From positions 434,001-498,000 of the forward strand of contig MCFH01000018.1 in the NCBI GenBank assembly GCA_002104945.1: DNA of 64,000 nucleotides, read 5' to 3'. This document shows positions 1-64,000 of the stretch, in pieces. This DNA comes from Piromyces finnis finn. Its lineage: Eukaryota; Fungi; Neocallimastigomycota. Within the stretch, counting starts at the first letter, position 1. Each line of letters starts with the position of its first letter. The notes under the pieces were generated by a model that worked only from the letters and a program-made list of their open reading frames with translations, did not search any database and was not told where the DNA came from. Both the position numbers and the translations under genes were made by a program.

Positions 1-684
1 AGAACCACCATTGGAGCTAACTCTGATCGATGGGAGAAATGCACTCGGAAGTTAAAAAAAAAAAAAAAAATTCCTTTTTTTAAAAGGATAATATTAAATT
101 ATATATTCAAACATAAATATTAATATTTTTACATTGTTTATCATGTGTATACACGTGTATTTATTAATATTTTGGAAATGATCTTTTTCTGCAAAAAATT
201 TTAAAGTTATGTGTTTTAAATTAAAATAATAGAGTAGTTTTTATCATATAAAAAAAAAGAAAATATATGGAATAATTTTACTTTTAACTGCTACTTAAAA
301 ATATAATAATCCAAGTAAAGTTTATTAATTAAATAATAACACCATAAACTATAATATTTTTATCCAAAATTTTGCACAATAGTATAGTAATAAAGTCATT
401 AATTTCCCCAATTAAGTAATAAAAACAATGCTCTGAATTATTTAGAAATCTTAATCATTTTAAATATTATACCTAAATTATATATTTAAAAGAAGTAGTA
501 ATAATAATTTCTTTACATTTTTATTCTTAATGTTTTATATTATAAAAAAACTCTATATACATACAATTTATTTAATACATTAAATTTTTGTAAATACATT
601 TTTATTAATTTTATATTACAAAATTTATTGATAAAAAAATGTATTGATTCTTTTTTTATTCATCAAAAATAATATTATGTAAAT

Positions 685-3600
685 ATGAGTGAAACAGATA
701 TTTATAAAGTACGATTATATTCTGACCATAAAACAATTCAAATTCAAGCTATAGAGAAAATTAAAAAAACATTACTTAGTTCTTTAAATGAAAATGAAAT
801 AAACAATCTAAATAATTTATTGTGGGAATGCATAAAAAATGATAATCCATCTATTCCAATTACAAAGAGAGTTTACATTTGTTCTCTAAGTATTAATGTT
901 ATCATTGAATTAATAAAAAATGGAAAAAATATATGGATAGATACATTAAATAATTTTTACAATATCATTCCTGGTATTGAAGAAGAAAAGCTTCCTATAA
1001 TTGTAAATGTCATTGTAAAACTATTAGAATTACATGTAGAAAATATTAGCAAAAGTGTTGAATTTAAAGACTATAATACACCATTCGAACAAAATAGTTT
1101 AAATATTCATCCATTTATATACTTAATTCAAAAACGTCCTGAAACCTGGGCTGAAATTATTCCATATCTATACAAGTTCTTACCATGTACAGATGAACTG
1201 CTTGAAATTCAAGAAAATCATAATAATGATTATTTGTTAATTACATTGGAAATGCTTTCACCATTTATTAAATATTCAATTTTAAATTTTGACGATTGCC
1301 ATTGTTTATCAAATTCTTGTATGGTAAAAGATTGGTTAATTAAACTTTTAAAGAATTCTTTGCAATTAACATCTAAAAACAATATCATTGATAAATTAAA
1401 AAATAATATAATTCAATTAATTTATTTCATTTTAATTCATTTAACACCTAATAGTAATAGTATCAATACTATTCACCAGTGTTTTTCATCTGAAATCACC
1501 AATCTATTAATAAATTATGACTTTCAAAATGAATTTTTAGGTGACTTTTTATATAATTTATTGGCTTGTGTTTTGGAACAAAGAAAAAATAATATTTCTA
1601 CTCATACCTTAGTCCTTCAAATTTATTTAATTGTTAAAGAAAAGTCTAAAAAATTAACCATTGAATACAAAGTAATATTCCCAGAAATATGTTTATTACT
1701 AATCGATACTGTTGATGAAGATGAAGAAGCTCATTTAATAAATATTTTATATATCATTATTAACCATGCAATTGAACAACATACACCATTAGTAAAATAC
1801 TTACCATTAGCTATCTTCCCACTTTTACAAGTTTATTCTGAAACTACAAATACAAAGTCAAAGTCAAAAGCTTTAAATCTTGTGAAAACAATAGAACAAA
1901 ATATTTTATTAGCAAACTTTGATAATTCTTTAAAATTAGTTGAAGAAAATACGGTAACAAATGATAAATTTAATACTACAAAGGTAAATTCTTTTATAAT
2001 AGATATAGTTTAAAAAAGTAAGAAAAAATTAAGGATAGTCTACTACTAACAATAAATTAGATAAAAATAATATTTAGATACTACAAAATATAATATTAAT
2101 TTTATATATTAATTTTATATATATTAATATTATTAGATTTTTGATATTATTTATCCATTCCAAAATACAAATATATTTTCTACTTTTATATGGAATATTG
2201 ATATCTTATATGAAGCTTACCACAAAAATGTATTTCCAAAAGATATTTATTTCAACTTTAATGATAATTATAATGTTTTGTACAAATTCTTATTCTTATT
2301 TCACAAGGATGAAAATATTAGATCAGAATGTTTGAAAAATATTATAATTCATAACGAAAATAAATCATTAGTTTTTGGTATTATCTATTTATATCTTTAT
2401 TATTTAAAATTGGAAATAAATCCAGAAAATCAAATGACTATTATTCTTGATAAATTACCATCTTTAACAAACCTCGATGATATCTTTATTACTAATAAAA
2501 TTGTTAAAATTGTAACTCTTTATTTCAATCATAAAAACAATTCCAAAATTAGTAGTTTATCTTCTGTTGGTTTACGTTCTCTTTTTGAAATTTGGAAAAG
2601 ACAACCAAAAACTTGGAATCAATTAAAATATAATATTAGTAATTATATCAATGAAAGAAATAATATTAATTGTGAACCAGATTATGATTTAAATGACTAT
2701 GATATTGCCTATATTACCATTTTACAGTATGTATTAATTGTAACTAATAAATAGTTTATTTTTTTTTTTTTTTTTTTTTTTTGACAATATATAATGAAAT
2801 GAAATTTAAAGGGAAAAAAAATCATTGATAATTCAAAAGTATTAATATTATATTTTTTGTTTGTTTTTCCTTTTTTTAATATATTAATTTCTAAGTGATG
2901 TTTGTGATCATAATATTAAAGAATGTGGTCAGGAATCTATTGCATGGTTAAAAACATTATTTAGTATTAAAAATTTAAATCAATCATGTAAATGCTTACT
3001 TTTAGACACACTTAATAAATGTATCGAAAGTGATATTATAAATGCAAGAGCTGGTAAGTTTAATTATTAATATTATTAGCAGTAGTAGTAGCAGTAGTAG
3101 TAGTAGTATTATAATTATTACAATTATCATTTCTAATACTTTTATACAAATTCTAATTAAATTTTTCTTTCAATAATAATTAAATAGCTTGGATCTTAAT
3201 TATCAATGAATTTGTAAATTCATTAAAAGAAAATACACATCATTTAGTTTACAAATATCTCTTCCAATATTATAATTTGGTTGCTGTAAAAACTGAAGAT
3301 ACTGAAATTTATTACGAGTTCAAATCTTTAATTCTGTCCAATTATATTCTCCCGTTATTAGGTAGTGAAAGTTTCACAATTAGATCTTATGTAGTTGATA
3401 CTATATCTTTATATCCAGCTAGTGAAATTATTGAACAACTTCCACCTCCAAGTGAAATTGTTAAATTTACAGGAAATAATAATTATGACGAAATTGTTAA
3501 ACTTTATAATATCTTACTTAATAACGAAATAACTAACACTAAAAGTTATAAAAACAATAAGAATAATAAGATTGATGATTCAAGAATTAAATCTATTAAT

Positions 3601-6600
3601 TCTCTGAAAGAATATTCTAACTCAATAATTGATGAATGGTACACTGAATGGAAAAATGGTAATATTTCTATTGGTAAAAAGTCTGGTGTAATGCATGCTC
3701 TTCTTCATAGCTTCCCAAGAAATATTATAACAATTGATTCATCTCAAAAAATTACTAAAGAAAATAATATTGAAATTATTCAAATGATACAAAGTGCATT
3801 AGAAGAAATTTCTTTTTCCGACAGTATAACCTCCAGATTAAGTATCATTGCCTCATGGTGTTCCTTTTTTGAAAAGCAATTCAACAATATTGAAAATGCT
3901 GGACAAACAAAAACAGAACTTTTCCTCTTCGCTAAAGATTTATTTAATGAAAAAATGAGACATTCAGAAATACCATCTCTCTGTGCTAATAGTTTTATTG
4001 CCTACACCGGTTTAGTCGTAGCTTATTACAGAACAAATAATAGTTCATATCAATATATAAATGAATTAATTGATAATCTTCTTCAATATAGTAATCTTGA
4101 CTCATACATTCGAAATGAATTCAATAATAATGATGACATCCGATTTTCTATAATTATGTCAATTACCTTCCTCTATAACTATATTCATGCTACGGATGAA
4201 AGGAGAAAAAAGAATATATTTAATCAATTTAGATATTTAATTCAAAATATTTCTGATAGAAACAGCTGGCATGCCTTTGCCTTGACCTACGGTTTAGGTC
4301 ACATTATTAATAGTTTAATTCGTTCACTTTCAAATGAATCCCAAGATGCCGGAAAAAGTTTAAAACAAAGTGATCACTTTGACTATTTGAGAGAATATAT
4401 TGATAGTCTTAGCAATGGTTTTGAGAACAATCAACAAAAAGAATCCTTAGAATTATTTGGAAGAAAATTAGGATTTACAAAATTATTAGAATTAAATGAT
4501 ACCTCCCTCATTAGTAAAGAAGTTGTTTTAACTATCTTGGGAAAATGCTATAAAGAAATTGAAATGCTTTTTGAAGGTAAATCTATTAAATATATAGAAG
4601 GTGATTTCTGGATTTTAGCTTATGCTAGCCTCATGGACAGAGAAGAAGAAATAGAAGAAGAAAAAGAAGAAGAAGCCAACACTAGCAATAATAATGATTT
4701 ATTAAGTAAGATTGAACTTGTATTTAATCAAGCTTTAGCCTTTATTAGAACCAAGGATTCTCAAGAAAGTTTATATGTTCATCTTTTCTCCTCTTACTGT
4801 TTCTTCAAATTCCTGAAATTTATTCAAAAATTAAATGAAGATTCAGATGATAGTTTAATGGAAATCTTATCTTATCGCTCTCAGCTTTTAAGTTTAGTAC
4901 AATTATTCTCAGAGGATGGTATTGCTAATAATACAAAAATATCTAGTGTCTTTGGTACTATGGCCTTATTAGGTGTCAATATTATTGATTTAGAAAACGA
5001 TCGTAATGAAGTTATTCAAGAATACGCTGATAATGTAAAAGAAATATTAGAAAAATTAAAATCATTATATGGATCAGCTACAGGTAAAAGTTTAAAAGAT
5101 GCTAGATTATCTTTTATTCTTCAAGGTCGTCTTCTTCAATCTATTTACACCATCAATATGAATAAAAAGAAAACCACTGAAAATGAAACTAAATCAAACA
5201 ATAAAAATGAAGGAAATAATGAACCTAAGGATTATTCTAGATTCCCATTAAAAACAAGTTATCTTAGAGCTATATTTAATTATTTAAATAAATTATCTAA
5301 AGGTAAAAAAAAAAAAAAAAAAAAAAATATTATATAAATAAAACAATATATAAATATATAATGTAATTAAAAAAAAAGAAATAATGAATATTCACATTTA
5401 TATATATTTTTTAATTATTATTATTATTATTATAATTATTTTATAATAGAAACTGAACTTAATGAAAATCAATACAATATAATAAAAATATTATTAAAGT
5501 CATTAATAAGTATTGATATTTCATTACCAAGTGTTAATTGGAATCCATTACTTAGTCAATTAACATTAATGAACATTAATAGTAATGAAATAAAAATCTT
5601 ATGTTTAAAGTTTGCATTAAAACATGTTTATCTAAACCATAAATTGTCAAACTCTATGTTATTCTATTTATTAAATTCAATTACCTTTTTATTTTCAGAA
5701 AATAATATTCAACATCATAAAGATTTATTAGAATGGTTTATTAGTGAGGAAGGTCTCGGAAATCAACTTTCACTTGGTGGTTTACCTCCATTTGATAAAA
5801 TTGATGAAAAAACTACCGTCAATGTAAATAATGTAGTTATATCCTATACCAAGACTACAGAAATTGTTCAAGTATTGATTAATTCTATATATATTTGTGA
5901 AAATACTCAAAAGGTAATACCATATAAAAATATTTACTTATTTATTTATTTATTTATTTATTTATCTATTTATTTATTTATTTATTTATCTATTTATCTA
6001 TTTATTTATAATATGATAATAATATATTTATCTTTTTAATTTTTTTTTTTTTTTTTTATTTTTGAAATTCCAGAATTTAGAAAAGCTTATAGAAGTTTTA
6101 GCCAAACATTTATTATCCATTCCATTAATTGAGAATGAATCATCAAATTCAAACATTGAAAAAGTTAAACAAGAAATATTAAACATTTTAAAGAATATTT
6201 ATGAAAATATTTCCATTTTAGATGATATAAATAATATGAAGATTATTCGATTAATCTTTTCATGTTATGTTTGTGATCCAGATCGTTTGATGGAATTAAT
6301 TAGTTTAACCAACGAAAAAGATTACCTTGGAAAATATGAAAATAATAATATTACTAATGACCTGGAATTACAAAAATTAAATATTGGTATTAGTCAGTTA
6401 GTTGATATGGAATGTGATTCAAATTATCCAAAATCATTAAAACAAAATATTAGACGTAGTATTAAATATAATAAGGAAGAAGTAACCAAAAAGACGTTAA
6501 TTGAAGTATTCACTATCATGGAAAATAAAAGAGTGGAAGACAAAATTAAAAAAGATATTTTCCTCATGAATATTAGTTGTATTTTCCAAAATATTGAACA

Positions 6601-7189
6601 TCTTTTAAGTATTAAACATCAAAGTTTAGTTGATCAAGATAAATTACAATGGCTCCAAGAAATTCTTGATCTTTCCATATTATATCGTAATGAAAAAGAA
6701 AGTACTTTTTACTTGAGAAAAATAATTTTCGGTATAATGAACATTTTATGGACCAAAACACCAGAAAAGAGTGAAAAACAAGAAGACAACTTTGAAAATA
6801 TTATGAATCTCTATAAAAAACTTAAAGAAGAAAACAATAATTTAGTTGTTGATTTGGACGATTTTGACTTTTTATTTAAATCGGATGTGAATAAGGAAAA
6901 ACAAGAAGCTGTAAGTTTCCCATTTATATATATAATACAATATAATATTCATAAATATACCACCATTAAATTTATTTCTTTTTAATTATGATTCTATGAC
7001 TATATTATTAATTAATGGTTTTATTTTAATAAAAAGATATGTAAAAGATTATTTAGCATTATGAAACACTTTTCAGAATCCAATGATGAAATGTCAGATG
7101 AAGGTTACTACGAACTTAAATTTGGATTAATTCGCTATCATAATAAAAGTAACTTTATTCAATCCCACCTTATTGAATTAAGTCAATAA
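685..7189 (+). CDS. FOCAD: Focadhesin/RST1-like large ARM-repeat protein (DUF3730-type), 7 exons: ~685-1983, 2137-2726, 2896-3053, 3188-5302, 5450-5913, 6074-6910, 7037-7189
   Basis: Five track ORFs join in frame through GT..AG introns (phases checked by eye). The motifs 'LRSLFEIWKRQPKTWNQL', 'DVCDHNIKECGQE' and 'LPSVNWNPLL' resemble focadhesin/RST1 motifs (LxxLWxxQ..., DxC, LPPVNW). Family call is from recalled motifs, not a database search. Confidence 0.7.
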
Positions 7190-7548
7190 ATATATCTTTC
7201 ATAATAATCATAATAAACATATTTAAAAAAAAATATATATATATATATTATTATTATTAAACAATCCCTCTAAATAAAACATTTACAAACAAATATAAAC
7301 ATAAAATATAAAATTGTAATAATAATTATTTCATTATTTACTTTTTATATATTTTTATTTTATTTTATTTTCAATAATTTCTTTTTTTTTAAAAAAAAAA
7401 AAGGTTAAATCAATTATATTTAATATATATTATTATACTTTTTTTTTTTTTTTTTAGCGTAATATATATATTATATATATGGATTTTTCTATTTCTTAAA
7501 AATATATTTTCATTTTAAAATAAAAATAGAAAAAAAAAAAAAAAAAGA

Positions 7549-8750
7549 TTATATGGTTAAGTCATTTTGTCTTTCCAATAAATATGTTTGAAGTTCCAAT
7601 AACTGTAACATTTGTTCTTGTGATAATTCTGATATTGGTTCTTTTGTAACAAGGTTTTCTGAATAGAGATTGGAATGTAATGAAGAATATAATTTTTTTT
7701 CTGATATAATTTCTTGCATGTTTTGTTGTTGTTGTTGTCTAACGGTAGATACGTCAAGATTTGTATCACTTGCAACATTATTAATGTAATCTCCTTCACT
7801 AAGGAGATTATTAAGGATTTTATTAATACTACCATTTGCAATATCTGACACGTTATTCTCTGGCAGAAGAGTGTCCGCTGCAGGGAATTCTCATTGGTGA
7901 GCGCTGCGGGCTCGCCAACACTCGACTGTGGAGATATTGTGTCGATATTGAAAATAAGAGTATTAATGTTGTCATTACCTTTTGGGATAGTATTTATATT
8001 GGTTAATGGGATAGAATGAATATCTTCATATAATGGAGATGCAAGTGAAATATCTGAAATACTTTCGGGTGAATTTAAATTAGAAATAAAATTATTTTCG
8101 TTATCATTATTTGCAATAGAATTTATATTAGTTGATGGTATAGATCGAATATCTTCATATAATGGAGATGCAAGAGAAATATCTGAAATACTTTCAGGAG
8201 AATTTATATCAAAAGTGAAATTATTTCTAGGAGATAAAGAATTGACATTATTATTGGGAAGAAGGTCATTTGGAATATGAAATTGTTCTATTGAATTAAT
8301 TTTTGAATTATTATATATAGTATTCATTTGACTTAATATTTGAGTTAAATGTTGAACTTGTAATTTTAAATTTGCATTTTCATCTTTTAATTTTTTATTT
8401 TCTTTATCTATTTTTTCTTTATGTTTTATTAATTCTACATTCATTTTTTCCAATGATTCAATATACTTCTTCTTTTTTTGCCTTGAGGCATTAGCCGAGG
8501 CCCTATTTCGTATTATTCTAATATGAATTAAAAAATAAGCTATTTAATAATTATTCAAAAATAATATTTTTTTATCACTAACATTTTACTATAATTATTA
8601 ATATATTATATTGTATTGTATTATATTGGATTATATATACCTTTCTCTCCTTTTTCTTTCACGTTCCAATTCCTTGTTAATTTTTTCTTCTTCATTTATA
8701 TTAACTTGTTCTTTTAGTATAGGTTTTGGTAATATATTTAAAGTGCTCAT
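7549..8750 (-). CDS. HAC1: HAC1/XBP1-like bZIP transcription factor of the unfolded protein response. Exon 1 8750-8641, exon 2 from 8517. Unspliced form ~356 aa (stop 7557); Ire1-spliced form ~350 aa (stop 7549)
   Basis: Reconstructed N-terminus MSTLNILPKP...ERKRRERIIRNRASANASRQKKKKYIESLEKMNVEL...LKDENANLKLQVQHLTQIL is a bZIP basic region plus leucine zipper. Two overlapping open frames at the 3' end are joined by removing a 26-nt segment flanked by CNG|CAGC loops. Confidence 0.9.
7881..7906 (-). other. Unconventional 26-nt Ire1-spliced intron
   Basis: Minus strand reads GAGC-CCG|CAGC-GCTC accaatgagaat TCC-CTG|CAGC-GGA. This gives two 7-nt CNG|CAGC loops on stems whose cut sites are exactly 26 nt apart, closed by a GAGTGT/ACACTC base stem. 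Removal shifts translation into the 7549-ending frame (...EPAADTLLPENNVSDIANG...). Confidence 0.9.
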
Positions 8751-9530
8751 TTATATATATATATATTATTTAACTTTTTTTTATAAATTGTACTTCTTAT
8801 TTTATGATTTATATATTTAATTTTATTTATAATTTTCCTTTTTTTTTTTTTTTTTTTTTCTTTCAATTTAACTATTTATTTACAAAGAATTTTTTTTTTT
8901 TCACTAAAATTATTTTAAAAATAAAATAAAGTCCGTCTTTTTCTTTCCTTTAAATATTTTTTTTTTATTTTTCCTCTTCCTTCTTTAAAATTCTTTAATA
9001 TAAATTTTTATGTTCATATATTATGTTTATATTATAATATAAAAGCATTAACCACAAAAAAGTTGGTAAAATTTTAAAAAATATATTGAAAATGTTGTTC
9101 GTTTTTTATTGGCTAATTTTCAAACTTTAATAATTATTATTTTTCATAATTTTGTTTAAACAAAATAGATTAAAAAAATTTTAGAATGATTCTAATTTTT
9201 TTGTTATAATCTGTTTTAAATGTCTTTTACATTACTTTAAAATGTACATTATCATGTTTATAATGTATTGGTAATACAGAAATGGTGTTTGTATACATAA
9301 TGTATGAAGAGATACAGACTATGAAAATAAGATTTAATTAAAAAATATTTGAATTATTATTGGTCAATATTTGGAGTAGTACTATATATAAAATATATAA
9401 ATATAAATCAAAATATATCAAAATATATTGGTAATTAAATACTATAATAATTGTTTTTAGTATAATTACTCAACTAAAATTTTTTTTTTTTTATTTTACT
9501 CTAACTTTTTTTTAATCTAATAAAAATAAA

Positions 9531-10187
9531 ATGGAAAACGATTCAAAAAGAGAAACTACTTCTGAACATATTAACTTAAAGGTTATTGGTTCTGATAAGA
9601 ACGAAATTGGTAAATAGCAATGATTTATTTATAGCTACAATAATAATAACAATAAGTTTTTATTTTTAATTCCTTTTTTTTTTAATGTCTAATCAATTAT
9701 TTATTTTATAATAAAATAAATAGCTTTTAAGATTAAGAGAACCACTCCACTTCAAAAGTTAATGGATGCTTACATTGAAAAGATGGGTTTTGTATGTTTA
9801 AAAATTTTATAACTTTTTATTTTTGAAATTTAAAAAAGGATAAAAAAAAAGCTAAAACAAAAAATTAATATATAAATATTTAAATATTATTAGGAAAGAA
9901 ACTCTGTTAGATTCTTATTCGATGGTCAAAGATTAGTTGGTTCCAACACTCCACAAGATGTAAATAATATTTTCAAATTTATAAAATATATAAATCTAAA
10001 AAAATATTTGTCAAAATGAATAGTATGATAAAAATAAAAAAAAAATACAGCTTATTAATTTTATTTATTTATTTATTTATTTTAAATTTCTATATCAATC
10101 ATTATATAAATTATTTAAATATAGTTGGAAATGGAAAATGAAGATATTATTACTGCTGCCAGTGAACAAATTGGTGGAGGATTTTAA
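9531..10187 (+). CDS. SMT3: SUMO (small ubiquitin-like modifier), 4 exons: 9531-9609, 9724-9791, 9894-9959, 10125-10187
   Basis: Spliced translation MENDSKRETTSEHINLKVIGSDKNEIAFKIKRTTPLQKLMDAYIEKMGFERNSVRFLFDGQRLVGSNTPQDLEMENEDIITAASEQIGGGF has the hallmark HINLKV, FKIKRTTPL, RFLFDG and QIGG motifs. Not in the ORF track. Confidence 0.95.
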
Positions 10188-10652
10188 ATTTTCATATAAT
10201 ATAATATAAATAATAATATTATATAAAATTTAAAATTATTTAGTAATTTATATAAAAACACATAAATAATATTTGAACTACTTATCATAAAGCAATCCAA
10301 ATTATTATAATAAACTCAATTCATAATTTTAAAATAATGCATATGTATAATTAAAAAAAAAAAAAAAAAAAAAAAAAGAAAAAAAAGAAAAAAAAGAAAA
10401 GAAATCAAATTCTTTAGAAAAATATATAATGAATAGTCAATAAAATGCATTTAAAACTTTTTAAAAAAAAATTAATTTTTATTTCTTGATATATTTAAAG
10501 CGTTAATAATCAGTATGATTAAGCAATAAAAAGTGGTGATTTCTAGGAAAACCTATATTAAAAAAAGGAGAAATATTTAAGAATATTCATTTTAATATTG
10601 TTATTGTATATATAAATAGTTAAAATATATTTTGTATTTTAAAGTATAATTT

Positions 10653-13108
10653 TTAATAAATAAAGGAAAGAAGGCGTACATCAAAATAAAATTGGGATTT
10701 AGTAATGGGGAAACCATCGCTATACTTTATATCAATGTACATGGAATAGATGAAGGTCAATGCATAACTATAAATACTATATAGAATTAATAATATAAAA
10801 TGATTAGGTTTTATTATATAATAATAATAGTAATAGTAATAATATAATTTATTGTATTTTACCAATATAATGTTAAATTCCATAAATTTTTAATTTTTTT
10901 AATATACTTTTTACTTTCTTCATATTGAGTTCTATAAAAAAAATAAATTAAAAAAAAAAAAGTAAGATTAATAAATACAATGATAGCTTAATTTTCATTT
11001 GATTAATATGTAAAGAAGTAAAATAAATTAAAAAAAAAAAAAAGTAAGATTAATAAATACAATGATAGCTTAATTTTCATTTGATTAATATGTAAAGAAG
11101 TAAAATAAATTAATAAATATAGATATGATAGATTACGTTTGTAACTTAAATCCCTTTTTAAGATAAGTAACAATTTCATATCCGTAGTAGTAAAACATTA
11201 AACATTGAATAATTAAAAAGACTTTTATAATAACTTGTAATAAAGTTATTATTGGGATATTATTGATACAAAATAATAAACAGAAAATACCATAAAGAGC
11301 AATCATAATCTAAAAAAAAAAAAAAAAGTAAAAATAAATGATTGTAAATAATATTTATCTATATAAATAAAATATATATAGTCGGAAGGATAATTACATA
11401 GGTAAAAATACAATAATATTTATTCATAAACTTATAAATAAAGTTTATAAAATGATTAGAATTCAAATTGTATATTTTCTTAACCAATTTAACCCAGTCA
11501 TTACAAAGTAAGGATAAGCATATATATACTAATATAGTATTATATATAAATCATTGTGTTAATTATATATTTAATAATTTAATTATATATTATTAAAAAA
11601 AAAAAAAAGGTATCGTATCATTACTTAAATAATAGGATAAGTTATATATTAGTAAATATATATAATATATGGATATGCAATTGTGAATATAGTTTCCAGT
11701 ACGAACATACATTGATTCTTTTTTAAAGTTTAAACAAAGTAGCCACAGTGTCAATATTAACCTAACTATTATATTAAAATATATATATCATTTTTGATTA
11801 ATATTTTTTTCAAATTTTGACATAGAAAAAAAAAAAACTAATATTTTTAGTTTTATAATTTTGTTTTGATGCTAAAAATTTGAATTTTATTTTAATTATA
11901 ATATTATTGTTTTCTTTTTTTTAAAGGGTGTATTAATTTTATTACAAAAAAAAAAAAAAAAAAAAAAAACTAATTATTAATTTTAATTTGAAGCAACATT
12001 ATTTGCTTTTTAATATTTGATATAATATCCTAATGTAAATATCTACATAATTTTAATTGAATTTACCAAAAACGGCACAAAATAAGCTAATATAATTATA
12101 AACTCTTTTTTTATATATAATAAAAAATATTAATAATATTTAATGGTAGAATTATTAATAATAATTTTATTCATTACGTTATGTTTTTTCTAAAAAATTC
12201 TTTATGAAATATATTTCTTCCCATAAAGATTAAAATTGAAAGATTTATTATAATTTTTAAAATATATGAGGATTTTATGTGAAGAGACTTTTTATAGCTT
12301 AAGCTTTCCCTAACATCTTATTATAATATTTATAATTTTATTAATATTAAAATACAATTTTTTTAAATCTTTATATTTTATCTTTTTATAAAAAGAAATA
12401 ATTTACTATCAGAAATTTCAATTGGTATAGAATGGTTAGGATCATTTATTATATTATGCTTTGTCATAATTGTAATATGTAGTTTATTATTATAATATTT
12501 ACAATTACATAAACTTGAAAAAAATTCATGATCTTTAAATTGTAAATACCTCTTTAAAGTAGCAATATTATTATTGTTATTATTAATATTAATTCTATGT
12601 AAATGTATATTGTAAAATGTATGTATATATTTACCCTTATATCATATATATCATTGAATTGAACAATTAAAAGTTCAGGTAGATTGATCACATTATCATA
12701 AAGATTCTTTATATTTAAAATATCAAAAGTATAATCATCTGACTCTTTATAACAATTATGTAGAACTAAATCATCCGTAGTTGTTACAGCTATCTTTTTA
12801 TTTTCTTCATAAATTGGCTCGCATTTATTACTCGATTCCCATTTTAAATTATATGTAGTATCTTGTGTCAAGTTATAATGATAATTCATTGAAGAAGTAA
12901 TGGAAATGTCATAATTTTTAATAGCATAGGAATAGGATAATAGATCAGTATTTCCATTGGCATCATATATTTCATAAAAGATTGAAGAGGTTTCTCTTTT
13001 TTCAAATGTCTCTATGTTGTTATTAATAAATTTAATTGATGCATTTACCTTAATACTATTTATTATTAGATAAAATAAAATTATAGATAGTAATATATTT
13101 TTTTCCAT
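10653..13108 (-). CDS. Predicted signal-peptide, multi-pass membrane protein of unknown family, multi-exon; may be a pseudogene
   Basis: ORF 13108-12554 starts with a signal-peptide-like segment followed by a hydrophilic domain. Downstream exon-like blocks (~11762-11635, ~11310-11136, ~10790-10653) encode hydrophobic TM-like stretches (e.g. LILTLWLLCLNF, KVFLIIQCLMFYYYG). The ~11310-11136 block has in-frame TAA TAA in its best frame. Confidence 0.45.
10944..11110. repeat. Tandem direct duplication, 2 copies of ~83 bp
   Basis: 'taaatta(a)n gtaagattaataaatacaatgatagcttaattttcatttgattaatatgtaaagaagtaaaa' occurs twice back to back, differing in poly-A length. Confidence 0.85.
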
Positions 13109-14076
13109 TTGTTTGAATTATAAATTTTTTAGAAAAAAAAATGGTGACTTTATAAAAATTTTTATAAATCCGTATACTTTAATAATCTACTTTATATTAT
13201 CTATATAATTCTATTTATTTTATTAAAAATATTATTGTTTTTTACTTTTTCTTAATTATATAAAAAAAAAGTTTTTCCTTTTTTCATTTTTAATTCTATA
13301 TTTGTACTAGAATACTAAAACTCAAAAAATAAAAAGTAATGAGGATGATAAATATTAAAATTCAAAAATTATAAAGTTAAATATCAAATAGAATAAAATA
13401 ATGAAATAACAAAGAAACAAAATTTTAATATATCAATTAATAATTTTATTTGTCAAAAAAATAATTAAACATATAAATGGAAAACACACCAATGTTTAAA
13501 AATCATTAGATAGATAATGAAAAAATAAATAAAATAAAATATAATAAAATATAAAATAAAATTTATATTTATAATATTTATAATTATATCAAGTTTATTT
13601 AAAAAAAGAAAGAAAGAAAGAAAGAGTAAAAGAAAAAAGAAAAAAATAAAAAAAAAAATAATAAAAAATATAATTCTTATAATAATTTGGGATGGGAGAC
13701 ATTTAACAAATAATTTTTTAAACTTAACAACCTCTAAATTCTTTTTAAATATTAAAAAAGTGTATAGCTCTTGTTTATTTTTTATTTTATATTTTTATTT
13801 TTATTATTCAATAAATATATTATCTATGTTTCTTAAATACAAAAAACATTTATACTGTTGCTTTCATGATGATGATTGCACGTACATATATATAAATAAA
13901 TGTTACTGATAGAAATGAATGATAATAAAAAAATATATAAAACTTTTATAAATATTTTTTTAAACTATTATTTATTGTTATTGATAAAATAAAAATTCAT
14001 TACTATTGTATATTATTATTTGTTTTATATATCTTTACTAATTTATTCCTAATTTTTACATTTCTAAATTAATAAT

Positions 14077-14212
14077 TTAAATTGGTAAAATAGAACGAGT
14101 CATTCTTGATAAACTTGATGTTCCATTTGGAAGATAAGTAAAAACAAACCAAAGCAAAGCTAATAATTGAATTATACTTGCTAATATTGTCCAAATTAAA
14201 CTGCTTTTCTAT

Positions 14213-14243
<31 letters not shown>

Positions 14244-15304
14244 TTAGTTGATATAATTTATATATATATATATTATGCATGGTATTAAAATATAAAAAGT
14301 TATTTTAATATTAGTAATTAATTACAATAAAGAATTAAAAAGTTATGTTCTATAAGAAAATATAAAAAATAGAAATAAAAAAAAAACTTACAATTATAGC
14401 AGCATATAAAGACAATAACATTGATAATATGTATATTATAGTATATGGAATTCTTTCTTTTGCAAGAAGACTTTTTAATTGAGTTTTTGGACCATTTAAA
14501 ATACCAAAACTAGTTTTATTTTAATTGTATTTTATATTTTGATATTATATAAATGTAAATATAGAAAAAATATTCGATATTTTATAAAAAGTATTTATTA
14601 ATAAACCATTGAATATAATGTTTTAATTTAAAATGCAACAATATAAATATATGAATAAATTTACCTTAGCATAACTAATACACTTCCAAATGTAAAGAGG
14701 GCAGCAAATTTCTTTGGATTTAATAATGATAATGAAAATATTGACTATTTATTTATAGATATCATAAATGAAAAATGTGTATAAAAAAAAAAGATGTTAT
14801 TACTACATTCACACTTTTTTTTTAGTTGTTTTTTTTTTTTAATTACTTACAAGAATAAAGCAAAGAGCACCAGCTCCACAGAAAATTAAAAATGTTACCT
14901 ATTTATATATACATTAATTATATATTAATTTTACAAATAGCATTTTGTTTATATATTTTTTGTTTTAATAAATATTTTTGTTGTTGTTGCTACTATCATT
15001 ATTTTAAAATAATGATTATAATAGTTTAAACAATAAATTTTTAAATATTTACATAACGTTGAAATCTTGATAATCCAAATGGATTGTCATCTTCTTCTTC
15101 ATTTCCTCCAAAACCAAAATTAGATAAACCATCACTTGCACGAGCTCTTAAATTACCTAAAAGTGAAGTATTTTCTTCATTATCAGAATTAGAATTTCTC
15201 CCTAGACCCAATCTTGAAAACCAACTACCGCCATTATTATTATTACTAGTTCCAAAAGATTGAAAACTATTTAAAGAATCTCTAAATGCTTGTTCCGCTG
15301 ACAT
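14077..15304 (-). CDS. SFT2: SFT2/Got1-family vesicle-transport membrane protein, ~5 exons
   Basis: Exon 1 ORF (...DDNPFGLSRFQR) continues through exons encoding FLIFCGAGALCFIL, SIFSLSLLNPKKFAALFTFGSVLVMLS, FGILNGPKTQLKSLLAKERIPYT and ...LLWFVFTYLPNGTSSL...PI*. These match the SFT2 PxKFA, GP..L...ERxP and Y.PxG motifs. Confidence 0.88.
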
Positions 15305-16622
15305 TTATATCTTTCTTTATGTATTTTTTTTTTCTTTTTTATTTTATTTTATTTTTTCAAATTATTTTAGTAGGGATAAAGTTACAATTATCGTAATAAT
15401 TTCTTTGGATATATATTCTTTTTATATATATTTTTATTGTTATTATTATTATTATTATTAAATTTGATTTATTTTTTTAAAAAAAATAATAAAAATAAAA
15501 ATTAAAAAAAGTTCTTTTTTTTAAAAAAATGGAAAGAATAACTTTTATTTTTATATTTTATCTTTTTTTTTTTTTTTTTTAGTTTTAGTTTATTTTTTAT
15601 GTAAGAGAAGAGTTAACTTTTTCTTCTTTTTAACTATTTATTTACCTTTTTTTAATATATTAAAAATTTTTTAAAAATTAAAATAAACAATATTTTCATA
15701 TTTATTTTTCAGTATCCACGTGAATAAATGATTTAACAGAATAAAAATATGATTTAATTCTATAAATAATAATCTATAACCATAATTTATTTATTATATA
15801 TTTTATCTTCTATTTATGGATGGCAAAAAAAGTACTTTTATATCAATAATAATTAAATGGTAAGGAATGTATTAATTATGGGTCATATCTTTTTGAGATT
15901 AAACTATATTAAAGTTTTTTTTTTAAAAAAAATACTTTATTATAATAATAATAACGTTAAATGAATTAATCATATCTAAAAATTCTATATATCTTATTTT
16001 TTTTTTTTTAAATAAAAATTAATTAATAGTATGATTAATTCATTTAATTATCAAAACCTTAATAGACATATACATATTTAATAGATAATACACTTTACAT
16101 AAAATAATAATAATAGAAAGGATAATTGAAAAACCACAATTTTATTTTTAGTATATTTAAAGTTGATGATGTAGGAAAAGAATAATAAATAAGCATTTTA
16201 ATATGATTTGAGCTAAATTATAATTATATTTTTCTTTTTTTTAGTATTTATAGTTTACTTTATTATTTTGTATCATAAATTAAATTCACTATATTATCGT
16301 TAATATGTATCTTTCAGTGGTTAAAGACATTTGTATCACTATAAAACATTTTTTTACAAAGTAAAAAAAAAAAAAATTAAAAAATGAAAACTAAAATACT
16401 TTTTTTTTTTTTACTTTTTTATTAGTTTCAAATAAAAAAAATTTAAATAAAATTAAAAAAAAAAAAAAATAAATTATTATTTTATTATAATGAAGTGTTG
16501 AATAAATTAGAGAATTTTGTTAATTTAGTAAATTAGAAATAGAAATCATAAAGTTACTTATTAATATACATTACATCACAATTTTTAAAAACTATCAAAT
16601 AACATAATTAAACTATATAATA

Positions 16623-19600
16623 ATGGCTTCATCAACAGCATGGAAAGAATTGTTATTAAAGAAAAAAAAGGTTTATTAATTGTCATAATTCGTATTAATA
16701 AAAGAAAATATTTATACTCATTAATTAAATTAATATATAAAAAAAAATTGAAAATTTAATACCCTAACAATTACAAACAATATCTTATTTGATTTTACAT
16801 TTTCTAAATTATTCATTAGACAAACAATAAAGATACATTAATTGATGATAATGATGAATATTTCAGATTTGTAAGAAACATATTTAAAAAGAAATAATTA
16901 TTATATTTAATATTAACTAAAAATATAATAATAATAATAAAATAATTAATTTTTTTCCTTATTATTTCTTTTAATAATATGATCACAAAATATTATAAAA
17001 GTGTAAAATATCTGGTAGTCAACGTCATTATTCTGCATTACTTTCAAAATTTATTTATCAATTGATTGAATCCGAAAAAATTTATAATGAAACTTTAGAT
17101 ACCGCATTAAATGTATTTTTCTTTTTTCATCCTAATTTACTCGATATATACTTAAAAAAATAATATAAATCAGTATATTATTTAAATTAACATAAGTAAA
17201 CTTTAATATTAGGCATGTATGCATTTATCCGATATTAAAAATGTTGGATTCGAAGAATTTCTTGAAAGATTAACACTACTAAAAAATAGTTGCCAAGAGA
17301 TTCTCGCAGTAAATATCAACTTTTTTTTTAATATATATATATATATCATAAATTAAAAGATTTTTTTTTATTAACATAATTCATTATTTATTTTATTCAT
17401 TTACAATTTCGAAATAAAAAAAAAAGTCTATGCAAAATAAAAATGATGAAAAAATATTTATTAATTACATTACCTCAGCTGTAATATATATATATATTAA
17501 TATTATAAAATAGCATTCTAATTAATAATTTAATAATATGATTATTTATACTTAATATTATATACAAAAATATTTTTAACATTATTAAAATGTATAAAAG
17601 ACATTTTATAAAATTTATCAAGATTATATTTCACATTTTAATAGTGATCTTATAAAAATTCAAAAAGCAAAAAATGAAAATTCAAGATTACAAATTCAGC
17701 TTAAAGTATATTATCATTATACCATTATATTTTTTTTATCACATAAATAATTTTTTTTTAAATATCAAATAAAAATTAAAACGAAAAAATCTAAATATAT
17801 CAATTTATATTTGACTTATTTTTTTTTATATATTAGGATATTGATTTATATTTGAATGCACCATTCAGAAGAATATTCTTCTATAGAGCAATTTATTGGG
17901 TAAAGAAAGAAAAAAAAACATATAAAATATATTTATTTTTTATAAAGAAAATTTAAATCTATTAAAACTAAATCTAATAATATATTAATTTATTCCTTAC
18001 CTTTCTTTTTACCATATATCAATTTAATATATATATATATAAAAGAATATTTTAAGATGTAAAAATCAAAAAACAAAAATAGACGATAATAAAATTATTC
18101 ACTCTTTAAATTCTTTAGTTAATAGTATTTTAAAATGTAAAGAAGAATTACATATTGAAAATGATGATTTTATGAGAATTGCAAAATTCGAACAAGATTT
18201 AGATTCATCTAAAGTTAGTGTTAATGGAGAATCAATGGTATGTATTATTAAAAATAATAATAATAACAATTAGAAAAAAAAAGTTTTTTTTCACTATTCT
18301 TATTTTTTCTCTTCTTTTATTTTTTAATCATTTTTATTTCGAAAATTAATAAACTTTTTTTCTACTATACTAATAAAAAAAATAGACTATATTTACTTAT
18401 TTATGTAATGGAATAAATACATCACCAATAGAAAATACACCAAATATCATTAATACTTATAGTTTAGAAAAAATTACAATTAATAATTCAGATTATGAAA
18501 AATCGACTAAAGAAAATGTTATGGTAACTGTATTTTCTGACTTTTTAATTATTACTAAAGATATCCAAAAAAGTAATAAAGATAATTTAAAAAGTCAATT
18601 AGTATATCCACCAATTCCATTAAAAGAAGTATCCATCACCGAAAGAAAAGTACCAAAACATTTACAAAAATATAATCATTTAGATAATGGCTTTGATAGT
18701 ATAAAATTAAAAAATGAAGATATCAGTTCATTAAACTATACTGACTTTCTTTTTGAATTAAGATGTACCAATCCACAAATTTTTATTGTTCTTCAAACAG
18801 AAAATGATAATGATCGTGAAACATTCATTAATTCTATTATTATGCAAAGAAATTATATATTAAATGATAATCATGGTATTTAATATCATTTTAATTTTAT
18901 TTTTTTTTAATTATACTATATATATGTAGTAATATAAAGTTAGTTAATAATATTTCTTTTTTCATTTATTAATCAACTATAAAAAATTATTTTATAGAAA
19001 TTTATTTTGATAATATAGGTCAGGTAATCGTTTCTTCTACTAAACCAAAGGTTCCACAGGTAAATTTTCAAAATTATTAAAATTTTACTTTTTTTTTCTA
19101 CTCTTTTCATTATCTAATAAAATTATTTATATATAACTTATATATTTTAAAAAAAAAGATTAGCATTGAAGGTGAACCATTATCAACTAGAGGAATGAAA
19201 ATAAATGGAAATGATAATAGAAAAAGTATTTCTAATATGTCAATTGAAGTTGAGAATCCCATTAATGAAAGTAATGAAAACAATAATGAAAATATTGATA
19301 TTGGTGGTTTTACCGATAGAAATGATATGATTCTCACCGAAGATTTATCTAAATTTAATAATACAACCATTTTCCAAGCAATTTGTTCCCCATATTACTT
19401 CAAACAAAATGAATGGATAAAGATGCCAAGATCAATTTTATGTATTAATCAAAATACCGATGGAAGAAACTTTATTACATTGAATGCATCTGCTACTGGT
19501 CGTATTCTTTTAAATGAATATATATGTCCTGATTCGGTAATTAAACAATCCTCTAAAAATGAAAATGTAATTCAAATTAAAACCAAAAGTAGAGGTCTTT

Positions 19601-22239
19601 TCAGTATTAGATTTAGTAAAAATGATACACCAGCCTATACTACTCTTTTAAACTTTTCTAAAAATTTAATTAAGGATTCCATCATATGGACGTATGAAAA
19701 GAAGGAAGAACTCTTTTTAATTGAGAATACACCATCTCTTGATGAAACCTACGATTTAGTCATTAAAAATAATATTGAGGATACCTCTAATTCTTTTAAA
19801 TTATATTGTGAGAAAACCACTAAATATGAAATAGTAGATCATTTATATGTTAAAGAAGGTAACAATTGGATTTCCTTAGGTCTCTCCAAAATCAGTATTG
19901 TCATTCCAAATTACATTATGGAAAATGATATTGAAAATTCAGAAAATATGAATGAAATGGAACTTTTATCCCAAAATTCAATTGAACCCATTATCACAGC
20001 TCATTCATTAACAGACATTAAAAAACCTGGTTCAATACAATCATTGTTAATGTGTTTCCTTCGTGCACCAATTAACCAAGATTGTATTATTCTTAAAAAT
20101 AAAAATATTCATGATGATAATGTTTATGAACTTAATTTCATGTTTGAAGAAAAGATTTACGAATATATGATATACTCCAAAAAAACAGATAATTCTTTAG
20201 CCTTTGTTTCAGAATATATTAATAAGTTGTCTAATTATTACTCTAAAATATTAGAAGAGGAAAAATACGATCCAGAATTCTTTACTAATCCAGATATTTT
20301 AGTTGGAGATACAGAAAATCAAGAATCCGAAGAACAAGACAATAATTCTATTGATAATAACAGTAATTCCAAGGATGAAGAAAAAGAGGGATTTGAAGGA
20401 GAAAGGGTGGAAGAAGAAGAAGAAAATGAGAATGAGGATGAGGATGAATCAGCTAGTGAGAGAAGTAACAGTATAGCTATAAAAGAAAACTTGTTAGCTA
20501 ACTTTACTTTTATGACGACTAGTGAAAAACCACCATTAATTGGTCAAAGTACTGAAAGTCCACAAACTCAAACTCCTCAAACATTCCTATTTGATATGAA
20601 TGACTTTTCAAGTAATGATAAATCAACAGAAAATGAAAAAGATCAAAATTCAGCATCTATTTTCTCAGGATTTACCCTTTCTTCATCAATAAAACAAAAT
20701 GAAAATATAAGTGAAAATAATTCTAATGATCAATTAGCATTACCTCTACTCAGCACCAAGCAAAAGTTTGTTGTACCAGCATTGAATGCCAACACCTTTG
20801 AATTTTCCTTTAATTCAACTACTAAAAAAGAAACATCTTCCACAACTACTAATCCATTATTTGGAAATATGGCTACCACCACCACTACTACTACTACAAC
20901 TGCTAATCCATTATTTGGAAATATAGCTACCACCACTACTACAAATTCTAATCCATTATTTAATAATAAACCAGGACTCTTTGGAAATACTACAAATACA
21001 TTGATATTTGATAATACAAAAAGCTTTGAATTCAACTTTTCTTCTAACAAAAAACAAGCTCAACCTCAAAATACAACTGAACCTATCGTTACTGAAAAAC
21101 CACTTGAGAAGAATGAAATAGTAGCAGAAGAAGAAACCAAGAGTGTTGAAAAGAATGAAGTAGTAGAAGAAAAAGAAACCATAAATGAAATTAATGAAAA
21201 TTGTGTTAATGAAGAAGCTTCAACCAAAATTGAAAATCAAAATACAACTGAAGTTATAATGGAAAAAGAAAATGATTCTGTATTAAATGTTCCTTCTGAA
21301 ACCAAAGATTCTGAAAAGAAAGAAGATTCATACGTTAATGAATCATCAAATAATGAAAAAGAAGAAGAAAAAGAAGAAAAAGAATCTAATGAAAGTAAAT
21401 CACTACCACTTTATAATGATGATATCAATGAAATTAAAAAAGAAAATCATATTAAATATAATTATCCAGAAGAAGTAAATGTTAGTACTAGTGGTACACT
21501 TTTCGATGTATCTGAACCATATAATGAAGTTAAAAGAGAATCTAAACTTAAAAAACAAACCATTTTTAATGATACTCCAACAACAATGGATACCAATGAA
21601 CAACTCATATCCTTCAAATATCATCAATTTATTCGTTCATGTGACGATCTTGTTATTAGTGTCAATAAAATAGAAATTCCAATTAGAGAATTTTCATTAG
21701 ATAGTAGCGACAGAACAAAGGATATAATGAAAGATTCCATTGCTAATCTTAAATTTGAAATCAACAAAATACGTTCTATTTTTAATGATTCAGATACCTC
21801 CATCATCACCTATTGCGAAGAAGAATCACCAAAATCTAATGAGAATCTTACCTCCAAAACAAGTATGCTAAAAAAATCAAAAAGTACTACAGAATTTGAA
21901 ATGAAATTTTTATTTAATGATTGTAAAAAAAATAAAACAACCGAAGTTGAAGAAAGTGACAATAAAAAATTATCCATTCAAAAGTACATTGATAATTACA
22001 AGAACTCGATTCAAAACCCTGATAATAAAATAAAACTCTCTGTAAAAGAAGAAATAAAATCATCAACTATTAAAGAAGAACGTGATGTAAAAACAAACAA
22101 GGTAGCTGATATCATTTTAACCATCAATAATAATATGAATACATGTCAAACATCATTAACTGTTAAAAAGGAAGAAGGTTGTATTACTCAAAATTACGTT
22201 GATAAAATGACAAAAGAATTTATGATGAAAGGTATATAT

Positions 22240-22271
<32 letters not shown>

Positions 22272-23142
22272 CTAATAATTTAATTACTAATTATTAAATT
22301 TATATATAATATCTTTTTCAGAATTAAATAATAATAGTAGTAGTAGTAGTAGTAATAATAATAGTAATGGTAACAAGATAAATACTAATAACACCAATTC
22401 ACTATTAGAAAAAGGATCAAAAGTAAAATGTCTCAGATTATCACCAGCCATAGATGAAAATTTAACTAATGAGGAATTATTATCAGTATACATTAAAAGT
22501 TTAAGACCAGTGAAAAGGCAAGAAAATAATAAAGTAAATAATGAAAATAATGTGAAAGAAAAATCATATTATCAAACCAATGAGGATAGATATAAGATTA
22601 GCGGTAGAAGTGTTAGTTCCAGTATCATTAGTAGTAGTATGGATTCTATCACCTCCTATTATAAATATGTTGAAAATGGCAAGATTGAAATGACCTCCAC
22701 AGGAAATATGAATATGAATGAAGCCTTTGATCTTGTTAGATATAAAATTAAGATTTTAAGAAAACAACTAGATATTGAACGTAGAGCAAGAGAAGATATA
22801 ACAGAGGATTACTTAGCCTTAAGAGAAGAACTTAGAGAATTAATAAAAAAAACAGAATTACTCAATGAAAGTTTTATTATGGAAAGAGAAGCTGGTATGG
22901 AAAAAGACGATTATATTCAATTATTAGAAGAAAAAATAAAAATGTATGAAAATACAATCCAAAGACATAACGAAACCTATCCAGATGATAATATTCCATT
23001 AATTGAAAATGATACAGTACTAGAATTCCTTCAAAATAATCAAGCAGTCGAAGAAGATACAGAAAATTCTAGTGTTATTGAAACTTCTAGTCAAAGTGAA
23101 AGTAATAATGAAAGTTGTCAAACAAAAAGTGACACAGAATAA
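16623..23142 (+). CDS. Large multidomain protein: degenerate DH(RhoGEF)-PH N-terminus, two RanBD/EVH1-like PH-fold segments, FG-like repeats, acidic low-complexity region and C-terminal coiled coil
   Basis: Small exons at ~16623-18240 encode 'FIYQLIESEKIYNETL' and 'YLNAPFRRIFFY' (DH-like). ORF 18521 (PH-like) splices in frame via 19019-19059 and 19159 into ORF 19195, which splices (22231/22322) into ORF 22510. The 3' junction phases were checked; the 5' small exons are approximate. Confidence 0.6.
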
Positions 23143-24023
23143 AAATAAATAATTAAAAAATTTTTATATATAATATATATTTGAAAAATAAATATACTAG
23201 TTTATTAATAATAATAACAAAAAAAAAGTCTAAATATTTGTTCAATATATTGTAATTGAATTCCTATTAATAGATTTGATAAACAAAAACATTTTTTTTA
23301 AAAAAAAAAATAAAATATTTTACCATATAAAATAATTTTTTAAAAATAGTATTAATTTCTATTTCATCGTTTTTGCTTTTCTTTATTTTTTAATAATTAT
23401 ATTATAATGTTTTCTATTCTATAAATTACTTATCCTTCTTAAAGTATTCCATAAAATTAATAAAGAAATAATAATAAACCTAACTATATTCCATTGTTTT
23501 AACAATTTATTTACACTTTTTTAATATTATAACCATATAAGTATATAAATTAATAAATAGATTAATACTATTAGTATTAATAAAATATTAAACACAAACA
23601 GGGAAAAAAAAATCATTTTTTATATAAAATTAAATATTTTTTATTAAATTAGTTTTTAATTATTTATAGATAAAAATTGTTTTTTTTTTAAATTTAAATG
23701 AATAAATAGATAGATAGTAATAGATACAAAATACAATTATTATTAACTTAAGATTATGATTCTATTAATTTAATAATAATGAAAATATAATTAATTTTTA
23801 TATTTTTAAAAAATAAAGTTTTCTTTCTTCATTTTTAAATGTTATTAATGTATAATTTATGATTTATATATTTGCTAATATTGGGTATTTATGAATATAA
23901 TTATTATTAGTTATGAATTATGTTTTGTTTTATATTTAATGCTTTAATAATATTAATATTATAATATTAATATTATTTTATAATTGAATATTTTAATGGT
24001 TAATTGAATGATGAATTTAATAT

Positions 24024-25526
24024 TTAGTTTAATAACTTTTGTTGCTTATTTTGTTGTTTAAGAGTATCTATTACTTTATAAATTCTATCTAATGATAAAT
24101 TGAGCTCATCTTGTTCAACTGCAAAACATATTCTGAACCAATTTCTTTCCGATTCTTTATCTTCACTGAAAAAGGCTTGACTTGGTGAAATGTAAATTCC
24201 TCCTTCTAATAATTTCATCCATAAATCAAATTCATTGAGTCCGGCTTGATGAAGATCAATGTAAATGAAGAATCCCGAATCTCCTTGAACATATGGAATA
24301 TGGTGAGCATTTAATGAATTGGTTAAGTGAGTGTAGTTCTTGAGTAATTTACGATTGTTATTAATAATGAAATGATCAGTCCATTCTTGATCTGATAAAA
24401 TATTAACAAGAATATTATCAATATTAGTTGGAATACAAGTTAAGAAACAAATCTTTTGCATAGCTGCCATAACTGTTTTAGAATATGAAATGGTTACTCC
24501 GATTCTTAATCCATTTAAACAAAAGTCTTTAGAAAATCCCCATAATCCATGAGTATTTTCTGGATCTGGAAGATCTAAAGAAAAGATGGATGTGAATTTA
24601 CTTTGTTTTCCATCAATATCACTTTCAATTCTTGGAGCATCTTTGTAGCTTTGACATTGTGAACAATGACAATGATAATCTTCAATGGTTTTACCTTCTT
24701 CAATATTTTGTTCAGTAATATCTTTCCAAGTTGAAAGTCCGTAGATTTCATCACAAATAACTATTAATCCATGTGATTTAGCAAAATTACAGAAAAGAAG
24801 AAGTTGTTCAGCACTGTAACTTCTTCCAAATGGATTGTTTGGATTAGCAATGATAATACCTTTGACTGGTTTATCAGCATTCTTTAATGCCTTTTCTAAA
24901 GCTGCTTCATCAACCTTTAAACAATCACCTTCACAATGTGGTACTGGGATGGTGTAGACTCTTGATCCATATTTAATATCAGCTTCGAAACCTCCGTAAT
25001 ATGGTCCTGGAACTAAAACGGCATCTCCATGATCAAATAAAACTTCTCCACATAAATTAAGAAGTGGTCCACATCCATTTCCTACACAAATATTTTCTTT
25101 ACTTAATAAAACTTTTGGATTGAAATGACGATTTAATAACTTGGCAACTTCTTCTCTTAATCTATCAGATCCTGGATTTGGACCATATAATAATTGTTCA
25201 GCAGTAACAGTTGAAACTTTTGGATCATTGATTTTACCTAACATTTCAACATTATTTAATTTGTTTTCGGCAGTTCCGAGATTGATAATACCATTTGGAT
25301 TTGTTTCTGGATGATATTTATTATTACGGACAATGATAATACCTTTACTTAAAAGAAATTCTTCTTTTTGAATTTCTAAAGCTCTATTGGATAACTTTGG
25401 ACCATTGAGTGGAGCATATTCAGATTTGATATTCTTTTGAATATTTGGAACTTTTAAAGATTTTTCCTTTAAGGTAATAATCTTTCTCTTTTTAGATATA
25501 ATAGGTTCGACGGTAGCAAGAGCCAT
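24024..25526 (-). CDS. ACC-synthase-like PLP-dependent aminotransferase class I/II, copy 1 (MALATV N-terminus), intronless
   Basis: Motifs YHPETNPNGIINLGTAEN, PYYGGFEAD, NPNNPFG, CDEIY, FSKDFCLNGLRIG (PLP lysine) and WFRICFA match the plant-ACS/ACCS family boxes. Confidence 0.9.
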   Translation of the reverse strand: MALATVEPIISKKRKIITLKEKSLKVPNIQKNIKSEYAPLNGPKLSNRALEIQKEEFLLSKGIIIVRNNKYHPETNPNGIINLGTAENKLNNVEMLGKINDPKVSTVTAEQLLYGPNPGSDRLREEVAKLLNRHFNPKVLLSKENICVGNGCGPLLNLCGEVLFDHGDAVLVPGPYYGGFEADIKYGSRVYTIPVPHCEGDCLKVDEAALEKALKNADKPVKGIIIANPNNPFGRSYSAEQLLLFCNFAKSHGLIVICDEIYGLSTWKDITEQNIEEGKTIEDYHCHCSQCQSYKDAPRIESDIDGKQSKFTSIFSLDLPDPENTHGLWGFSKDFCLNGLRIGVTISYSKTVMAAMQKICFLTCIPTNIDNILVNILSDQEWTDHFIINNNRKLLKNYTHLTNSLNAHHIPYVQGDSGFFIYIDLHQAGLNEFDLWMKLLEGGIYISPSQAFFSEDKESERNWFRICFAVEQDELNLSLDRIYKVIDTLKQQNKQQKLLN

Positions 25527-26171
25527 TTTTGATTCTTATTTATAATTTGTTATTTATATTCTATTAAAAATAATGACGTTTATATAAAATTTGACAGTTT
25601 TTTAAATAAAAGATAATAAAATATTTTTAATTAAAATTAAAATTTTAATTATAATTAATTTCAATGATTAAAATTCGCTTGTAATAAAAACAAAGAATTA
25701 TATAAAAAAATTCTTTTAAAATTGAAGTAATAATTTTTTAATTCTTGATTTGATGTATGTATGAATAATGAAATTATAAAATTTTGAAAATTCTTTTTCT
25801 TTATATATGAATTTTTAAAATTTTTAAATTTTGAATTTTTAATTTCATTTTTATTTTTCAATAATAAATAATTAAATTAATATATCATATATTAGATTAC
25901 ATTTAATTAATTCAATTAATATATAATTTTGTATTATCCATATATTCTATTTTTTGATTTATTAAAAGGAAAAGTTTAAAAAATTTTAACATTTCTTTAA
26001 CAAATTTAAACAGTATATTAGTTTATTTTAATCCAATTAAATGAATGAATATTTTGTAAAAATTATAGTTGATATTAGTTGATATTTAGCCAATAATATT
26101 AGAATAATTTGTTAATAATTCTTTTTAATAAATAAATTAATAAATTAATAATAAATAAATATATAAATATA

Positions 26172-26206
<35 letters not shown>

Positions 26207-27806
26207 ATTAATAAATAAATAAATTAAAAAATGTCAAAACAATTTAATAGTAATTTTATTTTCATTATTACTTTTTTGAAAAGGAAAGAATAAAGTTGGT
26301 TCATTCTTGATTTAAATAGCATAAAATGTTTAATTTAAAAGGAAAATAGTAGGATAAATTCTTTAAATAGTTTTGTTTTATATTTCATTTCATTCATATG
26401 TTTATTAAATATTTATAATTAATTTTAATTAATTGAAAATTAAATGGATTACTAAATATATTTCATTTCATTCTACTTATCCATCATTTCTACTTAAAAT
26501 ATACATTTAAAATAAATTGAAAATAAAACTATATAATATTTAAAAATTGACGTTTCTCAATTGTTTCCACTCTTTTTTAATATTAAATTAATATTATAGT
26601 TTGTAATATCTTTATTTATTAAGTATATATTCAAGTTTTAATCCAACGTTTTAGAAACATATAAAATGCTATTGAATTACTAAAAACTTTCTCTAAATTA
26701 TAAAGAAATATAAAAATTAAATTTGGTTTTTCATTAACTTATTTATATATCATATTTATATCATCTTTATATTTTTATTTAAAAATGCATAGTTGTATAT
26801 TTTTTATTAATCTAATTTATTATTAAAATAATACTAATGCTGAAATAATGAATTAAATAATGAATTCTTATTGTAATTAAAGAAAAAGAAAAATGAAAAT
26901 ATAAATAAAGTTCATTTTAATAAAGTGCGTTTATATTAAAAGATTAAGATTAAATGTTATTATGAATGAATATAAATATTTGAATATGGAATTAAAAGAA
27001 ATACATATTTATTTATAATTATTAATAATATTTCGATCGATTGGAGAGGTAACAAAGGAAGATTTCATAATATTAATTATTAATACTTTTAGTTTTTAAT
27101 AAAAATAGCAGTGGATAAATTTAAATATTTCCCATTATTAAAAGTCATTAAACATTATTGAATGTTATTATATTATATAAAATAATTATTTAATAATAAT
27201 AATAATAATTATACATCAAAAAAATAAAAAATGAAAAAATAAAAAAGTTTTTTTTAATAAAGTATTCATTTGGTTTGCTTTATTATTCTAATTATGAATT
27301 ATGTTTTATTTTTTTTTTTTTAATAATTTACTTCAACAAAAGTAAATGAAAAAATGATAAAGTTTTTATTGAAAGAAAATGAACACATTTCAATATTTTG
27401 TCGCTTAAAATTTGTTGATTTTTGAGAAATAAAATTTATTTAAATTTTTATTATTATAAAATATTCGTGTAACAATAAATCTACAAAATCTAATGAATCA
27501 ATAAATTAGAAAAGATTTTATTAATAAATAATATTAAAACTTTTTTAATAATAAATTTTTATTATAAAAAGAAGGAAATTTCATTTTTTTGTCAAATTCA
27601 TTATTCATATATCAAATCAATAATTAAAAAGTTTTCATTACAATTTTAAAAGAATTTTTCTATAATTTTTTATTTTTATTATTACAAGCACAAAAATATT
27701 TTAATAATTAAAATTAAAAAAAGTTTACTATTTTAATTTATTTTTAATATAAATTTATCATTTACAAAATTATATAACCAATTTATAATTTATAAAACTA
27801 CACAAA

Positions 27807-29303
27807 ATGCCATCTATTGCTATTGAAAATATTCCTATTATACCTAATAAGAGAAAGATTATTACCTTAAAGGAAAAATCTTTAAAAGTTCCAAATATTC
27901 AAAAGAATATCAAATCTGAATATGCTCCACTCAATGGTCCAAAGTTATCCAATAGAGCTTTAGAAATTCAAAAAGAAGAATTTCTTTTAAGTAAAGGTAT
28001 TATCATTGTCCGTAATAATAAATATCATCCAGAAACAAATCCAAATGGTATTATCAATCTCGGAACTGCCGAAAACAAATTAAATAATGTTGAAATGTTA
28101 GGTAAAATCAATGATCCAAAAGTTTCAACTGTTACTGCTGAACAATTATTATATGGTCCAAATCCAGGATCTGATAGATTAAGAGAAGAAGTTGCCAAGT
28201 TATTAAATCGTCATTTCAATCCAAAAGTTTTATTAAGTAAAGAAAATATTTGTGTAGGAAATGGATGTGGACCACTTCTTAATTTATGTGGAGAAGTTTT
28301 ATTTGATCATGGAGATGCCGTTTTAGTTCCAGGACCATATTACGGAGGTTTCGAAGCTGATATTAAATATGGATCAAGAGTCTACACCATCCCAGTACCA
28401 CATTGTGAAGGTGATTGTTTAAAGGTTGATGAAGCAGCTTTAGAAAAGGCATTAAAGAATGCTGATAAACCAGTCAAAGGTATTATCATTGCTAATCCAA
28501 ACAATCCATTTGGAAGAAGTTACAGTGCTGAACAACTTCTTCTTTTCTGTAATTTTGCTAAATCACATGGATTAATAGTTATTTGTGATGAAATCTACGG
28601 ACTTTCAACTTGGAAAGATATTACTGAACAAAATATTGAAGAAGGTAAAACCATCGAAGATTATCATTGTCATTGTTCACAATGTCAAAGCTACAAAGAT
28701 GCTCCAAGAATTGAAAGTGATATTGATGGAAAACAAAGTAAATTCACATCCATCTTTTCTTTAGATCTTCCAGATCCAGAAAATACTCATGGATTATGGG
28801 GATTTTCTAAAGACTTTTGTTTAAATGGATTAAGAATCGGAGTAACCATTTCATATTCTAAAACAGTTATGGCAGCTATGCAAAAGATTTGTTTCTTAAC
28901 TTGTATTCCAACTAATATTGATAATATTCTTGTTAATATTTTATCAGATCAAGAATGGACTGATCATTTCATTGTTAATAACAATCGTAAATTACTCAAG
29001 AACTACACTCACTTAACCAATTCATTAAATGCTCACCATATTCCATATGTTCAAGGAGATTCGGGATTCTTCATTTACATTGATCTTCATCAAGCCGGAC
29101 TCAATGAATTTGATTTATGGATGAAATTATTAGAAGGAGGAATTTACATTTCACCAAGTCAAGCCTTTTTCAGTGAAGATAAAGAATCGGAAAGAAATTG
29201 GTTCAGAATATGTTTTGCAGTTGAACAAGATGAGCTCAATTTATCATTAGATAGAATTTATAAAGTAATAGATACTCTTAAACAACAAAATAAGCAACAA
29301 TAG
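27807..29303 (+). CDS. ACC-synthase-like PLP enzyme, copy 2 (MPSIA N-terminus; AAG>TAG removes the last 4 residues)
   Basis: Same motifs as copy 1. It ends CAA TAG TTA TTA AAC TAA where the other copies read CAA AAG TTA/TTG TTA AAC TAA. Confidence 0.9.
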   Translation: MPSIAIENIPIIPNKRKIITLKEKSLKVPNIQKNIKSEYAPLNGPKLSNRALEIQKEEFLLSKGIIIVRNNKYHPETNPNGIINLGTAENKLNNVEMLGKINDPKVSTVTAEQLLYGPNPGSDRLREEVAKLLNRHFNPKVLLSKENICVGNGCGPLLNLCGEVLFDHGDAVLVPGPYYGGFEADIKYGSRVYTIPVPHCEGDCLKVDEAALEKALKNADKPVKGIIIANPNNPFGRSYSAEQLLLFCNFAKSHGLIVICDEIYGLSTWKDITEQNIEEGKTIEDYHCHCSQCQSYKDAPRIESDIDGKQSKFTSIFSLDLPDPENTHGLWGFSKDFCLNGLRIGVTISYSKTVMAAMQKICFLTCIPTNIDNILVNILSDQEWTDHFIVNNNRKLLKNYTHLTNSLNAHHIPYVQGDSGFFIYIDLHQAGLNEFDLWMKLLEGGIYISPSQAFFSEDKESERNWFRICFAVEQDELNLSLDRIYKVIDTLKQQNKQQ

Positions 29304-30916
29304 TTATTAAACTAAATATTAAATTAATCATTTAATTAAACATTAAAAAGAAATTATAATTCATAATTAATAATAATTATATACATAAATATATATACAT
29401 AAATACCCAATATTAACATATAATATTAGCAAATATATACATCATAAATTATACATCAATAACATTAAAAAATGAAGAAAGAAAACTTTATTTTTTAAAA
29501 ATATAAAAATTAATTATATTTTCATTATTATTAAATTAATAGAATCATAAATCTTAAGTTAATAATAATTGTATTTTGTATCTATTACTATCTATCTATT
29601 TATTTAATTACTAAATTTATTTTTTTATAAATATTTGTAAATAATTATATCTATTTTAATATATAAGTAAATTATTTGAATAAAAAAAATTAAAAATAAA
29701 TAAAAAAAAAATTGTGTACTAAAATTGAAAATATTAATTATAGAAAAATTTTAGAATAAATATCTTTTTTTTTTTTTTTTAGAAAACTTGTTGTTATAAT
29801 TAATTCTATTGTTTAGAAAAACCTCAATAGAAAAAGAAAAAATTACTTAAACAAATATAGTATATACAGGTTTTTTTATATAATTAAGATTATTAAGAAT
29901 AAAATATTTCTTTAACATTGAAATAATAAACAACTATATTTGGTGCAATTGTACTTCTTAAAAGTATAAAGTATAGTTGATACATCTTATTTTTATTTTT
30001 ATTTATTGAATAAATTAACATATTTATAATTTACTATTAAATAGTTTAGAAGTAGAAATTATATTTATTGTATTAATAAAAAAGCAAAAATGATTTATTA
30101 TTAATAATATTAATTATTATTTTAATTTTTTAAATAAGTATATTAATTACTTTAAAAAATAAAATATTTGAAATTATCTTATTAAAAGAAGAATTAAATA
30201 ATACATATTTTAAAGTATGAATATTTAAAAATTTTAATTTTTACATACTATTAATAAAAATAACTGTTCTTTTTTAATTAATAAAATATTATTCATGAAC
30301 TTTGTATTTCTAATTACTTATTTCATATATCAAAATTAAATTAATTGTACATTTGAATTCATCTATTGAAATATTTAATATTTCATAAATATCTTTAACA
30401 TTTTTACAAATATCTGAATTTTTTAATTGCATATTTTCAATTATTTATAAATAAATTAATATATATATATTCAAAAGTTTTTGATATAGATTAAATTATT
30501 AAATTTCTTATAAATAATAAAAAGTAATTATTTTTATATATATTTAGTTTTTTTATTTAATATTTTAATTTTAATTATTTACATAAATTTATAAAAGAGA
30601 CAATATTAATTAAAATATTAGATTAATAGAAATTAATAGATAGATACAATTATTAATAATGAGAGCATAATTAATTTTTATATTTTTAAAAAATAAAGTT
30701 TTCTTTCTTCATTTTTTAATGTTATTTATGTATAATTTATGATTTATATATTTGCTAATATTATATGTTAATATTGGGTATTTATGAATATAATTATTAT
30801 TAATTATGAATTATGTTTTGTTTTATATTTAATGCTTTAATAATATTAATATTATAATATTAATATTATTTTATAATTGAATATTTTAATGGTTAATTGA
30901 ATGATGAATTTAATAT

Positions 30917-32425
30917 TTAGTTTAATAACTTTTGTTGCTTATTTTGTTGTTTAAGAGTATCTATTACTTTATAAATTCTATCTAATGATAAATTGAGCTC
31001 ATCTTGTTCAACTGCAAAACATATTCTGAACCAATTTCTTTCCGATTCTTTATCTTCACTGAAAAAGGCTTGACTTGGTGAAATGTAAATTCCTCCTTCT
31101 AATAATTTCATCCATAAATCAAATTCATTGAGTCCGGCTTGATGAAGATCAATGTAAATGAAGAATCCCGAATCTCCTTGAACATATGGAATATGGTGAG
31201 CATTTAATGAATTGGTTAAGTGAGTGTAGTTCTTGAGTAATTTACGATTGTTATTAATAATGAAATGATCAGTCCATTCTTGATCTGATAAAATATTAAC
31301 AAGAATATTATCAATATTAGTTGGAATACAAGTTAAGAAACAAATCTTTTGCATAGCTGCCATAACTGTTTTAGAATATGAAATGGTTACTCCGATTCTT
31401 AATCCATTTAAACAAAAGTCTTTAGAAAATCCCCATAATCCATGAGTATTTTCTGGATCTGGAAGATCTAAAGAAAAGATGGATGTGAATTTACTTTGTT
31501 TTCCATCAATATCACTTTCAATTCTTGGAGTATCTTTGTAGCTTTGACATTGTGAACAATGACAATGATAATCTTCGATGGTTTTACCTTCTTCAATATT
31601 TTGTTCAGTAATATCTTTCCAAGTTGAAAGTCCGTAGATTTCATCACAAATAACTATTAATCCATGTGATTTAGCAAAATTACAGAAAAGAAGAAGTTGT
31701 TCAGCACTGTAACTTCTTCCAAATGGATTGTTTGGATTAGCAATGATAATACCTTTGACTGGTTTATCAGCATTCTTTAATGCCTTTTCTAAGGCTGCTT
31801 CATCAACCTTTAAACAATCACCTTCACAATGTGGTACCGGAATGGTATAGACTCTTGATCCATATTTAATATCAGCTTCGAAACCTCCGTAATATGGTCC
31901 TGGAACTAAAACGGCATCTCCATGATCAAATAAAACTTCTCCACATAAATTAAGAAGTGGTCCACATCCATTTCCTACACAAATATTTTCTTTACTTAAT
32001 AAAACTTTTGGATTGAAATGACGATTTAATAACTTGGCAACTTCTTCTCTTAATCTATCAGATCCTGGATTTGGACCATATAATAATTGTTCAGCAGTAA
32101 CAGTTGAAACTTTTGGATCATTGATTTTACCTAACATTTCAACATTATTTAATTTGTTTTCGGCAGTTCCGAGATTGATAATACCATTTGGATTTGTTTC
32201 TGGATGATATTTATTATTACGGACAATGATAATACCTTTACTTAAAAGAAATTCTTCTTTTTGAATTTCTAAAGCTCTATTGGATAACTTTGGACCATTG
32301 AGTGGAGCATATTCAGATTTAATATTCTTTTGAATATTTGGAACTTTTAAAGATTTTTCCTTTAAGGCGATAATCTTTCTCTTATTAGGTATAATAGGAA
32401 TATTTTCAATAGCAATAGATGGCAT
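30917..32425 (-). CDS. ACC-synthase-like PLP enzyme, copy 3 (MPSIA N-terminus)
   Basis: Same motifs; carries private variants IALKE and KDTP. Confidence 0.9.
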   Translation of the reverse strand: MPSIAIENIPIIPNKRKIIALKEKSLKVPNIQKNIKSEYAPLNGPKLSNRALEIQKEEFLLSKGIIIVRNNKYHPETNPNGIINLGTAENKLNNVEMLGKINDPKVSTVTAEQLLYGPNPGSDRLREEVAKLLNRHFNPKVLLSKENICVGNGCGPLLNLCGEVLFDHGDAVLVPGPYYGGFEADIKYGSRVYTIPVPHCEGDCLKVDEAALEKALKNADKPVKGIIIANPNNPFGRSYSAEQLLLFCNFAKSHGLIVICDEIYGLSTWKDITEQNIEEGKTIEDYHCHCSQCQSYKDTPRIESDIDGKQSKFTSIFSLDLPDPENTHGLWGFSKDFCLNGLRIGVTISYSKTVMAAMQKICFLTCIPTNIDNILVNILSDQEWTDHFIINNNRKLLKNYTHLTNSLNAHHIPYVQGDSGFFIYIDLHQAGLNEFDLWMKLLEGGIYISPSQAFFSEDKESERNWFRICFAVEQDELNLSLDRIYKVIDTLKQQNKQQKLLN

Positions 32426-34695
32426 TTTGTGTAGTTTTATAAATTATAAATTGGTTATATAATTTTGTAAATGATAAATTTATATTAAAAATAAATTGAA
32501 ATAGTAAACTTTTTTTAATTTTAATTATTAAAATATTTTTGTGCTTGTAATAAAAATAAAGAATTATAGAAAAATTCTTTTAAAATTGTAATGAAAACTT
32601 TTTAATTATTGATTTGATATATGAATAATGAATTTGACAAAAAAGTGAAATTTCCTTCTTTTTATAATAAAAATTTATTATTAAAAAAGTTTTAATATTA
32701 TTTATTAATAAAATCTTTTCTAATTTATTGATTCATTAGATTTTGTAGATTTATTGTTACACGAATATTTTATAATAATAAAAATTTAAATAAATTTTAT
32801 TTCTCAAAAATCAACAAATTTTAAGCGACAAAATATTGAAATGTGTTCATTTTCTTTCAATAAAAACTTTATCATTTTTTCATTTACTTTTGTTGAAGTA
32901 AATTATTAAAAAAAAAAAAATAAAACATAATTCATAATTAGAATAATAAAGCAAACCAAATGAATACTTTATTAAAAAAAACTTTTTTATTTTTTTGATG
33001 TATAATTATTATTATTATTATTAAATAATTATTTTATATAATATAATAACATTCAATAATGTTTAATGACTTTTAATAATGGGAAATATTTAAATTTATC
33101 CACTGCTATTTTTATTAAAAACTAAAAGTATTAATAATTAATATTATGAAATCTTCCTTTGTTACCTCTCCAATCGATCGAAATATTATTAATAATTATA
33201 AATAAATATGTATTTCTTTTAATTCCATATTCAAATATTTATATTCATTCATAATAACATTTTATCTTAATCTTTTAATATAAACGCACTTTATTAAAAT
33301 GAACTTTATTTATATTTTCATTATTCTTTTTCTTTAATTACAATAAGAATTCATTATTTAATTCATTATTTCAGCATTAGTATTATTTTAATAATAAATT
33401 AGATTAATAAAAAATATACAACTATGCATTTTTAAATAAAAATATAAAGATGATATAAATATGATATATAAATAAGTTAATGAAAAACCAAATTTAATTT
33501 TTATATTTCTTTATAATTTAGAGAAAGTTTTTAGTAATTCAATAGTATTTTATATGTTTCTAAAACGTTGGATTAAAACTTGAATATATACTTAATAAAT
33601 AAAGATATTACAAACTATAATATTAATTTAATATTAAAAAAGAGTGGAAACAATTGAGAAACGTCAATTTTTAAATATTATATAGTTTTATTTTCAATTT
33701 ATTTTAAATGTATATTTTAAGTAGAAATGATGGATAAGTAGAATGAAATGAAATATATTTAGTAATCCATTTAATTTTCAATTAATTAAAATTAATTATA
33801 AATATTTAATAAACATATGAATGAAATGAAATATAAAACAAAACTATTTAAAGAATTTATCCTACTATTTTCCTTTTAAATTAAACATTTTATGCTATTT
33901 AAATCAAGAATGAACCAACTTTATTCTTTCCTTTTCAAAAAAGTAATAATGAAAATAAAATTACTATTAAATTGTTTTGACATTTTTTAATTTATTTATT
34001 TATTAATTTATTTATTTATTTATTTATTTATTTATATATTTATATATTTATATATTTATATATTTATTTATTATTAATTTATTAATTTATTTATTAAAAA
34101 GAATTATTAACAAATTATTCTAATATTATTGGCTAAATATCAACTAATATCAACTATAATTTTTACAAAATATTCATTCATTTAATTGGATTAAAATAAA
34201 CTAATATACTGTTTAAATTTGTTAAAGAAATGTTAAAATTTTTTAAACTTTTCCTTTTAATAAATCAAAAAATAGAATATATGGATAATACAAAATTATA
34301 TATTAATTGAATTAATTAAATGTAATCTAATATATGATATATTAATTTAATTATTTATTATTGAAAAATAAAAATGAAATTAAAAATTCAAAATTTAAAA
34401 ATTTTAAAAATTCATATATAAAGAAAAAGAATTTTCAAAATTTTATAATTTCATTATTCATACATACATCAAATCAAGAATTAAAAAATTATTACTTCAA
34501 TTTTAAAAGAGTTTTTTTATATAATTCTTTGTTTTTATTACAAGCGAATTTTAATCATTGAAATTAATTATAATTAAAATTTTAATTTTAATTAAAAATA
34601 TTTTATTATCTTTTATTTAAAAAACTGTCAAATTTTATATAAACGTCACTATTTTTAATAGAATATAAATAACAAATTATAAATAAGAATCAAAA

Positions 34696-36198
34696 ATGGC
34701 TCTTGCTACCGTCGAACCTATTATATCTAAAAAGAGAAAGATTATTACCTTAAAGGAAAAATCTTTAAAAGTTCCAAATATTCAAAAGAATATCAAATCT
34801 GAATATGCTCCACTCAATGGTCCAAAGTTATCCAATAGAGCTTTAGAAATTCAAAAAGAAGAATTTCTTTTAAGTAAAGGTATTATCATTGTCCGTAATA
34901 ATAAATATCATCCAGAAACAAATCCAAATGGTATTATCAATCTCGGAACTGCCGAAAACAAATTAAATAATGTTGAAATGTTAGGTAAAATCAATGATCC
35001 AAAAGTTTCAACTGTTACTGCTGAACAATTATTATATGGTCCAAATCCAGGATCTGATAGATTAAGAGAAGAAGTTGCCAAGTTATTAAATCGTCATTTC
35101 AATCCAAAAGTTTTATTAAGTAAAGAAAATATTTGTGTAGGAAATGGATGTGGACCACTTCTTAATTTATGTGGAGAAGTTTTATTTGATCATGGAGATG
35201 CCGTTTTAGTTCCAGGACCATATTACGGAGGTTTCGAAGCTGATATTAAATATGGATCAAGAGTCTACACCATCCCGGTACCACATTGTGAAGGTGATTG
35301 TTTAAAGGTTGATGAAGCAGCTTTAGAAAAGGCATTAAAGAATGCTGATAAACCAGTCAAAGGTATTATCATTGCTAATCCAAACAATCCATTTGGAAGA
35401 AGTTACAGTGCTGAACAACTTCTTCTTTTCTGTAATTTTGCTAAATCACATGGATTAATAGTTATTTGTGATGAAATCTACGGACTTTCAACTTGGAAAG
35501 ATATTACTGAACAAAATATTGAAGAAGGTAAAACCATCGAAGATTATCATTGTCATTGTTCACAATGTCAAAGCTACAAAGATGCTCCAAGAATTGAAAG
35601 TGATATTGATGGAAAACAAAGTAAATTCACATCCATCTTTTCTTTAGATCTTCCAGATCCAGAAAATACTCATGGATTATGGGGATTTTCTAAAGACTTT
35701 TGTTTAAATGGATTAAGAATCGGAGTAACCATTTCATATTCTAAAACAGTTATGGCAGCTATGCAAAAGATTTGTTTCTTAACTTGTATTCCAACTAATA
35801 TTGATAATATTCTTGTTAATATTTTATCAGATCAAGAATGGACTGATCATTTCATTATTAATAACAATCGTAAATTACTCAAGAACTACACTCACTTAAC
35901 CAATTCATTAAATGCTCACCATATTCCATATGTTCAAGGAGATTCGGGATTCTTCATTTACATTGATCTTCATCAAGCCGGACTCAATGAATTTGATTTA
36001 TGGATGAAATTATTAGAAGGAGGAATTTACATTTCACCAAGTCAAGCCTTTTTCAGTGAAGATAAAGAATCGGAAAGAAATTGGTTCAGAATATGTTTTG
36101 CAGTTGAACAAGATGAGCTCAATTTATCATTAGATAGAATTTATAAAGTAATAGATACTCTTAAACAACAAAATAAGCAACAAAAGTTGTTAAACTAA
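34696..36198 (+). CDS. ACC-synthase-like PLP enzyme, copy 4 (MALATV N-terminus)
   Basis: Translation in the ORF track is identical to copy 1. Confidence 0.9.
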   Translation: MALATVEPIISKKRKIITLKEKSLKVPNIQKNIKSEYAPLNGPKLSNRALEIQKEEFLLSKGIIIVRNNKYHPETNPNGIINLGTAENKLNNVEMLGKINDPKVSTVTAEQLLYGPNPGSDRLREEVAKLLNRHFNPKVLLSKENICVGNGCGPLLNLCGEVLFDHGDAVLVPGPYYGGFEADIKYGSRVYTIPVPHCEGDCLKVDEAALEKALKNADKPVKGIIIANPNNPFGRSYSAEQLLLFCNFAKSHGLIVICDEIYGLSTWKDITEQNIEEGKTIEDYHCHCSQCQSYKDAPRIESDIDGKQSKFTSIFSLDLPDPENTHGLWGFSKDFCLNGLRIGVTISYSKTVMAAMQKICFLTCIPTNIDNILVNILSDQEWTDHFIINNNRKLLKNYTHLTNSLNAHHIPYVQGDSGFFIYIDLHQAGLNEFDLWMKLLEGGIYISPSQAFFSEDKESERNWFRICFAVEQDELNLSLDRIYKVIDTLKQQNKQQKLLN

Positions 36199-36755
36199 AT
36201 ATTAAATTCATCATTCAATTAACCATTAAAATATTCAATTATAAAATAATATTAATATTATAATATTAATATTATTAAAGCATTAAATATAAAACAAAAC
36301 ATAATTCATAACTAATAATAATTATATTCATAAATACCCAATATTAGCAAATATATAAATCATAAATTATACATTAATAACATTTAAAAATGAAGAAAGA
36401 AAACTTTATTTTTTAAAAATATAAAAATTAATTATATTTTCATTATTATTAAATTAATAGAATCATAATCTTAAGTTAATAATAATTGTATTTTGTATCT
36501 ATTACTATCTATCTATTTATTCATTTAAATTTAAAAAAAAAACAATTTTTATCTATAAATAATTAAAAACTAATTTAATAAAAAATATTTAATTTTATAT
36601 AAAAAATGATTTTTTTTTCTTTTTATTATTTCTTCTTTATTGTGTATAATTATTAACTTTGTCAATTTTAATAATTTTTTTTAAATGAAAATATATAATT
36701 AAGAAATTTATAAATTTCTTTGAGTTATTTATGAAATATCAGCCTATTTTGAACT

Positions 36756-36794
36756 ATTTGAATTATTTGAATTATTTGAATTATTTGAATTATT
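36756..36794. repeat. Short tandem repeat (tatttgaat)x~4
   Basis: 'tatttgaattatttgaattatttgaattatttgaattattt' is directly visible, ~140 bp outside the palindrome's right boundary. Confidence 0.75.
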
Positions 36795-37173
36795 TTACAT
36801 TACAGTTTTATTATTTCTACAATATAAAAATGTAATGTAAAATAATAATGTAAATGTATAATCCATAGAGTTCCAACCTTACCATTGAACAACTAAGTAT
36901 TTAGTAATCCTCATTACTATAAATAGACTAGAGAATATTATTGTTAAAAGAAACTTCTTATTTTAGCTAAATTTTAATAGTTATAAACATTTTAGGATTT
37001 GGATATTTTATAAAACATATATTATTAAAAATTAAATTCTTTCTACATAAAATTAGCATGTATCAAATGATTCATCACATGATATAAAACATAAATAATT
37101 TTTTTTTAAAAAAAAAATTTTAAGCACCAAAGCTAAACTTTTATTTATGATTTGTTATTATTTACAATCTTTT

Positions 37174-37280
37174 TTTTTTTCTTCTTCTTTATCCTTTTGA
37201 TTTTTGATGCATATTTCATTGATAATTATTCATTTTTTTCTTCTTTATCCTTTTGATTTTTGATGCGTATTTCATTGATT
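37174..37280. repeat. Tandem duplication, 2 x ~56 bp
   Basis: 'ttttttcttctttatccttttgatttttgatgc(a/g)tatttcattgat' occurs twice. Confidence 0.75.
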
Positions 37281-38191
37281 ATTACTCTGCTTTTTTTTTC
37301 ATTACTTTAAAAAAATAAACACTTTCACACATACACACAATAATAAGAACTAAAATCTTTTTTTGGAGGGGATATTATTTATTAGTATCTCATTTTTATT
37401 ATTATCTTTTTGTTTTTTTTTTTATTTATTTCCTTTTTTTTTCATTATATGAATAAATTATTATTAATGTGACATTCTTTTTTTAATATATATATTTTTA
37501 TTTAATTTTCCATATAGAATAAAGTATGGAAATTCTATGATTATTTTTATTATTCTTATTGATTTATTAATATTTTAGAATAATTTTTTATTAAAAGAAA
37601 ATAAAAAATAATATTTACAAAAAACAATTTATTATAATACTTTCTTTCTTTTAAAAAGTATTACAATCTATTAAAATTAAATAATTTATATATATTATAT
37701 CGATACGCTTTGCTTTTTGTTATATATTAATCTTTGATAATTATATATATATGAATAAGAATAAATATTTTATATTATTAAATATTAATTATTTAATAAT
37801 AATAAAGATATATGTTATTTTTATCTTTTAATAGTTAAGAATAAGTAACAAATAGGTTATTGTATATAATTAAATTACTTTTTTTTCTTAAATAATATAA
37901 ATATTTTAAATATATTGATAATAATTCTTTTTCTTTTTACGTTCAATAGTATTTAATTATAGTTCTTTACTTTAAATATCTCATATGTTCATTCTAAAAA
38001 AAAAAATATTAATAAAAAAAAAATTAAAAATATATATAGTATTATTTTAAATAGATATATATTTCATTCTCCATGCTTTTTTTTTTTTCATTCTATTTTT
38101 TTTTTTTTTTTGGGAAATGATAAAAATCAAATGACGATATAAAATATTTAAATTTGGAAAAAAAAATGAGTAACTTTTTTTCCCGTCCGTT

Positions 38192-38990
38192 CTATTCTAA
38201 GTAAATTGATTGATTTCTATTTTTATATATAGATGAATATTCATCAACTGGAGTAATTGGAGTAATTGGACTTGGTGGGTTATACATCTTTTGTCTTGAA
38301 GAGCTTGATTTATTTTCATTGACATAGCCTTTAGTAGTATTCAAGTAATGAATCTTTTTAGCTGTATCACTTTCAAACTTTGAGACTAATGATCTCATAT
38401 AATTTTCCCAAATTCCATAATTTTTTTGATCTATATTTAAATTATAGTCTAATACTCCACAGAACTCTAATTCCATAATATTTAATTCTTCTAATGGAAT
38501 ATCACTGATTTCTGACCATGTCTTATTTGAGTAAGTGTTATCATATAACTATATTTTTAAAAAAATATATATATACAAAAAGTTTTCCCATTAGAATATT
38601 ATTTTTAATAATAATAAAATATATTATGATAATATGGAATTATTATATAGAATTATTCCTTACCATTTTATTAGTAATCATTAAAGCCATGACCATTAAG
38701 TTCTTTTCAGAACCATATCCCTTTAATTCAGGATGTTTTTTAGTTAACATATATAAATAGTAAGTACTAGATAAGACACATTGATATGGAAATTTAGTAA
38801 TTTCAACTAAATATCTGAATTTCTTTGATAATTCGGATATTAACTTTGGAGGTACATGATTTGATAATTGATTAATTGGTATATCTCTCCAAATAGATAA
38901 GAAGTAGAGAGGTGAAAAGTCAATTAATGAATTTAAAAAGTGAGTATCATTGTACTTTTTGGTGTTACAGTTAATTTTTAAATAATTCAT
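38192..38990 (-). CDS. PHO80/PCL-family cyclin, 2 exons (38990-38664, 38548-38192)
   Basis: The spliced join gives ...MALMITNKM|LYDNTYSNKTWSEISDIPLEELNIMELEFCGVLDYNLNI, the characteristic K..D..YSN..W.......ELN.ME.EF...LDY.L cyclin box of Pho80/Pcl cyclins. Confidence 0.85.
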
Positions 38991-52888: not shown

Positions 52889-55800
52889 ATGGCAAAGAGT
52901 AACAAGAGTCAAAATGCAACGGGTGCACCATCAAATTATCAAAAGAAAATTGAAGAATTAAAGTTACAATCAAAAGAAAAAGAATTATTTATAAAAAGTT
53001 TAGAAGATGAACTTTTTGAATCTAAAGAAATAATTAATAGTCAAAAAAAGAAAATTGATGAAATTGAAGAAAAATCAAAAAATTACTTTTCTAATGGTAA
53101 CCAAAACATTGACTTTAAAGATCAGTATAACGAAGTAAAGAAAGAAAATGATGAAATGAAAGCAAAGTTAAAAAAATTACAATCTGAAAGAGATATTATG
53201 AAAAGAACAAATGATAAAATTATGAAACAATTAAAGTCTGATCTTAAGGGGGATAAGAATAAAATCCTTGATAAAATTTCAAAAGAAAACCAAGAACTTC
53301 AACTTCAACTTAGTCAATTTGAATCTCAATGCGTTGAAAAAGATACCATGATTAAAAATTTAAATAAAAAAATTAGTCAATATGAAAATGATACAAATTC
53401 AAATAAAAAGGGTAACTCAGGATTATCCAAAAAAGAAAAAGAAGAATATGAAAATAAGATAAGAGTATTGGAAGTTGAATTAGGAAAAGCTGAAGGACAA
53501 CTTGGTTCGTTAGAAGGAACTATTATGATGCATGAAGAAGAAAATATCATGTTAAAGGAAGAAAATGCTTCCATCAAAAAACAAAATGATATTTTAAAAG
53601 CGTCTAAAGAATTAAAAGGAAATATGGGTGCTTTGAAAAAACGTGTTGCAAAGTTGGAACAACAATTAGAACAAGCCAATAAAACAAATCAAGAAGCACA
53701 AAATACCATAAAAATGTTAAAGAAAAAATCATCAGAATCAAATATAAAGGAAAAAACTTCCACCCCAGATAATGAAGAAATTTTAAAATTGAAGGAGAAA
53801 ATTGCTTTATTAGAACTTGATTTGGAAGTTGCAAGCCTTGGTACTAAGGAAAAGAGTGCCTCTATCGAAAAACAAGAAAAAATGTCAAAGGATTATCAAA
53901 AGAAAATAAATGAACTTCAGAAAAAGGTTAACGAAGGAAAATTATTAGAGGATAAATTAATGGAGACTAGCGATAAACTTTTAAAGGCTGAAAATGAATT
54001 GAAAATATTAAAGAGCTCTTCCATCGAAACCAACGAAAGTGCTAAAAAGTACAAAACAGAACAAGAAAATTCCAATAAGGAAATTAAAAAATACAAGGAT
54101 TTAACCAAGAATTTGAACGAAGAATTGGATAAGATAAAGAAAGAATCAACTCATCTCAAGCAACAAATAGCTGAATTAGAAAAAGAAAAATCAGCCTTCA
54201 CTACCAAAATGAAGGATATGAACAATTTAGAGACCGAAAAATCAAATCAAACTAAGGAAATTGAAAAATTAAAGGAAAGAATAAAGCAAAGTAATAAGGA
54301 ATTGGATAAAAAGAAGTCAAAGATAAAGCAATTAGCAAAGGATGTTGAAGATGCCAAGGCTAAAGAAACTCAATTAACCAATGACCTTGATGCACTTAAG
54401 AAGAAAATTGAAGATCATCAAAATGAATCCGAAAATAACAATAAAAAAATGGATGACCTTTCAAAAGAAATAGAGGATGCTAGAGCTCAAATTAGTCAAT
54501 ACGAAAAGGAGCTTAAAGAGGCTCATTTAACAATAAAGTCTTTAGAAAATGAGTTAAAGGAAACCAAAGAAAAGTGGACAGAGTCCATTCAATCAAGAGA
54601 GGCTACCTTAGCAGCAACACATTCTGGTGATCTTGAAAAACTTAGAGAGGAAAATAAAAAGTTGTACGATGATTTGGTAAAGGAACAAGAAACATTAAAG
54701 GAATGCCAAAAAAGAGAACAGGAATTAATTAATGAAACCAAACTTTTCGAAGAAAAATTAATGAAGATTAGTATTGAATTGAACGAAAATTCAATATTAT
54801 CCACAGATTTAGCAGGTCAAGTGGAAAAACTTCAAAAAGAGAATGAACTTTCAAAAAAGAAAATACTTGAGGATGAAAATAGGTTAGTTACTATTCAACA
54901 ACAATTAGATGATGCTGTACGTGAACGTGATGAGAAATTAATTCAATATAGTCAATTGGAAAAACAATTAGAAGAAAATAAGCAATTATTAGATCAGGTT
55001 AAGAAGAGTAATTCTAGTCAAGATCAAAAGGGTGAAGAATTGGTTGAAGAAGTCAGAGATTTAAAGGAAAAAACCAAGGATTACAATAAAAAGGTAGAAG
55101 AACTTGAAAAATTAACCAAGGATTATAATGAAAAGGTGGAAGAACTTGAAAAATTAAGAATATCTCTTAAGGATTATAATACCACCATAGAAGAATTAAG
55201 AACCTTGAAAAAAACTGTATGGGACTATAATGTCAAGACAGAAGAACTTGATAAATTAAAGGTTACCCTTAAAGATTATAATGCCAAGGTTGAAGAATTA
55301 AAGGAATTGAGGGCAACGGTTAAAGACTATGATGCCAAGGTTAAAGAATTAAAGGAATTGAGAGCAACGGTTAAAGACTATGATGCCAAGGTTGAAGAAT
55401 TAGCTAAATTAAAGGAAATGACCAAGGACTACAACGAAAAGATGGAAGCTTTAGACAAATCTTCTTCTTCTGATCAAGAAGAATTAGAAAACCTGAGAGC
55501 TATGAAAGAAAAGTTAGAAAATCAAGTAAAGGAATTTAATGACACCAGTGTCGCTCTAGAAGAGCGTGAAAAGTACATTAAGGAATTAGAAGCAACCATT
55601 AAAAAACTAGAAAATTCAGTAGAGGAAAGATCTAGAGAAATAGAAGAAAATAGTAGCAAAGATAAAGAAATGGAAGAACTTAGAGGAAAGTGTGCTGAAC
55701 TTGAAATCACCACTTTAGAAGATCAATTAAAGATTAAAGAATTAGAAGATAGTCTTCATTTCCAACAAAGTGAATTTGAATCCTTAGAATCTTCCTGGGA

Positions 55801-58800
55801 TGACTTAAAATGCTATGTTAGTGAACTTGAAAAAGAAATTGAAACTTCTCATGCTTCATTGAACGATAAAAAAGAACAATTAGTTGCTTTAGAAAATCAA
55901 GTAGAAATGATGAAAAAGGAACTTGAAAATAATCATTTAGTAAAGGAATCCGTTCAATCACGAGAAATAGATAACCATGATACTATCACCATTACTATGG
56001 CACCAGGAGATATGGATAAGTTACAACCATTTATTCAAAATGTCAAGACCAAGGATAGTTCTATGGATGAAAAGGAGCTTTCTCAGTTAATTCTTTTAGC
56101 CCTTACAAACCAAGAAAATGAAATTCGTCATCTTAAATTGAAATTAGACCAAGAAATTCTTAAATTCAATTCACAAAATAAGCGCAATTCCATTTCTGAA
56201 AGTGACAAGATAAAGAAACTTACACGTGATTCAGAATGTTTAAGAGAACAAAATCTCCAATTAGCAAAGGAGTTAGCCGAAACCAAATCTCAGTATAAGG
56301 CACGTGAAATTGAAGTTGAAAAGGTAACCGATTCATTGTTCAACCAAATTTCAACACTTGAAAATGAATTTGTCAATTTAGAAGAGGATAAGAATTCTAT
56401 TTTGTATGATTTCAAGCAATATAAATACACCGTTCATCAAGAAATGAAACAATTGGTTGAAAAGCATTCTACAGAAGAAGAAAAGAAACAAATAAGGCAA
56501 ATGGAATTAGAAGGTCTTGAAAGAGAACGTGCTCGTTTAGCCAAAGAAGCTAAAGAGGTAGATCAAAAGGATAATGAAATTGTTGGTGATACCTATAAGG
56601 TCTTTATCGACAAATTGGATGAATCCTTAACAAAGAAGAATAAAGAAATTATGGATATGAACATCACCCTAGGTGAGAATAAGAAAGAAATAGATAAATT
56701 TAAAACTAAATTAATGGAATTAGAAAAGGTTCATCATCAACTTCTTCAGCAAGAAGACCATCCTATTACTGATGAAGCAAAGGACTCCACAACTGCTGAT
56801 GATGCCATGATAAAGGAAAAAATGACTCAAATTCAAGAATTAGAAACTTCACTCAATGATGCTTTGGGTAAATTAAAGATTTATGAGGTTAGTCAGGTTT
56901 CCTTAGAGGAACAAAATCTTCAATTGAGCCAGGAATTGCAAAAAGTTAGAGAAGAAGCTAAACAATTAGCTGAAGAAGCCGAAAATGCTAAGCGTAGTAG
57001 TAATGAAGCTGTCAAGGTGATCACTAAAGAAATTATTGCTACTGACCCAGCAACATCTGAAGAAATTTATTCCTATCGTAAAAAGCTTACCGCAGCCAAT
57101 GAAGAAGTTCAAGAGCTTCTTACTACCATTAATGAACAAAAAGAAGTTATTGAAAAGATGACAAGGGAATTAAATGATCTTCGAACCGAACTTGAAAAGA
57201 CCTCCTCCGAAAATTTGAATAATCAAGAAATATTAAAGAATCAAATTATTAGTCTTAATCAAAAGTTAACTGATGCCAAGTTAGAGAACCAAAATCAAAA
57301 GAGAACGATTTCCGAATTAGAACAAGCAGCTGCTAGAATTTCAGCTAATAATATTAATGCTGCAGCAGAAGAACAATTCCCAACAATGGAAGGTCAAAAT
57401 GTTCAACAACTTAAGAATAAGATTGAATTCCTTCAAAATAGAATGGAAGCTCTTCAAAATGAAAGAAAATCGGAAGAAGAAGCCTCCAAGAATAACCTTG
57501 AAACTGCTAAAGCAAGAATTGCTGCAATGGAAAGTTTAATGATTGCCTACAGAAATAAGATTGATGAAAGTAATAAGAAGGCTTTAGCCGCCGAAGCTCA
57601 AATTCAAGAACAAAATCAAGAAATTGATCGTTTATACAATGAAATTGATCTTGCCAATAGTCAATTACAAGAAATTGAAAGACAAGTTGGAAGAGGTATG
57701 CCATCTCATGCTGTAATGCAAAGAATTAGTGGCTATTCTAATGAAGAACAACCACGTTTAATTGATTATTCCAATGAAACCCATGATCCAACTCAACAAT
57801 ACAATCCATCTAATGAAAAAACCTTGATAGGTCACACCAATAGAGAATATTCAAAGTTCTTCAACTCTGAGAATAAGACCGCACCACCAACAAAGAATAG
57901 TATTGATATTATGGATGATAGTGCAAATATTATGATTATGAAAAATAATCAATTAGAAACCGATTCATTAATTCGTGATTGTATGAATATTTTCAGTAGT
58001 TTAGATGATATGAGTTTAAACTTTACTCCTGATTTCATGATAGAAAAAGATGGTGATTTAGAAAATAGTATTCTTAATGGAAGTATTATTATTGATCATC
58101 CAAGTTATGATGGTAAATACGGTGTTATTTCATCCTCAAAGGATCAAATTAAATTAAATGAAGATCAAACCATGACTTCTGTTGAAGCTAAAGAGGATGA
58201 CCAAGGTAACTTTTTTTAAACTATTTTTGAAATTTAAAAAAGAGGAAAAAAAATTTTTTTTTTTTATCAATTTATTAGTATTCTTTTAAAAAAGTAGAGA
58301 AAAAAAAAAAAGGATAAATATATGAAGAGTATAAAAATATGTATATTCCATCGTTTTTTATTAACTTTTTTTTTTTAATATTTGTTCTATTTCCTCTATG
58401 TAGCAGCTACAAGTAACATTCTTAATCCTAGTATTGAAAATGGAGAGAAGCAGGAAGAAGCAACCAGTGAAACTTTAGGAGATAAGAAGGAAGAAATTCA
58501 AGAAGAAAATAGTCAGTCCAATCAATCAACTACTACAAAAAAGACATTGAATGAAAAGGAGGATGAACCTATTACAGAATCCGTTCTACCTTCTTCTGAT
58601 TCTGAAATAGTAGAAGTAGATGAAATTATTCCTATCAATGAAAATAGAAAATCCACCTTACAACCCATTAATGAAAATGAATTATTATTAACTGAAACCA
58701 CCACTATTAAGCAAAGTGATGCTACCAATGCTTCTATTGATCCAAATGGTGAAAGTGTTCATAAACTTCGCAAGAATAGATCCATTATTAGTGTTTTGAA

Positions 58801-58948
58801 GAGAAAAGGAAAAAGATCCCATAAAAAGACAGGTTCCATTGCATCAGAAAATTCATCTATTTTAACGGTTTCCACTATATCTCAAAGTGGCACCATCACT
58901 GGTAAAAAGAAAAAGGCTTCTTCCTTTAGAAGAATGCTTAGATTTTAG
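52889..58948 (+). CDS. Very long coiled-coil protein (~1950 aa), 2 exons (52889-58205, 58404/58407-58948)
   Basis: The E/K/L-rich heptad ORF of 1776 aa has a GT donor at 58206. The in-frame TAGCAG acceptor leads into ORF 58382, which ends in a basic tail (KKKKASSFRRMLRF). No catalytic motif seen. Confidence 0.85.
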
Positions 58949-59255
58949 AATCCTTCCCTCCTTAAAATTCTTACCAAAGCTGATGTAAAATAGGTAGGAA
59001 GGATCGAAACTTTTTGTTAAAAAAACAAAACTATTATTGAAAAGAAGAAAAAGATAACCATGATATAAAATTTGAAAATATTTGAAAATGAACAAAATAC
59101 ACACGCCTACACGCACACACAAAAAGAAATGCAAAATAAAAAACAGAAACAAAAGCAAAAAAAAAAAAAAAAAAAAGAAAAACGAAAAAAAGAAAAAGAT
59201 AGAACAAAAGCAAAAGCAAAACAAAAGCAAAAGCAAAAAAAAAAAAAATTAAAAC

Positions 59256-59460
59256 TTAATGCTTTACATTTCATTCATGGAATTAATTGTTTATCATTAA
59301 TGCTTTACATTTCATTCATGGAATTAATTGTTTATCATTAATACTTTACATTTCATTCATGTAATTAATTGTTTATCATTAATACTTTACATTTCATTCA
59401 TGGAATTAATTGTTTATCATTAATACTTTACATTTCATTCATGGAATTAATTGTTTATCA
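59256..59460. repeat. Minisatellite, 5 x 41 bp
   Basis: The unit ttaat(g/a)ctttacatttcattcatggaattaattgtttatca is repeated head to tail with no spacers. Confidence 0.95.
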
Positions 59461-62310
59461 TTTTATTGATTATCAGTCTCTAAAGGTTTCACCTAGGATA
59501 CCATAGATACCATAGGACAATAGGGAAACCACATGATTATTTTTTTAATTTAAGAAAGAAAATGAAAACATTTAAAAAGCATGATTCTCTTTAGAATGTA
59601 AAAAATGGAATCCAGTAAACTATCTAAAAAAAAAAGAGTTTATCCAAAAGGTCAAAAAAATCAATAATAAAAAAGTCCATTTCATGTAGCGATTGTTAGA
59701 TATTTACTCCAACCATAGATGAATACCATTTTTTTTATTTTTTTTTTAAAAAAATCCAATAAAATCAAACTTAACCCAATCAATTTATCCAAAAAGTCAA
59801 AAAAAAAAAAAAAAAAAAAACAAAAAACAAACACAAAAAAGCGTTCACACACACACACACACACGAAACAGTCAACAAACAACAACAACAAAAAATTAGA
59901 AAAATCCAAGAAAAAGAAGTATATAGATTTTACTTTATATTTTTTTTTTTGAAAGTCATGCATATATTTATGTACATTTAAAAAAAAAATAATTTTTAAA
60001 TTATTTTTTTTGTATTCCTCCTTCCTTCATCTTATTTTTTTGTATTTCAATGTTTGTTTATATTAATTTAATTCACTCCTACGCATCTGTATATCTACGC
60101 AAGCCTAAGCGCAAAATCATTTTTTTTCTTTTTTTTATCCAATTACTCTAAAGCACAAAAACAAAACCAAAAAAAGAAAATCAATAATGATTACATTCTT
60201 TCTCGTTTAGGCCATCAAACACACAAACACAAAAAAAACCCAAACCAAATCATCACAAAAACTTAAGACTATTTAATTATTTTAAAAATACATGCGATCT
60301 ATTATATAATCTATATCTATTTATCTATTTATTATTATTAAAATTTTTTAGTTTTTTTTTTTTTTTTAAAAAAAATAATCTATCAATAACCTTTTTTAAT
60401 TTTAATATGAAACGCTTTTTTTTTTTTTTACATCGTTAATATATTATGATATATTAATTTTTTTTAACCAATTTTTTTAGTAAACAAATTACATTCATTT
60501 TTTTTTCTTAACCTCTTCTCTATAACTGCAAAAAAAAAAAAAAAAAAAAATAAATATAGTTAACACTTGATAATAATAATAAAAAAAGCAATAGTTTATC
60601 TATACTTTTTTATATATTTTATGTAGTCTATTATTATAGAGTTTTTGTTTATTTTTTTTTGTTATTGTTAAAATATCACCTTTTACCCAAATGTATTTTT
60701 TTCTTTTAAACCTTATACAATATATATTATATATATATAAAATAGAAGAAAAAAAAAAAAAAAAAACAAACAAACAAAAAAAAAAAAACAATAGATAAAT
60801 GAATTTTTATTTTTATTTTTTTTAATACCTTTTTCTCTAAGAATATAATATTATAAAGCCTTATTTTAAAAGTTTTTTTTTTTTTTTTTAGGATTTATCA
60901 TTTTCTATATGAGTGTGTGTGTATAATGTGTGTGTATATAAGTAGTTAAAGAAAATGATATCCTCTGTATATTTTTAGTAAAATAAAAAATATATATATA
61001 ACAACAACAACAACAACAAAAAAAAAACACCTCATTTATAGCATTGAATTAAAAAAAAATTACAATCATAAAATTTTTTTTCAAAAGTTGAATAGTAGTA
61101 AGATAAACTAAAACCAAACCAAACCAAAAAAAAAAAAAAAAAAAACATATCAATCCTAGTAAATAAATAATTTTTATAAAAATAAATAAATAAATATAAA
61201 AATAAAAAATTATTTTTAAATTTTATTTATCCTATTTTGATTTTAATGAAATGATAACTTTTTTCACAAAAAAAAAATAGAAAATGAAAAAAAAGCATGA
61301 AATCAAATTTCCATTTTTTTTTTTTTGTTTTCATAATAATAAAATGTATCCTTTTTCAATGGTGGTGTACTGTTATTGTTGTTGTTGAGTCAGCCATAGC
61401 AGAATGTGCCTTTTTTTTCCATTTTCAGCCCAAATTTTATAACAATATTAAATTAATTTTTTTTAATATTTCTTTTTTTGTAAATAGAAAAAGGAAAATT
61501 AATTATTTCAATAATAATAGATAATACTACTTTTTAATTATGGTTATTATTCATCATTATTACTATTATTATTATCATTAATATTTATTAATTATTCTTT
61601 ATAATAAGGCTAATTATATTCTAATTATTATTATTATTATGTTTATTATTATTTAGTATTATCATTCATTCTTTTATTAATAATGTTTATTATTATTATT
61701 CATTCTCATAATAATTGTTTTTATTCTTTTTTTTTTAATTTAAAAATTTAATTAAAATTTATATTAATAAAATTAATGACTCTTAATTTAAAATTTAATA
61801 TATAAAACTGATTGAATCATATATTATTTATATATTAATAATTTAATTTATTATTTTTCTGTTCATTTATTTGTTAATTTTTTTCTTTTGTATCACCTTA
61901 AATCATTATTCATCATTTTTGTTTATATATAATTAAATAAATGAATAATTAATTAATTAAATAAATAATAGGAAATGAACTCCCTTTAAAAGTAAATGAA
62001 TAAAATTAAATATTAAATAAATAATCAAGGATAATTAACTTTATTAATATAAATTTTATATTAAATTTTAATTTTAATTAATTTTTGTTTAAAAAAATTT
62101 TTTTTTTTTGGAAAAAAAAAGCAAGAGCGAATGAATGTTCAAGGATAAAATAAACCAGGAAACTTAAAACGGCAATCCCCAAAAAAAAAAATATAAAGCT
62201 AAAAAAAAACAAAAATTTTTTTAAACTTAAACTAAAAAAAAAAAAGAAATTAAAGAAGAAATAAAAAAAAAAAGAAAACCACAAAAATTAGTGATAAAAC
62301 TTTAAAAAAA

Positions 62311-62341
<31 letters not shown>

Positions 62342-62503
62342 TTTAAATATTTATTATTGAAAATAAACTAATTTTATTTTATTTTATTTATTTATTTTTA
62401 ATTGAAATTGGCATTGAAATTGGTATTATTTTTTTTATTATTGATGTGTCATTTAAAAAAAAAATAAATTGATTCTCCAACAATAGTAAAAATAAAGGTA
62501 AAA

Positions 62504-63272
62504 ATGAAACTTTTTAATCTCTCCGCCCTTGTTGTATTCTTTATTTGTGTTGCTCACACTTTTGCTGCTGGTATTCATTGTGCTGAACATGTAGTTCTTA
62601 AGAAAGGTCAATCTTGCAGTTCACTTACTAAACTTGCCAGAACTAAGGATATTTACTTTATGAATCCTTGTAAATATTTTTAATATATATATTTTTTATT
62701 AACTATTATTATTACTTTAGTATATCTTCAATGCAATGAAATGCTAATTTTTAAAAAATTTCAATTTTATTTTATCATTTTTTTTTCTTTATGGGTTATT
62801 TTTTATTTGAAACAAAACAAAATGAAATGAAAAAAAAAAAGTAATTAATTGTGACAAGGCAATGACCAAGAAAACTACCATTTGTGTTGATCGTGATTCT
62901 TACTATTCTGACGAAGATTTTGATTTTGAATACTACGAAATTAAAAAGGGTGATACTTGTGAAAAACTCGCTATGCAATTCAATACCACTGTTGATGTTT
63001 TAAAGAGATTTAACTATGGTAAGCTTTGTGTTGTAAAAAAAAAAATTTTTAAATAATAAAGAATTTAATAACTTTAACTATTGATTTTTTTTATTAAAAA
63101 AAAAAAACTCATCTCATATAATCATTGACTTTACTATTATAAATATATTTTAGGTGTTCTTGACTGTAACAATATGAAAAAATTAGCTAAATACGGTACC
63201 GAAATTCAATACCGTAGAGATGGTGACTACACTGTTAACTTTGAAAACAGTACTTTAGTTAAAGTCAAGTAA
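62504..63272 (+). CDS. Small secreted cysteine-containing protein with two LysM domains (~153 aa), 3 exons (62504-62670, 62842-63018, 63154-63272)
   Basis: Spliced: signal peptide MKLFNLSALVVFFICVAHTFA; LysM1 HVVLKKGQSCSSLT...IYFMNPLINC; LysM2 YEIKKGDTCEKLAMQFNTTVDVLKRFNYGVLDC. No catalytic domain. The second exon's acceptor is weak. Confidence 0.8.
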
Positions 63273-64000
63273 ATAATGGAAACCAAATTCATTTTTACAA
63301 AAGCCTTCAAATTGAAAAAAAAGGACAATTAAAAGAAAAATCCAAAAACAAATACAATTCTAAAATATAAAAGAAAAAGAAAGTCAAAATTTTAAAAATT
63401 CGACATTTCACACAAACATAAATCAAGGAAACAAATATATATACATAAATATATATATGGATTTGATAAAAAAAAAAAAAAGAGATATATATAAATTATA
63501 TAATATTTTATTATGTAGTATATATAGTATAGTAAAATTAGTTTTTTTTTTTTTATTTTTTTATAAAAAAATAATTAAGGAATTTATAATTATAATCATT
63601 ATAATAATAATAATAATAATAATAGTAAATAATATTGTATATATTTAAAAGGAATTATTCTTTTATAATATGAGAAAAATAGAAGAAAACAAAAACATAA
63701 ACAAAACAAAACAAACAGACAAACAAACAAAAAACATATTTCATTCCCATAATTTCATTTATCAAATTAAAAACATTAATTTCAAAAATCAACTCATTAC
63801 CTTTTTTTTTTTTTAAAATGTAATTAATTTTTAACTATTCATCGTTTTTAATATTATTTTATAATAATATTAAATCAAATAATATATTACTTTTTCAACA
63901 TTTCATGTTATTATAGTTTAGATGTATTTTTTTTTGTTTTGTTTTGTTTTACCTTGTTTTATTTTGTTTTTAAATTTCTTATATTAAGGGTAGAGAGAAT

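Follow-up and report, generated by a model that had tools for sequence, protein, structure and literature searches.

The HAC1/XBP1 orthologue of Piromyces finnis, which lies on the minus strand of the 64,000-nucleotide stretch of DNA analysed here (the window), contains a 26-nt IRE1-type intron followed by approximately 320 nt that are dual-coding. Both the frame read after excision of this intron (the spliced frame, S) and the frame read when it is retained (the unspliced frame, U) stay open over this distance, and U is kept free of stops by selection throughout Neocallimastigomycota, through context-specific codon choice. We conclude that a dual-coding, XBP1-like organisation is real and selected and that, in fungi, it has apparently gone undescribed.

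The textbook view contrasts yeast HAC1, whose unspliced message is translationally blocked and targeted through its 3' UTR, with animal XBP1 and plant bZIP60, in which the unspliced form is translated, encodes a hydrophobic segment and stalls. A whole fungal phylum with a selected, open and XBP1-like unspliced frame departs from the yeast model. The locus is also a clear illustration of how, in AT-rich DNA, the other frame of an acidic activation domain can yield both a hydrophobic segment and a Trp-rich tail at no cost. No description of an XBP1u-type arrangement in any fungus was found in the searchable literature, in agreement with the original prediction, which knew of none; a literature search surfaced no paper joining Neocallimastigomycota with HAC1 or IRE1, and a 2026 review of fungal Ire1/Hac1 mentions neither hydrophobic segments nor pausing.

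The open reading frame at this locus is that of an annotated 356-aa P. finnis bZIP protein, BCR36DRAFT_404120 (100% identity). Pfam PF00170, the bZIP domain, is recorded on this protein and on its homologues, the basic region conforms to the HAC1/XBP1 type (RERIIRNRASANASRQKKK), and a family profile searched against 1.84 billion proteins also picks up the named HAC1 proteins of Yarrowia and Sugiyamaella. All parts of the gene are on the minus strand. Exon 1 (8641..8750), assigned from its match to the annotated protein, begins with the ATG at 8750..8748 and holds 36 codons plus 2 nt; it is followed by a conventional GT..AG intron of 123 nt within the bZIP basic region (8518..8640), which is skipped by RNA contigs of runs X1 and X3 that join 8641 to 8517. 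The part of exon 2 that precedes the IRE1 5' cut (7907..8517), as judged from its translation and from the PF00170 match, completes the bZIP domain and supplies a low-complexity linker. The unspliced mRNA is a single 356-codon ORF that runs without a stop through the unconventional 26-nt intron (7881..7906), whereas excision of that intron shifts translation into a frame whose product, 350 codons long, has a conserved acidic domain at its C-terminus. Local GC content is 20-38%.

Two features of the surroundings may be recorded here. The linker contains a 129-nt tandem duplication (7962..8219, minus strand; two copies, 81% identical), an insertion specific to P. finnis in the alignment, which adds approximately 43 residues (the NSPESISDISLASPLYEDI.. 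unit) and is absent from every other orthologue. On the plus strand, a convergent neighbour gene of at least two exons occupies 5569-7189 (ORFs 5569-6039, 6062-6985 and 7061-7189), its end lying approximately 360 nt away from the HAC1 stop.

The unconventional intron (7906..7881) is bounded by the cut sites CCG/CAGC and CUG/CAGC (the slash marks the cut), and a 54-nt local fold places these in adjacent hairpins with 7-nt loops, CCGCAGC and CUGCAGC, one cut site in each. Paired cut-site hairpins at this position are, in the modelled fold, the signature of an IRE1 substrate; the twin hairpins were not reproduced in an 81-nt MFE fold of the same region, and the 3' hairpin taken alone is weak (-3.2 kcal/mol, z = 0.24). 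The intron sequence is nearly invariant among 15 Neocallimastigomycota orthologues. In transcripts of a close relative the 26-nt intron is removed: a metatranscriptome contig (L010) matches the unspliced contig L006, from a Neocallimastix relative, except that precisely 26 nt are missing between the predicted sites, and a public protein (P0023), whose contig is L010, reads through the junction in the predicted spliced frame. P. finnis RNA, as represented by Logan contigs from four runs, contains the unspliced form only, which fits an unstressed culture and, because contig assembly loses rare variants, is weak evidence against splicing. The treatment of the gene as HAC1 in the original prediction is supported: it is a HAC1/XBP1 orthologue, its intron is of XBP1-like size, and exact excision is seen in a relative. 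A single-nucleotide difference was also noted at window position 7750, where run X1 has C and the window T on the plus strand; on the gene strand this is a GTA to GTG change, silent in S and Tyr to Cys in U, of a type that accumulates freely in U.

Following the intron, U continues for 107 codons, from 7880 to a TAA at 7559..7557 (7557..7880, minus strand), and S runs for 109 codons after the junction to a TAA at 7551..7549 (7549..7878, minus strand), encoding the conserved acidic C-terminal domain with an LLE heptad repeat at its end, as in the spliced-form protein of the relative. The third frame over the same overlap contains 14 stops, and the initial observation of about 108 codons open in both frames is therefore accurate. 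DNA was gathered for 15 orthologues spanning Neocallimastigomycota, and in 13 of these U is open for approximately 100 codons, the third frame having 10-14 stops. In most orthologues the U stop falls 3-8 nt from the S stop.

The number of stops to be expected in U was conditioned on each S protein and on codon usage, taken either from P. finnis (7,891 codons from long ORFs within the window) or from the upstream part of the same gene. For P. finnis the expectation is 6.0-7.3 stops, with P(open) at 2e-4 to 2e-5; across species, 4-7 stops are expected, with P(open) between 2e-5 and 3e-3 for each under either codon-usage model. The same +1 frame of the upstream part, used as a control, contains 17 stops in P. 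finnis against 14-19 expected, and 12-19 across the orthologues, again as expected. Because stops are few relative to the S-conditioned expectation while the upstream control is at expectation, U is open far beyond chance. The codons involved are specific to context: conserved Leu residues that precede a purine-starting codon are written TTA in the leucine zipper, each giving a +1 stop, and CTT or TTG/CTG in the overlap, while Leu before a pyrimidine retains TTA in overlap and zipper alike. A tree-based count gave 9 stop-creating substitutions in the overlap versus 25.9 expected at control rates (P = 1e-4). Dual-coding selection, which had been proposed from the P. finnis sequence, is upheld by this deficit, by the codon switching and by the stop depletion in 13 of the 15 orthologues.

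The two exceptions are lineages in which U is truncated. In the lineage of the protein P0014 (locus L008) a stop occurs at codon 72, and in L013 (protein P0022) there are three stops from codon 49 onwards, such that its hydrophobic segment could not exit the ribosome ahead of termination. The metatranscriptome contigs of the former lineage (L008 and L009) carry, besides the U stop at codon 72, an in-frame stop within the bZIP zipper (KD-stop-NQ), for which L008 was left out of the rate analysis below; P0014, from the same lineage, has an intact bZIP, and the two contigs may derive from a pseudogene or another allele, or may be misassembled.

The wobble position of S is the second position of U, and constraint on U residues should lower the rate of S-synonymous change. 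The rate per site of changes synonymous in S and nonsynonymous in U was 0.110 in the upstream synonymous control, 0.101 over the overlap as a whole, 0.075 in its hydrophobic part, 0.105 in the linker, and 0.139 in the tail. Overall, the amino acids of U are barely constrained. With a rate of 0.139 versus 0.110 in the control, the tail evolves neutrally in U, as though only S and the avoidance of stops in U counted.

Translation of U reveals a hydrophobic stretch of 35 residues (7740..7844, minus strand), encoded in the unspliced frame only, with its maximum approximately 60 residues ahead of the U stop. In P. finnis the highest 19-residue Kyte-Doolittle value is 2.03, compared with 1.3-1.9 among its relatives. 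Selection for this hydrophobicity was considered and rejected. When S codons were resampled synonymously, conditioned exactly on the absence of U stops, the resulting U peptides had 19-residue maxima of 1.8-2.4 and P(sim >= obs) ranged from 0.5 to 0.997, observed values lying at or below the simulated ones, and lower in most orthologues. The hydrophobicity of U follows from the composition of the S domain, in which Asn, Asp, Ile and Leu are abundant and written with codons that end in T; in U these Ts fall in the middle of the codon. The HR2-like segment put forward originally is thus present, at 7844..7740, but does not exceed what is expected of a by-product under synonymous resampling. Such a segment could serve in targeting without ever having been under selection to be hydrophobic; in paused human XBP1u, HR2 lies approximately 52 residues from the peptidyl transferase centre (PMC6624018).

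The end of U reads W-NFKHIY-W-K-D-K-M-T-stop (7598..7557, minus strand), with Trp codons at 7598..7596 and 7577..7575, and the original prediction had likened its W-x6-W-K-x-x-M-x-stop pattern to the arrest peptide of human XBP1u. The letters are as quoted; the kinship is called into question by the LLE repeat of S, the neutrality of the tail, and the poor match at optimal human positions. Codon alignment shows that both Trp codons are the +1 reading of Leu-Leu-Glu (TTA-TTG-GAA, with the second Leu as TTG or CTG before GAA) in S, and that this motif repeats seven codons apart within the conserved S terminus (consensus LLQLLEQQVxLLERQNELT). The W-x6-W spacing arises because a heptad repeat in S is read one frame over, and no link to XBP1u is needed. 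Likewise, GAA-AGA and AAT-G/C, the commonest codons for the residues concerned, account for the Lys that follows the second Trp and for the Met/Ile. Conservation of the pattern within Neocallimastigomycota, proposed as a check, gave a divided outcome: the W-x6-W-K-x-x-[MI]-x-stop spacing is exact in 16 of 22 homologues, but one clade ends in YI[KR]DKKR and has no second Trp, and the two truncated lineages are unable to translate the tail yet keep TTG-GAA (in L013 at both sites, despite U stops before the tail). At the two Leu-before-Glu sites, TTG or CTG accounts for all 27 codons, although CTT and CTC make up approximately 78% of stop-avoiding Leu codons by genome usage, and three switches to CTG, a 1% codon, each preserve Trp. 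Retention of these Trp codons is possibly the sole sign of U-specific selection in the tail; phylogenetic inertia or the single-step route from TTA to TTG could also explain it.

Comparison with the human peptide was made at individual positions. The human XBP1u positions at which the wild-type residue is optimal are Y241, P244, W249-H252, W256 and P258, W249 and W256 framing a turn in the exit tunnel, whereas K257 and M260 are among the sub-optimal positions (PMC6624018, from which the human residues were taken, there being no vertebrate XBP1u among the best 150 profile matches). The fungal tails match 2 of these 8 positions, W249 and W256, and differ at Y241, P244, G250, R251, H252 and P258, both human Pro positions being N/K and D/H in the fungi. 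The position of human L246, reported to be essential in an alanine scan and conserved to Drosophila, is S, F or Y. The hydrophobic segment and the W-x6-W-K tail are automatic products of the S domain read out of frame, which may nevertheless be exploited, and the resemblance to a sequence-specific arrest peptide is probably coincidental.

Known systems show both similarities to and differences from this arrangement. Metazoan XBP1, whose unspliced product XBP1u combines the hydrophobic region HR2 with a C-terminal arrest peptide (Shanmuganathan 2019, PMC6624018; reportedly also Yanagitani 2009 and 2011), has, like P. finnis HAC1, a 26-nt IRE1 intron and a long overlapping unspliced ORF. The codon phase at both cut sites, with ..A-A-L..L-Q.. 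in the unspliced form, is one that we take to be the same in human XBP1. As in P. finnis, the XBP1u ORF encodes, 50-60 residues ahead of its end, a moderately hydrophobic segment that the frameshift eliminates, and two Trp seven apart are followed by Lys at the same distance to the stop. The P. finnis system differs from XBP1u in that 6 of the 8 optimal arrest positions are unmatched and in that its tail lacks constraint on U amino acids. Furthermore, the ends of U and S lie within 8 nt of each other, unlike those of XBP1, for which XBP1s runs far past the XBP1u stop. The human XBP1 intron is 26 nt in length (PMC11077094).

Plant bZIP60u resembles P. finnis in encoding a hydrophobic segment in the unspliced frame only, and differs in having an intron of 23 nt rather than 26 nt; its activation domain is N-terminal (in Arabidopsis) and its hydrophobic segment is a true membrane anchor (PMC11077094). 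The combination of stalling and a hydrophobic segment is established in animals and, since 2024, in plants, where stalling was demonstrated in wheat-germ extract and where the arrest sequences are unrelated, differing among plant lineages as well as from XBP1u (PMC11077094). Because plant stalling sequences vary in this way, a non-homologous pause element would be a realistic model for P. finnis.

In Saccharomyces cerevisiae, HAC1 has a 252-nt intron, a translation-blocking pairing between 5' UTR and intron, and a bipartite targeting element in the 3' UTR. It shares with the P. finnis gene an orthologous bZIP, IRE1 cuts at CNG/CNGN loops and a new activating C-terminus generated by splicing. 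The P. finnis gene, in contrast, has a 26-nt intron that leaves no room for a long-range translation block, and a long, selected unspliced ORF. The yeast mechanism for unspliced mRNA differs from the animal one (PMC4891664), and that of P. finnis is, by these comparisons, likely to be co-translational and not driven by the 3' UTR.

Co-translational targeting via the U hydrophobic segment is a plausible mechanism and the most economical. The unspliced mRNA would be translated to its end, and the hydrophobic segment, located some 60 residues before the U stop, would emerge before the ribosome has left the mRNA. The segment could then tether the complex of ribosome, nascent chain and mRNA to the ER, probably via SRP, and tethering would put the twin hairpins beside IRE1, as in XBP1u and plant bZIP60u. 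For this mechanism as a whole, that is, a HAC1 organised like animal XBP1 with co-translational ER targeting of its unspliced mRNA, we regard the case for and against as about evenly balanced.

Several other explanations of the open frame have to be weighed against it. That U is open merely through chance or composition, free of selection, is scarcely credible: an Asn/Asp/Ile-rich domain with T-ending codons does yield few stops in part of the region when read one base out, but conditioning on the S protein and codon usage still leaves P(open) at 2e-5 to 3e-3 for each species, the upstream control is at expectation, and stop-creating substitutions are depleted (P = 1e-4). Alternatively, the sole benefit of an open U may be that ribosomes translating the unspliced mRNA stop at its usual 3' end, the peptide itself having no role; the mRNA reservoir would thereby be spared a 3' UTR longer by 300 nt, and nonsense-mediated or no-go decay. 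Strong selection against stops coupled with near-neutral change of U amino acids (0.139 in the tail versus 0.110 in the control) is in keeping with such a role, as are the proximity of the two stops (3-8 nt in most orthologues) and hydrophobicity that is a by-product. We nevertheless consider termination by itself an unlikely explanation, given the modestly lower synonymous rate in the hydrophobic part (0.075 versus 0.110), the use of TTG/CTG for 27 of 27 Trp-generating Leu codons though CTT/CTC are commoner among those allowed, and the fact that the same architecture performs targeting in animals and plants.

The unspliced protein might also be functional in its own right, either as a negative regulator or degradation adaptor like pXBP1(U) or as a membrane-tethered inactive factor like bZIP60u. 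Its product retains the whole bZIP domain and a hydrophobic C-terminal region, and both precedents are known (PMC5636610; PMC4891664), but the amino acids of the U-specific part are only weakly constrained and much of that part has been lost in two lineages. We consider this role somewhat less probable still than that of termination. We are more doubtful again that the Trp-framed tail is a working arrest element, whether homologous to that of XBP1u or convergent, in which case pausing-assisted SRP self-targeting would operate in early-diverging fungi and would go back to the ancestor of opisthokonts, possibly of eukaryotes, with the yeast 3' UTR mechanism a later replacement. The narrower proposal of a true XBP1u-type arrest peptide, homologous to the animal one and implying that pausing self-targeting predates the animal-fungal split, we hold to be the more improbable of the two. 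It could draw on the exact spacing in 16 of 22 homologues, on the unbroken use of TTG/CTG (27 of 27 Leu codons, including the three Trp-keeping switches to very rare CTG), and on the turn that W249 and W256 frame in the human peptide. The heptad of S, however, explains the spacing, the tail is neutral in U, and 2 of 8 optimal human positions are matched, that of L246 being S, F or Y; in addition, one clade has no second Trp, the two truncated lineages still have TTG-GAA, and the motif is absent from a chytrid, from Endogone and from 147 outgroup matches.

An origin of the arrest peptide before the animal-fungal split, as first suggested, accordingly finds no support in the outgroups. The pattern W-x6-W-[KR]-x-x-[MIL]-x-end, or looser forms of it, occurs in none of the 147 bZIP matches from outside Neocallimastigomycota listed by the profile search of 1.84 billion proteins, among which are a chytrid and recognised HAC1 proteins. 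Beyond the bZIP domain, only Neocallimastigomycota match among the profile matches listed. A PDB sequence search with the 127 U-specific residues returned nothing even at E = 10, and an ESM Atlas search with the U tail gave a best score of 0.57 and no usable lead.

The layout itself, as distinct from the tail motif, may extend further. In the mature mRNA of the chytrid Clydaea vesicula (24% GC; L017, approximately 1845-2250), the frame of the splice region and the frame of the acidic terminus both stay open for approximately 110 codons, against 23 stops in the third frame. Its U has a hydrophobic maximum of 2.14 and no Trp-framed tail, and the depletion of stops, calculated with borrowed codon usage, is no more than suggestive (0 observed versus 2.6 expected; P = 0.03). 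The public gene model of Clydaea links the two frames by a 26-nt GT..AG mini-intron, the spliceosomal nature of which is unlikely. In Endogone, a member of Mucoromycota, the U tail is 121 residues long, its hydrophobic stretch is weaker and the tail motif is lacking. Canonical CNG/CNGN pairs were sought in Clydaea, Chytridium lagenaria and Endogone, and none were placed. Because the layout is apparently common to a chytrid and perhaps to a Mucoromycota species, the comparison suggests an ancient origin for the XBP1-like mode, from which the yeast mode would be a departure.

One further XBP1/HAC1-like gene was encountered on a Logan contig (L019, 909-932), which has a 23-nt intron with flanks like those of Neocallimastigomycota (GGCGAGCC.G ... 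CCCTG/CAG) and in which a hydrophobic U tail of 136 residues stands against an S tail of 18 residues.

Follow-up and report, generated by a model that had tools for sequence, protein, structure and literature searches.

The window, the whole 64,000-nucleotide stretch of Piromyces finnis DNA that was analysed, contains a nested inverted structure at positions 23603-36619, where the earlier note had placed it and where both repeat finding and self-BLAST recover it (Table 1). The structure lies in the middle of contig C90 (457.6-470.6 kb of 858.9 kb) and is built from two units, each a divergent gene pair, with the intergenic DNA running in opposite orientations in the two pairs, giving the layout <-A B-> spacer <-B' A'-> that had been proposed. 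The outer arms are 98.9% identical over 5,804 alignment columns with 30 mismatches, mostly transitions, and 11 gap openings, including indels of 62, 15, 14 and 8 bp. These two inverted arms enclose a unique spacer of 1.0-1.4 kb, measuring 1,444 bp by strict identity and ~1.0 kb with the diverged flanks counted as arm; the first estimate was ~1.1 kb. The spacer core has no further copy in the genome beyond low-complexity matches, and scanning the spacer for bacterial promoters and terminators was set aside as not meaningful in a fungus. At their inner ends the outer arms depart from simple mirror symmetry, B2 having a 3' flank of the A-type haplotype and B1 one of the haplotype found in a third unit of the same contig, unit 3. 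Within each unit, BLAST places the full-length identity of the inner arms at 96.6-98.3%, rising to 99% in cores of 1.5-1.6 kb, and the arms flank spacers of 2.3 kb. Cruciform formation, which had also been suggested, is on general grounds unlikely across spacers of 1.0-2.3 kb. A background check for inverted repeats, covering repeats of at least 500 bp and at least 90% identity in 276 kb of C90, returns these units only.

Table 1. Features of the nested palindrome, in window coordinates
Feature	Position	Strand	Remarks
Left outer arm, unit 1 (<-A1, intergenic DNA, B1->)	23603..29396		Inverted match to 36619-30840
Inner inverted-repeat arm, unit 1, A1 side	23689..25505		CDS from codon 8 and ~335 bp of 3' flank; partner 27834-29619
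Gene A1, ACC-synthase-like PLP enzyme, 500 aa	24024..25526	-	Intact ORF; A-type promoter and N terminus MALATVEP...
Divergent intergenic region, unit 1	25527..27806		Holds A-type and B-type promoters, homologous but 73-74% alike
(AATA)n microsatellite	26127-26232		Inside unit 1 intergenic region
Conserved ~205-bp block, unit 1 intergenic	26236..26440	+	100% identical in the three C90 units, 98% in the C1 unit
Gene B1, 498 aa	27807..29303	+	Intact ORF; B-type N terminus MPSIAIEN...; TAG stop 4 codons earlier than in other copies
Inner inverted-repeat arm, unit 1, B1 side	27834..29619		Repeat finding, self-BLAST; partner 23689-25505
Central spacer	29397..30839		Edges are diverged B1/B2 3' flanks (84-88% alike)
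Spacer unique core	~29637-30649 (~1.0 kb)		Once diverged B1/B2 3' flanks are counted as arm
Inner inverted-repeat arm, unit 2, B2 side	30650..32398		Repeat finding, self-BLAST; partner 34717-36452
Right outer arm, unit 2 (<-B2, intergenic DNA, A2->)	30840..36619		Repeat finding, self-BLAST, arm alignment
Gene B2, B-type, 502 aa	30917..32425	-	Intact ORF; least homogenised copy
Divergent intergenic region, unit 2	32426..34695		Inverted copy of 25527-27806
Conserved ~205-bp block, unit 2	33774..33978	-	C90:467774-467978
Gene A2, A-type, 500 aa	34696..36198	+	Intact ORF; protein identical to A1
Inner inverted-repeat arm, unit 2, A2 side	34717..36452		Repeat finding, self-BLAST; partner 30650-32398

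Four intact ORFs in two divergent pairs account for the four near-identical genes described earlier, and all of them match Pfam PF00155. A 54-nt GT..AG segment within A1 (24642-24695) is a possible intron. Their designation as ACC-synthase-like is borne out by the solved structures, among which the best matches are plant ACC synthases (PDB codes 1b8g, 1iax, and 7dlw; sequence E = 1.6e-43), although identity to plant ACC synthase is only ~25%. The AlphaFold model (pLDDT 91) has ACC synthases as its top 13 PDB matches, with target-normalised TM scores of 0.86-0.89. The features of a fold-type I PLP enzyme, namely an S-x-S-K-D-type Schiff-base lysine, cofactor-binding Asn, Asp and Tyr, and carboxylate-binding Arg, are present as Lys-333 (motif FSKD), Asn-228, Asp-259, Tyr-262, Tyr-177, Arg-341, and Arg-465, which are invariant or nearly so in comparison with the plant sequences. 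The model and the alignment show an ACC-synthase-like fold in which the PLP residues are intact. Of the two further residues compared, the Glu of the AEN motif (Glu-47 in the plant enzyme) is kept as Glu-87, and the Tyr of the QDYHG motif (Tyr-85 of apple ACC synthase) is replaced by Asn (GPNPG) in all P. finnis copies; elsewhere this position is Tyr in some relatives and Phe in the canonical paralogue. A Cys/His-rich insert of ~55 amino acids (residues 268-324) is confined to an expanded subfamily in the Neocallimastigomycota. The protein is a PLP enzyme in an offshoot of the ACC synthase family, and its reaction may differ from the conversion of S-adenosylmethionine to ACC and methylthioadenosine. 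Ethylene formation from ACC requires oxygen, which is absent for the anaerobe P. finnis. The genes are under purifying selection, with dN/dS of ~0.09 for the copies, and selection for dosage is a possible reason for their number.

The gene family comprises 10 copies in the P. finnis genome rather than four, and there are four two-gene units in all, units 1, 2, and 3 on C90 and one on contig C1. Unit 3 (C90:689.7-695.8 kb) lies ~220 kb from the palindrome, is collinear with the arm over 23699-29636 and differs from units 1 and 2 by ~1.15% substitutions. As regards the flip-flop inversion suggested earlier, the three C90 units are internally collinear in the single assembly. The C1 unit is ~7% diverged from the C90 units and has arms of 2,130 bp that are 99.7% identical, with dS of 0.27-0.30 between C1 and C90 copies compared with ~0.01 within pairs. 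The spacer of the C1 unit carries the 205-bp block of the C90 intergenic DNA, and because the block is shared the pair architecture should be older than the C1/C90 split. An independent inverted duplication at C1 is possible, although it would need to account for the same block. Neither the intergenic DNA nor the block contains a tRNA or an Rfam match at E values up to 0.1, and a fold signal is absent from them (z-scores of +0.67 and -0.24). A 20-codon ORF inside the block was discarded, since indels disrupt it in the C1 copy. Outside P. finnis, both Piromyces sp. E2 and Neocallimastix lanati have near-identical multicopy sets of the family, a comparison made at the protein level only; PIROE2DRAFT_23511 and PIROE2DRAFT_29491 of Piromyces sp. 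E2 share a contig of 549,213 bp, and one N. lanati contig of 680,537 bp carries three copies. A metagenome scan gave four contigs of ~1.7 kb at 73-77% identity, which offer no gene context. The exact P. finnis proteins were not found in the protein collection searched.

The alignment of A with B shows an abrupt step in identity. Over the 283 bp upstream the two are 73-74% identical and over the first 16 codons 71%, after which they are 100% identical, and past the first 14 codons the two genes of a pair remain ~100% identical to the end of the coding sequence and for ~300 bp of 3' flank. All fixed differences between A and B genes lie in alignment columns 1-42, as 12 substituted columns and one 6-base indel. 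Further along, seven columns unite A3 and B3, the genes of unit 3, against units 1 and 2 and, when polarised with C1, are derived on both lineages; at column 669 a derived base is common to A1 and B1 only. B2 retains C1-like states at columns 57, 58, and 132, and B1 and B2 differ at 9 coding sites compared with only 2 between B1 and A1 past codon 14. The partitions are mutually incompatible and no single tree fits the sites. The 3' flanks follow yet another grouping, the haplotype with the 62-bp insertion being carried by A1, A2, and B2 and the other haplotype by B1, A3, and B3. On C1 the pair is 99.7-99.8% alike internally and ~93% identical to the C90 pairs. One site is less easily placed, a T at column 930 that is unique to A1 and matches the C1 copies, which would require a back-mutation or a patchy tract.

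These patterns show gene conversion within each inner A/B pair. The arm-to-arm conversion proposed in the earlier note stands for the inner pairs, on the identity step, the site patterns and the flank haplotypes, and is not supported for the outer arms. The inner A/B arms are more alike than their time since duplication would permit; the outer arms are not, and their likeness fits a very recent duplication (A genes and intergenic DNA ~0.3% diverged). Each outer arm bears its own conversion tract postdating the split of the arms, with tract directions that rest on 1-7 sites each. The locus shows that inverted partners only 2.3 kb apart convert each other faster than the outer arms exchange sequence, if these do so at all. 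Ectopic conversion between C1 and C90 coding sequences was also considered and rejected, as the differences are evenly spread and the longest difference-free run of 114 nt compares with a simulated 95th percentile of 112.

We infer the order of events, the tract directions and the mode of inverted copying as follows. An old inverted duplication would have produced a head-to-head ACC-synthase-like pair with a separate promoter for each copy. The ~6-kb pair would then have been copied whole, giving the C1 unit (dS ~0.28 from the C90 units) and the unit at C90:689.7-695.8 kb, and most recently a unit would have been recopied in mirror orientation ~1 kb away, plausibly by fold-back or template-switch repair, to form the nested palindrome, whose A genes and intergenic DNA differ between the arms by ~0.3% substitutions. 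At every stage one gene of a pair has repeatedly been overwritten with its inverted partner, from codon 8-15 to ~300 bp beyond the stop, through recombinational repair (intrachromosomal gene conversion), leaving promoters and first codons free to diverge. In unit 1 the tract appears to have carried A1 sequence into B1 across about 1.0-1.2 kb from the start of the coding sequence; in unit 2, B2 appears to have received A2 sequence in its final 0.3-0.5 kb and its 3' flank. We put the probability that the locus is such a stepwise segmental structure with repeated within-pair conversion, real in the nuclear genome of P. finnis, at about 0.8.

Were the mirror instead a product of assembly, a single true unit would have been doubled by a chimeric fold-back read or by the joining of haplotypes or paralogous loci. 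The P. finnis assembly was made from PacBio data only, with fragments of >10 kb and the Falcon and Quiver programs (PMC5622200), which leaves room for such an error, and no second assembly of the locus was found. A fold-back read would yield identical arms, however, whereas these differ by the ~30 substitutions and the sizeable indels detailed above, much as the earlier note had argued from its scattered SNPs. The asymmetric 1-kb spacer between the arms is unique, the sequence beyond either outer end is also unique and sits well inside the 859-kb contig, and all four ORFs are intact. The bases specific to B2 match the states of the C1 copies, and errors would not recreate such bases. A paralogous origin from unit 3 is ruled out, because unit 3 differs from both arms more than the arms differ from each other. 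SMRTbell adapter-like sequence is missing from the window, though this check is a weak one. We regard an artefact as improbable.

The four copies might alternatively be alike through youth alone, following very recent duplications with no gene conversion, and the outer arms, at ~0.3-0.5% difference, are explicable in this way. The same account is hard to reconcile with inner-pair promoters and first 14 codons that are 26-29% diverged next to an identical remainder of the gene, with a C1 pair that is 99.7-99.8% alike yet ~7% from the C90 pairs despite the shared pair architecture and 205-bp block, or with the incompatible site partitions, and it appears slightly less probable than an artefact. 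Least likely of the three is a mobile-element reading, in which the 6-kb unit transposes whole as a foldback-like cassette whose terminal inverted repeats, ~1.8 kb long, carry the genes. Such a cassette would explain four copies with homology ending at repeat ends, and the homology of units 1 and 3 does stop almost exactly at the inner-repeat ends, 23699 and 29636; this is expected anyway, because conversion gives the same pattern if it keeps only the arms alike. The target-site duplications of a terminal-inverted-repeat or foldback transposon are missing from all four units, as are a transposase, or any other ORF of at least 100 amino acids within the 6-kb unit, and a high copy number, there being four copies only. 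The repeat ends moreover vary by unit, with arms of 1.8 kb on C90 and 2.13 kb on C1.

Within-pair gene conversion is a familiar process and its occurrence at this locus is ordinary in kind. The locus is a compact and clearly readable case of concerted evolution, in which 13 kb displays an old promoter split, an abrupt edge of conversion within the coding sequence and two independent, complementary tracts in mirror copies. We offer only tentatively, and with more doubt than belief, the idea that fold-back duplication with conversion limited to the coding sequence may be a habitual route of gene-family expansion in this very AT-rich anaerobic fungus, in which case one gene would have undergone the process twice here, yielding a palindrome of palindromes. 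If so, partners would differ in promoters and share one protein, and copy number and regulation would evolve separately. If gene palindromes are general in anaerobic gut fungi they would help to explain the large families of near-identical genes, and would caution those who annotate and assemble genomes that mirror copies of this kind are real. A literature search on anaerobic fungi found nothing about ACC-synthase-like genes, nor about inverted duplication or gene conversion at loci of this type. The enzyme, an abundant and fungus-specific ACC synthase-family offshoot with a Cys/His insert, is of interest in its own right.

In common with plant ACC synthase and with the ACC-synthase-like proteins of animals and chytrids, the P. 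finnis protein has retained the lysine for PLP along with the cofactor- and carboxylate-binding Asn, Asp, Tyr, and Arg; it is set apart from the plant enzyme by the Asn at the QDYHG Tyr and by the additional insert. The arrangement of the genes has parallels of its own. In primates the gene palindromes of the sex chromosomes (human Y P1-P8 and the X palindromes) have arms kept alike by gene conversion (PMC8600007, PMC8327919, and PMC8981503). The P. finnis structure resembles these in its inverted arms, unique spacer, intact multicopy genes within the arms and conversion-kept identity, whereas its location is a fungal contig, its size is smaller by a factor of 100 to 100,000, conversion is demonstrated for the inner 1.8-kb arms only, and its partners retain different promoters because conversion ends inside the coding sequence. 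Nesting is also seen in the human Y palindrome P1, which has smaller palindromes within its arms.

Inverted amplification by fold-back or template switching is represented by the origin-dependent inverted-repeat amplification of yeast, and in Candida albicans long inverted repeats occur at rearrangement breakpoints. As in these fungi, the inverted copy in P. finnis adjoins its source across a short unique spacer, and by analogy amplification of this type is a plausible origin of the outer palindrome. The yeast process yields a direct-inverted-direct triplication whose junctions carry short inverted repeats, whereas the P. finnis locus has two adjacent copies, with the third 220 kb away, and no short junction repeats were identified there. 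The closest likeness of the inner pairs is to Drosophila Hsp70Aa and Hsp70Ab, a divergent near-identical pair that evolves in concert by gene conversion. Both are head-to-head pairs ~2 kb apart with coding sequences homogenised within a locus while the loci diverge; gene and organism are different, and the P. finnis pair has itself been duplicated in mirror image.

The block is a nested palindrome in which each arm, termed a unit, carries a divergent pair of ACC-synthase-like genes, A and B, distinguished by their promoters and N termini. The A1, B1, B2 and A2 ORFs are all intact (498-502 aa). The second pair has its intergenic DNA in the opposite orientation to the first, which gives the layout <-A B-> spacer <-B' A'->, and with the repeat coordinates and the four ORFs this bears out the arrangement claimed in the earlier note. 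The outer boundary is sharp and falls at an A9 run, and the core of the spacer (29637-30649) consists of AT-rich DNA that is unique. The G+C content ranges from 13 to 33% across the window (C90:434001-498000, in an assembly of 56.46 Mb and 232 contigs), and in the local background of contig C90 (276 kb joined) no repeats other than these units reach 500 bp and 90% identity. B1 and B2 converge, their stop codons lying ~1.6 kb apart (29303-30917), and putative read-through of either gene into the antisense of its partner would yield a long hairpin RNA. B1 has a TAG stop (window 29301) four codons before that of the other copies; B2 has AAG at this site, and the B1 product is without the last four residues, KLLN.

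Repeats, genes and related copies; plain numbers are window positions
Feature	Position	Strand	Extent and identity
Outer arms, inverted	23603-29396 vs 36619-30840		5,804 aligned columns, 98.9% identity, 30 mismatches, 11 gap openings
Inner inverted repeat, unit 1	23689-25505 with 29619-27834		
Inner inverted repeat, unit 2	30650-32398 with 36452-34717		
A1 ORF	24024-25526	-	
B1 ORF	27807-29303	+	
B2 ORF	30917-32425	-	
A2 ORF	34696-36198	+	
Unit 3 (third pair)	C90:689,657-695,769		collinear with arm over 23699-29636 including intergenic DNA, 96-98% identity
C1 unit (fourth pair, contig C1)	C1:1,090,521-1,096,203		arms 2,130 bp at 99.7%; ~93% identical to C90 copies
Single copies	C90:685,564-687,120 and C151:305,524-307,071		81-84% nucleotide identity
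Conserved ~205-bp intergenic block	26236-26440 (+), 33774-33978 (-), C90:692318-692522, C1:1093542-1093724		

This 500-aa subfamily has ten members in the genome, besides one intron-bearing paralogue on contig C211 (42% identical). The arms of unit 3 are themselves 99% alike. One single-copy paralogue (C90:685564-687120, minus strand, ~84% nucleotide identity) lies 3 kb from unit 3 in tandem with A3, so that C90:685-696 kb holds three family members, and this locus may be the ancestral site. The ~205-bp block shows 100% identity among the three C90 units and 98% identity in the C1 unit, against a dS of about 0.28 between the C1 and C90 genes and no alignment of the remaining spacer sequence. 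The block keeps the same orientation to the nearest gene in C1 and C90 and has no further copy in the genome. Searches of the block for an RNA family, a tRNA or a fold signal were all negative, and it may be a common cis-regulatory module or a patch of recent ectopic conversion. Because the C1 spacer has this block of C90 intergenic DNA, the pair architecture appears to have existed before C1 and C90 split.

The two promoter types, A and B, show clear homology ahead of the start codon, with common blocks (only 73-74% identity over 283 bp, ~50 gapped positions). The first 16 codons of A and B are 71% identical, and beyond these the two genes match at 100% in units 1 and 3, with the C1 unit having a longer identical stretch and a B-type promoter on both genes. 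In the codon alignment the fixed differences between A and B, 12 substitution columns and a 6-base indel, are all within the first 42 columns, and no column after column 42 separates A from B. Seven columns unite A3 and B3 against units 1 and 2, and polarisation with the C1 copies places four of the derived states in unit 3 and the other three in the common ancestor of units 1 and 2. These partitions fit no single tree, so sequence has passed from one gene of a pair to the other since the units became separate, and we regard gene conversion within each divergent pair as demonstrated. The dS is 0.27-0.30 for C1 versus C90 copies and ~0.01 within pairs, and a dN/dS of 0.08-0.10 shows purifying selection on the genes. 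The C1 pair, whose arms are the longest and most alike, has a GC3 of 0.217 compared with 0.153-0.169 in the C90 and single copies; this one comparison fits GC-biased conversion.

Coding differences past codon 14 number three sites for A1/A2, two for A1/B1 and nine for B1/B2. B2 retains C1-like bases at columns 57, 58 and 132 and unit 3-like bases at columns 660 and 714, B1 has the A bases at all five, and a derived base at column 669 is present in A1 and B1 only. The 3' flank and column 1249 show the reverse, B1 there retaining the unit 3 haplotype and B2 carrying the A haplotype, with a 62-bp insertion, to ~270 bp beyond the stop. The simplest reading is of two independent conversion events, both later than the mirror duplication, in which A1 would have overwritten roughly the first 1.0-1.2 kb of the B1 coding sequence and A2 the last 0.3-0.5 kb and 3' flank of B2. 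Column 930 (T in A1 alone) fits the two-event reading only with a patchy tract or a back-mutation. The outer arms differ unevenly, by 3 substitutions in 1.9 kb on the A side, 9 in 2.3 kb of intergenic DNA and ~14 in 1.5 kb on the B side, the B-side excess being attributable to the inner events. The arm-to-arm conversion proposed in the earlier note thus stands for the inner A/B pairs, with their incompatible partitions, and not for the outer arms, where the substitutions gave no evidence of it and a recent origin fits the likeness.

The P. finnis assembly is built from PacBio data only (DNA fragments >10 kb; Falcon, FinisherSC and Quiver; PMC5622200). The nested palindrome is, judged from its sequence, real, and it is very improbable that it arose in assembly by fold-back or collapse of haplotypes. 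The arm differences are mostly transitions together with indels of 62, 15, 14 and 8 bp, unlike the homopolymer errors of polished PacBio consensus, and the bases specific to B2 are the states of the C1 copies, in keeping with the original argument that the SNPs tell against an assembly mirror. The spacer is asymmetric as well as unique, the block sits mid-contig, the locus has no second assembly, and unit 3 is more distant from each arm than the arms are from each other.

A transposon-like cassette is unsupported, with no target-site duplications, no further ORF of at least 100 aa and only four copies. Cruciform extrusion requires short spacers, and as those here are 1.0-2.3 kb the cruciform formation initially suggested is not expected. 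Mechanistically, the arms could undergo flip-flop inversion, which a single assembly would not reveal.

The ACC-synthase-like assignment is upheld by the match of the protein to Pfam PF00155 (E = 2.8e-51), by plant ACC synthases as the best solved relatives (E = 1.6e-43) and by the AlphaFold model (mean pLDDT 91.4), which best matches ACC synthase structures (target-normalised TM 0.86-0.89, 25% identity). The PLP lysine Lys-333 is conserved with Asn-228, Asp-259, Tyr-262, Tyr-177, Arg-341, Arg-465 and Glu-87, and an asparagine occupies the position aligned with the tyrosine of the plant QDYHG motif. We take the protein to be a probably active PLP enzyme whose reaction may or may not be that of ACC synthase. 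A Cys/His-rich insert of ~55 aa (residues 268-324; A1, window ~24555-24725, minus strand) contains HCHCSQC, is modelled at high confidence and could be a metal site. Only the expanded Neocallimastigomycota subfamily has this insert; the canonical C211 paralogue and the chytrid, animal and plant relatives lack it. Within A1 a 54-nt in-frame GT..AG segment (24642-24695, minus strand; codons 278-295), with a counterpart in the other copies, encodes GKTIEDYHCHCSQCQSYK. The NCBI model of one P. finnis copy (P0004) splices this segment out, and models from other species omit similar pieces. The segment is kept in homologues from metagenome assemblies and folds at pLDDT >90; its removal reflects either an exitron or an error in the gene models. 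Beyond the phylum, ACC-synthase-like proteins of chytrids and animals are the nearest relatives, which suggests vertical inheritance of the family.

In the protein tree the eight P. finnis copies form one clade, and three copies from Piromyces sp. E2 and three from N. lanati form separate near-identical sets; a single contig carries all three N. lanati copies, and another carries two of the E2 copies. This pattern fits recurrent local amplification, conversion or both, and selection for dosage, putatively acting on the copies, is possible. The nested gene palindrome belongs to a known kind of structure.
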